From Patescibacteria group bacterium (GTDB lineage Bacteria; Patescibacteriota; JACPGU01), in contig JAKLDG010000001.1 in NCBI GenBank assembly GCA_022703645.1, forward strand, positions 797,254 to 861,253: a stretch of 64,000 nt of DNA, read 5' to 3'. This document shows, piece by piece, positions 1-64,000 of this stretch. Position numbers and translations under genes: made by a program. The notes under the pieces are model-generated. The model made no database searches. It was given only the letters and a program-made list of their open reading frames with translations, and was not told the DNA's origin. The first letter of the stretch is position 1. The number at the start of each line of letters is the position of its first letter.

Positions 1-406
1 AAAAACCTGCCTTCCGCAACTGTGATGTCATATTAGATTTATTGTTCAAAACAAAATCCATTATATCTTTGTAAAGTTGTTCTCGCGTAAAATCAAAGCG
101 GCTCTTGCCTTCTTCTTTTAATTTTCTTTCATACACAACTTGCGTTTCAAACCCTGCGTGATCCGCTCCCGGAAGCCACAGCGCAGAGAAACCTGCCATT
201 CTTTTCCAACGAATAAGAAAGTCCTGAATAACATACATCATATGCCCCGCGTGCAGGTTCGCATTCGCATTCGGAGGTGGAAGAATTATAGTGTATGGTT
301 TTTTATTCGCATCAATTTTTGGTGTAAAATATCCGCTTTCTTCCCATGCTTTATATATTTTTTCTTCAACATCTTTCGGGTTGTATGCTTTGGCAAGTTC
401 TTTCAT
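1..406 (-). CDS. valS: Valyl-tRNA synthetase, N-terminal fragment (gene continues beyond the left edge)
   Basis: Reverse-strand translation from ATG (rc of 404-406): MKELAKAYNPKDVEEKIYKAWEESGYF...ILPPPNANANLHAGH...LWLPGADHAGFETQVVYERKL. This has the class I aaRS HIGH motif and is near-collinear with the ValRS N-terminus (PPPNVTGSLHMGH / GTDHAGIATQ). It is not in the ORF track because it lacks a stop within the window. Confidence 0.8.
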   Translation of the reverse strand, partial: MKELAKAYNPKDVEEKIYKAWEESGYFTPKIDANKKPYTIILPPPNANANLHAGHMMYVIQDFLIRWKRMAGFSALWLPGADHAGFETQVVYERKLKEEGKSRFDFTREQLYKDIMDFVLNNKSNMTSQLRKAGF

Positions 407-492
407 TATTGTTTTTTTATTACTTTTATAATAAACTCTTAGTATAATACCATAAAACGTTGTTTTAAAAAATACCTCGGAGGATAACTATC

Positions 493-936
493 ATGCAAAA
501 TGAAGGTGAAAGCACCAAGTATGTAGGAATACCAGTTGGGGTAATCACATTTAACGTATTATGTTTTGGGGATATGGCGGATAGTTACTTTAGTGAAATT
601 AGCACGGGAATATTAAATATTTTAAGACAAGGAAATGCCTGCCAAATAATCATTGAAGCTCAAACTATGCAAGAAACCATTGCGGTTTCCGTGGGATTGC
701 AACGGGAAGTTTGCGAATCGCTATCTCCAGTCCCCGCACTTATCGAAAGTATAGAGTTTAAAGAGCATGCAGCTTATCTATCCAGCAACCCAGATGGTTC
801 AGAAAGTTATAAAAAAATTATTGTTGCTATTTATGCGATTGATATGACGCAAGCTTTAAGAAATAAACAAGGTTTTATTTCTCGAGTTGTTTCAAGAATA
901 AGAAAAGCACTAAAGAAAGAGGTTGTCCCGACATAA
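493..936 (+). CDS. Hypothetical protein (147 aa)
   Basis: ORF with SD-like ggagg 8-10 nt upstream of ATG; no recognisable motif. Divergent from valS. Confidence 0.45.
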   Translation: MQNEGESTKYVGIPVGVITFNVLCFGDMADSYFSEISTGILNILRQGNACQIIIEAQTMQETIAVSVGLQREVCESLSPVPALIESIEFKEHAAYLSSNPDGSESYKKIIVAIYAIDMTQALRNKQGFISRVVSRIRKALKKEVVPT

Positions 937-948
937 AAACTAAATTCA

Positions 949-975
949 GCGCACCTAAAAAGTGCGCTTTTTGTT
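949..975 (+). terminator. Rho-independent terminator (agcgcac-loop-gtgcgct + T-run)
   Basis: A GC hairpin followed by TTTTT lies between the 493..936 gene and the convergent tsaD gene. Confidence 0.6.
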
Positions 976-983
976 TACAAAAA

Positions 984-2084
984 TTATAATTCTTTATTCG
1001 ACATTACTTCAAAATCAAGATTGAAAGATTTTTTGTTTTTCTTATTTTTCAACTGGTATGCCGCGCAAGCAGCAATCATCGCCGCATTGTCACCACAGTA
1101 CTCTATCGGCGGAACACAAAAAGAAACTTTTTTGAATTTATTTTTAACCCTTACCCCAATTTCTTCTCTTAACCTTTTATTGGCTGCAACCCCTCCGCAA
1201 ATAGAAACTGTTTTTGCTTTATATTTTTCCGCAGCTTTTATGGTTTTTGTTGTTAAAATATCTACCACCGCTTCTTCAAATTCATAACAGAATAAGGGTA
1301 TAGCGTTTAGGGTAGAGGGTTTAGAATTATTTTTTATAAAATCTTGCCATTTATAAAGGACGGAAGTCTTTAGCCCGGAAAAAGAGAAGTTGAAGTCTTT
1401 CGAGTCCATCATTGATCTCGGGAAAAATTTTCCACTCCCTAATTCTTTATGTTGTGGCGAAGCCACTACTTCATTGGAAATTGGAAATTGGAAATTGGAA
1501 ATTTGTCTGCGATAACGCTCAGCTTCGGCTGAAATATTAGGACCGCCTGGATATGGCAGTTCCAGCACCCGAGCTACTTTGTCAAAAGCTTCTCCCGCTG
1601 CATCATCGAGCGTTTCGCCTAGATATTTATATTTTCCATGATCTTTCATGAGAATTAGCGAGGTATGACCGCCAGATACCAGCAAAACAACCGCAGGAAA
1701 CTTAAAGTTTTTGTTCCTGTCTATGAAATTGGCGTAAATATGCCCCTCCAGATGATTCATTGGTAGAATCGGCTTATCAAGCACTGCCGAAACCATCTTT
1801 GCGGTATTTACTCCAACAAGCAATGATCCAATTAATCCTGGCGCATGAGTAACTGCAATATAATCGATTTTTTTAAGACTAGTCTTTGCTTTTTGTAAAG
1901 CCTCGTCTAAAACAGGTAAAATCTGTTCCACATGAGCGCGGCTCGCAACCTCTGGGACAACACCACCGGTTTTTTTATGAATATCAATCTGACTTGCCAC
2001 AACATTTGATAACAAACCTTCTGCAGTATCATACACAGCGGCTGATGTTTCATCGCAAGATGTCTCAATGGCTAATATTCGCAT
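984..2084 (-). CDS. tsaD: tRNA N6-adenosine threonylcarbamoyltransferase TsaD (Kae1/Gcp family)
   Basis: MRILAIETSCDETSAAVYD... HLEGH and SGGV... motifs, full length 366 aa. It carries an in-frame ttggaaa x4 heptamer run (1474-1501), coding strand is minus, encoding ISNFQFPISNE. Confidence 0.9.
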   Translation of the reverse strand: MRILAIETSCDETSAAVYDTAEGLLSNVVASQIDIHKKTGGVVPEVASRAHVEQILPVLDEALQKAKTSLKKIDYIAVTHAPGLIGSLLVGVNTAKMVSAVLDKPILPMNHLEGHIYANFIDRNKNFKFPAVVLLVSGGHTSLILMKDHGKYKYLGETLDDAAGEAFDKVARVLELPYPGGPNISAEAERYRRQISNFQFPISNEVVASPQHKELGSGKFFPRSMMDSKDFNFSFSGLKTSVLYKWQDFIKNNSKPSTLNAIPLFCYEFEEAVVDILTTKTIKAAEKYKAKTVSICGGVAANKRLREEIGVRVKNKFKKVSFCVPPIEYCGDNAAMIAACAAYQLKNKKNKKSFNLDFEVMSNKEL

Positions 2085-2184
2085 TTTTTGGCTAATTATT
2101 GATTTATTATGAATAGTATGCTAATATTATAACATATAGTACTTTTAGAAAGATAGTTAAAAAATAAAACTTGTCTAGAAAAGG

Positions 2185-2481
2185 ATGGTGGTTGAATTGG
2201 ATGCAATACGCTTGCCAGAAGAAGGAACTTGGATAAATACCGATCATATGGAAAACACTGAGAAACCGAACTATTTATCCGAGAAAATAGCGTCCATCGT
2301 AAAAATGATCAAAAAAGGTGAGGCGACCAGCGTTTTTGTACAAGGTCACATAACCGACCCGAAGAACAGTTTGGAACTAATAGTACATCTGATTTCCAAA
2401 GGAATTTTTGCAACACAGATCGACCAAAAGAAAATTGATAAAACACTCTACCTCATCACCTGTACTACCCCCGAAAATTAG
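2185..2481 (+). CDS. Hypothetical protein (98 aa)
   Basis: ORF with aaggatgg SD-like sequence, followed by a hairpin terminator at ~2510-2545. Confidence 0.4.
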   Translation: MVVELDAIRLPEEGTWINTDHMENTEKPNYLSEKIASIVKMIKKGEATSVFVQGHITDPKNSLELIVHLISKGIFATQIDQKKIDKTLYLITCTTPEN

Positions 2482-2699
2482 GCGTGTAACAAGACCTGAT
2501 TAAACAAAAAACACTTCGCAATCCGGAGTGTTATTTTTTTCCCCAGAAATTGCTATTTTTTCATATTGAATTAATACTAATAAGATGTTAAAGTGAGATT
2601 AGTAAATAAAAGAGAGAAGGAAGGTGAATATCGCAAGCACCTTTAAAAAAGAGCTGTGTCTGACGAATAACCTAAATCCATTTCAAGAGGTATATACTA

Positions 2700-3062
2700 A
2701 TGCATAATAAAGACACACTCAGATGCGCTGCTAAGGATATCCTAAACAACCCCAAAGAGTTAGGAAGAATAGTGGCAGCCATTACTGGATCCAACCAAGA
2801 CCAAGATGAAAGACCATCGCGCTTGCTTATCACAGGAAAGAAAGCTGAGGATATTGAAAAGGCGGCACAAGACATTAATAAATCATTGGCAGATGTATCC
2901 GCATTGGAAATGTTCCATGTATGGTATATAAAAAACGGCATACCCCCAACTAATCCCAAAATTCATTGTTATTTAATTATTTATAATTGGGTATATGGGG
3001 GCAAAAAGTTTAGAGATGAGCAGGGTCGTTTTCTTGAAGAAGATCCTGCTATAAAAAGCTGA
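2700..3062 (+). CDS. Hypothetical protein (120 aa)
   Basis: ORF with gaggt SD-like sequence, followed by a strong terminator. Confidence 0.4.
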   Translation: MHNKDTLRCAAKDILNNPKELGRIVAAITGSNQDQDERPSRLLITGKKAEDIEKAAQDINKSLADVSALEMFHVWYIKNGIPPTNPKIHCYLIIYNWVYGGKKFRDEQGRFLEEDPAIKS

Positions 3063-3080
3063 AAACTCTTCAATAACACC

Positions 3081-3117
3081 AACCGTTCCTGTACACTTAA
3101 GGAACGGTTTTATTTTT
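3081..3117 (+). terminator. Rho-independent terminator (aaccgttcc...ggaacggtt + TTTTATTTTT)
   Basis: A perfect 9-bp stem followed by a T-run. Confidence 0.7.
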
Positions 3118-3142
3118 AAGAAAAAAATGCTATAATTCTCTC

Positions 3143-4039
3143 ATGGAACTGACTAATTTATTGCAATCGAAATCCTGGGAAGAATTCGAAAAGACTTTGG
3201 GTAATAAAACTTTTTGGGTTGATGATGCGCTTCTCATAAAAAACCCTCTGCCAAAGGGAATGTCTTATTTATATTGCCCGCGCGGACCGCGTGAGCTAAA
3301 TTCAGATTTTATCAAAAAAGCGACCGAGCTTGCAAAAAAAGAATCAGCAATATTTATACGAATTGAACCACTGGAAATACCCAATACTCAATGCTCAATG
3401 CCCAATTTGGTGAAGACAATAAATCTTAATCCTGCAAACACTCTGATTCTCGATTTGGCCAAGAGTGAAGATGCTCTCCTCTCTGAAATGAAACAAAAAA
3501 CTCGCTACAATATTAACCTTGCAATAAAAAAAGGGGTTGGAATCGAAGTAACTACTGATCCTGAAAAAGCTCAAATTTTTTACAATATTATGAAGCAAAC
3601 TTCTGCTCGTGATAAATTCGGAGCGCACTCTCTCGAGCATTACAAGAAATTACTTGAAGTCTTAGGTACAAATAAGATTATCCGTTTGTATTTGGCAAAA
3701 TATGAAGGAAGGTATATTGCCGCAAATATTGTTTCTTTTTTTGGCAACACTGTTTCCTATCTACACGGTGCTTCAGCAAACGAGTACCGTAATGTCATGG
3801 CCCCCTATCTACTTCAATGGGAAGCGATAAAGGATGCGAAAGTAGGCGAATATGAATACTATGATTTCTGGGGTATTGCTCCTGATGATTCACCAAAACA
3901 TAGGTGGTCAGGCGTAACACGATTTAAAAAAGGTTTTGGCGGTCAGCAGTTTGATTATCCAGGCACATATGATATTGTGATTTCAAAAAAGTGGTATTTT
4001 TTATACAAAGTTTTGCGCAAGTTAAACAGATTGTTCTAA
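3143..4039 (+). CDS. FemAB-family peptidoglycan-bridge aminoacyltransferase-like protein
   Basis: ~300 aa. Motifs resemble the FemX/FemAB family (SYLYCPRGP; ...APYLLQWEAIKDAKVGEYEYYDFWGI). The assignment is from motif memory, not a search. Confidence 0.55.
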   Translation: MELTNLLQSKSWEEFEKTLGNKTFWVDDALLIKNPLPKGMSYLYCPRGPRELNSDFIKKATELAKKESAIFIRIEPLEIPNTQCSMPNLVKTINLNPANTLILDLAKSEDALLSEMKQKTRYNINLAIKKGVGIEVTTDPEKAQIFYNIMKQTSARDKFGAHSLEHYKKLLEVLGTNKIIRLYLAKYEGRYIAANIVSFFGNTVSYLHGASANEYRNVMAPYLLQWEAIKDAKVGEYEYYDFWGIAPDDSPKHRWSGVTRFKKGFGGQQFDYPGTYDIVISKKWYFLYKVLRKLNRLF

Positions 4040-4147
4040 TTTTTGATTTTTGAATTTTTAATTTTATAAATAAATTTTAAATTCGAATTTTTAAAAATTA
4101 AGATTTTCCCCGTTTATTTAAAAATTAAAAAATTAAAAATTATAAAA

Positions 4148-5116
4148 TTGAATTCAGTCTTTCTCATTCACGGCGAAGATGACTATCTTGCCCGTGAAAA
4201 ATTAAATTTTTTTAAACAAGGTTTCATAAAAAAATATGGTGACCTAAATATTTCTGTTTATAATAATGAAAATATTGATCTCGATGGAATTATGAATGAT
4301 GTAGTTTCAGCACCATTTCTAAGTGAAAAGAAAATGATAATTCTCGAGGGGATATTAACGGAATTAAAAAAAGATGACCGCAAAAAATTTATTGAATTAA
4401 TCAAGAAAGTTCCGGACACATCTGTTTTTTTTATTTATGAAAATAGAAATCTGGGCGATAAAAAAACTAAGAATAAGGATATCGATGAAATCATCAAAAG
4501 CTTAAGAGCAAAAAATATTTTCGAATTTAAAAAAATATCAGAATTTGATATTGCGAAATATATCCAACAAAAAATAAGGTCCAGCGAATACAAAATGGAT
4601 TCACGCGCTATTAACACACTTGCAACTCTCGTCGGACCAAACACAAGACAGATTGATAATGAAATCAAAAAACTTTTTGCATATAAATTCCAAGAAAAAG
4701 AAATTACCGCTGACGATGTGCTCAATCTAGTTAAGGCAAATGTTAACAAGGGAGTATTTGACCTGACAGATGCATTAGCAAAAAAGGATTTGAAGGAATC
4801 ACAGAAAATTATTAAACATCTTGTCGAGACAGGAGAAAATCCGATTTCCATTCTTGGCATGATCACTTTTCATTTTAGGAATCTATTGCTGGTAAAATTA
4901 GCGCAAGCACAAAAGTTGAGAGAAGGCGATGTGATTAAAGAAACCGGTATGCACCCATTTGTTTATAAAAAAACTACTTCACAATCTCGGGGTTTTGATA
5001 TGAATAAAATCAAAGAAATTTATCACAAAATATGCCAGACGGATTTTGAAATGAAAACCGGAGAAAAGGAACCGGAATTAGCAATTGATCTACTGATTGC
5101 TAAAATTTGTATGTAA
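4148..5116 (+). CDS. holA: DNA polymerase III delta subunit
   Basis: The N-terminus LIHGEDDYL... is the HolA signature, ~320 aa. The start (TTG at 4148) is uncertain. Confidence 0.75.
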   Translation: MNSVFLIHGEDDYLAREKLNFFKQGFIKKYGDLNISVYNNENIDLDGIMNDVVSAPFLSEKKMIILEGILTELKKDDRKKFIELIKKVPDTSVFFIYENRNLGDKKTKNKDIDEIIKSLRAKNIFEFKKISEFDIAKYIQQKIRSSEYKMDSRAINTLATLVGPNTRQIDNEIKKLFAYKFQEKEITADDVLNLVKANVNKGVFDLTDALAKKDLKESQKIIKHLVETGENPISILGMITFHFRNLLLVKLAQAQKLREGDVIKETGMHPFVYKKTTSQSRGFDMNKIKEIYHKICQTDFEMKTGEKEPELAIDLLIAKICM

Positions 5117-7876
5117 TTATTTCTCTCCCCAATTATCTGCTTCTTTGCCTTCTACAATTAAAGGGCACTTGAGAACAAAAACATTTTGCATAATTTTTTT
5201 AATTTTCAATTTCCAATTTTCAATTTCCAACTCGGGAAGTTCAAATACCAATTCATCATGCACTTGCAAAATCATTTTTATATCTTTGTTCTTCGATAGA
5301 ATTTGTTTATCAATTTCAATCATCGCAAGTTTCATAATGTCAGCTGCCGTTCCTTGGATTGGCATATTTATCGCCATGCGCTCTGCGGCGCGTTTGATTT
5401 GCGCAACGCCCGATAATATATCGGGAATATAACGACGACGACCAAGGAGCGTTTCGACATAACCTTCTTTTTCTGCAAAGACAACCGTGTCATCCATATA
5501 TTTTTTAATAGATGGATATTCGCGGAAATATTCTTCGATAAATCTCCCCGCCTCCGCTGGAGTTTTTTCTACCGCCTGAGATAGTCCGTATGAAGATATT
5601 CCATAGATAATTCCAAAGTTTACAACTTTTGCAACTCTGCGCATATCTTTATCAACTTTTTCTGCCTCAACATCAAAAATAGCTGATGCAGTTTCTGTAT
5701 GAATATCGCGGCCTGTATTAAATGCATCCAACATTTTTTTATCGTTTGATACCGAAGCAACCACGCGCAACTCTATTTGCGAATAATCAAAGATGAGAAA
5801 TTTCTTTCCCTTTTCAGCAATAAATGCTTTGCGGATTTCCGCTCCAATCTCGGTACGAATTGGAATATTTTGTAGATTTGGATCGGATGAAGATAGGCGA
5901 CCGGTGGAAGTAATTGTTTGGTTGTATGACGTATGAACCCTGCCATCAAATTCATTTATCAATTTTGGTAAAGCTTCAATGTATGTGCTTTGAAGTTTTG
6001 TTAACTCGCGATATTCCATAATTAATTTTATAATCGGATGCACATCGCGAAGTTTCTCGAGCGAATCAGCTGCAGTGGACATGCCAGTTTTTGTTTTCTT
6101 CACATCCTGCGTACTAATTCCTAATTTCTTATATAAAATTTCTGCTAATTGCTGAGTTGAACTAATATTAAAATCTTCTCCTGCCAATTTAATAATCTTC
6201 TTTGAAAGATCGTCTATTTGAGTTTGAACTTTTCGGGATAATTTATTTAGGAATTTATCATCAATTTTTACTCCCCAAAATTCCATGTTGGTAAGAATTT
6301 TTACCAATGGCATTTCTACTGTGTAAAATAATTCTTCGGTCTTTTTTATTTCTCCTAATCTTTTCTTAAAAACTTCATAGAGTCTCCAAGTAATATCAGC
6401 ATCTTCTCCTGAATACTTGCATGCATCTTCGACACTAACTTCAGCAAATGATTTTTGTTTACTACCCGTTCCGATTAATTCAGAAATCTTCATGTTTTCG
6501 TGACCGAACTCGGAGAAAGCTAAAACATCGAGTGAATGGCCACGGCCGATTGGATTGATAATATAAGAAGCAATCATGGTATCGAAATATACCCCCTCAA
6601 CATCAACTCCAGATTTTTTCATGACAAGCAGATCGTATTTGAGGTTCTGGCCAATTTTTCTAATTTTTTCATTTTCAAAAATGGTTTTTAGTTTTTCAAG
6701 AACGAATTTCTTTTCTAATTGTACGGGCAGAATATTTTCTGTCCCTACGGCAATATGTCCCACTGGAATATAATATGCAGTATTTGCTTTCCATGAAAAA
6801 GATAGCCCAACTAGTTCTGACTCCATTGCTCCCAAAAAAGATGTTTCCGTATCAAAAGCAAATTCTTTTTGCTTCACTAATTCATCATAAAAATCATCGA
6901 AAGATTCTTGGGTATTTACTAAAATATAATTCACATCCGATTCTTTGTTTTGTTGATTTTTTGTTTTATTATTTTCTTTATTCACGCCATCAATTAGTTT
7001 CAACAACCTCCCCATCAAAGATCGGAATTCAAATTTTTGGAAAGTTGCGATTGCTTTTGCTTTGTCAAAATCATAAGTACAGCAATCTTCAATCTCAACC
7101 TTGATTGGAACGTTTAATTCTATAGTTGCCAGTCTCTTTGACATGTACGCGTTTTCTTTGTCCATGATAAGTTTATCTTTTACACTATTGCTAAAAGAAA
7201 AAACGTTATCATTTATTGCCTCGTAAATTCCATCGAGCGTTTTATATTTAATTATCAAATCCGTCGCTGTCTTCTCGCCTATTCCTTTTACACCCGGAAT
7301 ATTATCCGATGGATCGCCCCGCAAAGCTTTGTAATCAATAACCCTATCGGGTCCAAAACCATATTTTTGTTCGACAAGATCAGTATCATAAATAATGGTA
7401 TCTTTAATACCCTTCTTTAAAGTATAAACACGTGTATTATCATCAACGAGTTGAAGCGTGTCCATATCACCGGTAACAATATATGTATCGATGTTTAATT
7501 TTTTGTCATCAATTCTTTTGCAAAGTGTGCCGATCAGGTCATCTGCCTCAAATCCAGCAACTGCATAAATTGGAATATTTAGAGCGCCCAAAACTTCTTT
7601 GGCATAAGGAATTTGTTCATAGAGCTCATCAGGCGCTTTGACACGCGTTGCCTTGTATTCTTTATACTCTTCGTGACGAAAGGTAGGCGCCGCCATATCA
7701 AAAGTCGCCGCAATATAATCCGGTTTTATATCTTCGACAGCTTTGAGCAGTGTTGAAGTAAAACCATAAACAGCGCCAATATTTAGCCCTTCTTTTGTTC
7801 GAAGTGGAGGAAGAGCATGGAATGATCTGTGCACTAAGGCATTAGAGTCTATTAATAAAAAACGTTTTTTACGCAT
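5117..7876 (-). CDS. polA: DNA polymerase I (5'-3' exo, 3'-5' exo and polymerase domains)
   Basis: 919 aa. 5' nuclease N-terminus (LLIDSNALVHRSFHAL), polymerase motifs (DYSQIELR, QVHDELVFE). Confidence 0.9.
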   Translation of the reverse strand: MRKKRFLLIDSNALVHRSFHALPPLRTKEGLNIGAVYGFTSTLLKAVEDIKPDYIAATFDMAAPTFRHEEYKEYKATRVKAPDELYEQIPYAKEVLGALNIPIYAVAGFEADDLIGTLCKRIDDKKLNIDTYIVTGDMDTLQLVDDNTRVYTLKKGIKDTIIYDTDLVEQKYGFGPDRVIDYKALRGDPSDNIPGVKGIGEKTATDLIIKYKTLDGIYEAINDNVFSFSNSVKDKLIMDKENAYMSKRLATIELNVPIKVEIEDCCTYDFDKAKAIATFQKFEFRSLMGRLLKLIDGVNKENNKTKNQQNKESDVNYILVNTQESFDDFYDELVKQKEFAFDTETSFLGAMESELVGLSFSWKANTAYYIPVGHIAVGTENILPVQLEKKFVLEKLKTIFENEKIRKIGQNLKYDLLVMKKSGVDVEGVYFDTMIASYIINPIGRGHSLDVLAFSEFGHENMKISELIGTGSKQKSFAEVSVEDACKYSGEDADITWRLYEVFKKRLGEIKKTEELFYTVEMPLVKILTNMEFWGVKIDDKFLNKLSRKVQTQIDDLSKKIIKLAGEDFNISSTQQLAEILYKKLGISTQDVKKTKTGMSTAADSLEKLRDVHPIIKLIMEYRELTKLQSTYIEALPKLINEFDGRVHTSYNQTITSTGRLSSSDPNLQNIPIRTEIGAEIRKAFIAEKGKKFLIFDYSQIELRVVASVSNDKKMLDAFNTGRDIHTETASAIFDVEAEKVDKDMRRVAKVVNFGIIYGISSYGLSQAVEKTPAEAGRFIEEYFREYPSIKKYMDDTVVFAEKEGYVETLLGRRRYIPDILSGVAQIKRAAERMAINMPIQGTAADIMKLAMIEIDKQILSKNKDIKMILQVHDELVFELPELEIENWKLKIKKIMQNVFVLKCPLIVEGKEADNWGEK

Positions 7877-8003
7877 AAAAGTTGATTAAAAAATTTACAA
7901 TCTTCAGTTTTCAATTTTCAATCAATGACGCAATGTCTCAATGTTTGAAAATTAAATCATTGAAAATTTATTGAAAATTGCAAAATTGAGAATTGAAAAT
8001 TTG

Positions 8004-9344
8004 CTATTTGATGTATTTCATGACTATTTCTTTATCATTGAAAGGTTGTATCTTGCCAGCAATATTCATACCGGTTTCGGAACCTTTTCCGGTTATTACT
8101 AGTACATCACCTTCTTTTTGTACCATTAGCAGCGCCTTCTCAATTGCTTGTTCACGGTTTAAAATTATCTCGTAATCCATTTTCTCGATCTTATCATTAT
8201 TTTTAAATCCTTGCTCGATGTCATGAACTATTTCATACGGATCTTCAAAATATGGGTCTTCATTTGTCAGTATTGAATAATCAGCATATCCAGAAACGAT
8301 CTGGCCCATTAACGGCCTTTTCTTTTTATCTCTTCCGCCTCCACAGGAACCAAATACAGCAATTATTTTGCCGGTATAAATCTCACGGATTATTTTATAT
8401 AACTCCTGAAGTGAGTCCGGAGTTAAGGCATAATCGATTATCACATCATAACCCTTACTGCTTTTTATTCTATCAAGCCTACCAGCAACTCCAGAAAAAC
8501 TTTCAAGCGATGCTTTTAGTTTTTCTGCGGATATTCCAAAAATCATCGCAACAGATGCGCCAGCAAGAAGATTATATGTATTAATGGCTCCTAAAATTTT
8601 TGATTCAATTTTTAACCTGTCTTCCCCATAATTCAGATTAAATCTAATCCCTTCTTTACTTTGGGTTGGTATATCAGCCTTGATAATATTCTGCGCAAAT
8701 AAAGAACTGTCTTTTTCTATACCGAAACCAATTTTTTGTTCTGCATCAAATCTTAAGAAATCTTCTGCGTGTTTGTCATCAATATTTGCGATAATCGTTT
8801 TGCGCAATTGATTCGCATCAAAACCGATAAGTTTTTTTCTCTTACTTTTTGCGAGTTTTGCAAAAATTCTCTGTTTCGCTTTTTTATAATTTTCAAAACT
8901 TCCGTGAGCTTCTATATGTTCGGGTGTAAGATTGGTAAAAACAAGAATATCAAAATCAATACCATAGGTTCTATGTGATGCGATTCCTTCGGAAGAAACT
9001 TCCACTACCGCAACCTTGCAGCCATCTTTCACCATGCGACGCAACATCTTTTGGAGAGATAGACGTCCTAGCATAGTGTTCTTTGATTTATTTACCCATT
9101 CTTTGTTTCCAATTTTAAAATTGGCAGTTGAAAGCATGCCAGTACGGATACCATTGCTTTGCAAAACATGGGCTATGACATTTACCGTGGTAGTTTTGCC
9201 ATTTGTACCAGTAACACCGATCACGAGTAGTTCTTTGGCGGGAAAACGAAATATCGTTGCAGCAAGAGCTGACCATAAAAAATAATAAAGAGAAAAAATA
9301 AACTTCGGAGTATATTTACGAACTAATTCTTTTAACTTCTTCAT
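8004..9344 (-). CDS. Mur ligase family protein (MurE/MurF-like), with an atypical hydrophobic N-terminus instead of the usual N-terminal domain
   Basis: P-loop VIGVTGTNGKTTT and NLTPEHIEAHGSFENYKKAK, typical of the Mur ligase central domain. Only ~40 residues precede the P-loop and they are hydrophobic. Confidence 0.55.
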   Translation of the reverse strand: MKKLKELVRKYTPKFIFSLYYFLWSALAATIFRFPAKELLVIGVTGTNGKTTTVNVIAHVLQSNGIRTGMLSTANFKIGNKEWVNKSKNTMLGRLSLQKMLRRMVKDGCKVAVVEVSSEGIASHRTYGIDFDILVFTNLTPEHIEAHGSFENYKKAKQRIFAKLAKSKRKKLIGFDANQLRKTIIANIDDKHAEDFLRFDAEQKIGFGIEKDSSLFAQNIIKADIPTQSKEGIRFNLNYGEDRLKIESKILGAINTYNLLAGASVAMIFGISAEKLKASLESFSGVAGRLDRIKSSKGYDVIIDYALTPDSLQELYKIIREIYTGKIIAVFGSCGGGRDKKKRPLMGQIVSGYADYSILTNEDPYFEDPYEIVHDIEQGFKNNDKIEKMDYEIILNREQAIEKALLMVQKEGDVLVITGKGSETGMNIAGKIQPFNDKEIVMKYIK

Positions 9345-9367
9345 AGAGCAAAATTTAAATTTTGAAT

Positions 9368-10210
9368 TTACTTGATGATTTCCCTTATCCTCTCCTCGTG
9401 TTTTCTTTCCATATTGGTGGCAAAGTAACTACTGGATAGGTAAGATGCCAATACTATCCCGACAAAGACAACCAGATATCCTAATATATGTTTGAAAGTT
9501 ATTTCCGAAAAAGATACCGCAAAAACAAAACCAAAAATCAATTCAAAAATCAAAAACAACGCAAAAACCTTTTTATTTAATTTATGCCACAGTTTAAATG
9601 GCCAAATTTTTGCCAAAAATTTTACGAAGATAAATGAAAGAACTCCACCAACAACCATACTCCAAGCCATCCCCAATAAAAAATCAAAGGTAAATATCTT
9701 TGAAAGGAAAATGTCCGGGAAATTTGCATACCAGAAATCTTTGAATTGAGTAACTAATTGTGGTATGACAATTCTACCTCCCAAGTAACGAAAAATGCTT
9801 TCAATTAGAGTCAAAAATAGGAAGGATATAGCACCGTAGCGAATAGCATCGAAATACAGCGTTTTGTCATCTCTTTTTACTCCTAACGATGAAGATACAC
9901 TATCCCAAGCCCCGGAAATCTTTTCTTTATAACCTCCCTCTCCTATTTTATCACCAACACCTTCAACCATTCCTCGGACTTCTTTCATGATATTTCTTTT
10001 ATGAAGTGTTTTTTCTTCTTCCTCACCAAAAATATCATCACCTTTGATAATTTCGGCTATTTTTTCTCTTTTTTCCTGATCAATAAAATCAAGCGCTTCC
10101 TTGATATCACGATATTCAACACCTTGGTCCATGAGCCCTTTTCTTAATTGATCCATGTCAAATTGTGTGCGATACTTTTTTATGTAATCTACTAAGTCTT
10201 GATCTACCAT
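9368..10210 (-). CDS. Polytopic membrane protein, unknown function (co-oriented with the T4SS-like operon)
   Basis: Charged N-terminal half, then 4-5 hydrophobic helices. Confidence 0.4.
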   Translation of the reverse strand: MVDQDLVDYIKKYRTQFDMDQLRKGLMDQGVEYRDIKEALDFIDQEKREKIAEIIKGDDIFGEEEEKTLHKRNIMKEVRGMVEGVGDKIGEGGYKEKISGAWDSVSSSLGVKRDDKTLYFDAIRYGAISFLFLTLIESIFRYLGGRIVIPQLVTQFKDFWYANFPDIFLSKIFTFDFLLGMAWSMVVGGVLSFIFVKFLAKIWPFKLWHKLNKKVFALFLIFELIFGFVFAVSFSEITFKHILGYLVVFVGIVLASYLSSSYFATNMERKHEERIREIIK

Positions 10211-10377
10211 AGGTTTATTTATTTATAAAAACATATTCATAAATATTTAACGACTCATAATACTCATATTTTACCTCAAAATCAAAAAATAAGCAAAATA
10301 GATAGGATTTTTTAAGCCCCGCATAGATATGTGGGGCTAATCAATAAAAATAGCGATCATAATTCTGGAACTATTTT

Positions 10378-12441
10378 TTATGTCTTTTCCGTTTGTTCCA
10401 AAGTGGTTCCAGCTGCAGCAGCTTGTTCGATTTGCTGTTTTGGCGAGGTTGTGACAATTTGGTCTTCAGTATAGGAAGCAATGATTTTTATTGCGACATG
10501 GTTCAATCCCGCGAAGAAAAGGCCTTCGCCAACACCTGATTCAAGTAGCAGCGCTGCTTCAGCTTGAGTAAGATTAAAAGTTTTTGTTACAGCTTCAATG
10601 GAGGCTGGCGACTGACGCAAGAGCAATTGGAGCGATGAGTTGGTTATAATAGCTTTGCCATATTTATTTCCCAGAAAGTCCTCGACATCCTGCGCAATAG
10701 TGGTAAGACCGCAATAATATTTACGAGCTCTTTTGGCAATTGAGAAAATAAATCTGGCAGCATCCTCATGCTCCATCATTGTCCATGCTTCGTCAACTAT
10801 TAATAAGCGTTTCTTTTTCTCATGTTTGATCTTGGACCAAATAAAATCCAATACCATATACATGGCAATTGGTCGAAAAGAGGCTTCAAGATCCCGAATA
10901 TTGAACACCACGAAAGGATTATTCATATTAATATTAGTGGGCTGGTTGAAGAAATTGGAGAAAGTACCGGTAACATAACGGTCTAATCTTTTTACAATAG
11001 AATCAGCCTGAGGAATCTTCTTCAAAACCTCGTGAAAATCCGACATCAATGGCGGCGGATTTTTTTGGCTTTGTGGATCTTTGCTAATCCCCTTGCTTGT
11101 ATAAACATCAGCTAATGCTTTTTCTACAATCGCATCCTCTTCTGGGTTCATGGAGCCTAAAAGCAGGTTGAATAAACCCTTTAAAGTAATTAGGGCATTC
11201 CGGATATTGTCTTCTGCTTCAGCTTCGGTTGCATTATCGGGTAATTTTGTTAAATCAAAAGGATTAATACGGTCATCAGAAGAAAGACTCATGTTGAGAA
11301 ACGAACCTCCCACAACCTTACAAAGATTTTTATACTCGTTTTCTGGATCAATAATAATGATTTCTGCCCCGGTCATCATATAGCGCAAAGCTTCGAGTTT
11401 TACTGAATATGATTTCCCTCCGCCGGATTTTGCGAATACTACCGCATTGGCATTTTCGAGACTAAATCGGTCAAATATTATCAAACTATTATTATGACGA
11501 TTGATTCCATACATAATTCCTTCATTACTAGTCAGATCCATTGAAGCGAATGGGAAAGCAGTAGAAAGTGCGCCAGTATTCATATTTCTGGCAACATCCA
11601 AAAGATCACTTCCCAAAGGTATTGTTGAGCGGAAACCTTCACTCATCTGAAAACCAGCGCGTTTTGAGTAAATCAATGAACCGCCTAATTGGGATTCGAT
11701 ACGGCTTGACAACATATCCAACTCATCCAAAGTTTTAGAGTAGATAGTAATATAAATTGCAAATTGGAAAAGTTTCTCCTCGCCACGAGTCAATCTGTCA
11801 CGCAATTCTTCAATATCCTGGTAAGCTCCTTCCAATTCCGGATTACGAACCAATCCTTTTTCCGCCTCATTTTGAAGAGCCGCCTGTACTTGACCGGAAC
11901 GTTTGCGCAGTGTATCCAAAACTCCTTTTGTATCACGCGGATAAATAAACATCCCAATATCCATCGTCTGATCAATATTGATTAAAGGAGAGAGCCAGTT
12001 TGGGAAAATATATCTTGGATAATTAAAAATAAATAACGTTCGAATAAAAAGATCGTTGATAACTATATAGTTGGGAGTAATCTGCACAGAAGATGGAGCT
12101 ATCAGGTCGCGGATTGAAGCAAGACCTTTTTCATAGGTTCTTCGAGCTTCTTCTTCACGTTTCGCCGCTTCTTTTTTCAACCTTTCCTCTTCTTTTTGTT
12201 TTCCAATATCTATTGACATAGTTCTTGAACCAAAAAGAGAAAAACCTTTTTTTTGTGGAGCAGCTGCTACTGGGGATGGCTCAGTTTGAACCTGAGCAGG
12301 CGCGCCCACTGAAGTTGTATTTATTTGAACAGGCTGCATCGGCTGAGCCGTGGCAGTTGGATTTGCCATACCAGTATTGACCGGCGGATTATTTGTCGCC
12401 GGTGCCAATATTGAATCAATTATTTTTTTTGCATCATCCAT
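10378..12441 (-). CDS. virB4: VirB4/TrbE/TraC-family type IV secretion ATPase
   Basis: Walker A AKSGGGKS, Walker B LLIVDEAW (the DEAW hallmark of VirB4), 687 aa. Confidence 0.8.
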   Translation of the reverse strand: MDDAKKIIDSILAPATNNPPVNTGMANPTATAQPMQPVQINTTSVGAPAQVQTEPSPVAAAPQKKGFSLFGSRTMSIDIGKQKEEERLKKEAAKREEEARRTYEKGLASIRDLIAPSSVQITPNYIVINDLFIRTLFIFNYPRYIFPNWLSPLINIDQTMDIGMFIYPRDTKGVLDTLRKRSGQVQAALQNEAEKGLVRNPELEGAYQDIEELRDRLTRGEEKLFQFAIYITIYSKTLDELDMLSSRIESQLGGSLIYSKRAGFQMSEGFRSTIPLGSDLLDVARNMNTGALSTAFPFASMDLTSNEGIMYGINRHNNSLIIFDRFSLENANAVVFAKSGGGKSYSVKLEALRYMMTGAEIIIIDPENEYKNLCKVVGGSFLNMSLSSDDRINPFDLTKLPDNATEAEAEDNIRNALITLKGLFNLLLGSMNPEEDAIVEKALADVYTSKGISKDPQSQKNPPPLMSDFHEVLKKIPQADSIVKRLDRYVTGTFSNFFNQPTNINMNNPFVVFNIRDLEASFRPIAMYMVLDFIWSKIKHEKKKRLLIVDEAWTMMEHEDAARFIFSIAKRARKYYCGLTTIAQDVEDFLGNKYGKAIITNSSLQLLLRQSPASIEAVTKTFNLTQAEAALLLESGVGEGLFFAGLNHVAIKIIASYTEDQIVTTSPKQQIEQAAAAGTTLEQTEKT

Positions 12442-12918
12442 AGAATAGAATTTAGTATTTAGAATCTAGAATAACGAATTAGGAATGGTTTCTTGATCCT
12501 CTTATTAAACTATTTAATAATTTGTGAACATCTATACTTTTACTATATAAATTTGTAAATACTTCTTGATTTAGATAACCAATGTCCTTTCCTGCTATTA
12601 TTTGGTTTTGGACTTCAGTTACGGAACCGCTAGCGATATAATAAAACTGAATTTTTTCTTTATATGAATATCTTGTGAATCCTTCAGCTATGTTTGAAGA
12701 TATTGAAACAGCTGCTCTTCGAATTTGGCTTGTTAAACCATACATCTCATCTTTTGGGAAATCCTTTGTGGCATTATAAATCATTAAAACTAATTTATGC
12801 GCTTCCTGCCAAGTTCTTAAATCTGTAAAATTTTTAATCTTCTCTTTTTCTATATCCATTCTAAATCCTTTATTCGTTATTCTAAATTCCAGATTCTGTA
12901 TTCTAAATTCTTCCCCAT
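12442..12918. mobile_element. Candidate miniature insertion cassette: four-helix-bundle gene bracketed by ~38-bp imperfect inverted repeats
   Basis: Left flank 12455-12479 ...atttagaatctagaataacgaat. Right flank 12872-12909 attcgttattctaaattccagattctgtattctaaattct. A 13-nt perfect inverted core tagaataacgaat/attcgttattcta lies immediately outside the stop and start codons. Confidence 0.4.
12479..12859 (-). CDS. Four-helix-bundle protein (TIGR02436 family, the 23S-rRNA intervening-sequence protein type)
   Basis: 126 aa with TWQEAHKLVLMIYNATKDFPKDEMYGLTSQIRRAAVSISSNIAEG...YIASGSVTEVQNQI, the family consensus. It sits as a single gene between T4SS operon genes. Confidence 0.75.
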   Translation of the reverse strand: MDIEKEKIKNFTDLRTWQEAHKLVLMIYNATKDFPKDEMYGLTSQIRRAAVSISSNIAEGFTRYSYKEKIQFYYIASGSVTEVQNQIIAGKDIGYLNQEVFTNLYSKSIDVHKLLNSLIRGSRNHS

Positions 12919-13638
12919 CTAGATATTCATTTCTTTCGGCATTTTTTCAATCACCTCTGTTTCAAATTGTGATGCGTCAACTAATTTTTGCGCCGTACTC
13001 TGATCGGGATTATAAACACCATAAAATAGTTCAATCAATTCCTGCGTATCAAGCTGAATTGCGCGCACCCCAACTCCTTGCAGACCCATTGCTACTGTTT
13101 CAGCTTTTTGAATCAGATATTTTTTTTCATCAGCAAAACTCCCAACTGCAATAGCTCCTTTTCCTGCAGAAGAACTCCTTCCGACCGCTCCTACTTTTTT
13201 GAAAGCATTCGGATAGTGCGGGATAACAACGTAGAATCTTTTTTGCATAATATTTGTCTGCTGTATTATATTTTGCACAAATATAATATAGTCGCGAATT
13301 TGAATTTTTAGTAATTCGTTACTAATTTTTTTGGAATTTTCTGCTAATCCATCCAGATATCCTTCAAGATCAAGTTTGCGCGATTGGACTACTATTTGAA
13401 TAGGAAAGTCGAGAGAATTCAAGAATGATTGGAAACCGTAAATAATTCCGTTTCTTTCCAGCTCTGATTTTAATTCAAAGTTAACAGCAGAAGTGGAAAG
13501 TACCATACGCATACTTCCATCCTTCATTACGAGAATGCCCTCCTCAAAATGATCTATATCAATATAATATTGAGTCGAACCGGGTTTTGCGGGAGCAGTT
13601 TCTACCTGTCCCTTTTGTTTTTGTTCTTGAACTGCCAT
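12919..13638 (-). CDS. Hypothetical protein (239 aa) within the T4SS-like operon
   Basis: Co-oriented and tightly spaced with the VirB4 and VirB3-like genes; no assignable motif. Confidence 0.4.
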   Translation of the reverse strand: MAVQEQKQKGQVETAPAKPGSTQYYIDIDHFEEGILVMKDGSMRMVLSTSAVNFELKSELERNGIIYGFQSFLNSLDFPIQIVVQSRKLDLEGYLDGLAENSKKISNELLKIQIRDYIIFVQNIIQQTNIMQKRFYVVIPHYPNAFKKVGAVGRSSSAGKGAIAVGSFADEKKYLIQKAETVAMGLQGVGVRAIQLDTQELIELFYGVYNPDQSTAQKLVDASQFETEVIEKMPKEMNI

Positions 13639-13705
13639 TTTGTTTTTGTTTGAAATTTTTTTTTATTATACAACACTTATCTTTTTACGCAATTGCAAAT
13701 TCTTA

Positions 13706-14257
13706 TTAATCCAAAGGTAACTCTGTTAGATTCGTATCCGCTTTCACATTTTCTCTCAATGCCGATTGCACTACCCCTGGAGAGGCAACTCTACCTTCTG
13801 TTTCGTTCGATTCCGCATTCCAACCTTTTGTATCCAATGTTAATGCCAATTCATTCAATCGCGATCTTACCACACCGCTTCGCGCAAGTTTTGCCATTTC
13901 TTTCTGTTTTTCCTTTTCCTCACTACTTGCCTTCACCATAGTTCCAAAGTCTTTGAGTTTTGAAGCTTTCTGCCATTTCATCGTTTTTGGATTTTTCACA
14001 AATCCAAGTAGAAATGCCAAAAAAGTAAGGAATGGTCTTTCGTTAATCTTCACAAAAACTATCGCAATAGTCAGAACGGCTACCGGGGCATCAACAATCA
14101 TAACAACCATTAAACCAAACATCGGCATTAGAATTGTGTAAAGAACATAAATCAGCAGAACTCCACCAACCAAAAAACCGAATTGCTTGAGCGTGAAAGG
14201 CCCAATAATTTTATCTTCGACATCCAGGTTTTGTGGAACTTTATATTGATCTGGCAT
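13706..14257 (-). CDS. VirB3/PrgI-like small membrane protein (T4SS)
   Basis: N-terminal DKIIGPFTLKQFGFLVGGVLLIYVLY plus a second TM helix, immediately upstream of the VirB4 region in operon order. The fold-level assignment is inferred. Confidence 0.4.
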   Translation of the reverse strand: MPDQYKVPQNLDVEDKIIGPFTLKQFGFLVGGVLLIYVLYTILMPMFGLMVVMIVDAPVAVLTIAIVFVKINERPFLTFLAFLLGFVKNPKTMKWQKASKLKDFGTMVKASSEEKEKQKEMAKLARSGVVRSRLNELALTLDTKGWNAESNETEGRVASPGVVQSALRENVKADTNLTELPLD

Positions 14258-14272
14258 AGATTTAGCCTCAAT

Positions 14273-17041
14273 TTATAGATTTGAACTTTTCTTTTTTAAT
14301 GCATATTTAAATTTTTTCCTATCTGACTCGCTACCACCCTGAGAATCGGGTCTGCGCCAATTTAGCACTTCCTTCATCTCATTTGCATATAATTTCATTC
14401 TTTCACCGCTCGCCTTAATTTCTTCTGGTTTCGTTTTATCTACCAAAGCTATATCGGGATAAAATTGTTTTCCAAGTTCAAACGCCTTCTCTGGAGAAGC
14501 CCCCTCTATTGAGTTGGCAAATGATTCTAAATATTCGTAATACTTTTCTTCATCACCACCATATGCCATCATTAATGAGGGGTCATTTATTTCTGCGCGC
14601 ATTCTTTGAACATTGCTATTCTTAATTGCGCCGGTCAGTTTTCTTTCTAATCCCATAATCTTCCCATGTGAAATTGCTTCATCTGTTATAGCGAGTTTTT
14701 GACGGAAATTTTTTGCATCTGTTTCATTATTACCAAAATAACTTTTTATATCCTCATTTTTTTCTATCTTGTTCAATAAATCTGTTAAATCATCGTCTTC
14801 TAATGCTCCTAAATTCCCAACCTCCTTCATTTTTGCTTTCATTTCATTCCTTTTCCCTTCTAAAACCTTGCTAACGGCGTTTTTATTTTCTTGACTAAAC
14901 TTGTTTAAATCTAACTCTTTAATAATGTCTGGGTTTTCGCTCAAGCTCATTATAGCCGCTTCGTCCTTGAAATAATTGTCTACCGTTGGTTTCTTCCCTG
15001 TGAGCTCCCTATAATTCTTAAAGTTACTCCATATAGGTAGTTTTCCTTCTGGATCGATTCCTTGACCACGTAGTTTTTCTAGTTCTTTAATTGCGGTCAT
15101 TTGCTCCTGATCGCTCATAACACCTATCCCCTTTGCTTTATCTTGCAATACTTTTAATGATGCTGCGTGTTCGATCTTAGTTAATTTTGGATCAAGTATA
15201 GCATTACTTAAGGCGCGAGGTTGATAATTCCCTCTATTCTTTGCTTCAGCGAACATTTTATCGTTAAATGCTGGGCCAGTAAGGTTGTTTTGTTTATATT
15301 TGTCCCAATCCATTTCGGCAGCCTTTGCACGGGCAGCTCGCGGCTCTTCATATCTTTTCGGAATTTCCTTTGCTCCTAACACGGCTCTTGCATAACCAGA
15401 ACCAATTTTTTGACGCATTGTTTTGTTGTCTTCATCTGTTCTTTTTGCCGCTTCTTTTAATCTTGTCTCGGATCCTCTTTTTACCTGACTTCCCGCCCAT
15501 TTTTGAACATCTCCCATACCCTTCACCTTCCCACCGGTCGCTGCGCTGATTCCTTTATCCACTACGGTAGCTGCCTCTTTTGACATCTTCATTGTCATAG
15601 TAATACCAATATAAATTACAATAATTGCTAATATTAATTGTGTAAGATTGTAGTTTCCTTTTTCAATACCATTTGGGTCGATACCGAGATCGATAGTCGG
15701 CACAACATCGCCGGTAATGCTAATCGCCTTTGCACTAATATATAGAAACAATGCCACGAGAGGGCCCATAAAAACCCATTGCACGAAATATCCCGTCCAT
15801 TTTCCCACGAGATCAGTAACTTGTTTGAAAGGAATAACATTTGCTATATACGGCGTAGCAGAAAAAATGAAGAGAAGTTGTACTATTATTTTCCTCACCC
15901 ACAAAATCATCCAAGTATATAACAAGACTATAGTAAATGCCCAGATCGCGATAACCTTTACTACCACTGCAGCTAAAGCGACGCCGTCAAGTACCATAAA
16001 TGCGGAAAAACCGCCATTAAATATTGGGTCTATGCCCTCAGCAATACCACCAGATCCGGAACTTTGTAAAAATAGACCGACAAGGTAATTCGAAGCGTCA
16101 ACAAAAAGATTACAAATAGACAAGCTGAAATTAACCAACACTACTGCACCAATCATTGCCGGTATCATTTTCTTTACCTGCCAGCTTTCAAGTTTTTGAC
16201 CCAAGACCGATCCTAAGCCCAAAGTATTTAACACATTCAGTAGAGCCATTATCATAAAAGCCAACATAAATAGAACATTTATAATATTGCGAATTATCGT
16301 CCACATCTCAATCACAAAATTACCGGCTGCAATATTAGTTGGCAGGGTTAAAGAATTTGACATTCTATCAGTAGTTAGGAAATTATTAACAAGTAAGCGC
16401 GGTGGGAATAAGAAAATATCAAAAAATTTACAAAACATATTCTTTGGCAATTGTTTAAAGTCTTTCATCAAACCCATAAAATCCATTCCAGAAACATCAT
16501 CAGGACATTTGGAAGCATCGCCGGAACTACTTGACGAACCGCCTTTGACTGCCGCAGTTTTAGCTGCTGCCTGGACTTCGGCCTTGGTTAAGTTTGATTT
16601 TTTAACATCTTGCGCTGCTATTACTGCAGTATTAACAGCCCTAAGGTTTTCTTCTGTTACACCAGTAATTCCATTATTCTCATAGTACTCAAGAGTTCCA
16701 GGATTATCATTAACCGATATCGGCGGTACCGACTCCTCGCTGCTTTTTATTATCTCATCAACAACATTTTGTGCTTCGTCCGTAGTTAAATTTGCTTTTT
16801 TAACATCTTGCGCAGCTATTATTGCAGTGTTTACTGCGGTAAGATTATCGTCAGTTACATCATTGATGCCATAGCCTGAATAATATTCCAGTGTTCCTGG
16901 GTCATTGAGAGAAATCGGCGCTAGCTCCGCGGCACTTGCTTTTAAAGGGATGATCAGGGATATAAAAAAAGACAATACAAAAAGTACTGTCAGTATCAAA
17001 AACACCCTTTTATTTTTTCCTCCTTTTTTTTGAAAATTCAT
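14273..17041 (-). CDS. VirB6/TrbL-like polytopic T4SS membrane protein with signal peptide, duplicated N-terminal ~55-aa surface repeat and a long charged C-terminal domain
   Basis: Preferred start MNFQKKGGKNKRVFLILTVLFVLSFF (rc of 17039-17041); the track's longer ORF uses TTG. Tandem repeat ISLNDPGTLEYYSGYGINDVTDDNLTAVNTAIIAAQDVKKANLT / ISVNDNPGTLEYYENNGITGVTEENLRAVNTAVIAAQDVKKSNLT, then >=6 TM helices, then a ~450-aa hydrophilic tail. Confidence 0.5.
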   Translation of the reverse strand: MNFQKKGGKNKRVFLILTVLFVLSFFISLIIPLKASAAELAPISLNDPGTLEYYSGYGINDVTDDNLTAVNTAIIAAQDVKKANLTTDEAQNVVDEIIKSSEESVPPISVNDNPGTLEYYENNGITGVTEENLRAVNTAVIAAQDVKKSNLTKAEVQAAAKTAAVKGGSSSSSGDASKCPDDVSGMDFMGLMKDFKQLPKNMFCKFFDIFLFPPRLLVNNFLTTDRMSNSLTLPTNIAAGNFVIEMWTIIRNIINVLFMLAFMIMALLNVLNTLGLGSVLGQKLESWQVKKMIPAMIGAVVLVNFSLSICNLFVDASNYLVGLFLQSSGSGGIAEGIDPIFNGGFSAFMVLDGVALAAVVVKVIAIWAFTIVLLYTWMILWVRKIIVQLLFIFSATPYIANVIPFKQVTDLVGKWTGYFVQWVFMGPLVALFLYISAKAISITGDVVPTIDLGIDPNGIEKGNYNLTQLILAIIVIYIGITMTMKMSKEAATVVDKGISAATGGKVKGMGDVQKWAGSQVKRGSETRLKEAAKRTDEDNKTMRQKIGSGYARAVLGAKEIPKRYEEPRAARAKAAEMDWDKYKQNNLTGPAFNDKMFAEAKNRGNYQPRALSNAILDPKLTKIEHAASLKVLQDKAKGIGVMSDQEQMTAIKELEKLRGQGIDPEGKLPIWSNFKNYRELTGKKPTVDNYFKDEAAIMSLSENPDIIKELDLNKFSQENKNAVSKVLEGKRNEMKAKMKEVGNLGALEDDDLTDLLNKIEKNEDIKSYFGNNETDAKNFRQKLAITDEAISHGKIMGLERKLTGAIKNSNVQRMRAEINDPSLMMAYGGDEEKYYEYLESFANSIEGASPEKAFELGKQFYPDIALVDKTKPEEIKASGERMKLYANEMKEVLNWRRPDSQGGSESDRKKFKYALKKKSSNL

Positions 17042-17272
17042 TGTGTGTTTGTTTTTTATACACAAATATAGCAAAAATAAGGTTACATTCTTGTCCCTTT
17101 TGCCTTTCAATATTTATTATACTTACTGTGCAATAAAAGACAAGAGACCATTTGATATGAAAATCCCAAATCCTAAATCACAAATCCCAAACAAATCCAA
17201 ATTTTCAAAATTCAAAAGGGAACCCCGATTAATTTCAGAGTTCCCTCATTTGATTTATTGTTTAATTGTTTA

Positions 17273-18076
17273 TTATTTTTTCATTGCTTTGTTCCATAGA
17301 ACAACTTGATTTCTGCCATTTTCTTTTGCGAAGTAAAGCGCTTCATCAGCCTTGGCTATAACTTTTGGTATCAGCATATCAGTAACTCTGACGTTTGCTA
17401 TATCGCGTCCCTCTACAGAGTGAACACCGATACTTGCTGTTACGCGCACTTCTTTTCCAGTTCTTTTATTAATCGTGAACTTATTATTTTCAATTGCTTT
17501 AATGATTCTTTTTGCTGCTTCAACGCCTAATTCTTTTGGGGTATCAGGAAGCAATATCACGAATTCCTCGCCACCAAATCTGAATACTGAATCTGTTTCG
17601 CGGACTTGATTTTTTAGCGTACCGGCAACACCGCGCAAAACCATATCTCCTGCCAAGTGACCATATCTATCATTAACATGTTTGAAGTGATCAATGTCTA
17701 CCATCATAATAGTTAATGTAATCGGTTCAGAAAGTAATTGTTCGATTTGCAAATGTTTCGCTCGCAACCGTGCCAATTCTTTGGAAATATTATCAATAAA
17801 TGCTCTACGGTTATATACTTGAGTCAGTTCATCCATTGTAGCCAACATCTCATGTTTCTTGGCTTTTTCCTCAGCATTGAGCGCTAATACACCAAGCCAA
17901 AACATCGTGTCTTTTTCTTTCAGTTTACCTTGCTGAAAAAGTACAAGGATGTCTTCTGGACGCAGCGTTGAAAGATCTGACATTTTTTTCATCTTGGTAA
18001 GATTTCCGATACTGTCAGCAAGATCTTTAATTCTTTTATTCTCGTTAAGCGCAAATTGTAATGTGTTGGTTGTCAT
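17273..18076 (-). CDS. GGDEF-domain diguanylate cyclase (coiled-coil N-terminus, no obvious sensor domain)
   Basis: RRAF...MMVDIDHFKHVNDRYGHLAGD...FRFGGEEFVILLP: the GGEEF active-site motif and surrounding conserved blocks. Confidence 0.85.
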   Translation of the reverse strand: MTTNTLQFALNENKRIKDLADSIGNLTKMKKMSDLSTLRPEDILVLFQQGKLKEKDTMFWLGVLALNAEEKAKKHEMLATMDELTQVYNRRAFIDNISKELARLRAKHLQIEQLLSEPITLTIMMVDIDHFKHVNDRYGHLAGDMVLRGVAGTLKNQVRETDSVFRFGGEEFVILLPDTPKELGVEAAKRIIKAIENNKFTINKRTGKEVRVTASIGVHSVEGRDIANVRVTDMLIPKVIAKADEALYFAKENGRNQVVLWNKAMKK

Positions 18077-18331
18077 ATGTGTGTTTGTTTTTATTTCGAA
18101 AAACCATCTAACTGATTTTTCAAAATTAGATCATTGTATCACAGAAATATGAAAAAGTCAAGAATAATCATTGTACAATATTCTAAATATTTGTGTTATA
18201 ATTTGGCAAAAGAGAGTTGCCGTCTTTCTTTGCTTTGGTGTTAAAAAAAGAAAAATGGCTTTATATACCTGATTTATATATAAAAATACAAAAAATAGCG
18301 ACATAGATTTCGCTTACAAAAAGGAGGAAAA

Positions 18332-19963
18332 ATGGAAGATGAAATAAAAACAAACCAAACTGGTTTATCAGGTGATACTCCCCCAAATATCCCGGTATCG
18401 CCAGAAATTAACACACCAGTACGAAACTTATCCACAGACCCCAAACCGGCAGAAAATATTGATGATCTTTTGAATGGTACTGCAAGTTCTCCAAAACCTG
18501 CATCTGAAAGCAGTTCTTTTTATTATAATCCGGCACAAACATCAGCACCAACAAGCACACCAATACCGCCAAAAGAAGCCTCTAGTATCGACGCTTTCAA
18601 TAAAAGAATGGCCAGCTCAAGATCCAGCGGCGAAGGCTCAGGCAACAAAAAAATGATCATTGGTATAATAATAGCCGTTGTGGTTGTCGCGCTCGCTATT
18701 GCAGGATATTTATTGTATTTAAATACAAAAAAATATTCTGTAACTATTAACGTAAATCCGCCTGAAGCTAATATCTCAATACCCGGATCTGCCAATGCCG
18801 CTGCCAAAAACGGTAAATTAGTCCTAAATCTTAAAAAAGGAACCTACTCCGTATCTATTTCGAAAGATGGCTACTCAACCTTGAAACAAACACTTAATGT
18901 AAAAGGATCCAGCAGTGTGAATTATAATCTCTCACAGTTTTTGACTTTCAGCCCCGTACTTGAACAGAATATAATGAGCCCAATTATTAATACTGAATTG
19001 GGAACTATTATTTATCTGGAAAAAGGCGAACAATGGACATCAATTAAGGAGTATAATTATAACTCCGATGATAAAAAAACAGTTATATTGGCGGATTCAT
19101 TGCCTGATATCAAAAAAATCACATGGTCCAAAACATATCGACAAGCAGCTGTAAGAATCAAAAATTCTGAACAAAATAATGGCTCATTACTTCCTTTTCA
19201 GGAACAATACGGCGAAGGAACGGAAATGAATTGGGTGATTGATCTTGACCGAAAAGATGTAGTAAATGTAAACGTTAAACCTCTTAGCCCAGATATAAAA
19301 AACATTACATTCAAACCTGACGGCACCAAGATTGCATACTATTATAATAATGGAACCAAAAAAACACTGGCGATAGCAAATATCGACGGTACTAACTACC
19401 AAAATATCGTTGATATCAAAACCATTCAATTTGATCCGGACGTAATCTGGTCTTCAGATGGGGTAAGAATAGCAATATTTGCAGATAATCCTGGCGGAGA
19501 AACGAACGTCTTCGCCTATAATTTCGAAACTAAAACCGAGATCGACCCAAATACCAATATTGAAACTCCTTCTGGATCAACAAGCGGAAGTAATGCAAAA
19601 CTTTCAACTGACAATATATCTTACGGAGCATTGTTTTCACCGTCAGCTAGCAAGATCATATTTAATTCCGGAGCAAAATTGAGTATTTATGATTTTGAAA
19701 AAGAGGCCGGTTCCGCGCTGCTTGATACTGGAGCAGAAGCAAAAATAACGAACTGCACTTGGTTATCAGATGATACAGTAATTGCCGTAACAGACAATAA
19801 GGAGTTAGTAAAAATTAAAACAACCGGTGAAAAAATCACAATCCAAATCAATCAAGAAGGATTGCCTGAGACAATCACCGGAATAATTAATGATGTTTCA
19901 AATGTTTATTTAATTGGTGACACGGGAATTTTCTCAACTCCTATCGCAAATTTAAATAATTGA
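18332..19963 (+). CDS. Membrane-anchored protein with PEGA-like domain and PD40/TolB-like beta-propeller repeats
   Basis: Low-complexity N-terminus, one TM (IIGIIIAVVVVALAIAGYLLYL), YSVTINVNPPEANISIPG...GTYSVSISKDGY (PEGA-like), later WSSDGVRIAIFAD... PD40-like motifs. Confidence 0.5.
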   Translation: MEDEIKTNQTGLSGDTPPNIPVSPEINTPVRNLSTDPKPAENIDDLLNGTASSPKPASESSSFYYNPAQTSAPTSTPIPPKEASSIDAFNKRMASSRSSGEGSGNKKMIIGIIIAVVVVALAIAGYLLYLNTKKYSVTINVNPPEANISIPGSANAAAKNGKLVLNLKKGTYSVSISKDGYSTLKQTLNVKGSSSVNYNLSQFLTFSPVLEQNIMSPIINTELGTIIYLEKGEQWTSIKEYNYNSDDKKTVILADSLPDIKKITWSKTYRQAAVRIKNSEQNNGSLLPFQEQYGEGTEMNWVIDLDRKDVVNVNVKPLSPDIKNITFKPDGTKIAYYYNNGTKKTLAIANIDGTNYQNIVDIKTIQFDPDVIWSSDGVRIAIFADNPGGETNVFAYNFETKTEIDPNTNIETPSGSTSGSNAKLSTDNISYGALFSPSASKIIFNSGAKLSIYDFEKEAGSALLDTGAEAKITNCTWLSDDTVIAVTDNKELVKIKTTGEKITIQINQEGLPETITGIINDVSNVYLIGDTGIFSTPIANLNN

Positions 19964-19979
19964 TATTATATTAAATCTC

Positions 19980-21362
19980 ATGAATGATAATGCAAAAAGC
20001 GGCCTGTTCTGTTGTTTACTGCCGGCAATTTTATACATTGCTATTATAGTAATGCTGTTGGCTTTTTTATTATCAATACTTTCCCGCTCCGGCGGGCCTT
20101 GTTCTGGTGTAAAAAGTTTTCTCTTCAATGTCGTTTTGACGGGTAATTCACAAGAAGCGAAAGATGCTCTCTGCGGAGCATCAAAAGAAGCTTTTGGCGC
20201 GCCACCGGATGCAGCCGCTGGTGCATATATTTATGATGGTGGAAACACATCAAGCTGCAGTAGCACAGGATTAATTAATACATCTCGCTACATTAATGAC
20301 CCAAATCTTCCAGGCTGGATAAAAGACGCGTCTGATAAATATTTTGGGGGCGACCAAGCATTATTAATTTCTATTATTCAGGTAGAGTCGGGCTGGAAAC
20401 CAAATGCATATAACCCTTCTTCCGCTACAGGACTGGGACAATTTTTGACAAGCACTGCACAAAACAGAAAATGGGTTGAATTCCATGGTGGTACTGACCC
20501 ACAAGGCAAGACTTGGCCATTCGGAACTATTTATACCGACAAACCACCACCTTCTAATGACGCAAGGTTTGATCCTGAAAGATCTTTATATGCTGGCGCA
20601 AGGTATTTCTCTGAAACAATGGGATACCCAGACCTACAAGGTTTTAAAGATTGTAAAGGTGCTACGGGAATTCAATTAGCTTATTGCGCATATATTTATC
20701 ATTATAATGGAGGATGTTATTTAAAACCCGGATCATCGACATATTCTGCCACCCAAAAAGACCTCTGCACAGCCGCAGTGAAGGCTGGTAATGAAATGAA
20801 AACTAATTATGCAAATCTTACTAGTAAAGGTCAGTGTGTTGCAATCGCAGGAGCACTTGCTGATGGCCCTATCGGACCACTTGTTTCCGGAAAATGCAGT
20901 GAAAGAATAATGTCCGAAGCTCAAAAATATATTGGGATACCATATAGCCAAGGCAAACCTACTGGTTCACCAAATGGACATTGCGGAACAAATTCGAATG
21001 GTCGCGAAGGGGTGGGCTCTTTGGGAATTGATTGCTCTGGTTTTGTAAGTAGAGTATATAGGGATTCAGGAATATTCCCAGAAAACAAAAGAGGGTTGTG
21101 GTGTAATACTACAGCAACATTGCCAGGTAACTCACTTTTACGTAGATTATCCGGTCCCAAGGAGCTAAAAACTGGTGATCTAATTGTTTCTCCTGGACAC
21201 GTTGTAATATTTATTTCAACAAACACTGATGGTTCAGCAAGGATCATTGAATCAGGTGGTAGTGACCCTGGAGGTGGAAGTGTAAGAATTACAACTAGAA
21301 GTAAGGTTAAGGCCTTTGATATCAAAAGAAATGTATATCTCCGAGCGCAGGCCTGTGAATAA
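19980..21362 (+). CDS. Bifunctional cell-wall hydrolase: lytic transglycosylase (SLT) domain plus C-terminal NlpC/P60 peptidase domain, N-terminal TM (VirB1/PrgK-like)
   Basis: SLT motif LISIIQVESGWKPNAYNPSSATGLGQF. NlpC/P60 catalytic Cys context IDCSGFVSRVY with downstream GDLIVSPGHVVIFI. Confidence 0.65.
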   Translation: MNDNAKSGLFCCLLPAILYIAIIVMLLAFLLSILSRSGGPCSGVKSFLFNVVLTGNSQEAKDALCGASKEAFGAPPDAAAGAYIYDGGNTSSCSSTGLINTSRYINDPNLPGWIKDASDKYFGGDQALLISIIQVESGWKPNAYNPSSATGLGQFLTSTAQNRKWVEFHGGTDPQGKTWPFGTIYTDKPPPSNDARFDPERSLYAGARYFSETMGYPDLQGFKDCKGATGIQLAYCAYIYHYNGGCYLKPGSSTYSATQKDLCTAAVKAGNEMKTNYANLTSKGQCVAIAGALADGPIGPLVSGKCSERIMSEAQKYIGIPYSQGKPTGSPNGHCGTNSNGREGVGSLGIDCSGFVSRVYRDSGIFPENKRGLWCNTTATLPGNSLLRRLSGPKELKTGDLIVSPGHVVIFISTNTDGSARIIESGGSDPGGGSVRITTRSKVKAFDIKRNVYLRAQACE

Positions 21363-21417
21363 AAAATAGGGAGTCGAATTGCGGCTCCCTATCCTATTGA
21401 ACTGTAAATTTAATTTT

Positions 21418-21975
21418 TCAACCAGCCCCCTCTCCACATCTCTCATAAGGGGTTTGCTTAATAAGATTTCCCGAGAAATCTCTTACCACATTTCTTCCTT
21501 TGTACAAAACTTGATTAGGGCACTTTCTGCTATTATCCACGATTTGATCAATCACTTTGTATGAAAAAAATTTACCCTTAAGTATAGGCAATGTGTCGAT
21601 ATTACTATTCTCGATCGTTTTAATCTTCTTGGCTCCAATATTATAGATAACAATAATTGTTGTCATAAGATCATCATTGCTATCGAGACCATCAAAAATA
21701 AAATTCTTACCATTGGGTGACCATAAAATATTCGCTGTGCTTTGGATTATAAAACGGCTATCCTTTTTGAACTTTGCAGCAACTTTAAATTTGCTATTTT
21801 TGACTGCAAGTTCTTTTACGCCAATATAACAGTAGTCACTCGGCTCACAGAAAACCGCGACCATCCACATCCCATTGGGAGATAGAAACTCAGATATTTT
21901 TTTTGCAGCCTGCACATCAGTTGATCTCAACATCAATGCAAATATAAAGAACATTATCGCAACAGTTTTTTTCAT
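21418..21975 (-). CDS. Secreted protein with PD40-like motif (paralog 1 of 3)
   Basis: Signal peptide MKKTVAIMFFIFALMLRSTDVQA; WSPNGKNFIF motif. Confidence 0.5.
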   Translation of the reverse strand: MKKTVAIMFFIFALMLRSTDVQAAKKISEFLSPNGMWMVAVFCEPSDYCYIGVKELAVKNSKFKVAAKFKKDSRFIIQSTANILWSPNGKNFIFDGLDSNDDLMTTIIVIYNIGAKKIKTIENSNIDTLPILKGKFFSYKVIDQIVDNSRKCPNQVLYKGRNVVRDFSGNLIKQTPYERCGEGAG

Positions 21976-22070
21976 AGTCAGTCTCCTCTTTTCTCTGGTT
22001 TTTTAAAACTACTGCTTTATTTTTGAATTTTCTTTTTGAAAAAGAAAATGTAATAAAAAGCTATAAAATA

Positions 22071-22099
22071 ATAATACCATATTTGGCTAAATATCGCAA
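22071..22099 (-). promoter_or_regulatory. Sigma70-like promoter (TTGCGA-17-TATTAT on minus strand) with palindromic operator ATATTTAGCCAAATAT in the spacer
   Basis: rc reads TTGCGAtatttagccaaatatggTATTAT. The whole ~110-bp upstream region is duplicated (~75% identity) at 23525-23650. Confidence 0.5.
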
Positions 22100-22174
22100 T
22101 TATTACCCTATTCATGAAATAATAGAGAGCCCGTGAGGACTCCCTAAAATTTTGATTTAAAAAAACTTTGTTAC

Positions 22175-22858
22175 TCAATTCCCTTCTGAATCATATTCTG
22201 ACGCATACTCAACCTTTTCGAATACCTTGATCGCACGCTTCGAAATCTGTCTTCCTTCAAATGAGAACTCATACATAATCGCGTCATAAAACGTTGTGTT
22301 TGCGCCATCGCTAAAGCCGCCATCGACCCCAGATTGGTAGTCTTGAATGCATATAGAGAAAGAGTTTTTGTGCATAAAAATCTTTCCCTCGGGATTATAT
22401 GACACATCACCTTTTTTATCAGGAGCACAAAATCCCTCATGACTGCCGGGAGAGATAATGCTCTTTCCGAATACTCCTCCTTTTTCAGTGTCATACAAAG
22501 TTACATTTGAGTCATGGAGTGGAGTCCCGACTTTCAGAAAGACAAAATATCTACTGTCAGCTGACCATACTGGTTTACCAATAAACAGGGTGTGGTACTT
22601 CGCATATTCCTTTTTTTTGTCAAAGAAATATCCATCGGTTATAAGATAACTTTGCCCATTCATCTTCATATGAAAAGTACAGACAGTCTTATATTGAATA
22701 GTATTATTGGCAGCGCATACACTCTTTTCATAAGCTTCTTTGCAGTTGTGAACAGCTTTTTTCTTCCCGTCCGGTGAGGGATAAGAAGAGTTTGTGGCTC
22801 TTGCAATCCCTCCAAAAATAATCGACAGCACCACAGCAAACAAAATAATTCTTTTCAT
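22175..22858 (-). CDS. Secreted protein with PD40-like motif (paralog 2 of 3)
   Basis: Signal peptide MKRIILFAVVLSIIFGGIARA; WSADSRYFVFL...LYD motif; 28-bp spacing to the upstream paralog (operon). Confidence 0.5.
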   Translation of the reverse strand: MKRIILFAVVLSIIFGGIARATNSSYPSPDGKKKAVHNCKEAYEKSVCAANNTIQYKTVCTFHMKMNGQSYLITDGYFFDKKKEYAKYHTLFIGKPVWSADSRYFVFLKVGTPLHDSNVTLYDTEKGGVFGKSIISPGSHEGFCAPDKKGDVSYNPEGKIFMHKNSFSICIQDYQSGVDGGFSDGANTTFYDAIMYEFSFEGRQISKRAIKVFEKVEYASEYDSEGN

Positions 22859-22886
22859 TTCACTTTCTCCTTTTTGGATTTTTTTC

Positions 22887-23513
22887 TTACGGACAGTTTT
22901 CTATCGCAATATCCGCGCGAACCGTATGTTCTCTTTCTTTCCAAGATACTTTCTTTCCAGTTGCAAGATTTATTTGGAATTTTGTCGCTTTCCACCCGCT
23001 CTCACAATCAGCTTCACCCATTAGTGATAAGTGAAAATAGGTAAGCAATCCATCAGAAAAACGAACAAAACCCGGATAAGGAACGAATGATTTTTCTTTC
23101 GCTTTCGAAAGATATTTCTCGGAAATAAATCCAATGGTGTTGTCTACCACAGGATCATTATTGTTGAATGTATCCACTATCTTCCCGCTGCCGGTTTTCA
23201 AATCATAGAGAAAAAGATATGCTTCCCGAGAATTTTCCGATCCTGCTATGGCGATATAGCGTCCGCCCGGATCCCATGTAACTTCTGATCTTGGAACGCT
23301 TTCACCGGAAATACTAAATATCTGTTTTCTTGATTTTTGTGTTACGTTTCGAAGATAGTACCGACATGACCACGAACTTTCCCACGAGCCAGAACACTCC
23401 TTGTTTACCATAGCGCCACTTTTACTGACGTAATCTTTGTTGTCTTTTTCGGCCATGGCGTAAACCCCAAAAAAGAAAGCAAACAGAAAAACAAACCCGC
23501 AAATCCTTTTCAT
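22887..23513 (-). CDS. Secreted protein with PD40-like motif (paralog 3 of 3)
   Basis: Start moved to MKRICGFVFLFAFFFGVYAMA (rc of 23511-23513), preceded by a gggggaagga SD. WDPGGRYIAIAG...LYD motif. Confidence 0.5.
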   Translation of the reverse strand: MKRICGFVFLFAFFFGVYAMAEKDNKDYVSKSGAMVNKECSGSWESSWSCRYYLRNVTQKSRKQIFSISGESVPRSEVTWDPGGRYIAIAGSENSREAYLFLYDLKTGSGKIVDTFNNNDPVVDNTIGFISEKYLSKAKEKSFVPYPGFVRFSDGLLTYFHLSLMGEADCESGWKATKFQINLATGKKVSWKEREHTVRADIAIENCP

Positions 23514-23609
23514 TTCCTTCCCCCTTTTTTTTAATTTATTTTTTAAAACTGCTGCTTTTTTAATAACCTTTTCCACAAAAAAATAAATAAGTAAAAAGCT
23601 ATCGAACCA

Positions 23610-23638
23610 ATTATATTATATTTGGCTAAATATAGCAA
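23610..23638 (-). promoter_or_regulatory. Second copy of the sigma70-like promoter (TTGCTA-17-TATAAT) with the same palindromic operator ATATTTAGCCAAATAT
   Basis: rc reads TTGCTAtatttagccaaatataaTATAAT, with the same geometry as the 22071-22099 copy. Confidence 0.5.
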
Positions 23639-23786
23639 CATTTTTCTCGTTTAAAAAAAATAAATTTTATTAAAAAAACGCTAAAAAGCTACTTACATTG
23701 TGCCGGGTTTTTGGATACAATGAATATGGACAAGTGCGTCTATCTATTTTTGCGTATAAAAATATATTTTATTTATTTATAATTTT

Positions 23787-26700
23787 TTGTTCATGCCTGA
23801 AAAAGAAGAAAACCAAAACAAAAGCCAGACATCAAAAACTCCTGAAGCTGAAAAAGCTGCGTCATCAAACGCACTCCAAAAACAAGCGAGTGGTTCTTCT
23901 GGCGCAAATACCGGCATACCAACAGTCGGCAAAACAGCGAATAGCCCAACTGGGGGAATTGCTTCGAGTGGATCTGCGGGGGGAAGGGCTGGTGGTGCAA
24001 TTGGTGGTAATGCAGGGAAAGCAGTTGGCGGGGCGGCAGGAAAAGCCGGAGGAGGACCAGCTGGCGATGTACAAGATTATGCAAAAGGTGCAAAGGCCGC
24101 TGGGAAAGCAGCAATGGAAGGCGCAACAACCCCCGAAGATGAGGAAGCAATGGGAAGAGCCGCAGCCAAAGCAGCTGCTACAGCAGTAGCCGGAACGGCA
24201 GGAACAAAAGCACTAGAAACGGCTGAAAAAGTCCCGATCGCTGGAGAGCAACTGAAGAAAATATACAGTAAAGCAGGTAAGACAATATCGACCTCAATTA
24301 AAGTTATATCCTTTCTTATACTTCTGATTTTTGGCATGACTGCCATTATATTCTTTGCAATTATAAGCAGCATCAATAATGGATCAACCGGACAGACTGC
24401 GCCACAGAAAGCTGATCTCAATAACCCAACTCAGCGATCTGCCCTACATATTGTCCAAGCTTACACAGGTGATCAAGATATGAAAAGAGAAGCTGTTAAT
24501 GATATTTCCGAAGGGTTGATGACTAAAATTAGTACTGTTAAAGGAATACAAAACGCTGTTCCCATCAACCTTCCTTCAACAGTTTATGCAGAATCAGAAA
24601 GCGATGTTGATGAAACAGGCATTGACATTAAAGAAGACGGAACAAGTAACATACCAAGCAATGAGGTGAATCTAGATGAACAGGTTATTGATGAAACGAC
24701 TCAAGATTTACAATCTACTATTTTAGCCCTTAATACGGCTGACGATCAGAGCCCAGCAGGCATTACAGCTTTGAAAACAAAAGTTCAAGTATGGAAAAAC
24801 AGCCTCAGCGAAAGCGAAAAGACAAAATATAAAAACGAAATAGAAGAAATTGATAAAGATATCGGGCGCCTAACGGTTATAGCTTCCATAGGATCAACCG
24901 CAAAGTTAGTAATACCGGCAGCAGACCTGGCTTATATTAGAAATAATGAGGTTGATATTCGAGTAGTCCAAGCTTTAAATTATCTTGTTACCCCAAGAAA
25001 TCTCGGTGGAGCAGGATACAGAAAGATTAAGGTTAGGAGAATAAAAAGCCAGTACGACAGCAATAAAAGAAAGTTTGACCGAGAATGGTATGAGCCAGAA
25101 GATGCGGAGGAAGTTGTCAGCGCCCATTTCGAGGGACAGGCTTTTGATATATCAGGAATTGACTATGCTGAAAGAAGACTCTACAAAAAAAGAGTTATAA
25201 AGAAGATGAGTAAAACAGAACCTCGCCCGCCAGTTGATATTATGGTTGTTGACCAATCAACAAAACTTGGTAAGTCTGATGCTTTCGGAACATCGAACAG
25301 CAGCACTGGAAACACATTTGGAACGCTTTTTGAAAATCAAGCCTTGAGCGAACTATATTCAACAATCGCAGAAAACACCGGCTACGATTTCTCTCAATAC
25401 GACATCCGTGGCAGTAATCTGAATGATGCTGTGAAAACTATTGGTATTGTGGCTCTTGGCGAAGAACTTGGAATAAAAATTGATCCAATTCAAGATAATT
25501 CTTCATCAGAAAAATTCTTTTCTAATCTGGGAGGAAATCTAGTTTCAAGCTGCCTTGATATACCCGAAAGCGCTCTTAACATAGATAATCCTGAAGAAAT
25601 AACCAGCAACATAGGAAGGGAAACGATTGCCCAAAGAATGAAAATAGAAGCGCTATCTTTAAGTGGAAATACCTCTGCGGAGATACTTGAAAGTGTCGGC
25701 AAGAGAAAAATTGAAAAAAATCTAGGGATAAGAATTGGCTCACTAAACTATATGAGCGCAAACGATACGATCTTTGCTTACATTGGGCAAGTTATTGTAG
25801 AACAAACTCTTAATCTTGCAGGTGGTACATTTGCTGGCAACAACATTGACTCTATCAAGGAAAAAATTGGTGGTGATAGTTTTAATAGTATTTTTGCTAA
25901 TGATCCGGGGCAAATAGATGCTATTTTGAGCTTACCAATAGATGATGGCGACACTCAAAAACTCTTGGATAAAGAAGAGTCCCCTATTCAATATAAAGAA
26001 AAAATTGGCAGAGTTATTATCCAAGCAAAAGTATCGAATTATAAAAACCACAATACTGTCGGAGAAATAAAAAAAGTCAGTAGTGATAATATATTTGGTC
26101 GGTGCGGAGGAATGTTTAACCGAAACGCAAATCTTATTTCTTCTGAAAATGATTGTTACCTAATGCAAACAAGTAATACCCAGCAAAACCAACAAGATGA
26201 GGCTTTTGATATCCCAGAAGGTAGCGCCGCAAGATTGTTCCCAGAAAATGGAAGGTCGGATTTTCAAACTTTTCATGATATTGGGGTTGATGAGGTGGCG
26301 AAAAGACTAACTGATATCGAGGAAGAAAGACAAGAAATAAGAATGTGGTTAACTGAATATAAAGACAAACAGCTTGGAGAACTAACCTTCCTGCGCATCA
26401 GTGATGTTTTGGACAATATCACGGATCTTGAGAAAAAAATAAAGATTATCAGAGACAAAGGAGAAAAAACCACACAAGAAGAAAAAGATAACCTAAGTGA
26501 TTATACTTCACGACTGGAAAAGATTTCATGGGTAAGAAGCGCGGTCAGTCTGTCCAGCCCCAGTAGCATAGATGCTCTTCAGATTACTCTCGCCAAAAAT
26601 ATTGAGGAAGGAATCGATGGCGAAAATGCCTCAGAAATTCAGGCAAATCTCGATGGTTTCAATAGAGCACTGAATAAATATGAAATCTACAAGAAACAAT

Positions 26701-29700
26701 TATTTAATGACTATACTGAAGAAAAAAAACAAAGCCAGTTAGAAATGGCGAATTTTGCTGCTAATTTAATATTATTAGGAGGAAAGTTAACTGATGGAAA
26801 ATGGACATTTGGCAATTCGGATTTATTCACGGTAATTACAGAGGACCCATTGAACCAGTTGCTTGGATTACCAAATAACTCAGTATCAAAAATATTCAGA
26901 ACGGACAGCGGGTCAGATGTTTTTTATACTGTCGGAGAAAATAAAATTGAAGATGCAGATTACAAGCAAAATAATAACTACAAATCACGGGCGCTATCTC
27001 GGATGCAATTTCTTGAAACCCAAATAGATGCTAGTAATAAGAAAATTGAGGAACTAAAAAAAATAATGGGGCAGGATGCCAGCAGCCAAATTAAAATGTA
27101 TGAAAATAGTATTGCGGTTCTGCAGGATCAAGAAGCCATGGAGCAGGCAAACGCGCTAAGAGATAATAGCACCGCCGAAGAAATGGCAACCAAGAGAAAG
27201 AAAAGCGAATCTCTTGGAATAAAATGTTCCGATCTAAATATAAAAGATATTCTCAACGACCCCTCAAATCAAATCATAAAAATTGGCGCGAGTAAATTAG
27301 AGTCTTCATTGGAATTGCCGAGCGGTTCATTGGCAAACCAAGCAACAAATAGTGAAGAAGAATATCCTATTGATTACATTCCTGAACCAGAAGTGAGTCC
27401 TTCGGCGACAACTAAAGCACAGGGTAGTTTATTTGATAGTTCGGGTATTGGAGCTGCAAAAATAGAGGAGATACTCGAAATGCCAAGTGGGATTTTTGTC
27501 GGCACTGAATTATCGGAACTAATATATAACCTTGGTGGGGAAGAGACGCTATACAAATATTTCGCTCCAGATAATAGCTATGAAGAAATCCAAACCCAAC
27601 TGCCAATCAGCGCAACAAGCGAAGAATGGTTCCGTTCGATTTTCAAAAATACCGACGCAAAGTTAGGAATTGATGAGGGTTCAACATATGATCTTTTTGT
27701 TGAAGCTTTAACCCCAAATGAATATGCTGCTATAGTTGGCAAAAGCCATCTTGAAGGAGAAGGCCGAGATATAATTTCAAAAGAATTAAATTTAAATATC
27801 GGTGGATATGGAATTGGTTATGATGACATACAAAGCCTCTTAAAGGGCGATTATATAGGGGTTGCTCTAAAGCTTGGAGCGAAGACAATGGATGAGGGAA
27901 TGGATCTGCCTGAGGGAACAACAGACGGTTTGATTGACGATCCAGGCGCTGATTGCACCATCCAAAATGATGAGACAGGAACTATAGATAGTTGTATCTC
28001 TGGTATTCTTGAGGCGAGCGGAAAAGAAAAGCTTGCTGAGTATATGCACGTATACTCCCAAGCTACAATATCTGATAATACATCCGAAAACCTCGGACAA
28101 ACAAAAATTGAGGAAACATTAAATGAGATTCATCCTAACCCCGATCTCCCGCAAGGCTGGCTATCGGGCGCGAATTTGACTCAGGTAGTCGAAAATATCG
28201 CGCGCCTCAACAACGACAACCTGATGAAAAACATGGCTAAATATGATGCACAAACAATGAAGGATTCTGAAAATGCCATGTTACAAAAATTTGGATTTGA
28301 TCTGGAAGATACGACACAAAACACAGTAAAATCTCTACAAAAAAATGGCTTTGCATTAAATTCGCCTGCTTATATCGTCGCTAAAACGCTGGACGAACAA
28401 TTGAAAATTCCAGTCGGAACAACAGCGCAACTTTTCCAGGGGAAAATGACCTTGAAGAAATTCAAGAATATTGTTTATAAGAAATACTCTCAAAATGAGG
28501 TTAAGACTTTTATTTATGGTAAGCTATTTGATGACGAAACTATCAGCACCATGGAAAAACTTGGTATTAGCCAGGATTCGGTATTGGAATTTGCCACTGA
28601 TTTGGCAAACGGTGGTACAAAAACAAAGGATATGTTGGAGGCAAATAAAGATAAGATAACTGGAATTCTTTCACAGGGCAACGGTAGTGACGCATGGGGA
28701 GAAATGACAATTGAAAGCAGGCTTGACCCTGGAAAAAAATTGAAAAGCGGATGGTTTGCTGGCAGTACACTTCAAGATGTAAAACTCAATATTGCCGCAT
28801 TGATGAATGCGCCAGAAACCCTGCCAGCTGGTCTTACTTGGGACACATGGAGAAAAACCCTGGTAGCCAATACTGCCAGCTGGATGACATCAGCAGAAAA
28901 AAATCTCTTGGCAGCCTTCCAGATTACTGACGGTCAATTCCAAAACCTGAAAGCAATAAAAGACTTTGATTTTACGACAAGCGAAGGAAAACAATCATCA
29001 GCCTATAATGCTTTCTTGGCAGACGATTCATATTTCAGCTTGAAACCCGAAACAACATTGAAACTTTTTAAGGGAGAGATTAGTATTACAGACTACACAC
29101 ACAGAGTTCAAACTGCATACGCAACACACAAAGCAACTAGCGCAGCGGTCAAACAATTTCTACCGGAAAATGTTCAAGATGTTTTGAACCGGCATGGTTT
29201 ATCACCAGAAGATGTTGTTTACGGTATAAAAAATCCTGAAACCCTTTTTACCAAAGTCCTTATGACATCTATGTCAGAAAAAGAAATGGGAATATTGGTT
29301 GGTTTGGGTTCTGTTTTTGAAGGAACCAAATTCGGCGCAGGAATAGACCAAATAAAAGGAGAGTTTACCGATAATCTCGCTCAAAAGAAAATAGAACAAA
29401 CACTCGGTCTGATACCAGGAACATTTTCCAAAGACTCTTCACTCGAAGCGATAATGGAAGCTAATGGTGTCGCCAAATTTGCCGCAGCATTTCGAATTAA
29501 TACCAATTACAGCGAGTCGGAAGCCAACTTAAGAACTTTTTTGAAAAATTCTGTTTTTAGAAAAGATATTAATTCTCCTTATTGGAGTCAGACCACAAAT
29601 ATTTCGCGATCCACAACGGTAGATAATCTATTGGAAATATTAAACGTTGAAACGCCAAGAGGAAGCACAACTCCAACTAAAGCGCTACTACAAAAAGAAA

Positions 29701-31916
29701 TTAGTATTACTGACTATATTGAGCTAGTGAGAAAATCCGCGTTCACTCAAGTCGCTAAACCCGGATTTCTTACCGGTCTTGCGGCTTCGCTAGTAAGCGG
29801 AGGAATGGGAGACCAGAATGATCCGAAAACTCAAAAAATAATGAGTTACGCCAACCTGCTAACAAATGTTTATGAAACACTCAAAGATCCAAAATCATTA
29901 AGGAAAGATAAAGAAAAACAAGCCACGCTTTTTGCTTCTTTACAATCAGTAAGTGGCTTTGATCTCGATGATAAGGCTGGCTTTACGACAGGAACAATTG
30001 AAAACCTCATTAAATATCCCAATGAGGCGCCATCGATACTTCTCGCTCAGGGACTGCGCGGATTATCTGAAAAAATATTCGGTGAAAAAGACACTGGACT
30101 AAATGAACTTTTGACTCTTTTCCAATATTATATACCGACCGATATTTTAAACCCGGGTTTTTATTTTGGCGATGCCGAGATAAAAACAGATGCAGCAGAC
30201 AGCTGCCCAATAGGAAGTAAGGACCTATCGGAAGAAGAGATGGTTAATTTTGTAAAAAATAACAGAAGCCGCTGCGGACAATTAATTTTGAACACTACGC
30301 TCAAAGGTTTTATTGAGAATACTACAGCAGTTAAACAAGACATAATAAACCCTGATACCGGGGAGGTTACTGAGGGAGACGTGATAGTGCCTGGAATCCA
30401 ATTACCAGACAAAGATCTAGAAAATCTGAAAAAAGGCGACATGAAGATCTTTACCGCCATGAGTATCACAAACATGGTAAACCGCGCAAACACACAACTG
30501 GACGAGGAGGGGCATAACTCCCAGATAATACCTGCGGGATTCCAATTAAATTATGAGGATGTTGCCGCCGCAATGGGGCTGCGCAGCAAACTTACTGCAA
30601 GTGAAGAATCAAAAATGAGAGATGACTTTACACAAGATTATATAGAAAAAAATGGTATCCCACTTTTGCCAAATGACCTAAAAGAATATAAAAACGCCGA
30701 GAATCAATATATTTTAGACCACTCTGTTAATATAAAATCTATTGCGCGGAAAAATATGATCAATGGTTATATGGATGCGCAATTAATGGCTACGTTTAAA
30801 GTACGCGGTGTTACCCCAATACTACCCGGGTTTACTGCTGCAATGTTTAGCGGCAATGATAAAGATAGAAATAATATGCTTTTGGCTTGTGGTATTAATT
30901 ATGCGATAAGTACTACGGGTGTATTGGGACCAGACATAACCAACAACGCCTACATTATGGATGCGCTTAATTCGTTCACTGAAACTCGTGATATTAATAA
31001 GCTCAAGGAAAGTTTTGCCAGCAGAGAAGGTATCCAAAATACTGTCTTCAGTTTTGTTGACCAAGGTTTATCCAAAAAGCTCGGTATTGAACTACCCCCA
31101 GACACAGCAAAAAATCTCTTTAGCTATCTTACTACTGGGAAATTTAGCACCCCTGGTTTTAGTAAAGACACTATACAGGGTCAGGTATATGGATTAATAG
31201 ACAAACAAATTGGTCTTCCTTCGGGGACAACAGGGTCGCTTATTTCAAACTATAAGCAATTTGCAGCTGGAAACATGTCTCCGACACAATTTCTCCTCGT
31301 TGCTGTTCAATTACTTTTTGGTAAGGCACTGATGAAGGCAGATGCTGAGCTTGGGGTGCCACCCGGAACATTGTCAGCTGCAATTGGTGTTGGTGTTGCT
31401 TATCTGGCTATGACACAAATCGCCGCTAGTGTTGCCGCAGGATCAGTTAGCGCAGGATCATTTGCCGCTACCATGGGTCCGATAGGTCTCTATATAGCTG
31501 CCGCCATGTTTGTCTACACTTTAGTATTTGGATTTTCGAAAATAGAAATGCAGATGACGTGCCCTGGAGACCCGAGCTTTATTGCCGGTGGTCCAACAAC
31601 TCAATGGTGTAGAGCAGAAGAAGAGATGCCGCAACTTTTAACTTCCTGGGCACAAATAAATATACGGCGACTCATTGAAGATATGCTGCGAATAGATGAA
31701 CCGACGAGAACAAATGACCCCAACCTTTTCCCTACGATAATGGGTACTTTCCGGAAAGAAGACGTTGACTATTTCCATGGTCAAGAAACGCTTTCAAACG
31801 GTCAAAAAAGCCCTGGTCTTGCTGACGAAAAATATTCGCGCTATGAGGTATTTAGAGGAATGAGAGATCTTTGGCAGAGTGATTATATGGGCGACTTTGT
31901 TCACATTGGATATTAA
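23787..31916 (+). CDS. Giant membrane/surface protein (2709 aa)
   Basis: Gly/Ala-rich low-complexity N-terminus (locally GC-rich DNA 23900-24240). TM near residue 175 (ISFLILLIFGMTAIIFFAIISSI). Huge hydrophilic body with a recurring degenerate motif LG(I/L/V)P(S)GT..L and repeated KGEISITDY blocks. C-terminal TM cluster (AVQLLFG...AIGVGVAYLAMTQIAASVAAG...GLYIAAAMFVYTLVFGF). Confidence 0.7.
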   Translation: MFMPEKEENQNKSQTSKTPEAEKAASSNALQKQASGSSGANTGIPTVGKTANSPTGGIASSGSAGGRAGGAIGGNAGKAVGGAAGKAGGGPAGDVQDYAKGAKAAGKAAMEGATTPEDEEAMGRAAAKAAATAVAGTAGTKALETAEKVPIAGEQLKKIYSKAGKTISTSIKVISFLILLIFGMTAIIFFAIISSINNGSTGQTAPQKADLNNPTQRSALHIVQAYTGDQDMKREAVNDISEGLMTKISTVKGIQNAVPINLPSTVYAESESDVDETGIDIKEDGTSNIPSNEVNLDEQVIDETTQDLQSTILALNTADDQSPAGITALKTKVQVWKNSLSESEKTKYKNEIEEIDKDIGRLTVIASIGSTAKLVIPAADLAYIRNNEVDIRVVQALNYLVTPRNLGGAGYRKIKVRRIKSQYDSNKRKFDREWYEPEDAEEVVSAHFEGQAFDISGIDYAERRLYKKRVIKKMSKTEPRPPVDIMVVDQSTKLGKSDAFGTSNSSTGNTFGTLFENQALSELYSTIAENTGYDFSQYDIRGSNLNDAVKTIGIVALGEELGIKIDPIQDNSSSEKFFSNLGGNLVSSCLDIPESALNIDNPEEITSNIGRETIAQRMKIEALSLSGNTSAEILESVGKRKIEKNLGIRIGSLNYMSANDTIFAYIGQVIVEQTLNLAGGTFAGNNIDSIKEKIGGDSFNSIFANDPGQIDAILSLPIDDGDTQKLLDKEESPIQYKEKIGRVIIQAKVSNYKNHNTVGEIKKVSSDNIFGRCGGMFNRNANLISSENDCYLMQTSNTQQNQQDEAFDIPEGSAARLFPENGRSDFQTFHDIGVDEVAKRLTDIEEERQEIRMWLTEYKDKQLGELTFLRISDVLDNITDLEKKIKIIRDKGEKTTQEEKDNLSDYTSRLEKISWVRSAVSLSSPSSIDALQITLAKNIEEGIDGENASEIQANLDGFNRALNKYEIYKKQLFNDYTEEKKQSQLEMANFAANLILLGGKLTDGKWTFGNSDLFTVITEDPLNQLLGLPNNSVSKIFRTDSGSDVFYTVGENKIEDADYKQNNNYKSRALSRMQFLETQIDASNKKIEELKKIMGQDASSQIKMYENSIAVLQDQEAMEQANALRDNSTAEEMATKRKKSESLGIKCSDLNIKDILNDPSNQIIKIGASKLESSLELPSGSLANQATNSEEEYPIDYIPEPEVSPSATTKAQGSLFDSSGIGAAKIEEILEMPSGIFVGTELSELIYNLGGEETLYKYFAPDNSYEEIQTQLPISATSEEWFRSIFKNTDAKLGIDEGSTYDLFVEALTPNEYAAIVGKSHLEGEGRDIISKELNLNIGGYGIGYDDIQSLLKGDYIGVALKLGAKTMDEGMDLPEGTTDGLIDDPGADCTIQNDETGTIDSCISGILEASGKEKLAEYMHVYSQATISDNTSENLGQTKIEETLNEIHPNPDLPQGWLSGANLTQVVENIARLNNDNLMKNMAKYDAQTMKDSENAMLQKFGFDLEDTTQNTVKSLQKNGFALNSPAYIVAKTLDEQLKIPVGTTAQLFQGKMTLKKFKNIVYKKYSQNEVKTFIYGKLFDDETISTMEKLGISQDSVLEFATDLANGGTKTKDMLEANKDKITGILSQGNGSDAWGEMTIESRLDPGKKLKSGWFAGSTLQDVKLNIAALMNAPETLPAGLTWDTWRKTLVANTASWMTSAEKNLLAAFQITDGQFQNLKAIKDFDFTTSEGKQSSAYNAFLADDSYFSLKPETTLKLFKGEISITDYTHRVQTAYATHKATSAAVKQFLPENVQDVLNRHGLSPEDVVYGIKNPETLFTKVLMTSMSEKEMGILVGLGSVFEGTKFGAGIDQIKGEFTDNLAQKKIEQTLGLIPGTFSKDSSLEAIMEANGVAKFAAAFRINTNYSESEANLRTFLKNSVFRKDINSPYWSQTTNISRSTTVDNLLEILNVETPRGSTTPTKALLQKEISITDYIELVRKSAFTQVAKPGFLTGLAASLVSGGMGDQNDPKTQKIMSYANLLTNVYETLKDPKSLRKDKEKQATLFASLQSVSGFDLDDKAGFTTGTIENLIKYPNEAPSILLAQGLRGLSEKIFGEKDTGLNELLTLFQYYIPTDILNPGFYFGDAEIKTDAADSCPIGSKDLSEEEMVNFVKNNRSRCGQLILNTTLKGFIENTTAVKQDIINPDTGEVTEGDVIVPGIQLPDKDLENLKKGDMKIFTAMSITNMVNRANTQLDEEGHNSQIIPAGFQLNYEDVAAAMGLRSKLTASEESKMRDDFTQDYIEKNGIPLLPNDLKEYKNAENQYILDHSVNIKSIARKNMINGYMDAQLMATFKVRGVTPILPGFTAAMFSGNDKDRNNMLLACGINYAISTTGVLGPDITNNAYIMDALNSFTETRDINKLKESFASREGIQNTVFSFVDQGLSKKLGIELPPDTAKNLFSYLTTGKFSTPGFSKDTIQGQVYGLIDKQIGLPSGTTGSLISNYKQFAAGNMSPTQFLLVAVQLLFGKALMKADAELGVPPGTLSAAIGVGVAYLAMTQIAASVAAGSVSAGSFAATMGPIGLYIAAAMFVYTLVFGFSKIEMQMTCPGDPSFIAGGPTTQWCRAEEEMPQLLTSWAQINIRRLIEDMLRIDEPTRTNDPNLFPTIMGTFRKEDVDYFHGQETLSNGQKSPGLADEKYSRYEVFRGMRDLWQSDYMGDFVHIGY

Positions 31917-32218
31917 TATTCCTTAGCTTTGCTCTTGAAACGAATCCTTGTTATTGACTTATTTTGAAGTAATTTATTTATTGCGTCTAAAATATCTTTC
32001 TCTCTTAAATTAACCTCCTGTGAATAAACACTACCTGTTGTACTTAAATACAAACAATCATCGCGAGAGGATATTATTTTAACCTGTTTTAAAAAATCTT
32101 TATCAAATAACCCCTCTAAAGCCTTTTCTGCTTCATGACAAACAAGAGCCGCTTGGGCGGCTCTGTTTAAGTTTTTTCCAACCAAAACACTTTTTGTGAG
32201 TTTTCCGATTCTATCCAT
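31913..32218 (-). CDS. Small DUF721/DciA-like protein downstream of dnaN (tentative)
   Basis: 101 aa. Its position immediately after dnaN and its weak resemblance (...AALVCHEAEKALEG...LYLSTTGSVYSQEVNL...) match the DUF721/DciA family that occupies this locus in many bacteria. It overlaps the giant gene stop by 4 nt (convergent). Confidence 0.35.
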   Translation of the reverse strand: MDRIGKLTKSVLVGKNLNRAAQAALVCHEAEKALEGLFDKDFLKQVKIISSRDDCLYLSTTGSVYSQEVNLREKDILDAINKLLQNKSITRIRFKSKAKEY

Positions 32219-32245
32219 TGTTTTTTTGATTTTTTGCTTTGTTGT

Positions 32246-33370
32246 TTAATTCCTCAACGGCATTATTATATAAAGATAATCATTCTTCCCCTCACCTTTT
32301 ATTAACCCCGCGCTATTTGCACCACTGAATTTAATTTCGACATTTTTTTCAGGTATTGCAGATAATACGTCAAGAATATATTTAGCATTAAAAGACACCT
32401 CGATTTCTTTTCCCTTACTTTTTACTGGTATTTTGCTAACACTTTCACCAACCTGAACCCCTTGACCGATGATAGAAAGAATTCCTTTCTCGTCTTTTTC
32501 TTTGCCTTTTTCAAAAGAGACATTGACTTTTATACTATTCGCTGATTCTCTTGCAAAAAGACTTGCTACTTTACAAACATTGAACAATTCCTGTTTATCA
32601 ACAATTACTTCATTCTCAAATTCAGCTGGTATAATCTGTTCATAATTTGGATATTGGCCATCAATAAGTCTTGAGACAAGATGAATTGATCCAAAATTGA
32701 AAAGTATTTGATTTTCATCATAAGAAATATCTACTTTTTCTCCTGCATCTTTTAATATCTTACCTACTTCGTTAATCGTTCTTGTTGGGACAATAAAACT
32801 CTTATTCGTCTTCTCATTTTTTGTAATTTTAACCTTCTCTTCCGCTAATCTATAACTATCTGTCGCGACAATTTTTAAAATATCTTTCTCAATTTTAAAA
32901 AATATTCCAGAAAGTATTGGTCGGGTATTATCAGCTGCGGCCGCAAAGGCTACTTGATTAATCGCGTTCATTAAATCTCGTGATGTTACTGTAAAAGTAT
33001 ATTCTTCACTGATATCTGGGATTGATGGAAAATCTTCCGCATTAACACCTTTTATTGTCGCATTATATTTTTCACCTTCAATTAAAACATTATTATTATC
33101 GACACTAATATTAATTTTATCTTCTTTGATATTAGAAATAAATTCAGTTATTAATCTAGATGGTATTGCAATTGAACCGTCTTTTTCTATTTTTGCACCA
33201 ATCCAATAATTAATACCTAATTCAAGGTCTGTAGCAGAAATTTTTAATCTTCCTTGATCAGTTGAAACTAAAATATTATCTAAAATAGGCAATGAGCTTC
33301 TAACTGAAATTATTCTGGAACTGTGAATTAATGCTTTATTTAAATTTTCTTGTACGCAAGTTACTTTCAT
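32246..33370 (-). CDS. dnaN: DNA polymerase III beta sliding clamp
   Basis: 374 aa, MKVTCVQENLNKAL...PILDNILV...LKISATDLE; three-domain clamp length. Confidence 0.9.
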   Translation of the reverse strand: MKVTCVQENLNKALIHSSRIISVRSSLPILDNILVSTDQGRLKISATDLELGINYWIGAKIEKDGSIAIPSRLITEFISNIKEDKINISVDNNNVLIEGEKYNATIKGVNAEDFPSIPDISEEYTFTVTSRDLMNAINQVAFAAAADNTRPILSGIFFKIEKDILKIVATDSYRLAEEKVKITKNEKTNKSFIVPTRTINEVGKILKDAGEKVDISYDENQILFNFGSIHLVSRLIDGQYPNYEQIIPAEFENEVIVDKQELFNVCKVASLFARESANSIKVNVSFEKGKEKDEKGILSIIGQGVQVGESVSKIPVKSKGKEIEVSFNAKYILDVLSAIPEKNVEIKFSGANSAGLIKGEGKNDYLYIIMPLRN

Positions 33371-33688
33371 AAATTCCTCTTTTTGTTATTAAGACCTTTA
33401 ATTATTATTAATTATATTAATTAAATTTAATTAGTAATAGTAGTATTAGTGTTTGTGGATATTGTTAGTAAGTTTTAAAAAATTCTATTTAAAGGTCTTT
33501 TTGTTTGGGTGTTTAATTGTTGAGAAATATTTTTTGTTTTGATTTTTATTGGTGAAAAGTAGTGGAAGTATGTTGATAAAAAACTTTAGATTTTTGGCAA
33601 GAGTTTTTTTATCCACCATTTTGATTTTTTATAAACAATCTATCCACATGATTTATGCACTTTTCCACAATGGCTGTTGAAAATATGT
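33371..33688. promoter_or_regulatory. dnaA-dnaN intergenic region with DnaA-box-like 9-mers (oriC candidate part)
   Basis: ttatccacc (~33612), ctatccaca (~33649), ttttccaca (~33672), tgtggata (~33453); AT-rich 318-bp spacer. Confidence 0.6.
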
Positions 33689-35077
33689 TTATCTAAAAAA
33701 TCTTTCTTTTATACTATTAATTTCATGTTTGATTATATCATTAGATGAAAGCTCCTGGCTAATTTTGCTGCAAGCATGCATTATTGTTGTGTGGTCCTTA
33801 CCTCCTAATTCTTTGCCTATTTTAGGAAAAGAAAGATGTAGCTCTTCCCGCAGTAGATATGCAAGAATTTGGCGCGGATAAACTAATTCCTTGTTTCTTT
33901 TTTGTCCCAATATCTCATCAACCGAAATATCATAGAAATCAGCCACTTGTCTTAAAAGATCCTTAGGTGAAACATTCCTTTGCTTATCATTAAAAGAAGA
34001 CCCGCACAATATTCCTTTTACATCATCTAAGGAAAGAGTTTTATTATTTAGTTCCGAATGAGCCAAGATTCTGTTTAGCGCTCCCTCCAGTTCGCGTATA
34101 TTATTTTGGATATTTTTTGCGATATAATTAATGATTTCGTCATCAATGTCTTGTGATTTCTCCGCAGCTTTGTTTTGCAATATAGCAATCCTAGTTTCAA
34201 TATCGGGCGGATTGATATCTGCCAACATCCCCCACTCAAAACGTGAGACAAGACGAGCTTCCAGCGCAGCTATTGCTTTTGGGGGTCTATCGGAGGTCAT
34301 GACAATTTGCTTTGATGTGCTATGGAGGTCATTGAATGTATGGAAGAACTCTTCTTGTGTAGATTCCTTACCGGCTAAGAATTGGATGTCATCAATTAAT
34401 AATACGTCAGCACCGCGATAATTATTTTTGAATTGTTCCGCTTTGCCTTTTTTTATTAGAGAAATAAATTCATTAGTAAATTTTTCCGAAGTGGTGTAAA
34501 TAATCTTTTTTTTCTTATCCTTTCTGTGGATCTCGTTTCCTATTGCCTGCATTAGGTGTGTTTTTCCTAGGCCAACCCCTCCATAAATAAATAATGGGTT
34601 GTATGTCACGCCAGGGTTTTTGGAAACAGCCAGAGCAGCCGCATGGGCAAGGCGGTTTGATTCCCCAACAACAAAACTATCAAAGCAATATTTTGGGTTT
34701 AGCTGTCCAATTTCGGTGGTAATTGGTTTTTCGCCATAATCGATACTATTAGTTTCTTTGTATCCATTATTAATGTTGTCAGCCAACCCTTCTTTCCTTG
34801 GGGCAGTAGTATGTGCCATGCCTTTTGATCCTTGGCTATGCAGTATGTATTCGATTTTCTTTACATCACCAACATGATGGTTGAGAGTAGAGAGAATTTC
34901 TTGGTGAAATTTCTTTTGTAGCCAGTCTTTAGTAAATGCATTGGGTGTTCCAATTACAACTGTGTCATCTTTAATATTAATAATGGCAGTTTCTTTAAAC
35001 CACGTGGTAAAATTGGCCTTTGATAATAAGACCTCAAGTTCACCCAAACAAGTTGACCAGAGTTTTTCGATGTCCAT
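33689..35077 (-). CDS. dnaA: Chromosomal replication initiator DnaA
   Basis: Start set at MDIEKLWSTCL... (rc of 35075-35077). AAA+ Walker A GGVGLGKTHL; C-terminal DNA-binding domain (...HTTIMHACSKI). Confidence 0.9.
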   Translation of the reverse strand: MDIEKLWSTCLGELEVLLSKANFTTWFKETAIINIKDDTVVIGTPNAFTKDWLQKKFHQEILSTLNHHVGDVKKIEYILHSQGSKGMAHTTAPRKEGLADNINNGYKETNSIDYGEKPITTEIGQLNPKYCFDSFVVGESNRLAHAAALAVSKNPGVTYNPLFIYGGVGLGKTHLMQAIGNEIHRKDKKKKIIYTTSEKFTNEFISLIKKGKAEQFKNNYRGADVLLIDDIQFLAGKESTQEEFFHTFNDLHSTSKQIVMTSDRPPKAIAALEARLVSRFEWGMLADINPPDIETRIAILQNKAAEKSQDIDDEIINYIAKNIQNNIRELEGALNRILAHSELNNKTLSLDDVKGILCGSSFNDKQRNVSPKDLLRQVADFYDISVDEILGQKRNKELVYPRQILAYLLREELHLSFPKIGKELGGKDHTTIMHACSKISQELSSNDIIKHEINSIKERFFR

Positions 35078-35254
35078 CCTAAAATTTTTTAACAAAAAAT
35101 CTAAATGATTAATTCCATAGTAACATAAGTTATACACAGATTACAATATACAATTCACAGCTTTTATAAAAAATCCACAGCCTGTTGACAAGACATTCTT
35201 AAAAATTTATACTTAGTAGAGTAAAAAATCATCTAATACTAAATTTCAAAAGAA
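35078..35254. promoter_or_regulatory. Region upstream of dnaA with DnaA-box-like motifs and the divergent rpmH promoter (oriC candidate part)
   Basis: ttatacaca, attcacagc and aatccacag between 35140 and 35190. Confidence 0.5.
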
Positions 35255-35404
35255 ATGAAAAAAGGAACAAAAGCGCCACAAAAGAAAAAAAGCCTAAAAG
35301 TACACGGTTTTCGTAAAAGAATGAAAACGAAAGATGGAAGAAAAACTTTATCCGCGAGGCGCGCTAAAGGTAGAAAGAGAATCTCTGTCAGTGATAAAAA
35401 ATAA
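35255..35404 (+). CDS. rpmH: 50S ribosomal protein L34
   Basis: 49 aa [49 protein letters not shown]. It is not in the ORF track because it is under 60 aa. Confidence 0.85.
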
Positions 35405-35406
35405 AA

Positions 35407-35757
35407 ATGTTTTTTATGAAGGCTTCCAAAAGCATTCGAACGAATAAAGAATTTGACTTGGTATATAAAAAAGGAAAGGTGTTTTTTGGAACCTTTTTTG
35501 CTTTGCGTGTTTTAGTTGTTAAAGACGCTAAAGATTTTCGAGTTGGTATAGTCGTCAGTAATAAAATATTACCAAAAGCCGTGGAAAGAAATAAAAAGAA
35601 ACGTCAGTTGCGCGAAATAATTAGACTCAACCAAGGCAGGCTTATTTCGGGAGTATGGATTTCATTGGTATTAAAAAAAGGCTCAGAAGACAGTAATTAC
35701 CAAGAACTTGAAAAAGAATTTCTTTTGCTGGCAAAAAAAGCAGGGATAATCAGATAA
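35407..35757 (+). CDS. rnpA: RNase P protein component
   Basis: 116 aa basic protein ...VSNKILPKAVERNKKKRQLREIIR, immediately after rpmH. Confidence 0.8.
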   Translation: MFFMKASKSIRTNKEFDLVYKKGKVFFGTFFALRVLVVKDAKDFRVGIVVSNKILPKAVERNKKKRQLREIIRLNQGRLISGVWISLVLKKGSEDSNYQELEKEFLLLAKKAGIIR

Positions 35758-35758
35758 G

Positions 35759-36022
35759 ATGCAGTTTTTAAGAAAAGTACATAAAATTCCAAGAAAGTTT
35801 GCTATAATAGCTATTAGTGTTTATCAAAAAACACTTTCCCCTGATCATGGATGGTTGAAACACTGTTTCCCGCAAGGTTATTGCAGATTTTACCCGACCT
35901 GTTCAGAGTATAGTAAACAAGCTTTTGAAAAATATGGTTTTTTTAAAGGATTTTTTTTAGCAAACTGGAGGATATTACGTTGCAATCCTTGGAGTAAGGG
36001 TGGAATTGATGAATTAAAATAA
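35759..36022 (+). CDS. yidD: Membrane protein insertion efficiency factor YidD
   Basis: CRFYPTCSEY conserved motif; 87 aa. Confidence 0.85.
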   Translation: MQFLRKVHKIPRKFAIIAISVYQKTLSPDHGWLKHCFPQGYCRFYPTCSEYSKQAFEKYGFFKGFFLANWRILRCNPWSKGGIDELK

Positions 36023-36037
36023 TATTAAAAATGAAGC

Positions 36038-36829
36038 ATGTCTTTTTTATGGAATGAGGTTTTAGTAAGACCATTATTAAATCTCCTGCTATTTTTGTAT
36101 GATATTATGCCAGGCCACGACCTCGGTCTGGTTATTATTGTGATTACGGTAATCATTCGCTTGATAGTTTTGCCATTCGGTCTTAAAGCATCGAGGGCGC
36201 AACGCAAGATGAAAACATTAGCCCCGGAGCTAAATAAACTAAAAGAGACCCACAAAACCGATCAGCAAGCTCTAGCAAAAGCTCAGATGGACTTCTATAA
36301 GCAAAATGGCATAAGCCCCTTTTCAAGCTGTCTTCCAGTATTAATTCAACTGCCGATACTTTTTGCGCTCTATCGGGTTTTACGCGAGGGGTTAACAAAA
36401 ATAAACCCAGTCATGGTTTATAGTTTTATCCATCTTCCAGAAAAAATTAGTCCAATGTTTCTTGGATTCCTAGATTTATCACGTCCAGAAAAATATGTAT
36501 TACCGATAATCGCTGGTATAGGGCAATATATACTTGGGGTTATGACAACTCCGTCTAATAATTCAAAAAACGCTGGGCCAGAAGCTGCTATGACAAAACA
36601 AATGTTATATATATTTCCAGTAATGACGATTTTTCTGGCGCTGAGTGTTCCTGCCGGCTTGGTTTTTTATTGGATTGCAACGACGCTTTTTAGTATTTTA
36701 ACTCAAATCTATGTAAATCATGAGAAGAACAAAGAGGTTACAGTACGTATAAAAACAGCTGGTGCCGATCATCATCTGGTTATTCAAGAGGTCAAAGAAG
36801 GAGAAATGGTGGAAGAAGAGAATAAATAG
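36038..36829 (+). CDS. yidC: YidC/Oxa1-family membrane protein insertase (short form)
   Basis: 263 aa, 5 TM helices, ...ISPFSSCLPVLIQLPILFALYRVL. Confidence 0.85.
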   Translation: MSFLWNEVLVRPLLNLLLFLYDIMPGHDLGLVIIVITVIIRLIVLPFGLKASRAQRKMKTLAPELNKLKETHKTDQQALAKAQMDFYKQNGISPFSSCLPVLIQLPILFALYRVLREGLTKINPVMVYSFIHLPEKISPMFLGFLDLSRPEKYVLPIIAGIGQYILGVMTTPSNNSKNAGPEAAMTKQMLYIFPVMTIFLALSVPAGLVFYWIATTLFSILTQIYVNHEKNKEVTVRIKTAGADHHLVIQEVKEGEMVEEENK

Positions 36830-36866
36830 TTATAAAGTTGAAAGTTTTAAAGTTATAATGTAGGGG

Positions 36867-36892
36867 CGAGCCGGTGGCTCGTTCTTTATTTT
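36867..36892 (+). terminator. Rho-independent terminator after yidC (cgagcc-ggt-ggctcg + T-run)
   Basis: GC hairpin followed by ttctttatttt; it overlaps the stop of the convergent methyltransferase gene. Confidence 0.6.
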
Positions 36893-37437
36893 ATATAGAC
36901 AAATAGTTTTTCGAAATCTGGTTTTTGAGGATTAAGAATTATTGTTTGGATGGGGTTCCAATTTGGGAAGCAGGATGTGTTGGTTATTACAACAGATCCT
37001 TTTTTTAATTCTTTTTTCAATTTTTCTTCTAGTGGGGGCAACCAATCATACCAGAGATAAGAATAAAGCACATCTACTTCGGAAAGGTTTTGTTTAAATA
37101 TATCGTTTTTTATAAATTTGATTTTACGGTGCAAAATTAAAGCGCGAATTTTCGCAAAAAATATCCGCAGCCTGCTATTATCGATTGCAACAACTTCAAT
37201 GCTTGGAAGTTGTTTTTTAATAGCTAATGCAAATCTTCCACGCGCACATCCAAGATCATAAAAATTAGTTGCGTCCGGGTTTATCTCTTTGATAACCTCA
37301 ATTATCTTTTCAGTTGCTTTTAAGCTTGTTGGTAATGTATGTCCCATTAGTTGGTCAATAAGAACTAAAATATAGAGGATGAGAAAACCAACCATAATCA
37401 GACATAAAAGAGCCAAAAAAATTAAATAGTTACTCAT
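36886..37437 (-). CDS. Membrane-anchored class I SAM-dependent methyltransferase
   Basis: N-terminal TM, then the motif I-like DLGCARGRFAL. Confidence 0.55.
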   Translation of the reverse strand: MSNYLIFLALLCLIMVGFLILYILVLIDQLMGHTLPTSLKATEKIIEVIKEINPDATNFYDLGCARGRFALAIKKQLPSIEVVAIDNSRLRIFFAKIRALILHRKIKFIKNDIFKQNLSEVDVLYSYLWYDWLPPLEEKLKKELKKGSVVITNTSCFPNWNPIQTIILNPQKPDFEKLFVYIK

Positions 37438-38612
37438 TTATATTCTTTTATTGTTTCTTCTAGTAAAGCCCCTGCTACATTCTTTGGGGTTCCTTTTGTT
37501 GGGAAATGATGTAGCTCTATGCATGGCAAACTATTTAATTCCAAAATGGCACAAGGCTGCTCATTCCAAGGAATACTGATATCTTTTGCGATAAAATCCA
37601 TGCCAACCAGTTTTAAATCGAGGTGCTTTGCAATATCGCGAAACAACTTTAGATTATCGGGATGAATCGTTCCCGTAACTTCCTCCAGTTCGCCTCCGAA
37701 TTTCATAAAAGGATCTTTCTGTAGGTAAACAATGCCGCCCCTTTTTAGAATTAAATTTGGGTTAACGCTGTACTTAATATCATGATAAAGCCGATCGGTT
37801 TTTGTGCCAATATCTCTTTTTGGGTCAGTATTCTTTTTCTCGACCAATTCTTCAATGGTTGAAACCCCATCACCAACGATATTTGCGGGAATTTGTTTTA
37901 CGCAAAATACTTGGTTCCCAACTACAGTAGCCCTATAAACCCAAGAGTCAGGAATATATTTTTCTACGATAAACCTAGATGAGTATTTATTGACGCTGTG
38001 GATGGCCTTTTCTAGCTCATCAAGAGATTTTATGTTTGTTGCCACATGACGCGCCACAGATCCTGATCTGGGTTTCACAACGAGAGGAAAACCAGCTTCT
38101 TTCGCAAATAGATTAGCTCTTCGCTTTTGGAAAAACCAAAAACTCTTTCCCTGTACATACGGAAAACCTTCCTTTTTTAAAACTCTTTTTACTTGGTTTT
38201 TATCATCGATATTGAACTTTGAAGAATTGGTTAATGGAAGCCAACGGAATGTGAAATTCTTTTCCCAATCCGTTCTTAATTTTATGTTTCCAGTATATCC
38301 ATAGGGTCCTTTTTGCAGCGCTGCGTTCAAGCCCCGACTTTTTGCCTCTTCCAACAAAACCCTTGATTTAAGGGGTAATAATTCGGGTTCGAAGTTTTTT
38401 TCATATCGTACAACCTTGAGCAGTGACAGGAGTGATTCAAATACAGATCCAACCAGATTCTCAAATCCTTTTGGTAGGATATTTGGCAGCGTTGCCTCAA
38501 TTATAGACTCTGTCCATGTATGAAAATGATGGTTTGCCGACAACCCGCACTCTTCACAGAAGGCTCGTTTTTTTTCTTTCTTTGACATTTTTTTATTATA
38601 CAACAAATGCAA
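37434..38612 (-). CDS. ATP-grasp domain protein (RimK/cyanophycin-synthetase-like ligase)
   Basis: FPLVVKPRSGSVARHV...ELN..P fold signatures. An alternative start MSKKEKK at 38588 has a tataat just upstream. Confidence 0.5.
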   Translation of the reverse strand: MHLLYNKKMSKKEKKRAFCEECGLSANHHFHTWTESIIEATLPNILPKGFENLVGSVFESLLSLLKVVRYEKNFEPELLPLKSRVLLEEAKSRGLNAALQKGPYGYTGNIKLRTDWEKNFTFRWLPLTNSSKFNIDDKNQVKRVLKKEGFPYVQGKSFWFFQKRRANLFAKEAGFPLVVKPRSGSVARHVATNIKSLDELEKAIHSVNKYSSRFIVEKYIPDSWVYRATVVGNQVFCVKQIPANIVGDGVSTIEELVEKKNTDPKRDIGTKTDRLYHDIKYSVNPNLILKRGGIVYLQKDPFMKFGGELEEVTGTIHPDNLKLFRDIAKHLDLKLVGMDFIAKDISIPWNEQPCAILELNSLPCIELHHFPTKGTPKNVAGALLEETIKEYK

Positions 38613-38734
38613 ATAAGCGGTAAGCAGGTAAGTTATAAGTATTAAAGAGTAGACTTATCTTGAAAAACATTGATACAATTCGTTTTTTATGTTAAAATTA
38701 TTCAGTAATAGAAAAAATAACCTAAATAATAAAA

Positions 38735-38992
38735 ATGGCAAACTTAAAGGCGTCTATAAAAGACATCAAAAAATCAGCAAAAAAGAGAGCCCAAAACTTG
38801 TCTTATAAATCCAAAATGAAGAAAGCGATCCGAGCAGTGGAGGACGCGGTTGAAAAAGGAATGGACAAGAAAGGTCTCCTAGAATTAGTTTCAAAGGCCT
38901 ATCAGATAATTGATAAAAGCTGTAAGGTTGGAGTGGTTCATCGTAATAATGCAGCACGCAAAAAATCAAAATTAGCGAAAGCAGTAAAATAG
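38735..38992 (+). CDS. rpsT: 30S ribosomal protein S20
   Basis: 85 aa MANLKASIKDIKKSAKKRAQNL...AARKKSKLAKAVK. Confidence 0.85.
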   Translation: MANLKASIKDIKKSAKKRAQNLSYKSKMKKAIRAVEDAVEKGMDKKGLLELVSKAYQIIDKSCKVGVVHRNNAARKKSKLAKAVK

Positions 38993-39002
38993 TTCTCAAA
39001 TA

Positions 39003-39031
39003 AAAATCCCTCCAAAAGGAGGGATTTTTTA
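39003..39031 (+). terminator. Rho-independent terminator after rpsT (atccctcc-aaaa-ggagggat + T-run)
   Basis: A perfect 8-bp stem followed by tttttt. Confidence 0.75.
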
Positions 39032-39043
39032 GTTAAATACTTG

Positions 39044-39409
39044 TTATTGGGTCAAAAAATCCGTTCCTTCTCCTGCGCCAGTAATTCCCAACTTAGACAT
39101 TACGAATGACTTTAGAGCGAAAGCTAAGGCAATAATTACTACACCAATAATCGCATAAGCAATAGTCTTATTCGCTGTCGCTACCTTTTCCGGATTACCA
39201 GCAGAGGTAACATAATTAAAGCCACCCATAATTACATAAATAACTGCGACAAAGCCTGCGGCGCCCAACAGCACATTAAGAGCGGTGTTTACAAAATTCG
39301 CTAAGCCCCCCTCCTCAACAAATCCTTCAACTGCTAAGGCTTTATTGCTTGCAAAAAGTATTGCAGACGCAGAGATGCTTGTGCTAATTAATTTAATTCG
39401 TTTTGACAT
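39044..39409 (-). CDS. T4SS pilin-like small protein (VirB2/TrbC-like; signal peptide plus two hydrophobic helices)
   Basis: Signal peptide ...ASNKALA, then GGFNYVTSAGNPEKVATANKTIAYAIIGVVIIALAFAL. It shares the motif [ST]xGNP[DE]K with the next gene. Confidence 0.5.
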   Translation of the reverse strand: MSKRIKLISTSISASAILFASNKALAVEGFVEEGGLANFVNTALNVLLGAAGFVAVIYVIMGGFNYVTSAGNPEKVATANKTIAYAIIGVVIIALAFALKSFVMSKLGITGAGEGTDFLTQ

Positions 39410-39582
39410 AAAATCTCCTTATTATCCCCAATAAATAATGGGGCTAAATTATTATTTTTATTTGTTATATTTTTTGATTTCTTGTTTTCTTTTCTCATGG
39501 TTTTCGACCTTTGGTTTTATTTTATTATAAATTGCTTTTTTTGCAATATCTTTATAAAACACCATTCGTATATTCGTTAGGT

Positions 39583-40218
39583 TCAAGGGCTTGTTGTGGT
39601 TGAGCCAGGGGTATTTATTTGAAGTTGTTCTACTGCGCTGGGGTTGCTTGCTGGATTGATATTAGCATTATTATAACCGATAAAATTGATAATAAACTGT
39701 GATAAAGCGTAAAACAGTATCAGGACTACCAGCCCAAGCAAGGCATAAGTAATCATGGCGGTGGCTTTTTTAATTTTATCCGGATTGCCTGTGGAAAAAA
39801 GATAATTGATTCCACCCCAAGCGATCAGTAGCGCAACCAGCACAAATCCAAATTCAAGTCCCAGTGATAATATATCTCCCATAGTCTTACCAGCAAAAGT
39901 AAAAATTGCTGCTGAACTGGTTTGCCCCGAGGCTTTTTCTTGAACTCCACTCAGTAGTCCAAAAAAAACTCTTGCTCCTACCACCACTATTAATGAGGTA
40001 ATGCCTGCTTCTACATATTTACGCGCTTTTTTAATTTTATCTGGATTGCCACTGCTGCTAATATACATCAAGGTAGCAACCATAAATGATATAAGACAGG
40101 CAAGCAAAGTCAGCCAATAAGTAACAGAATAAAGCGAGCCAAGAAAATTTGTACTGAAATTAATATCGGTCAGGCTTGTTCCAGAGACGATACTATTAAA
40201 ATCAAGATTAGTAGCCAT
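39583..40218 (-). CDS. Tandemly duplicated T4SS pilin-like protein (two pilin modules in one ORF)
   Basis: Two copies of the module: ...YISSSGNPDKIKKARKYVEAGITSLIVVVGA... and ...LFSTGNPDKIKKATAMITYALLGLVVLILFYAL. Confidence 0.5.
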   Translation of the reverse strand: MATNLDFNSIVSGTSLTDINFSTNFLGSLYSVTYWLTLLACLISFMVATLMYISSSGNPDKIKKARKYVEAGITSLIVVVGARVFFGLLSGVQEKASGQTSSAAIFTFAGKTMGDILSLGLEFGFVLVALLIAWGGINYLFSTGNPDKIKKATAMITYALLGLVVLILFYALSQFIINFIGYNNANINPASNPSAVEQLQINTPGSTTTSP

Positions 40219-40226
40219 TGATTATT

Positions 40227-41591
40227 CTAATAATATTTTTTCAGCATATCATTGCCTCGGCTGACAGCAGTGTCCAGCGCGCTTTGAGAACTTTCCCCAT
40301 ACTTTGTAACAGAGTCAATCATATCAATGATTATTTTATCAAACGCTTCACCATTACCCTTATAAAAAGTCTTAGCATATTCCTTTTGTGTCTCAAAAAC
40401 TTTATCACTTCCACCGCTGATGCTAATAAGTGGGGATGGTTTTTTGGTTGCGGTGAGATACTGCGTTATATTTGCTGGGTCAGAAACAAATTTCATAAAA
40501 GACCAAGCCAATCCTTGATTTTTAGAATTACGAGAAACCGCCCAACCCCAATAATTTGCTAATGTGATATTACTTGGGGCACCCGTTATCTGAGGAAATG
40601 GAGCAACTTTAAGACTAATATCTGGGTTGATCTTTTTTATTTGCGGTATCATATATGAGTATCCTATCATCATCGCTACTTTGCTATTAGCAAAAGCCTC
40701 GATATTTGACGGAAAGTCAGATGACCATTTGTTGTTTTCATTACCATTTGCAAAAGCTGTATAGAAATCTAAGGCACTCGCTCCCGGATGTTTTATTTCT
40801 TCTGTTCCAGATTGTTTCTGGAATTGATTGAAAGTAAAAGTTCTTTTATCTTCTGAATTCATAATTGTTCCAGTCTGTAGCATCAAAGCCAATACTATAT
40901 CCTGAGAACGGGAAATATTACTTGTCAAACCCATTGCTATGCCTGCGTCTGCTTGTTGGGTTACTGTGCTTGTCACGCGGCCTTTTTTGTCATAATTAAC
41001 TATTGGGTGAGTTAGGATTTCAGCGTCTTTTATGACATCATCCCAAGTTGCGGGCGCTTCGACAATAGAGGCCTTATTAAACATTCTTGAATTATAGAAA
41101 AGCGCTAAGCTGTCACTATATAAAGGAAATGCATAAATATTTTTGTCTAAAACAAAGTCTTCATAAGCTGCTGGAAAGAATTTCTTTTGGTAGTCATCAA
41201 CAGAAATAATAGTGTCTTTTGCTGGGACCATCTTTGCTTTATGTTTTCCAATCCAGCTATTACTCACATAGAATATATCGGGTCCATTGTCCGAAGCAAT
41301 GGCATCAATAAGCATTGATTCATAATCCGCGTAATCTTTCATTACGTATGTAATTTTCGTGTCTGTGTAACCTTTTTGTTTATTGAAACTCTTAATTATT
41401 GGCTGCCAGGTATCACTACTATCAAAAACCCCCCAAATAACCAAACTATTTGTAGCGCCAGTATCAGTATTTTCTACTAGAGTCGTTCCGTTGTCTGGTG
41501 TTGTAGTAGTGGTTTTTTTCCCGCAACTCAATCCTGAACCGAATATAACCAAAAGAACACTCAAAAAAACTATGTATTTTGTAGCTTTCAT
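40227..41591 (-). CDS. ABC transporter extracellular solute-binding lipoprotein (family 1, sugar-type)
   Basis: Lipobox GSGLSC, ~450 aa with the SBP_bac_1 layout (...VIWGVFDSSDTWQ...IFYVSNSWIG...). Confidence 0.65.
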   Translation of the reverse strand: MKATKYIVFLSVLLVIFGSGLSCGKKTTTTTPDNGTTLVENTDTGATNSLVIWGVFDSSDTWQPIIKSFNKQKGYTDTKITYVMKDYADYESMLIDAIASDNGPDIFYVSNSWIGKHKAKMVPAKDTIISVDDYQKKFFPAAYEDFVLDKNIYAFPLYSDSLALFYNSRMFNKASIVEAPATWDDVIKDAEILTHPIVNYDKKGRVTSTVTQQADAGIAMGLTSNISRSQDIVLALMLQTGTIMNSEDKRTFTFNQFQKQSGTEEIKHPGASALDFYTAFANGNENNKWSSDFPSNIEAFANSKVAMMIGYSYMIPQIKKINPDISLKVAPFPQITGAPSNITLANYWGWAVSRNSKNQGLAWSFMKFVSDPANITQYLTATKKPSPLISISGGSDKVFETQKEYAKTFYKGNGEAFDKIIIDMIDSVTKYGESSQSALDTAVSRGNDMLKKYY

Positions 41592-41627
41592 TTATTTGGT
41601 ATTTTATTTTTATTTCTTCTTAAAAAG

Positions 41628-42071
41628 TTATTCCGCCTTTACCTTGATGGTCTTTCCTTTATTCTTTACTGCCTTTGGAATGCGGATGGTCAAAACCCCC
41701 TTTTTGTTAATTGAAGCATCAGCTTTGTCAGCTAATACAGCAACAGGAAGCGGTTGACTCCTTGCAAAAGATCCCCAGTAGCATTCACGTATTACATAGT
41801 CGTCACCAACTTCTTTGCGGTCCTCGTGTCTTTTTCCTCTAATATAGACGGAATCTTCATTAACATTTATTTCTAGATCCTCTGGGTCGACACCGGCGAC
41901 AGGAGCTTTGATAACCACATCATTATCGGTTTGGTACATATCGATTGATAATTGGCCTTCCGGTTCTTCAACATCTGTGTCATCATCGCTTGCTACAAGA
42001 TGTGTGTTTCTGCCAAATCCTAAAAAATCATCATCATCAGAAAAAAATTTTTCAATTTCACTTTTACTCAT
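41628..42071 (-). CDS. Hsp20/alpha-crystallin small heat-shock protein
   Basis: Alpha-crystallin domain ending ...KGVLTIRIPK; 147 aa. Confidence 0.8.
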   Translation of the reverse strand: MSKSEIEKFFSDDDDFLGFGRNTHLVASDDDTDVEEPEGQLSIDMYQTDNDVVIKAPVAGVDPEDLEINVNEDSVYIRGKRHEDRKEVGDDYVIRECYWGSFARSQPLPVAVLADKADASINKKGVLTIRIPKAVKNKGKTIKVKAE

Positions 42072-42343
42072 ACGTCATAATTCACTCCGTGCTTTCCGCA
42101 AAATCTTTTTGGAAAAAAGATTTTTCTACAAGCACTTCATGAATTCCTCCTTTTAAGAAAAAATCCTACTATATAATTTGGTATAGATTTTTTCTTGATT
42201 ATTTTTTATATTTATTTGTCTTTATTATAGTACATCAAATGAAAAACGCAATTCCTATTTTTTATTATAACCATGTTATAATACTTGTCATGAAAATAAG
42301 TATTTGATTTTACATTTATAGATACAAATAGTATAATATAATC

Positions 42344-45300
42344 ATGAAATTGAGAAACAAAATAGCTTATATTTTTATTCTTATCTCTCTCATATTTAGC
42401 GCGAGCTTGGTTAGTGTTCCAGCAAAAGCGCAAAGTGATCCACAGAATATCCCCAACCAGAAAATTGAGTATTCGTTTATAGTAAGTAGTACAGAATATA
42501 TTTCCAAAATATCTAAGAGCGATTTTGCTTTTACTGGGGTTGCAAGTTCTTGGAATAAAGATATATATAACCCACAGATATATTTAAGATCAGGTAAAAC
42601 AGAAAGTTCTTTAAGCGACTGGCAAATTATAACCCCCGAAAGTGATATGGGCCCGGATAATACCCCTAACGCAAATTTTTATTATGGGGATGTGTTCAAT
42701 GCAAACAAAGATAGCTACCTTCAATATAAAGCAGTATTTGATGCGCAAGATATTGGAAAAAATTTCTCTATATCTTTAAGTATCTTTGACGCTTCTGCTG
42801 CGCCACTTATTACTAAAATTTCAGCGGATAGCGCCGGTTTGGGTCCAAAAATAATTTCCAGATCAGCTTGGGGAGCAAATGAAAGCTATATGAATTGGAC
42901 TCCGGAATATAGCGAAGTAAAAGCGTTTATCATTCATCATACGGCTGGGGACGCGGGTTCGGGTATAATTGACCAGGCGAGCTTAATGCGTAATATTTAT
43001 TATGGACACGCGGTAAGTAATGGTTGGGGTGATATCGGTTACAATTATGTCATTGATTTTAATGGGAATATTTATGAGGGTAGAACTGGCGGAGGTTCTG
43101 TAGTGGCTGGTCATACTACCGGTTATAACTATGGTACTATTGGTATATCGGTAATGGGTGATTATACAACACGTGAATTTACGGAACAGCAGACACAAGC
43201 GCTTGCAGATCTAATTGCCTATAAATCTTTTCAAAATGGAATTGATCCTACCGGAATGGTTTATCTGAAAGACAAAACGATTTCTACAGTTGTTGGTCAC
43301 AGAGACCTCAATGCCACTCTTTGCCCGGGAACAAATATTTATACCAAAATTACAGATATAAAAAATCGAGCAAAGACCAAATTAGCTACTTATCCATCAA
43401 AACAAGTAAACGCGCAATTCATTTCCGCTGATGGTGGTACAAAGATCTTTGGCGGTGATACCAGCAAGTTCAATGTCAGTATAAAAAACAATGGAAATGC
43501 ACCGATATTAAGAGGTGGTTCACATCGTATTAATATTGTCAGTAATGGCGGTTCTGTTGTAGCAAATCTTGCGAATTCAGGTAGGAGTATCGAACCCGGA
43601 GAAACGGTAGCTATTAGCGTAGATGTTTCTGCTCCAACAACCACTTCAACGGTAAACCAAGCTTTTAGCGCAACGATTGATGGCGCGCTTATTGCGGGTG
43701 GAAATTTCTCAACGACTTTTAATATTGTGATGCCGCAATACAGGGCAAAGTTTAATGCAAAAAGCGCCGATTTGGTTTTACAGCCAGGTCAGAAAGGAAC
43801 AGTTTGGGTGGAATTCAAAAATGTCGGAAGCGAGAACTGGCAAAGTAATACGGGGTTAAAATTAGTAACCAAGTTTGGCAATAGTAGTTCCTATTATACT
43901 TCTGGGGATTGGGAATCCGGATCAAGTGTTGGAACATTTGACCAGCTTCCAGTAACAGCTGGGAGCATTGGCAGAATCTCTTTTCAAATAACTGCCCCCT
44001 CAACAGCCGGTAATTACAGAGAGAGTTTTAAATTAACAGCCAACCCATTACTTGAAGGTGGTTCTGATCTTGAAGTTTCTTTTGGTCTTGTAAACCAAGC
44101 TCCAAGTGGGCAGCTGATAAGTACTACTGAACAAAAAGTTTATAGCAAAAATATTTCTGATTATAGTTATCAAATTATTACTCAAAGTCCGTATCTTGAT
44201 ATGGTTACCGGAGATAAAAAAGAAGTGTTTATTGAGATAAAAAATACTGGCAAGACCAATTGGTACAAAGACACTCTTCGCCTGGGTACATTGAGAGTTG
44301 CGGATCGAGCAAGTATATTTGCCGATTCTTCTTGGAAATCAGCCAATCGTATTGAAATGCAGCAAACTAAAGTTGCTCCGGGAGAAAATGCGCGATTTCA
44401 GTTTACAGCAACTGCGCCAAACCAGGCCGGAAGTTTCAAAGAATATTTTGGCTTTGTTGCCGATGGAGTTGGTTGGATGAGTGATATCGGGCTTTATTGG
44501 GCGATTAATATTTCTGCTCCAGCGGTTCCAACTTCATCTAGTTCAACATCATCCGATCCCTATGCAATGCAATTAATCGATAAAGGCAACGATATAAGCG
44601 TTGCAAAGGGCATTGGTACAAATGTAAACATAAAGGTGAAAAATAACGGAGCTGCTACTTGGAAAAAAGGCGTAGTCAGACTTGGGACGTTTGAACCAAT
44701 GGATCGGGTGAGTACCTTTGCTGATACTAATTGGTTGAGTACAAACAGAATTGCTTTTGCAGAAACGGAGGTTGCGCCGGGAGGAATAGCAAATTTCAAT
44801 TTCACGATTAATTCAAGTAAAGATGTTGGTAACTATATAGAAAAATTCAAACTCGTTGCTGAAAATATTGCTTGGTTTGGGGTTGTTATACCAATAAATA
44901 TTTCAATCACAAATCCACCAGTTGTCAGTTTGCCTGCTACACCTAAGATAGGAGATGCTTTTGCATATGTTTCACAAAGTCCTCATCTAACTTTAAATAC
45001 CGGCGATACTGTTCAGGTTTGGATAGATCTGAAAAATACCGGAGATACAAATTGGGAAAAAAATTCTTTATCTCCTGTGCGTTTAGCTACAAATAACCCA
45101 CGTGATAGAACCAGCGCGTTTATTTCATCTAATCGCATTTCTTTGAATGATAATATTGTTTACCCTGGTAATACGACTCGCTTTAGTTTTAGTATTACAG
45201 CTCCGGGTACACCGGGTGTCTATAAGGAGTATTTTACTCTCGTGCGAGATGGTGTTTCATGGTTTAATGACATAGGAATTTATTGGCAATTTACAGTAAA

Positions 45301-46264
45301 TAAATCAACTCAACAAGATACTCAAGTTACGACAAATACTCCTACAACCGGAACGCTAACTAGTATTCCCGCAGGTACGCAAACGGTAAGAATTTCAGCC
45401 AGTGGTCCATTTATCGTAGTAAATGGACCCGAAGTAAAATTAGCTGAAGGTGGTGCTGGTGATTATATAGACGCATTTTATAAAGATGGAAAACATTATT
45501 TTAATTATAAAGGTCAAACTATACTTGCGGATGGTTGGGTGAGAGTTGTCCCATGGGCAGCACAAACCATTTTGACTCTTGATAACTATTCTGACAGACC
45601 AGCATGGAATACTTCGATAAATGATAATAAATTCAAGGGGGCTATAGAAGTACGTTATAGCACAAAAAATAGTCGGCTTTGGGTTATTGATGATCTAAAT
45701 ATTGAAGATTACCTCAAAGGTGTTTCTGAACCTCTCGAAAGCGGTCCCTATGAATATATTAAGGCAGCAGTTATTGCGGAGCGCAGCTACATTTATTATC
45801 ACTTGCAAAGGGGTGGCAGATGGCCGGATGATTTTATTACTCTCAAAAACTCGCGCAATGGTAATGGCGATGATCAGATTTATCAGGGTTACAATTTCTC
45901 AGCCCGCGCTGTAAATATTCCAAGAGCAGTATCTGATACAGCTGGGCAAGTAGTGACTTATAATGGTAATCCAGTTTTAACTCCCTACTATACGCAAAGT
46001 GATGGGAGAACCCGCTCGATTTCTGAAGTTTGGGGATCAAAACAGAGTGACTATCCGTGGTTAGTTTCTGTGCCTGATCCATGGTCTGCTGGATACCCAA
46101 TGTTGGGTCATGGCGTTGGTATGTCTGGTCGTGGCGCGAGAGGCTTGGCAGCGGAGGGTAAGAGTTATCAGGATGTACTAAAATATTTCTATACAGGAAC
46201 TGGAATCGGGAATATTAGTACGAACAGAAATATCCGAATTGGGATATATTACATAGAACAATAG
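42344..46264 (+). CDS. Secreted multidomain cell-wall hydrolase: N-acetylmuramoyl-L-alanine amidase (Amidase_2/PGRP) plus 5-6 copies of an unassigned ~85-100-aa repeat plus C-terminal SpoIID/LytB domain
   Basis: Signal peptide. Amidase_2 block SRSAWGANESY...FIIHHTAGD...GWGDIGYNYVIDFNGNIYEGR. Repeats with consensus NxG..W....RLGT..P.DR.S.FAD.SW.S.NRI....V.PG....F.F...AP...G.Y.EYF..VA.GV.WM.DIGLYW. C-terminal SpoIID-like ...YEYIKAAVIAERSYIYYHL...QIYQGY...YYTQSDGRT. Confidence 0.7.
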   Translation: MKLRNKIAYIFILISLIFSASLVSVPAKAQSDPQNIPNQKIEYSFIVSSTEYISKISKSDFAFTGVASSWNKDIYNPQIYLRSGKTESSLSDWQIITPESDMGPDNTPNANFYYGDVFNANKDSYLQYKAVFDAQDIGKNFSISLSIFDASAAPLITKISADSAGLGPKIISRSAWGANESYMNWTPEYSEVKAFIIHHTAGDAGSGIIDQASLMRNIYYGHAVSNGWGDIGYNYVIDFNGNIYEGRTGGGSVVAGHTTGYNYGTIGISVMGDYTTREFTEQQTQALADLIAYKSFQNGIDPTGMVYLKDKTISTVVGHRDLNATLCPGTNIYTKITDIKNRAKTKLATYPSKQVNAQFISADGGTKIFGGDTSKFNVSIKNNGNAPILRGGSHRINIVSNGGSVVANLANSGRSIEPGETVAISVDVSAPTTTSTVNQAFSATIDGALIAGGNFSTTFNIVMPQYRAKFNAKSADLVLQPGQKGTVWVEFKNVGSENWQSNTGLKLVTKFGNSSSYYTSGDWESGSSVGTFDQLPVTAGSIGRISFQITAPSTAGNYRESFKLTANPLLEGGSDLEVSFGLVNQAPSGQLISTTEQKVYSKNISDYSYQIITQSPYLDMVTGDKKEVFIEIKNTGKTNWYKDTLRLGTLRVADRASIFADSSWKSANRIEMQQTKVAPGENARFQFTATAPNQAGSFKEYFGFVADGVGWMSDIGLYWAINISAPAVPTSSSSTSSDPYAMQLIDKGNDISVAKGIGTNVNIKVKNNGAATWKKGVVRLGTFEPMDRVSTFADTNWLSTNRIAFAETEVAPGGIANFNFTINSSKDVGNYIEKFKLVAENIAWFGVVIPINISITNPPVVSLPATPKIGDAFAYVSQSPHLTLNTGDTVQVWIDLKNTGDTNWEKNSLSPVRLATNNPRDRTSAFISSNRISLNDNIVYPGNTTRFSFSITAPGTPGVYKEYFTLVRDGVSWFNDIGIYWQFTVNKSTQQDTQVTTNTPTTGTLTSIPAGTQTVRISASGPFIVVNGPEVKLAEGGAGDYIDAFYKDGKHYFNYKGQTILADGWVRVVPWAAQTILTLDNYSDRPAWNTSINDNKFKGAIEVRYSTKNSRLWVIDDLNIEDYLKGVSEPLESGPYEYIKAAVIAERSYIYYHLQRGGRWPDDFITLKNSRNGNGDDQIYQGYNFSARAVNIPRAVSDTAGQVVTYNGNPVLTPYYTQSDGRTRSISEVWGSKQSDYPWLVSVPDPWSAGYPMLGHGVGMSGRGARGLAAEGKSYQDVLKYFYTGTGIGNISTNRNIRIGIYYIEQ

Positions 46265-46336
46265 AAAACAAAAAAGCAATGAATCAAAAAAGGGCCTTTT
46301 AGAGGTCCCTTTTAAATTTACTAAAAAATGAACAAT

Positions 46337-46657
46337 TTAGGATGCAAATTCGACTTCAACCTCTTTTGTATCTACAGAAAAAGGTACATCTGATTTTGCA
46401 AGCGCTAAGGCGATTTCTCCCAAAATTTCGAACTGGCACTCAATAGCGCTTTCTTTTAAGTATGCGACAAAACGTTTGGCTGGCGCGCAGTCGCATTGAA
46501 TAAAGATAAATCTTTTTTTCTCTCCATCGTATTTAACCGCATACCCGCCGGATCCTATTGGGTTAAATGTGCTGTCAATACTTTCGATAATTTTTTTGTT
46601 GGTTTCATTTTTGGGTTCGTCTGGTCTTTTTAGTGTAATAACTGCAATTTTTGTCAT
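46337..46657 (-). CDS. Hypothetical protein (106 aa)
   Basis: ORF followed by a hairpin terminator at ~46290-46320; no motif. Confidence 0.35.
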   Translation of the reverse strand: MTKIAVITLKRPDEPKNETNKKIIESIDSTFNPIGSGGYAVKYDGEKKRFIFIQCDCAPAKRFVAYLKESAIECQFEILGEIALALAKSDVPFSVDTKEVEVEFAS

Positions 46658-46744
46658 GATGTTTTACTCCTTTTTTAAGGTATTTTTTGCTATATATAAT
46701 TTAGCATAAATAAGCCCTTTTGTAAAATATGTTAGAATAGTTTT

Positions 46745-47491
46745 ATGCTAAAAGATATTTATATTATCTTAAGAAACTTTTTGTTTGATCTCTTATTCCC
46801 CTGTTGTTGTCTTGGTTGCGGTGCAGAGGGGTCTTGGATTTGTCAGCAGTGTCTCAAAACTATTGATATTATAAAACAGCCCTTTTGTTCGGAGTGCAGA
46901 AGATCTACTTCATACGGAGAATTTTGTGACAGGTGCAAAAAAGATTTTGCGCTTGATGGGATTTTTATTTGCGCGAATTTTAACGAAGGAGTCCTCAAAG
47001 AAGCGATTCACCAATATAAATATAGCTTTGTTTTTGATATAGGGGAGATATTAGGGAAAATTATAAATGGAAAATTAAATTATGAATTAGGAATTATGAA
47101 TCATGAATTAAAATTTGACATGGTTGTACCGGTGCCATTGCATAAAAAAAGAAAAGCATGGAGAGGGTTTAATCAATCTGAGGTTTTAGGCAAAGTTATT
47201 GCGAAAAAATCAAATATTAAAATTGAGAAGAAAATCCTAGTACGTAATAAATATACAACTCCGCAAATGGAATTAGATAGAGATAGAAGATTGGAGAATT
47301 TAAAAGATGTATTTGAGATTAATAATGTAGGGATTGATAGCTATCAATCCCTACGGACAATACAGAATAAAAATATTTTATTGGTTGATGATATCACGAC
47401 AACCGGAGCAACGCTGGAAGAATGCGCCAAGGTTTTAAAAATAAATGGAGCAAAAAGTGTTTGGGCAATAGTTTTGGCAAAAGGTAAGTAA
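46745..47491 (+). CDS. comFC: ComF-family protein (ComFC-type phosphoribosyltransferase, competence/DNA uptake)
   Basis: N-terminal Cys-rich zinc-finger (CxxC...CxxC) plus C-terminal PRTase motif ILLVDDITTTGATL. Confidence 0.7.
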   Translation: MLKDIYIILRNFLFDLLFPCCCLGCGAEGSWICQQCLKTIDIIKQPFCSECRRSTSYGEFCDRCKKDFALDGIFICANFNEGVLKEAIHQYKYSFVFDIGEILGKIINGKLNYELGIMNHELKFDMVVPVPLHKKRKAWRGFNQSEVLGKVIAKKSNIKIEKKILVRNKYTTPQMELDRDRRLENLKDVFEINNVGIDSYQSLRTIQNKNILLVDDITTTGATLEECAKVLKINGAKSVWAIVLAKGK

Positions 47492-47523
47492 ACGAAAAAG
47501 CGCCGTAAGGCGCTTTTTCGTTT
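47490..47523. terminator. Bidirectional terminator (aaacgaaaaagcgcc-gtaa-ggcgctttttcgttt)
   Basis: A perfect palindrome with flanking A/T runs, between convergent comFC and the S8 protease gene. Confidence 0.75.
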
Positions 47524-49783
47524 ACTTAACTATGATATTCCAATAAAGCCCATTATCTTCCATCCAGTTAAATCCATCAGCAACCGGACGGAAATATTCA
47601 TTATAAACCCCGGCTGCGTTTGGAGCCTTTACCGAAAAATTAAACCTCACATTTTGTCCGGGAACAATAGAGTTACTACTCATAATGATTCTATTCGGGG
47701 ATAGCCATCCTGATCCAGAAATGGGGTTGTAGAAACTGCTTGTACGATCTAATGGGTTGGCGGTACCTAATTTAACAACTGATGAATCCCAAGTTATTCC
47801 GCCGGTGTTTTGATATTCAACCCAGAAGACAATTTGATCTCCTCTATTCATTATTATATAAGGGCTTTGACCAATATAAGATGCATGATAAGACTGTTTT
47901 TCAATTGTCACTTTCCAATAAAGACCAATGTCATTCATCCAGCTAATTCCTTCAGCAACAAGATTAAAATATTCATTGTATTGACCGCTAATTCCAGTCG
48001 GGGCGCTAAAAGTAAAATTAAAATGTGCTATTTCTCCATGGGCCACGACATCTTCCTGCATCGCAATGCGGTTGCTTGAAAGCCAAGAAGTGTCAGTAAA
48101 AATACTATTTCTGTCCATTGGATGAGTTGAGGCAAGGTGTACGCTCTGCTTGGTCCAAGTAGCACTACCCGTGTTTAAATAGGCAATACTCATAGTAGTT
48201 TTTTGTCCCGCAGAAATATTTGGGTATGGGCTTTGGCTTATTAGCTGATATTCATAATCACTTGGGTTTTGTGATATCAAAGTACTTGGAAGAGCAGAAG
48301 CATCACGAGTGTTTAATGTCTTTACCGTTCTGTTTCCTGAAGTGTCATAAACCTCGAAGGTTATTGTATGATCGCCAGCTTCCAAGTTATCAGTTTTTAT
48401 GCCAACATTAAATGATTGTTTTGGGTCGCTATTTAAAACATACCATTTGCTGCCGCCATCAATTTGATATCGAACGGTAGAGATATTACTACTGGTGACG
48501 TTTGGCAAAATATCGTTTCCATCTGTGTCATCGATAGCCGCACCATTTATGCTGTAACTGCCATTTCCTGCTTTATAAAAAGAAGAAATATTGAGAGACG
48601 GAGCGATAGTATCATAGTTTAGAGCGCTATAAGCGTCGAGTTTTCCATATCCAAGAGTCATAGTATAAAAGGCACCAGACATAGATGGAATTTTCTTGGC
48701 ACTTGATAAAATTCTTTTTTTAACTTGTTCTGTCGTTAAAGATGGATCTTTGGATAATAGAAGTGCCGCAGTAGCTGTTACCTGTGGGGTTGCAAAAGAA
48801 GTTCCAGTTAGATATTGATAGTGGTTAATTTGGTTTGAAACAATCCAGCTGGTTGTATAAATATTGTCTCCTAAAGCAACAAGTCCAATACCATCACCAT
48901 AGTTTGCGTAGGATGCTTTATAACCATTCGCATCAAGCGCACCGACGCCAATAGCATCAGGATTACGAGCCGGATTATCTACCAAGACTCTGTGGCTATT
49001 TCCTGTAGCAGCCACCACTAAGCAACCTTTGTTTTTTGCATAGGCTACGGCATTATCCAGAGTTGTACTTTCTTCCATTAAGCCCAAACTAACATTGGCA
49101 ACCCTGGCGCCATTATCGGCTGCATAAGTAAGCCCGCGAGCAAGATCTACCACATCACCTTCACCAGAGGCGGGAACGGCTTTTACTGCCATAATTTTTA
49201 CATTGGCAATTCCAGCAATACCCAATCCATTATTTTTTTGCGCTGCGACCACTCCTGCAACAGCAGTTCCATGCAGATTATCATCCATCGGATCATTGTC
49301 GTTATTTACAAAATCATACCCATGAAAACCTTGCGAATTGGCCCACATCATATTTCGCAGGTCTTCATGGTTGTAGTTCACACCAGTGTCTACAACGGCA
49401 ACAATGATTGATTGTGAACCAGTCGAAGTGTTCCATGCGTTTATTATATTTGAACTTTGCAGATATGTTTGCAGTGAATATCCAGGATCATTAGGGGCTT
49501 CTGAAATCTTCACTTTCTGGTTTTTTTCGATATAAACCGTCGCGATATTTTTTGATAGGATGTTTACTTGGTCGGCCGTCGCATTAATTTCATAAATACC
49601 AAGTTCATTAATTTTTTCAAAACTAGCCACACCAGTTTCGTTAAAAACATCTTCGGTCAAAGCAAAATCACGACTTTTTAATAAGTAGGATTGTTTTTCT
49701 TGCGCAGCAAAGACCTTATTCGTTGGTATAAATAAAAGAGAAAATAGTGTCAGAAACACTAATGCTAAACTGATTTTTTTCAT
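47522..49783 (-). CDS. Secreted subtilisin-like serine protease (S8) with a C-terminal array of the same repeat domain found in the 42344..46264 amidase
   Basis: Signal peptide. Catalytic triad contexts VVDTGV (Asp), HGTAVAG (His), GTSFATP (Ser). The C-terminal ~230 aa are two to three repeats, ...LGTANPLDRTSSF...NRI...VPGQNVRFNFSVKAPNAAGVYNEYFRPVADGFNWMEDNGLYW. Confidence 0.8.
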   Translation of the reverse strand: MKKISLALVFLTLFSLLFIPTNKVFAAQEKQSYLLKSRDFALTEDVFNETGVASFEKINELGIYEINATADQVNILSKNIATVYIEKNQKVKISEAPNDPGYSLQTYLQSSNIINAWNTSTGSQSIIVAVVDTGVNYNHEDLRNMMWANSQGFHGYDFVNNDNDPMDDNLHGTAVAGVVAAQKNNGLGIAGIANVKIMAVKAVPASGEGDVVDLARGLTYAADNGARVANVSLGLMEESTTLDNAVAYAKNKGCLVVAATGNSHRVLVDNPARNPDAIGVGALDANGYKASYANYGDGIGLVALGDNIYTTSWIVSNQINHYQYLTGTSFATPQVTATAALLLSKDPSLTTEQVKKRILSSAKKIPSMSGAFYTMTLGYGKLDAYSALNYDTIAPSLNISSFYKAGNGSYSINGAAIDDTDGNDILPNVTSSNISTVRYQIDGGSKWYVLNSDPKQSFNVGIKTDNLEAGDHTITFEVYDTSGNRTVKTLNTRDASALPSTLISQNPSDYEYQLISQSPYPNISAGQKTTMSIAYLNTGSATWTKQSVHLASTHPMDRNSIFTDTSWLSSNRIAMQEDVVAHGEIAHFNFTFSAPTGISGQYNEYFNLVAEGISWMNDIGLYWKVTIEKQSYHASYIGQSPYIIMNRGDQIVFWVEYQNTGGITWDSSVVKLGTANPLDRTSSFYNPISGSGWLSPNRIIMSSNSIVPGQNVRFNFSVKAPNAAGVYNEYFRPVADGFNWMEDNGLYWNIIVK

Positions 49784-49832
49784 ATCAATATTATATTATA
49801 TTATTCTGATTTGTGCAATATTCTTGATTAAA

Positions 49833-51188
49833 TTAAAGTGTTATTTCCTCATTTTCCTTTGGGATATATGCATTAACACCCAGCTCTTCTTTTAGCTTTT
49901 TCGCAAATTCACTACTTGCTTCCGGCTCACCATGGGTTACAAAAACAGTTTTTGGCATATTCTTTTTTTCCAGAATATTTTTTATCCAATTTATTAACTT
50001 TGGCTGGTCAGCATGAGATGAGTAAGCGGATATCTCGCGGATTTGAGCCCTCACTTCTACCTCCTTACCCATAATACGCACAACTGGCTCTCCGTCTTTT
50101 ATTCTTCGCCCCAAAGTACCTTTTACCTGATAACCGATAAAAAGAATGATATTATTCGGATCTGGCAGGTATAACTGTTCATGACCAAGAATTCTTCCTC
50201 CCGTACTCATTCCGGATCCGGCGATAATTACTTTTGGTTTTCTTTCTCTCTCAATAGTCTTTGATTGCTGTGCGGTTCTTGTGACTATCAGCCCCGGAAA
50301 ATTGAATATATCATGATCAGTTTTGATGGTTTCTCTTGCGGCATTGTCAAAATACCTTGGGTACTTGGCATATATTTCAGTAGCTTTGGTTGCTAATGGA
50401 CTGTCAATAAAAAAATTTATCTTGCCGATTCTCCCTTGGTTTGCAAGTTCGTTCAGTTCATAAAGTAATTCCTGGGTTTTTTCCAGCGCGAAAGCGGGAA
50501 TGAGCAGTACTCCTTTTTTCTCTTCCACTTCATCAAGAACCTTTTCAAGTTCCCCCATCCTTTTTTCTGATTTTTCATGTACTCTATTGCCATAAGTTGA
50601 CTCAATGATGATATAGTCTGCTTGATCAATTTTTTCCGGGTCTTCAACTATTGGGGCAGGAGGGTTACCAAGGTCACCAGAAAAAATAACGGTTTTTCCT
50701 TCAGCGAAAACTTTTAACATTGAAGATCCGAGGATATGCCCCGCATCCAGAAATTCCAAAAGCATATTACCAACTTTGAACGGTTTGTGATAATCAGTTC
50801 CTTGCCATAAATAAAGCGCTTTGTTCAGGTCATCTTCATCCCAAATCATCCTCTCGGGATCGCGTCTGGACTCATCGCGCATTAGTTTGAAAGTGTCATT
50901 CAAAAATATCATTCCGAGATCTTTTACTGGATCAGTCGAATAAATTGGTCCGTTAAATCCGCTTCTGATTAATTTTGGGATTCTCCCAATGTGGTCAATA
51001 TGCGAGTGTGTAGCGATAACGGCATCAATAGTTTTGGCATCAAAAGCAAAAGGTTCCATGTTTTTTCCTCGGTCAGCCGCGCTACCCTGAAACAAACCGC
51101 AGTCAATAATAATCCTTGTTCCTTCAGATTCGATAAGGTAGCAAGAACCTGTTACTCTGCCGGTAGCTCCCATGAATTTTATTTTCAT
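49833..51188 (-). CDS. MBL-fold beta-CASP ribonuclease (RNase J/CPSF-like)
   Basis: HSHIDHIGRIP metallo-beta-lactamase motif; 451 aa with a beta-CASP-like middle region. Confidence 0.6.
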   Translation of the reverse strand: MKIKFMGATGRVTGSCYLIESEGTRIIIDCGLFQGSAADRGKNMEPFAFDAKTIDAVIATHSHIDHIGRIPKLIRSGFNGPIYSTDPVKDLGMIFLNDTFKLMRDESRRDPERMIWDEDDLNKALYLWQGTDYHKPFKVGNMLLEFLDAGHILGSSMLKVFAEGKTVIFSGDLGNPPAPIVEDPEKIDQADYIIIESTYGNRVHEKSEKRMGELEKVLDEVEEKKGVLLIPAFALEKTQELLYELNELANQGRIGKINFFIDSPLATKATEIYAKYPRYFDNAARETIKTDHDIFNFPGLIVTRTAQQSKTIERERKPKVIIAGSGMSTGGRILGHEQLYLPDPNNIILFIGYQVKGTLGRRIKDGEPVVRIMGKEVEVRAQIREISAYSSHADQPKLINWIKNILEKKNMPKTVFVTHGEPEASSEFAKKLKEELGVNAYIPKENEEITL

Positions 51189-51270
51189 ATTTTTGATGTT
51201 TATTATTCTTTTTATTATACATTATTAGTTTAATAAAAAAACAACGAAATTAGTCGTCGTTTATTTAATT

Positions 51271-51466
51271 AATGGGCTTTAATTGAAAATGCGCGAACCT
51301 TTTTCAAATCTAAAAACTGAATTTCTGAATTGCATTTTGGGCGGAGCAATTCTGGGTGGGGGGCAGAATGCTCCGCCCAAAAACCCCGAATCCGAATTTT
51401 CCGCTCAATTTTCCGCCGCCGCTTCTTGCCGCAATTTAGGAAATTGCGGCTATTTTGAAATTTTGA
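51271..51466 (+). repeat. Inverted repeat A (left copy, ~196 bp) with GC-rich long hairpin plus terminator-like hairpin
   Basis: The reverse complement recurs at 54374..54569: ~150 nt identical apart from 1 mismatch. A 15-bp stem gggcggagcaattctg/cagaatgctccgccc has one bulge. The second hairpin ccgcaatttaggaaattgcgg is followed by a T-rich tail. Confidence 0.85.
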
Positions 51467-51473
51467 TTTTTAC

Positions 51474-52001
51474 CTATGTATTTTTTAAGACTTTCCCAAA
51501 AATATATGTATGTGTTACGGGTGGCTTTAAAAGTGTCCCCACAAATGGTTTTTTATTTAATTCTTTTATATTTAAAATTTTATAGTTATTAGCTTTATAA
51601 AATTTAATTGCCCAATCAGCCTTTTTCTGAGCTTCTAGCGCGATTGCATCTATTCCTAATCGTTTTGCTCTTTTTTCTATTTCAGAAAGTAACCCGCTTC
51701 CAACTCCTATTTTTTGATATTTTGGCAACACTTGAATCATACTTATCCAAAGAATACCATTCTCTTTAAGATAATATCTCATGGTGCCAACTATTTTATT
51801 ATTAATCGTAGCTATTAGAAATTTTCTCGTTTTTGCTGATTCTGCAAGATCTTTTTCTGATGCCTTTCCAACACAAAGCATCGTACATTCACTGGGTGTA
51901 AAAACGGACATGTATTGTTTGGCTTCTGAATTTTCTACTCTCGCAAATTCTTTATATTCAGATCCTTTTGGTTTTCTAAATTTTATTTTAATCATTTTCA
52001 T
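51474..52001 (-). CDS. GNAT-family N-acetyltransferase
   Basis: Start at MKMIKIKF (rc of 51999-52001). Acetyl-CoA motif ...LPKYQKIGVGSGLLSEIEKRAKRLGIDAIALEA. The upstream palindrome atttagccggctaaa (52091-52105) shares the half-site TTTAGCC with the PD40-gene operators. Confidence 0.7.
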   Translation of the reverse strand: MKMIKIKFRKPKGSEYKEFARVENSEAKQYMSVFTPSECTMLCVGKASEKDLAESAKTRKFLIATINNKIVGTMRYYLKENGILWISMIQVLPKYQKIGVGSGLLSEIEKRAKRLGIDAIALEAQKKADWAIKFYKANNYKILNIKELNKKPFVGTLLKPPVTHTYIFGKVLKNT

Positions 52002-52146
52002 TTTTATCCATTTTAAATATATCAGAACGACAGGAAAAAGTAAATAATTTAGGAAAATAAAAGTGATTTTTCTCTGTGGAAAAGTCATTTATTTAGCCGG
52101 CTAAACCCTAATATTGCACTCAAAATTTTGGCTTAATAAACGAATA

Positions 52147-52175
52147 TTGACTTTGCCGGCAAACTGTGCTATTAT
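52147..52175 (+). promoter_or_regulatory. Consensus sigma70 promoter TTGACT-17-TATTAT
   Basis: -35 at 52147-52152 and -10 at 52170-52175 with an exact 17-bp spacer. Confidence 0.6.
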
Positions 52176-52181
52176 GTATTT

Positions 52182-52262
52182 AGCATTCGTGAGGGCTTTG
52201 GCTCTCTCGCGGTCAAATGTTAAACTGCAGACGAGTGCTACCAGATTCTTTCTGGTTTTTTT
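52182..52262 (+). ncRNA. Candidate small RNA (~80 nt) defined by the consensus promoter and an intrinsic terminator; no protein-coding capacity
   Basis: Downstream of the TTGACT/TATTAT promoter. 7-bp closing stem gcattcg...cgagtgc (one G-U pair); terminator accagattctttctggt + TTTTTTT at 52240-52262. The 3' end abuts the stop of the convergent 52261..52755 gene. Confidence 0.4.
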
Positions 52263-52755
52263 ATTCTTCAAAATCAGTAGAGCTTAGTTTTCTTTTCTTG
52301 TTTCCGTTGGCATCAACAAACTCTATCCATGACGGGTACATGCTATAAAAGAATTTAACTCCGCCTTCAATTTCTTTTACAACCACTTTGATTCTCACTT
52401 CTTTTATAATAGCTACAAAAACATAATACCGAACCAACTTTGCTCTTTTCTCCCAGCGAGAATTTACTTTCTGACGAACTAACATATTTCTCTCGTCGTA
52501 TTCTTGTAGGGTGTGTGACTTCGTAATAATTTCAGGAACTAAATGTAATAGTCTCAATCGATTGTATTGTTCCACTTCGGATCTACCACGATTCCAAGAT
52601 TTGAAAAGCAGGTGTTCAAAACCTTCATTATTAAAATGCACAAAATCATCTAAATAAGGGCATTTAATTTTGCCAATGTTTTTGTACATTTCTTCGGCAT
52701 TTTCTCGTACCGTTTTGAACTTTTTCTCATCAAATTTTGGATTTTTGTTTTCCAT
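52261..52755 (-). CDS. Hypothetical protein (~164 aa) in IR-flanked cargo
   Basis: Start assumed at MENKNPKF (rc of 52753-52755); no motif recognised. Confidence 0.4.
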   Translation of the reverse strand: MENKNPKFDEKKFKTVRENAEEMYKNIGKIKCPYLDDFVHFNNEGFEHLLFKSWNRGRSEVEQYNRLRLLHLVPEIITKSHTLQEYDERNMLVRQKVNSRWEKRAKLVRYYVFVAIIKEVRIKVVVKEIEGGVKFFYSMYPSWIEFVDANGNKKRKLSSTDFEE

Positions 52756-52848
52756 GATTTTATTATAACATAAAAGTTGGCATGAGAATATCATTGTATT
52801 TTGCTCTGTTTTTGCATAATATGTAACTAATAAATAAACCAAAATTTT

Positions 52849-53895
52849 ATGACAGAAAAATTTGATCCAAGTAAACCAGAGTATAAGAAAGTCGAGGATT
52901 TACCAGAAGATCAACAACCACGATTTGAAAATGTTGAGGGCGGTGGTTTTGTAAATAAAGCCGCTCTTGAATTGTCCAAGGAAGATGCTCAAGAAAAAGC
53001 AACGAAAATTAATGAATGGGTAAACAGTAAAAGGAAAGGTAAATACAGTGAGCTTGATAATCCTGAATCTTCCATGGTATTTGAAAACAAGATAGAGACT
53101 TATGATATTCTTAAGCAAAGATTAGAAAAATTCGATGACATTACTGAAAGAGTTGAAAATTTAATATTGGAGGGGGGTGATTTTGATGTTTTGAGACCCG
53201 GATTTTGGAAGGATATGGTAAGAGCAGAAATGGAATTAGATCCGGCGAGAGGAGGTCTTTCTTGGAAAATAGCCATAGACATAGGCATAAGAGACTCTCA
53301 TATGTTTTTCTCTAGGATTATAGCACTTGATATATTCCATTCTTTGAAAAAAAAGGGATTACTTGACGATAATGATAAGAAACTGTTTTTAAAATCTATG
53401 CCAGTATTTGAGTTAGATAGCATATATACTAGGGGTCGTTCATTGTCACCCACAGCCCTTCTTGGCTACGAAAATGAGCTACTAGATTCTTTAGAAAAAT
53501 TATCACAGCGCGAGAATAGGGATGAAATAAATAAGGAGATTAATGAACGATCGCGCATTCATAGATCGATCTTTGACCTTCATAGATCATGTAATCGCCA
53601 TTTCTTTGAAGACTCTGGGTTCAGTGATATGGATGAATTTATTAAGGATGGAATGGGCGAAAAACAATTCAGGACCTATAATTCATTTAGATCGGGCATA
53701 GACAAGTCGCTTATAGAATATGAGGAACAAAATGAGTTTAAATATAGATCTGGACTCGCGGGCTGGGACGATTCTTATCCAAGAAACGCATTTACTCGTG
53801 GTATGGGCGATATAGATGTTTTTATTGATTTGGCAAAAGATGCTAAAAATAAAACTGAAAATGAAATAGAGCAAGATAAGAAAAAATCAAATTAG
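52849..53895 (+). CDS. Hypothetical protein (348 aa) in IR-flanked cargo
   Basis: Divergent from the 52261..52755 gene; acidic and charged; no motif recognised; hairpin terminator at ~53912-53935. Confidence 0.45.
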   Translation: MTEKFDPSKPEYKKVEDLPEDQQPRFENVEGGGFVNKAALELSKEDAQEKATKINEWVNSKRKGKYSELDNPESSMVFENKIETYDILKQRLEKFDDITERVENLILEGGDFDVLRPGFWKDMVRAEMELDPARGGLSWKIAIDIGIRDSHMFFSRIIALDIFHSLKKKGLLDDNDKKLFLKSMPVFELDSIYTRGRSLSPTALLGYENELLDSLEKLSQRENRDEINKEINERSRIHRSIFDLHRSCNRHFFEDSGFSDMDEFIKDGMGEKQFRTYNSFRSGIDKSLIEYEEQNEFKYRSGLAGWDDSYPRNAFTRGMGDIDVFIDLAKDAKNKTENEIEQDKKKSN

Positions 53896-54048
53896 CCAAT
53901 TGATAATTATAAAAGAGCGTCCAGCAGGGCGCTCTTTTCTTTCCCCTTAAATAGTCCTTCATCTCGCAGCTCCGCTGCGCCCCTCTAAATATAAAAACCT
54001 TGAATTTATATTCCTTAATAAAATTATATTTTTCTTATTATCATTTTT

Positions 54049-54255
54049 CTATTTTAATAGTTGGTCTACTTTTGTTCCGATAGCTTCAGCTAATTTCTCA
54101 ATGGTAGAAAGAGTGAGATTTCTCTTGCCATTTTCAATTCCACTAATAAAAGAACGATGAACTTTTAGTTTTCTCGCAATCGTTCCTTGTGATAATTTCT
54201 TTTTTGTTCTTATTTTTTTTAGATTTTTTCCTAATTGTGATGCTATTTTTGACAT
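54049..54255 (-). CDS. XRE-family helix-turn-helix transcriptional regulator (68 aa)
   Basis: LKKIRTKKKLSQGTIARKLKVHRSFISGIENGKRNLTLSTIEKLAEAIG is a canonical Cro/C1 HTH. Its promoter region has direct repeats ATAATGCAACA x2 (54270-54305, minus-strand reading). Confidence 0.85.
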   Translation of the reverse strand: MSKIASQLGKNLKKIRTKKKLSQGTIARKLKVHRSFISGIENGKRNLTLSTIEKLAEAIGTKVDQLLK

Positions 54256-54373
54256 ATAATTATTATCATTATAAATGTTGTTGCATTATTAGACAATGTT
54301 GCATTATAATGATACATGGATATTTGGGAGTCCTCATCATGCGCGCACGGGAGGGTGGGGCAAGCATGAAAAA

Positions 54374-54569
54374 ATCAAATTTCAAAATAGCGAGCCAATG
54401 GGATTGGCTCGCAAGAAGTGGCGGCGGAAAATTGAGCGGAAAATTCGGATTCGGGGTTTTTGGGCGGAGCATTCTGCCCCCCACCCAGAATTGCTCCGCC
54501 CAAAATGCAATTCAGAAATTCAGTTTTTAGATTTGAAAAAGGTTCGCGCATTTTCAATTAAAGCCCATT
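54374..54569 (-). repeat. Inverted repeat A' (right copy), reverse complement of 51271..51466
   Basis: ~150 nt identical to A. The terminal hairpin has a different sequence but keeps the fold (cgagccaatcccattggctcg versus ccgcaatttaggaaattgcgg). This is compensatory change conserving structure. Confidence 0.85.
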
Positions 54570-54714
54570 GAATTGGAGAGAGCGAAAAATTTGCGGGAAT
54601 TTTGACTCCTCGCTCGCCCCGAAGGCGGGCGGGGCGAGCGAGAATTGAAGCTGTAAAATCATAAGGTTCCAAGAAATTCCAAATGATGTTTTTATTTGAA
54701 ATCAGGCGGTTCGT
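54567..54714 (+). repeat. Inverted repeat B (left copy, 148 bp) abutting A', with GC-rich palindrome ctcgctcgcccc...ggggcgagcgag
   Basis: The reverse complement recurs at 56182..56328 with apparently perfect identity. It contains TGTAAAAT, an extended -10-like element oriented toward the recombinase gene. Confidence 0.85.
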
Positions 54715-54782
54715 GATAGCGGAGCTATCGTGAGCATTAGCTCACTCCAATTTTTTCCACAAGCGAAATAAATATAATCAAA

Positions 54783-56330
54783 ATGACCATGGACAAACAA
54801 AAACAACTACCACCCGATCAATGGTATCTCTACATTAGAAAAAGCACCGATGAAGAAGATCGTCAGGTTCTTTCTCTTGAAGCTCAAATGACCGAATTAA
54901 AAGAATTTGCCCAAAGGGAAAATGTAGAGATAACTGAAACATTTGTAGAAAAAAGAACCGCAAAAATACCCGGTCGCCCTGTTTTCAATGAAATGCTCTC
55001 TAAGCTGGAGAATAGCAATGGAAGAATTGGAATTTTAAGCTGGGCTCCCGACAGATTATCAAGAAATTCTGTCGATGGCGGAAAAATAATCTATCTTTTG
55101 GATATGGGTAGAATTGCCAGCTTAAAATTCCCTACCTTTGCTTTTGAAAATAATCCTTCGGGCAAATTCTTTTTGTCCATTTCTCTGTCTAACGCAAAAT
55201 ACTATGTAGATAATCTCGCGGAAAATGTAAGACGAGGCAATAGAGCAAAACTGCGTCGAGGCGAATGGCCAGGGCAAAAACCTTTTGGCTATATTTATGA
55301 CCACCGACTTAGAAACATTGTTCCCGACAAAAAGAAAGCGGAAAAAATCAAAATTATTTTTGAAGAATTTGCCACAGGCAAATACACTTACGAAACTATC
55401 TCTGATCGCATGATAGAATTTGGGATTAAAAGCAAGAGCGGGAAAAGAAAATCCAATCATGCGACAAACTATCTTTTAACTAATGCTCTCTACTGCGGAA
55501 TAATGAATTGGGATGGCGAGGCATACGAGGGAAAATACCAGCCGCTCATCTCAAAGCAATTGTTTTCAAAGGTTCAGGAAGTTCTACAAAACAAGAGCAG
55601 ACCAAGGCGAGGAGTCAGGGGCAACCACAATTTTCCTTTCTGCGGGCTTTTCAGGTGCTCTTGTGGCTCAATGTATACCGCTCAATGGGCTCGTGGCCAT
55701 GGCGGGCTTTACAGATACTACCGATGCACCAGAAAGCACGGAAAATGCTCCGAGCCGTATATCCAAGAAAAAGATCTGCAAAATAGAATCATAGAAAAGA
55801 TTAAAACAATTGCTTTGCCTGACGATTGGGCCGAGCCGATGTTAAATTACTTAGAACAAGAAAAAAAGAAAGAAGCCCAATCATCAAACGCTTTTGTCCA
55901 AGAGATCAACAAAAAACTTATTTCTACTCAAGATAAAATGGACAAACTTTTAGAACTTTATCTTGATAACATGCTTGACGAGGAAACTTACAAAATAAAA
56001 AAAGAAAGTCTCGTCAATCAAAAAATCGCCCTTAAGGACGAAAAACAAATTCTTGGGCAAAAGCGGATGAGCGGCTGGATCGAACCTACGATAGATTATA
56101 TTAAAACACTTGAGAAAGCCAAAAATATCAGCCCAGCGGTATCTCTCCCCGAGATTTCGCAATTTGTGGAAAAAATTGGAACGAACCGCCTGATTTCAAA
56201 TAAAAACATCATTTGGAATTTCTTGGAACCTTATGATTTTACAGCTTCAATTCTCGCTCGCCCCGCCCGCCTTCGGGGCGAGCGAGGAGTCAAAATTCCC
56301 GCAAATTTTTCGCTCTCTCCAATTCAATAA
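54783..56330 (+). CDS. Large serine recombinase (resolvase/invertase N-terminal catalytic domain, recombinase domain, zinc ribbon, coiled coil)
   Basis: N-terminus YLYIRKSTDEEDRQVLSLEAQ...RLSRNSVDGGKIIYLL (catalytic Ser region), Cys-rich CGLFRCSCG...YRCTRK, then coiled coil. The last 49 codons lie inside inverted repeat B'. Confidence 0.8.
   Translation: MTMDKQKQLPPDQWYLYIRKSTDEEDRQVLSLEAQMTELKEFAQRENVEITETFVEKRTAKIPGRPVFNEMLSKLENSNGRIGILSWAPDRLSRNSVDGGKIIYLLDMGRIASLKFPTFAFENNPSGKFFLSISLSNAKYYVDNLAENVRRGNRAKLRRGEWPGQKPFGYIYDHRLRNIVPDKKKAEKIKIIFEEFATGKYTYETISDRMIEFGIKSKSGKRKSNHATNYLLTNALYCGIMNWDGEAYEGKYQPLISKQLFSKVQEVLQNKSRPRRGVRGNHNFPFCGLFRCSCGSMYTAQWARGHGGLYRYYRCTRKHGKCSEPYIQEKDLQNRIIEKIKTIALPDDWAEPMLNYLEQEKKKEAQSSNAFVQEINKKLISTQDKMDKLLELYLDNMLDEETYKIKKESLVNQKIALKDEKQILGQKRMSGWIEPTIDYIKTLEKAKNISPAVSLPEISQFVEKIGTNRLISNKNIIWNFLEPYDFTASILARPARLRGERGVKIPANFSLSPIQ
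56182..56328 (-). repeat. Inverted repeat B' (right copy), reverse complement of 54567..54714; overlaps the 3' end of the large serine recombinase ORF
   Basis: A 147-bp apparently perfect match to rc(B); it encodes the recombinase C-terminal NRLISNKNIIWNFLEPYDFTASILARPARLRGERGVKIPANFSLSPIQ. Confidence 0.85.
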
Positions 56331-56550
56331 ATCCGATTGGATTGCTTACATTTACATTCCTGTGTTTGGCAGGATTGAGAAAATCAGGGTTGGTCGTATA
56401 TGGCGAACCAAAGTAGTCAACACAACACAGGAAAGATTAGATAACTATTATAAAAACTGCGAATATGTGATAACCCAATAACTACTGGGTTATTTTTAGT
56501 ATATCTGATTGCATTTTACCATACAATTAATTTTTTAGAAAGGAGTAAAA

Positions 56551-57120
56551 ATGAAAAAAGTAGCAATTTATGTTCGTTGCAGTACCGACAAGGGACAGGA
56601 TTTAGACACTCAAATACTGCCACTGAAAGAGTATGTCGCCAATCGTGGTTGGGAAGTCTACAAAATATATCAAGACTATGCTGAAAGCGGTTCAAAACAG
56701 GACAGAAAAGCCTTAAAAGAGCTAATGGATGATGCAAGACGACGCAAATTCCATGTTTGTGCCGTGGCACGCTGGGATAGATTTTCAAGGTCAACTCGGC
56801 AATTACTAGAATCATTGGAAACATTTAGAGCGGTTGGCGTAGATTTTGTCAGTCTGCATAATGCAACCGATACAACTACTCCCGAAGGAAAAATGTTTTT
56901 TACAATAATAGCTGGGTTTGCCGAATATGAAAGAGAACTGATAAGGAGTAGGGTTCTTGATGGTTTGAATAAGGCCAGAGCAAAAGGTAAAACTCTCGGC
57001 CGTCCAAAAGTTCCTATAGATATTCAAAAATTATTTCAACTAAAATCAGAAGGATTATCAATCCGAAAAATAGCAGAGGAATTGAAGGTTCCGAAATCAA
57101 CGGTGCAGAATTATATATGA
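56551..57120 (+). CDS. Small serine recombinase (Hin/Gin-like DNA invertase or resolvase) with C-terminal HTH
   Basis: 189 aa. VAIYVRCSTDKGQDLDTQ (catalytic Ser), ...VARWDRFSRS..., C-terminal LSIRKIAEELKVPKSTVQNYI HTH. Confidence 0.85.
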   Translation: MKKVAIYVRCSTDKGQDLDTQILPLKEYVANRGWEVYKIYQDYAESGSKQDRKALKELMDDARRRKFHVCAVARWDRFSRSTRQLLESLETFRAVGVDFVSLHNATDTTTPEGKMFFTIIAGFAEYERELIRSRVLDGLNKARAKGKTLGRPKVPIDIQKLFQLKSEGLSIRKIAEELKVPKSTVQNYI

Positions 57121-57150
57121 GCATAAAATGGCTTAAAATACATATTTTTC

Positions 57151-57179
57151 TTGACAATCATAGCGTTTTGTGGTATACT
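57151..57179 (+). promoter_or_regulatory. Perfect-spacing consensus sigma70 promoter TTGACA-17-TATACT
   Basis: -35 at 57151-57156 and -10 at 57174-57179. Confidence 0.65.
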
Positions 57180-57312
57180 GATTACATCAAAAATATCTTA
57201 TGAATATACCTTAACAATTCTACAAGAACTTGCTCACGAGGTGAGTCTTTATGATAAAATTTCTTTGTTAAAAATCTTGGGCGATATTTCGCCTGTATCC
57301 GAGGAGGATAAA

Positions 57313-57708
57313 ATGCCATACAAAGCAGCGACCACAGTATCAAAAAAGACAATAAGGGGTTCCGTTATCGTTGTAGCCCCGTCGGTAAGCAATATTGCAG
57401 ATAAAGTAGAAATTATTCTGGACAAGTATTACAAGAAAGCGGTTGGATGTGCCAACTATTGCTTTATTCCGCTTCAGATTCAGCAAATAAGTTTTCTGCG
57501 TGGTGGCTTTTATTGCGACATGCCTGCGTGTACGCAGTACAAGGCCGCCGTGATTTCTGCCGAGATAGACCCCTTCGTCCAAACAAACAAAAGGCACTGG
57601 AAGAAGTGGTTTGAAGAATTGATACAGGTAATCGGCGAAGAACTCGGTTGTTCGGAGCTGAAAATCACCTATACCGAGCTGGATGTGAAGGTGCTTCAAC
57701 AAGATTAA
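57313..57708 (+). CDS. Hypothetical Cys-containing small protein (131 aa) behind a strong promoter and SD
   Basis: Start moved to MPYKAATT..., preceded by gaggaggataaaATG. The track's longer ORF starts inside the promoter. No motif recognised. Confidence 0.45.
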   Translation: MPYKAATTVSKKTIRGSVIVVAPSVSNIADKVEIILDKYYKKAVGCANYCFIPLQIQQISFLRGGFYCDMPACTQYKAAVISAEIDPFVQTNKRHWKKWFEELIQVIGEELGCSELKITYTELDVKVLQQD

Positions 57709-57735
57709 AATCTCACAGAAGAGGGGTGGCTATTC

Positions 57736-57984
57736 ATGGCAATAAAATATCAGAAGTTGAGCGAGTTGAGCGAGAAGGCCAGAAAAATTCTCCTCAAAGC
57801 GAAACGGGGAGAAAAGGAGTTAGAGATAGATTATCAATCAGCAGGGCAGATAAGCAACTATCTTCATAACAAAGACTATCTGTCCGAGCAAGAGAGAGTA
57901 ATAATGGAAGAGGCTGATGAATACATGCGGAAGCAAGAAGATATACATATGCACCTCTGCGATACAGGCCAGTTTCCTTCCTGA
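57736..57984 (+). CDS. Hypothetical small protein (82 aa)
   Basis: SD-like gagggg upstream; charged helical composition. Confidence 0.35.
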   Translation: MAIKYQKLSELSEKARKILLKAKRGEKELEIDYQSAGQISNYLHNKDYLSEQERVIMEEADEYMRKQEDIHMHLCDTGQFPS

Positions 57985-58120
57985 TTTTTCAAAAACAACG
58001 CAACATGTGTTTTCGGAGGAATCCTTCAATTGGATTCCTTTTTTATTTCAAAAAATTTTAATTTTACGATAGCCTGCATCTAATAAAATAAAAAAACGGC
58101 TTAAATAACACAAAGTATTG

Positions 58121-58149
58121 TTGACAAATCTCAAAAAGTATGCTATAAT
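58121..58149 (+). promoter_or_regulatory. Perfect consensus sigma70 promoter TTGACA-17-TATAAT
   Basis: -35 at 58121-58126 and -10 at 58144-58149; downstream SD aaaggag before the 58225 ATG. Confidence 0.65.
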
Positions 58150-58224
58150 GGAAGTGTTTCTGATAATATTTTAATGAATAATATTTCGTACAATAAAAAA
58201 AAACTCAAAAAGGAGTGATAGCAA

Positions 58225-58629
58225 ATGACGAAAGTGGCTGACGATATTAATGAAATGGTTGAGACAAATTGTTGCAGATTCATAGTGCGACAGACGATGG
58301 ATGAACAAAAGGAAGACAGAGCCGTGGATACCGTAAAGGTTATACGTGCCATATACCACGAGCATATCAGACAGATTCAGCAGTCTATCCCAGACATTTC
58401 CGCAACAGCCGCCAAAGCACTGATTGAAAACCCAGATTCCGACTTTTTCTTGCCAGAAGGAGATATATGGTTTTTTGTTGAATGTTTACCAGACGATGAC
58501 CTAAAAAACCATTCTCCTGAAATACTGGCAGTAAAGATACTGGAATGGTCGGAAGAATTTATTAAAAATCACCCAAAAAAAACCAAGAAAGAAAACTGGT
58601 GGCGAAGGCTCTGCAAATTTTTCTCATAA
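58225..58629 (+). CDS. Hypothetical protein (134 aa)
   Basis: Strong promoter and SD; acidic protein, no motif recognised. Confidence 0.45.
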   Translation: MTKVADDINEMVETNCCRFIVRQTMDEQKEDRAVDTVKVIRAIYHEHIRQIQQSIPDISATAAKALIENPDSDFFLPEGDIWFFVECLPDDDLKNHSPEILAVKILEWSEEFIKNHPKKTKKENWWRRLCKFFS

Positions 58630-58734
58630 CCTTTATTCATGGACGACTCTTTTAAAAACGATATTTCATGCCGAGATATCGTTTTTTTATTGATACAAAT
58701 AGTTATGTGCTATAATAAAAAATAAAACATTATT

Positions 58735-59490
58735 ATGGATAAAAATAAAAAAGAACTTCCCATTTTTCTTCAAAATCCAAAAGTGAGAGGGATATCGAAA
58801 GAGGTTGTAGATTCTATTCCCAAAGATAAAAAAGTTTATCTAGTTGGCGGAATGGTCAGAAATGCTTTGTATTATCAGTATTTCAAGAAGATTCTGCCAT
58901 CGCGGGATTTTGATATTGCATTTGTCGGCAATAGACAGGGTTTTGTGAGCAATCTGATAAAAAAAGGATTCATATATGGAAAAACCAAGAAAAAAAATGA
59001 AATAGTATTAAAAAAATCCAAAATAAAAAAACCAAAAGCAATTCAAGATTATGTGGTTCTGGATATACATTCAGATGGAGACCAAGATATAAAAAAACAA
59101 ATAAAAGGAAAAGCGAATTTTACTATAGGCAGTTTTGCTTTAGAATTAAAGGATATTCTTTCTGAAGATTGGGCTGACAAAGTAATTACAACCCCACAAG
59201 CAGCCAAAGACTTAAAAAATAAACAAATTCGCGTTAATGCTTTGAATAAAGAACATCCTTTTCAAATCTTTTCATGCATACGATTGATGAGTTTGGGATT
59301 CAAAAAACCATCAAAGAAGGATATAGACAGGCTTCTGAAATTACTTTTTACAACAGACAATAAAGAAAGGTTTGATATAAATATCAAAAAAGTTTTTGAT
59401 TATGTAGGGGGAGAAAAGAAAGCTCGTATTTTACTAAAGAAATTAGGGATAAAAAAAGATATTTTTGATTTTAGTGTGATTCATAAATAG
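58735..59490 (+). CDS. Pol-beta-superfamily nucleotidyltransferase (CCA-adding/poly(A) polymerase head-domain-like; minimal NTase)
   Basis: YLVGGMVRNALYYQYFKKILPSRDFDIAF matches the [G][GS]x(n)DxD NTase signature (GGxVR(D/N)...DxD). It is only 251 aa with a Lys-rich tail and lacks the rest of a CCA enzyme. Confidence 0.5.
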   Translation: MDKNKKELPIFLQNPKVRGISKEVVDSIPKDKKVYLVGGMVRNALYYQYFKKILPSRDFDIAFVGNRQGFVSNLIKKGFIYGKTKKKNEIVLKKSKIKKPKAIQDYVVLDIHSDGDQDIKKQIKGKANFTIGSFALELKDILSEDWADKVITTPQAAKDLKNKQIRVNALNKEHPFQIFSCIRLMSLGFKKPSKKDIDRLLKLLFTTDNKERFDINIKKVFDYVGGEKKARILLKKLGIKKDIFDFSVIHK

Positions 59491-59856
59491 TTTTGTTATC
59501 TTGTCCCAAAAACCCCTCTAAAATTTAATAATTTTTTCTTCTGTTGAAGTTCCTAAAAAACACCGTCCAATATATAGTTGTTTTTGGGACAATATTTAAA
59601 GATGGGCTGAATAGTCCATAAAGTTTCTAAAAATACCGAACAAAATCCGAAAAATAGTTTAAAAAAGTTTCTACTCATACAAGGCCAATGCCCCAAAAAG
59701 TACCTCGGGGGGTGTTTCAAAAAAAATTCTTTTTTTATTTGACTTCACCCACATTAGACCCTTCTGTGTCTGGGGAAAATTTGGAAATAAAAATTGGTCA
59801 ATCAAAAAATTTTTCTATAATTTTTAAAAAAATACTTGACAAGTATAAAGTGAGAA

Positions 59857-60165
59857 CTATTTGATAGAGCTATCAAAATCTGTTGGCATATAGCCTGATG
59901 TGGTTGTACTGGTAACATTATTTACAATAATAGGCATCATTCTGTATGAGTCATTGGAGGTTGCCAATCCACTACTGGGTTGTTGTTCAAATGTTATGGT
60001 TGTTGGAATATGAAATCTATCTATACAACCAAAACTATCATCACAGGCCGAAGGCAGAACTAATGACCCTGCTGTCAGAATTGATAATGGAATCATAACC
60101 CAGCCATAATTTTCACTCCATACCGATAAACAATCAGCTTTAAAAATATTCTTTTTGTTGTACAT
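59857..60165 (-). CDS. Hypothetical protein (102 aa), last gene of the MazG-HAD-HAD operon
   Basis: 4-bp spacing to the upstream HAD gene. Confidence 0.35.
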   Translation of the reverse strand: MYNKKNIFKADCLSVWSENYGWVMIPLSILTAGSLVLPSACDDSFGCIDRFHIPTTITFEQQPSSGLATSNDSYRMMPIIVNNVTSTTTSGYMPTDFDSSIK

Positions 60166-60169
60166 ATCA

Positions 60170-60553
60170 TTATAAGTTACTATTGATAAACTTCTTTAAA
60201 TCTATTAAATCCCTCTTGTCTTTATCATAAAAATAAGTATTGATTCCAATGGATTGAGCACTCTTGACTGCGTCTGGACTGTGTTCAAAATAAATAACAT
60301 CTTGAGGCTCCAAATTAAAATGTTTCAATAAAGTTTTGTAATATTCTGGTTCTGATTTTTCAGGATTATGCTTTAAGGTAAAAATTTCATAAGGAATTTT
60401 ATCAAAACCAAGCTTTTTAAATTCTTCATCATTTGCATTTGTCAGAACTATCTTTTTATTTAGATAATCTTCCAACAAGTTATGCATTTCATCAAATAAA
60501 CCATTTTCGTTTACCAATGTTTCCCACGCATCAACTAAAATTGTTTTCTGCAT
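60170..60553 (-). CDS. HAD-like hydrolase (short form, degenerate motif I)
   Basis: ...IYFEHSPDAVKSAQSIGINTYFY resembles HAD motifs III-IV; 127 aa. Confidence 0.4.
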   Translation of the reverse strand: MQKTILVDAWETLVNENGLFDEMHNLLEDYLNKKIVLTNANDEEFKKLGFDKIPYEIFTLKHNPEKSEPEYYKTLLKHFNLEPQDVIYFEHSPDAVKSAQSIGINTYFYDKDKRDLIDLKKFINSNL

Positions 60554-60564
60554 GTTGCTCCTTC

Positions 60565-61164
60565 CTAATTGATTAATCCTATTCTTATTAAATCGCCTCT
60601 TAATTGTTTGGGGTCTTTAAAAAATATTGTCTTCATGCCTATTTTCTCTGCTGGTTCAAGATTATGTTCTAGGTCATCAACAAAAATACATTCTTCTGGT
60701 TTCATTCCACTTACCTCAACTGCCATCTGATAAATTTTGGGGTCTGGCTTGTGTACCCCAACTAAAGCCGAAACAATCGTGCTATCAAAATAAGAATCAA
60801 TTTTAAACTTGTCATTCAGAAATGGCCACCACTCTCTTGTTTGGTCTGACAATAAAATTAATTTTATTCCATTTGTTCTTAATTCTTTGCAAAGCTCTAT
60901 CATACCTTCATTAGGCTCAAAGAAATCCAAAAGAATCTCTTTTAATTTTCGCCAATCTTCTTTTATCCCAATTTCAGATAAGTAGTCTTTCCAAAACATT
61001 TCCTCTGAAATTTTACCAGAAAAATATTCTTTGTAATATTTTAAGAAAGAGTCTTTCGCCTTTTCAAACCCTATACCAAACCTATCTCCTGCATAATCCC
61101 AAAATTTCCAGATTCCTCTGTTCAAAAAAACTCCACCTAAATCTAAAATTATAGTTTTAATCAT
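60565..61164 (-). CDS. HAD-superfamily hydrolase (subfamily IA-like phosphatase)
   Basis: IILDLGGV (motif I-like), LLSDQ (motif II), KPDPKIY (motif III Lys), FVDD (motif IV). Confidence 0.65.
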   Translation of the reverse strand: MIKTIILDLGGVFLNRGIWKFWDYAGDRFGIGFEKAKDSFLKYYKEYFSGKISEEMFWKDYLSEIGIKEDWRKLKEILLDFFEPNEGMIELCKELRTNGIKLILLSDQTREWWPFLNDKFKIDSYFDSTIVSALVGVHKPDPKIYQMAVEVSGMKPEECIFVDDLEHNLEPAEKIGMKTIFFKDPKQLRGDLIRIGLIN

Positions 61165-61478
61165 TTCCAGCTTCTTTTATTATTTATTTCTTCTTTATCC
61201 CTAAATGCTTTTTCTAAATCAATATCAAACTTATTAGCTATCGCACATATAAATATTAGGGTATCGGCAAGTTCCTCTTCAACTGAACCAAACTTTGAAT
61301 TTAAATCAATTTTGTTGATATTCCCATGCTTTCGGATTGCTTTGAAAAGTTCCCCAACCTCCTCTCCTAACATCAGACAATTATTTAAAACATCTTTTGA
61401 AAAACCACGCTCATTTTCCATATCCAGAACATATTTTTGCAAATCTTTAAGGGTGGGTTGTTGGTTTAGGTGTAGCAT
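61161..61478 (-). CDS. MazG-like nucleotide pyrophosphohydrolase
   Basis: LGEEVGELFKAIRK...EELADTLIFICAIA: the all-alpha NTP-PPase EExxE/ExxD motifs; overlaps the next gene by 4 nt. Confidence 0.7.
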   Translation of the reverse strand: MLHLNQQPTLKDLQKYVLDMENERGFSKDVLNNCLMLGEEVGELFKAIRKHGNINKIDLNSKFGSVEEELADTLIFICAIANKFDIDLEKAFRDKEEINNKRSWK

Positions 61479-61482
61479 AATT

Positions 61483-61941
61483 TTAAATATTAAGTATTTT
61501 TCTAATCTCTACTGCCTTATCATGATTTTGCGTTGTAATATGCCTATCTCCTACTGAATAAAAAAGAGAGTTGGACAATGATATTAAATTACCAATAACT
61601 TTGTTTTTGTCTCCTTCATTAATGATTTTGAAAAGTTTTTTACATCTGGCAGCTTTATACACCGAAGAAAATTTACTAGCAACTCGTCTTAATTGTTTGG
61701 AGGCATGTTTGTAAAACGAAATCACTTCTTCGTTACCAAATGGTGTTGTTATTGGCATAATTGGATTAGTATAAACATTGCTGAAAAACATCATTTCTTC
61801 ATCAATCTCTCCGATAGCTTTTTTATATTCAATATATGGTTTTATATAAAATTCATTAATAATCAAGCCAACAACATAAACTACAATTCCGCCAATAATT
61901 GTTAAAGATGATGTCAAAACAATCTTTTCTATCTCTATCAT
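61483..61941 (-). CDS. Membrane-anchored hypothetical protein (152 aa)
   Basis: N-terminal TM helix; no motif. Confidence 0.35.
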   Translation of the reverse strand: MIEIEKIVLTSSLTIIGGIVVYVVGLIINEFYIKPYIEYKKAIGEIDEEMMFFSNVYTNPIMPITTPFGNEEVISFYKHASKQLRRVASKFSSVYKAARCKKLFKIINEGDKNKVIGNLISLSNSLFYSVGDRHITTQNHDKAVEIRKILNI

Positions 61942-61957
61942 AATATTATGCTTATTA

Positions 61958-62656
61958 TTATCTTTCTAATCCACAGGCCAAAACATCATTACTATCATCA
62001 AGTTGCTTAAAGGTCATTTTTGTGTAGTATCTTTGCCCACTAATATTTTCGTAATGAATAGTTATTAATATTTCTTTTTGTCTTTCTAATAATATTTCCA
62101 TCATTTTGTTTCCATCGTCTTCACATTTCATTCCCTTGGCTATGCTACAATCCCACTTTAATGCAAAATGGGTATGCCCACCCTTTGGTTCTATAAAGGT
62201 TTTATGTGGTGCAATGAGAAAAGAGTTTTCACCTTCAGGGATAACTATTTTGTCCATATAAACATTTTTTGCTATTCCTCTGCCAATATTTTTAAAGTAA
62301 AACAAGCCCGTGTCTTTTTCATAATTTAAAACTACAAAAGGAGCTCTTTCATAATCTAAACTTTTTCTTGTTATATCTTTCAAATCAAAAGTTTCCTTTG
62401 AATACCAAAAAACAATAACTGCAGTAATCCAAACAAATATAGCTGAAAACTTGTCATTTATGGTTATATTACTTATTTCAGGAAAAAAATATTTTATAAT
62501 TTGTTCACTATAAATTATTAAAAAAACACCAACAAAACAGATGGTCACCAAGAATTGTTTATATCTTTTTCTCCATAAAAAATCTAGCGCTCTAATTAAT
62601 ACATTGAGTTCCTTATTGCTATATTTATCCCAATCTTTTTTAAGATTCACAAACAT
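61958..62656 (-). CDS. Membrane hypothetical protein (232 aa)
   Basis: Two TM helices near the N-terminus; no motif. Confidence 0.35.
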   Translation of the reverse strand: MFVNLKKDWDKYSNKELNVLIRALDFLWRKRYKQFLVTICFVGVFLIIYSEQIIKYFFPEISNITINDKFSAIFVWITAVIVFWYSKETFDLKDITRKSLDYERAPFVVLNYEKDTGLFYFKNIGRGIAKNVYMDKIVIPEGENSFLIAPHKTFIEPKGGHTHFALKWDCSIAKGMKCEDDGNKMMEILLERQKEILITIHYENISGQRYYTKMTFKQLDDSNDVLACGLER

Positions 62657-62798
62657 ATTAATCTCCTTTAATTATTCGCATTTTTTCAAGTGCATGTTCT
62701 TTATCCATAATGATGATTATTTTATAACTACAATATAACAAAAAATCAGCTAAAAATCAACCAAAAAACAGGTCGCGAAGTTCCTGTTTTTTGGTTTA

Positions 62799-63056
62799 CT
62801 AATTTACTACAAGTTCCTTGATTTTTCTCTTGGCTTCATCATCTTCATTACTTAATCTATGCATTTCTTCTTTTGCTTCTTCTAGCTGGTTAGAGGAGAA
62901 AGTTTTTATTATTTCTGGCGGCTTTGCTTCTAAATCTACTAAATTTATTCCCAAGGTAGACATTACCTGAAGAACATACCTTGTCTTTTCATAAGGTTCT
63001 GTCCCATATCTAGGGTCTATATAGCTGTTGTTTTGTTCTTGTTGGTCTTGTTCCAT
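62799..63056 (-). CDS. Hypothetical acidic small protein (85 aa)
   Basis: ORF followed by a 14-bp perfect inverted-repeat hairpin (aaccaaaaaacagg...cctgttttttggtt) at 62760-62797. Confidence 0.35.
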   Translation of the reverse strand: MEQDQQEQNNSYIDPRYGTEPYEKTRYVLQVMSTLGINLVDLEAKPPEIIKTFSSNQLEEAKEEMHRLSNEDDEAKRKIKELVVN

Positions 63057-63060
63057 AGTA

Positions 63061-63552
63061 TTAGTGTAAACTTTGTTTACTATCTATTTCTAATTTTAAT
63101 AACTCTATCCTCGCTTTCTTGTATTGGTTGTTGGGGAATTGCATTACTTCTTTTGGCTGTTTTCCTCTTAAATCATATATAGCCAAAGATTCATTCATTT
63201 GAGCAACCAGCATAAAATTGTTTTTATTATAGATTTTTGGAAGTTCCTGTAAATTTGGTTCTTTACTTTTTAGTTCCTTGCCTTGTGATTTCTGCTTGAT
63301 TAGCTTTTTAAAGTCTTTTTTTGCTTCTCCCATCTTCTCTATCGGATATTCTTTGATTATTTTTTCTTTTTCACCTGAACTGTCAGTGATTTTTATTTTA
63401 CTTTCGGCATATATGGTGTGAAAAGTGAGCGCCCCAACTTCTGTCCCAGCCGTCATTTTTATCCCATTATAATGAAGGGCGAACTCTTTTCCACCTACCT
63501 CTTTCCAGAAAGGAACTTTGCTATCATAGCCATAGGGATTGATGTTTTTCAT
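63061..63552 (-). CDS. Hypothetical protein (163 aa)
   Basis: 4-bp spacing to the downstream gene; Lys-rich; no motif. Confidence 0.35.
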   Translation of the reverse strand: MKNINPYGYDSKVPFWKEVGGKEFALHYNGIKMTAGTEVGALTFHTIYAESKIKITDSSGEKEKIIKEYPIEKMGEAKKDFKKLIKQKSQGKELKSKEPNLQELPKIYNKNNFMLVAQMNESLAIYDLRGKQPKEVMQFPNNQYKKARIELLKLEIDSKQSLH

Positions 63553-64000
63553 ATGATTATTTTAGTTCCTGTGCTATATCGCTTATTACTATGATAGCGG
63601 AAATTAAGACTATAGTTAATAGATATTTAATTGGTTAGTTCCTTTACTTTTGCTTTTTGCTACGCTTTTATCTTTTATCTATTACTATTTTGCGTTTTCT
63701 TGTCTCTTTGAACCTTGTCTTACAGATTGAACCCTTAATTGACATTAATAAGAAAATGCATTTTTTTCTTACACTTTTTATTATTTTGTGTTCTCTAGTT
63801 TCTCTGTACCTTGGGTTATAGGTTAAGGTGGCGAACAAACTATTAAAAATTTCGGGGTTTATGTATTTTTGGTTGGCTATCTCCTGTGGGCGTGAAAATT
63901 TTCAATATTGTTTTGAGAATTACTTAAAAATGATTTAGAAAAATGCATGCGGTTTAGAGGTTATTCTGCAAAATAATAAAATCAATATTTTTTTAAAGAT

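What the first reader, a model, noticed from the sequence alone, without database searches (positions are those of the whole stretch)
54567..56330. Large serine recombinase whose last 49 codons are encoded by inverted repeat B', so the ORF stays intact after inversion of the segment
B' (56182-56328) is the exact reverse complement of B (54567-54714), and the recombinase stop codon (56328-56330) sits at the outer edge of B'. If the 54715-56181 segment inverts by recombination within B/B', the gene body flips strand but reads into the identical repeat sequence on the other side, regenerating the same C-terminus. This is an inference from the geometry. The repeat also carries a GC-rich palindrome (ctcgctcgcccc...ggggcgagcgag) that translates to ARPARLRGERG, and an extended -10-like TGTAAAAT facing the gene. 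A recombinase embedded in, and partly encoded by, its own flanking inverted repeats is unusual. Classical invertases sit outside the invertible segment.
Basis: partly seen in the sequence, partly recalled or inferred. Interest (0 to 1): 0.7.

Follow-up and report, generated by a model that had tools for sequence, protein, structure and literature searches.

The report
tRNA-targeting serine-integrase island, duplicated attP
The inverted repeat around this recombinase gene is real, but rather than a stand-alone flip-switch it is two copies of the attachment-site arm of a small mobile island, one of a large undescribed family, mostly in Patescibacteria, that normally inserts at the 3' ends of tRNA genes.

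Summary
In detail: 54567-54714 and 56181-56328 are a perfect 148-nt inverted repeat, and the right arm encodes codons 467-515 of a 515-aa large serine recombinase (LSR). The same layout recurs in about 70 of 84 homologous loci. There the right arm ends 3-7 nt inside the 3' end of an antisense tRNA gene of any isotype. The left arm is always preceded by a conserved leader and a GGTTCG motif placed 5 nt further out than the tRNA T-loop GGTTCG, which is the known attP versus attB half-site offset of serine integrases. In 15 loci, including the window (51271-51429), a second inverted leader copy marks the far end of a 3-7 kb island. Three sites share a 3-10 nt core: tRNA-core-arm (attL type), leader-core-host trailer (attR type) and leader-core-arm (intact internal attP type). 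The LSR frame stays open through the arm in 61 of 64 loci and usually finds its stop codon beyond the crossover. The tail is constrained mainly as DNA (dS 3-4 times lower than the core). Flipped copies exist but are rare or ambiguous. The window's island (51271-56328) lies at a non-tRNA secondary site.

The parts
51239..51262 (-). Host flank Z just outside the island: a terminator-like hairpin. This is the B'-side of the predicted attB.
   Evidence: terminator-like site; site0 = m-O-Z. The equivalent Z flanks in L019 and L026 are terminator hairpins, and in L061 Z is the next tRNA gene.
51271..51429 (-). Distal inverted copy (A) of the leader, GGTTCGCGC motif (51299-51291) and core (51271-51273). 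This is the P-type arm of the attR-type junction and the left end of the island.
   Evidence: I1: 159 nt, 99% complementary to 54411-54569. Searches give the sequence. Searches show the same distal copy in 14 other loci.
51428..51450 (+). Leader hairpin 1 of copy A, terminator-like and facing into the cargo.
   Evidence: The counterpart in copy A' (54412-54390, minus strand) has a different stem but the same T-rich tail.
51474..54255 (.). Cargo segment: GNAT acetyltransferase (51474-52088, -), LPD3-domain protein (52261-52842, -), 348-aa protein with no family hit (52849-53895, +) and an XRE/HTH_3 regulator (54049-54255, -) divergent from the recombinase.
   Evidence: XRE homologs lie in the same position and strand in at least 11 of 34 loci and, by Pfam, in L001 and L002.
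54340..54566 (+). Proximal leader copy (A') with two GC-rich hairpins (54390-54412; 54458-54505) and the P-type half-site motif GGTTCGCGC (54541-54549), 17-18 nt before the arm (the metric gives 20 from GTTCG).
   Evidence: near-invariant blocks across W, L002, L014 and L001, with compensatory changes in hairpin 2. Searches give the motif and spacing. I18 shows hairpin 2.
54567..54569 (+). Core O (ATT) shared by all three sites. The other copies are at 56326-56328 and 51271-51273. This is the presumed crossover region.
   Evidence: three-way comparison of the junctions.
54567..54714 (+). Repeat arm B (IR-L): the P' arm of the intact internal attP-type site, with a 13-bp GC-rich hairpin (54609-54642).
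54715..54745 (+). 31-nt insert present only on the left, forming two mini-hairpins (gatagc..gctatc and gtgagc..gctcac). It is conserved in L001 and L002, with loop changes only.
54746..54762 (+). 17-nt extension of the inverted repeat (partner at 56164-56180).
   Evidence: I4.
54783..56330 (+). Large serine recombinase (integrase) gene, 515 aa. Its stop codon T|AA is formed across the island/host junction.
   Evidence: invariant R19, S21; closest solved structure: A118 integrase, E=1.6e-8.
56181..56328 (+). Repeat arm B' (IR-R): the P' arm of the attL-type junction. It encodes codons 467-515.
56329..56350 (+). Host flank F: a B-type half-site of a non-tRNA secondary attB. AATCC sits in the same register as the T-arm AATCC of the tRNA-Lys target of the closest relative, L002.
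   Evidence: Searches give the sequences. No tRNA is present in the window. The register comparison is my own reading of those sequences.

Best explanation
The repeat belongs to a 5.06-kb integrative island (window 51271-56328) of a large, previously undescribed family that uses a large serine recombinase (LSR) to insert at the extreme 3' end of tRNA genes. The family is mainly Patescibacterial. SHOWN by comparison of 84 loci: (1) the LSR gene lies at one end of the island and its reading frame runs through the element-side arm (X) of the attachment site and usually across the crossover point; (2) the host-side half-site is the tRNA T-loop GGTTCGAnTCC followed by the acceptor 3' strand; (3) the island carries, directly upstream of the LSR gene, an inverted second copy of the whole attachment region (leader, GGTTCG motif 5 nt further out, core, arm); (4) the far end of the island is another inverted leader+motif+core abutting the native tRNA trailer. 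INFERRED: the free circular form has two attP regions in inverted orientation, each about 300-400 bp, separating an LSR segment from a cargo segment. The GGTTCG motif is read by the zinc-ribbon domain at attB-type spacing on the tRNA and attP-type spacing on the leader. The first nucleotides of the core, which match acceptor positions of the particular tRNA, contain the crossover dinucleotide and so set which tRNA is used. The near-identity of the arms (median 99.3%) despite rapid divergence between loci is kept by gene conversion, and the variable inner limit of the repeat (71-307 nt) is a by-product of that. The internal attP-type copy most likely serves as an operator or promoter region for the LSR (auto-regulation together with the divergent XRE) and as an alternative integration site, which would explain the rare flipped loci. 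The window's copy sits at a non-tRNA secondary site.
For: Repeats flank the LSR gene in about 70 of 84 loci, with median arm identity 99.3% and median length 131 nt. The arm end overlaps the 3' end of an antisense tRNA in 49 loci covering at least 15 isotypes. GTTCG lies 13 nt from the arm on the tRNA side (37 of 48) and 18-19 nt on the leader side. The consensus GGTTC sits at -19..-15 versus -24..-20, an exact 5-nt shift, matching the published attB/attP DBD2 offset (PMC11722253). In 15 loci, three sites share a 3-10 nt core. The Z flanks are terminator hairpins or the next tRNA: in L061 a tRNA-Arg lies 9 nt from the distal site, so removing the island rejoins a tandem tRNA pair. Leader homology between non-syntenic loci stops 130-240 nt from the arm, and right-flank homology is only the tRNA. 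The frame is stop-free through the arm in 61 of 64 loci versus 24 and 16 for the other frames, and the stop lies beyond the arm in 59 of 64. Tail dS is 0.28-0.40 versus core 0.96-1.30 at equal dN. Several genomes hold two members at different tRNAs (CP060229.1, CAIPBY01, CAZNQQ01). Cargo is typical island content: methyltransferases, Fic, Panacea antitoxin, AbiEii, GNAT, XRE.
Against: No excised circle junction and no empty site were found for the window's island, so mobility is inferred from comparison, not observed. The window copy is not next to a tRNA. The arm X lacks a mirrored GGTTCG at P-type spacing and instead has C.ACAAAA and ACTT at +13..+16, so the attP is asymmetric and the exact crossover dinucleotide is not determined. 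Only 14 of the 24 loci with at least 3.5 kb of left flank show the distal leader copy; the rest may have longer cargo or a different structure. The proposed role of the internal attP copy is speculation. Canonical LSR rules give no reaction between attP- and attL-type sites, so the origin of flipped loci is unresolved. No candidate directionality factor was identified.
Confidence: 0.8

Rival explanations
1. Programmed inversion switch. The LSR, or homologous recombination, flips the 54715-56180 segment between the two arms. The repeat-encoded tail exists so that the ORF survives the flip, and the two orientations differ in expression, for example leader promoter versus read-through from the neighbouring tRNA.
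For: The geometry holds. Flipped configurations exist: L078 has tRNA-Glu(+) abutting the arm with the LSR co-directional, L032 is similar, and L087 is inverted at 100% identity in the window's lineage. Perfect 148-nt arms would support RecA-dependent inversion (general knowledge).
Against: All contigs (about 30) that span both arms and the leader have the same orientation. Where an XRE gene was detected it is proximal to the LSR. L087 comes from a k=141 assembly crossing a 148-nt repeat, so its orientation is not informative. The flipped tRNA-side loci are equally explained by integration through the other attP copy. The arms carry tRNA-specific core nucleotides and sit in a three-site integration pattern that a simple switch does not explain. 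attP x attL is not a permitted LSR reaction (abstracts and text).
Confidence: 0.12
2. Autonomous 1.76-kb serine-recombinase transposon whose terminal inverted repeats are B and B'. It would be nested by chance, or by target preference, between an island end and a tRNA.
For: The unit is compact (arm, LSR, arm). There are many 1.6-2 kb contigs carrying only the LSR. Several copies occur per genome. Some LSRs (TnpX, TndX) are transposases (own knowledge).
Against: In nearly all loci with left flank (exceptions such as L020), the left arm is preceded by the conserved leader+motif. No solo cassette was seen and there is no target-site duplication. The short contigs are what an assembler produces at a repeat longer than k. 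The core is shared with the distal leader copy, which ties the cassette and the cargo into one unit.
Confidence: 0.06
3. Assembly artefact: a chimeric fold-back created by the assembler.
For: Inverted repeats can arise from mis-joins, and contigs often break at this repeat.
Against: The arrangement is identical in three independent assemblies from NCBI, JGI and ENA. Equivalent repeats with different sequences occur in about 70 loci from many projects, including an isolate genome (L072, Chitinophagaceae PMP191F).
Confidence: 0.01

Closest known systems
Phage/ICE large serine integrases (A118/LI, SPbeta, Bxb1, phiC31)
   Same: The domain set is the same: Resolvase + Recombinase + zinc ribbon, with best solved-structure match 4KIS, A118 integrase. 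attL/attR-type junctions share a short core. The outer half-site motif is 5 bp closer to the centre on the host side than on the element side.
   Different: The target is the 3' end of any tRNA gene, read through the universal T-loop. The systematic LSR survey does not mention tRNA targets. attP overlaps the integrase ORF, which has no stop of its own. A second, inverted attP-type region of 300-400 bp is kept inside the element. No directionality factor was recognised.
tRNA-integrating genomic islands and tycheposons (mostly tyrosine integrases)
   Same: These are small cargo islands next to tRNA genes, with a copy of the tRNA 3' end at the far end, defence/TA/metabolic cargo, and several per genome.
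   Different: The enzyme here is a serine recombinase, not a tyrosine recombinase. The shared core is only 3-10 nt rather than tens of nt. The architecture is dominated by nested inverted repeats. Tycheposons contain an LSR only in a small minority, and no such repeat structure is reported for them.
SSV1-type archaeal integrases (attP inside the int gene)
   Same: The attachment site lies within the integrase reading frame, so the protein's sequence depends on the integrated or excised state. This is an analogy; the concept comes from my own knowledge and the review listed, PMC8371274.
   Different: SSV1 Int is a tyrosine recombinase and its gene is split in two on integration. Here only the residues after the core change and the catalytic protein stays whole.
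Hin/Gin-type DNA invertases and the yeast 2-micron Flp/FRT plasmid
   Same: In Hin a recombinase gene lies between inverted recombination sites. In the 2-micron plasmid a circle is divided into two unique segments by long inverted repeats that contain the recombinase target. Both points are from my own knowledge. The predicted circular form of this island has the 2-micron geometry.
   Different: Hin and Gin are about 190-aa enzymes with 26-bp sites and an enhancer. Flp is a tyrosine recombinase. Here the enzyme is a 515-aa LSR, the sites are attP/attL types, and frequent flipping is not seen.

Membership tests
Large serine recombinases / serine integrases | N-terminal resolvase catalytic domain with the Ser nucleophile | tested here: met
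   PF00239, E=4.6e-20, residues 15-162. Y17, R19, K20, S21 and T22 are invariant in 27 homologs.
Large serine recombinases / serine integrases | Recombinase domain (DBD1) followed by the zinc-ribbon domain (DBD2) | tested here: met
   PF07508, E=5.7e-13 (184-270) and PF13408, E=2.2e-9 (285-341). Cys residues 292, 294, 315 and 322 are invariant.
Large serine recombinases / serine integrases | Coiled-coil insert in DBD2 that controls directionality | not tested
   A roughly 100-aa Lys/Glu-rich stretch follows the zinc ribbon, but no structure prediction or coiled-coil analysis was run.
Large serine recombinases / serine integrases | Integrated element bounded by attL and attR that share only a short core with attP/attB | tested here: met
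   Three-way junction comparison in 15 loci gives a core of 3-10 nt; in the window it is ATT.
Large serine recombinases / serine integrases | DBD2 motif about 5 bp closer to the centre in attB than in attP half-sites | tested here: met
   GGTTC sits at -19..-15 (tRNA side) versus -24..-20 (leader side) relative to the core.
Large serine recombinases / serine integrases | Catalysis of attP x attB recombination; excision dependent on a directionality factor | not testable with these tools
   This needs a recombination assay. No circle junction or empty site was found in public contigs.
DNA invertases (Hin/Gin/Cin/Pin) | Small (about 190 aa) serine recombinase with a C-terminal HTH | tested here: not met
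   The protein is 515 aa with Recombinase and Zn-ribbon domains. The neighbouring 189-aa resolvase/invertase-like gene (56551-57120) lies outside the island.
DNA invertases (Hin/Gin/Cin/Pin) | Both orientations of the segment coexist in the population | tested here: inconclusive
   L087 is flipped but from a k=141 assembly crossing a 148-nt repeat. L078 and L032 are flipped relative to the tRNA. All fully spanning contigs are in standard orientation. No reads were available.
Transposons/IS with terminal inverted repeats (including serine transposons Tn4451/Tn5397 and IS607) | The unit bounded by the repeats moves alone and is found with unrelated flanks | tested here: not met
   In nearly all loci with left flank (exceptions such as L020), the left arm is preceded by the conserved leader+GGTTCG motif.
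Transposons/IS with terminal inverted repeats (including serine transposons Tn4451/Tn5397 and IS607) | Target-site duplication flanking the repeats | tested here: not met
   The flanks are ...AAAGCCC|arm and arm|AAATCCG, with no direct repeat. This is a weak criterion, because serine-recombinase elements are not expected to make duplications.
tRNA-integrating genomic islands | Insertion at the 3' end of a tRNA gene, with a copy of the tRNA end at the distal boundary | tested here: met
   Met for the family: 49 loci by the arm/tRNA overlap and 15 loci with the distal core. NOT met for the window's own copy, because there is no tRNA in the 64 kb.

The most novel reading that the evidence does not exclude
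The duplicated, inverted attP is a functional design rather than a by-product. The excised island would be a 2-micron-like circle whose two attP regions allow integration in either orientation. After integration, the retained attP would auto-regulate the integrase or let the island engage a second tRNA site without any excision factor. The enzyme itself would be a generic tRNA-gene integrase that reads the universal T-loop (GGTTCGAnTCC, which is also the eukaryotic B-box). Its choice among tRNAs would be set only by the few core nucleotides, making it a naturally retargetable serine integrase with ready-made sites in every genome.
Probability: 0.3. Interest if true: 0.85.

Novelty: new variant of a known kind. 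Interest (0 to 1): 0.65.

Why it matters
Serine integrases are important genome-engineering tools, and nearly all characterised ones target protein-coding or intergenic sites. This clade targets the universal 3' end of tRNA genes, and specificity appears to reside in a 3-10 nt core. It also shows that Patescibacteria, which are thought to be poor in classical mobile elements, carry many small defence/TA-type islands at their tRNA genes. The repeats explain a recurrent pattern of contig breaks in their assemblies. The kept, inverted second attP and an integrase ORF that borrows its stop codon from across the crossover point are architectural features I could not find described anywhere.

Tried and rejected
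- An exact search for the GC-rich palindrome in genome contigs found nothing.
- ARAGORN found no tRNA in the window, so the window copy is not at a tRNA.
- Rfam at E<=1 over 53500-57500 gave only sub-threshold chance hits (MicX, Flavi SL6), so neither the leader nor the arms match a known RNA family.
- I considered the left motif as a degenerate tRNA T-arm at the RNA level and rejected it, because there is no complementary stem. I also considered it as a plain promoter. The consensus scan does not call one there, and the GGTTCG block lies in what would be the spacer.
- I looked for a mirrored GGTTCG in the arm at P-type spacing and found none.
- A scan of the fetched loci for tRNA directly followed by the inverted motif (an LSR-less or empty arrangement) found none.
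- Metagenome scans for the predicted circle junction and for the predicted empty site each returned 0 hits.
- The viral-contig scan returned only distant members. L092 has arms 4.1 kb apart and is not informative.
- Look-ups of the host flanking genes returned only occupied sites, plus the flipped k141 contig.
- Eight literature searches found no description of this architecture.
Full report
**Observation.** The window holds a perfect 148-nt inverted repeat, 54567-54714 / 56181-56328. A further 17-nt repeat (54746-54762 / 56164-56180) is contiguous on the right and displaced by a 31-nt insert on the left. The ORF 54783..56330 (+) encodes a 515-aa protein with Resolvase, Recombinase and Zn_ribbon_recom domains, so it is a large serine recombinase (LSR). 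Codons 467-515 lie in the right arm, and the stop TAA (56328-56330) straddles the arm end. The GC-rich palindrome occurs exactly twice, with none expected by chance. The same arrangement at 100% identity is present in NCBI GCA_035454225.1 and JGI 3300010429 contigs.

**The layout is a family trait.** The LSR has 2,676 homologs at E<=0.001 among the 8,000 candidates scored. In the protein alignment, many C-termini continue beyond '...NPxW' as 'CARQDSNLRP...' or 'SGREDLNLR..GALP', which is the antisense translation of a tRNA 3' half. Three homolog loci each showed a 149-209 nt, 95-100% inverted repeat around the gene, with the right arm ending 3-7 nt inside an antisense tRNA-Leu or tRNA-Lys.

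- Seventy-one loci in total have arms of at least 70 nt, with median length 131 nt. Median identity is 99.3%, and 60 loci are at 95% or higher.
- In 49 loci the arm end overlaps the 3' end of an ARAGORN-called antisense tRNA. The tRNAs are of many isotypes: Pro, Arg, Lys, Ala, Ser, Leu, Val, Gln, Glu, Gly, Met, Phe, Tyr, His and Ile.
- Hosts are mostly Patescibacteria, with some Omnitrophota- and Bacteroidota-labelled genomes, including the isolate Chitinophagaceae PMP191F.
- Many members sit on 1.6-2 kb contigs or 100-600 nt from a contig end. This is what assemblers produce at a repeat longer than k.

**Junction anatomy.**

- Outside the right arm lies the tRNA T-loop, with GTTCG 13 nt from the arm in 37 of 48 loci.
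- Outside the left arm lies a conserved aaaa-GGTTCG(a/c)GC motif 18-19 nt from the arm.
- In position-specific consensus, GGTTC sits at -19..-15 on the tRNA side and -24..-20 on the left side, an exact 5-nt shift.
- This is the published distinction between attB and attP half-sites of serine integrases: the DBD2/zinc-ribbon motif lies 5 bp (4 bp in SPbeta) closer to the centre in attB (PMC11722253).
- The outermost 3-10 nt of both arms match the last nucleotides of the particular tRNA, for example CGACCA for Pro, GGACAA for Lys and CCGCAA for Ser.
- The arm itself has C.ACAAAA at +1..+8 and ACTT at +13..+16 (A13 in 94%) but no mirrored GGTTCG, so the sites are asymmetric.

**Three sites define an island.**

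- Left-flank homology between non-syntenic loci extends only 130-240 nt beyond the left arm (the 'leader'), and right-flank homology is only the tRNA. The leader is very strongly conserved as DNA and has GC-rich hairpins with compensatory changes.
- In the window, a second inverted copy of the leader, motif and core lies at 51271-51429 (99% over 159 nt), abutting unrelated host sequence.
- The same distal copy exists in 14 other loci, which is 14 of the 24 loci with at least 3.5 kb of left flank, plus L011.
- Aligning the three junctions per locus shows a common core O of 3-10 nt. The three sites are m-O-Z (distal), m-O-X (internal, upstream of the LSR ATG) and tRNA-O-X (LSR 3' end).
- Z is native tRNA trailer: terminator hairpins in L019, L026 and the window. 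In L061 it is a tRNA-Arg gene 9 nt away, so removing the island rejoins a tandem tRNA pair.

This is the signature of attP x attB integration: tRNA-O-X is attL-type, m-O-Z is attR-type and m-O-X is an intact attP-type site. Joining the island ends regenerates X'-O-m', the mirror image of the internal site. The excised circle is therefore predicted to carry two inverted attP regions of about 300-400 bp that separate the LSR segment from the cargo segment.

**The window's island.** The island spans 51271-56328 (5.06 kb) and has core ATT. Its cargo is a GNAT acetyltransferase, an LPD3-domain protein, a 348-aa protein with no family hit, and an XRE regulator divergent from the LSR. It is not at a tRNA. 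The right host flank shares only AATCC in the T-arm register with the tRNA-Lys target of its closest relative, so I read it as a secondary attB. The JGI contig's two ends both fall in leader copy A, which indicates a roughly 866-kb circular chromosome broken at this repeat.

**Protein or DNA constraint on the tail.**

- The LSR frame is stop-free through the whole right arm in 61 of 64 loci, against 24 and 16 for the other two frames.
- In 59 of 64 loci the ORF continues past the arm into the flank, so the stop codon is supplied from across the crossover. In the window it is T|AA. In the circular form the ORF would add WALIENARTFFKSKN.
- Between the window, L002 and L001, the core gene has dS 0.96-1.30, dN 0.15-0.18 and omega about 0.14. 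The 49-codon tail has dS 0.28-0.40, dN 0.14-0.19 and omega about 0.5-0.6.
- The tail is therefore constrained mainly as DNA, with an additional requirement that the frame stay open.
- A GC-rich perfect hairpin 35-45 nt from the arm end recurs in 9 of 10 sampled arms, with unrelated sequences. Arms are 52.6% GC versus 43.5% for the rest of the gene.

**Inversion.** L078 and L032 have the tRNA (+) abutting the left arm with the LSR co-directional, and both contigs end in or before the other arm. L087, from another sample of the window's lineage, has 54715-56180 inverted relative to the same right flank at 100% identity. However, it is a k=141 contig crossing a 148-nt repeat, so its orientation may be arbitrary. 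All contigs (about 30) that span both arms and the leader have the standard orientation. Where an XRE gene was detected, it lies on the LSR-proximal side. Flipping, or integration through the other attP copy, therefore occurs at most rarely. It is not what the architecture is built around.

**Cargo and regulators.** Island cargo includes D12 and N6/N4 DNA methyltransferases, Fic/DOC, DUF3800, a Panacea antitoxin, AbiEii and GNAT. Leader hairpin 1 is terminator-like and faces the cargo in both leader copies, with different stems. This suggests insulation of the cargo from outside transcription.

**Comparison and novelty.** The enzyme meets the sequence and att-site criteria of serine integrases, and its closest solved relative is the A118 integrase. 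Three features differ from described systems:

- generic tRNA 3'-end targeting through the T-loop;
- an attP that overlaps the integrase ORF, which has no stop of its own;
- a kept, inverted second attP region.

The systematic LSR survey does not mention tRNA, inverted repeats or Patescibacteria. Tycheposons are tRNA-associated but nearly all encode tyrosine recombinases. Eight full-text searches found no description of this architecture. I therefore class it as a new variant of a known kind.

**Limits.** Mobility, the circular form, the crossover dinucleotide and the role of the internal attP are inferences. Searches for a circle junction and for an empty site returned nothing, and no reads were available.

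Noticed in passing
window 56551-57120 (+): A 189-aa small serine recombinase (Resolvase + HTH; resolvase/invertase type) lies 220 nt outside the island's right end. The island may therefore have landed inside or beside another mobile element.
   Followed up: partly
L087 10185-10525 (about 0.8 kb beyond the window's right end): A second large serine recombinase (575 aa, Resolvase + Recombinase) lies in the same genome just past the window. I did not check whether it belongs to the same family or has repeats.
   Followed up: no
L043 1832-1905 (-): The target tRNA is called 'tRNA-Stop' with anticodon TTA. Its body is about 90% identical to the tRNA-Lys(ttt) of L021 and L071, so it is a possible ochre-suppressor-like variant or a mutated tRNA-Lys.
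   Followed up: no
window 1-64000: ARAGORN found no tRNA gene in the whole 64-kb window, although the family normally sits at tRNA genes.
   Followed up: yes
L086/L089/L091 (JGI 3300010429 Ga0116241_10000009, 866,256 bp): Both contig ends fall inside leader copy A (window 51271-51429). This suggests a complete circular chromosome of about 866 kb that the assembler opened at this repeat.
   Followed up: partly
window 54370-54400 and L001, L002, L014 (alignment A2): A 30-nt block, AAAAATCAAATTTCAAAATAGCGAGCCAAT, is invariant in four loci whose recombinases are only 75-79% identical. Its function is unknown; it is part of an inward-facing terminator-like hairpin.
   Followed up: partly
window 54715-54745: A 31-nt insert with two mini-hairpins interrupts the left copy of the repeat only. 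It is conserved in L001 and L002 with loop changes only and could be a regulator binding site or a 5'-UTR element.
   Followed up: no
proteins P0067, P0073, P0076-P0078: These homologs of 865-894 aa (38-39% identity over about 92% of the query) are nearly double length. One carries PF07697. They may be fusions or a distinct sub-family.
   Followed up: no
window 53900-54044 (+): There is a sub-threshold Rfam hit to MicX sRNA (31 bits versus gathering score 75, E=3e-4) between the 348-aa gene and the XRE gene. It is probably chance.
   Followed up: no
L061 2682-2754 and 6462-6549: The island splits what would otherwise be a tight tandem of tRNA-Ser(tga) and tRNA-Arg(gcg). This locus would be useful for designing an empty-site PCR.
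   Followed up: yes
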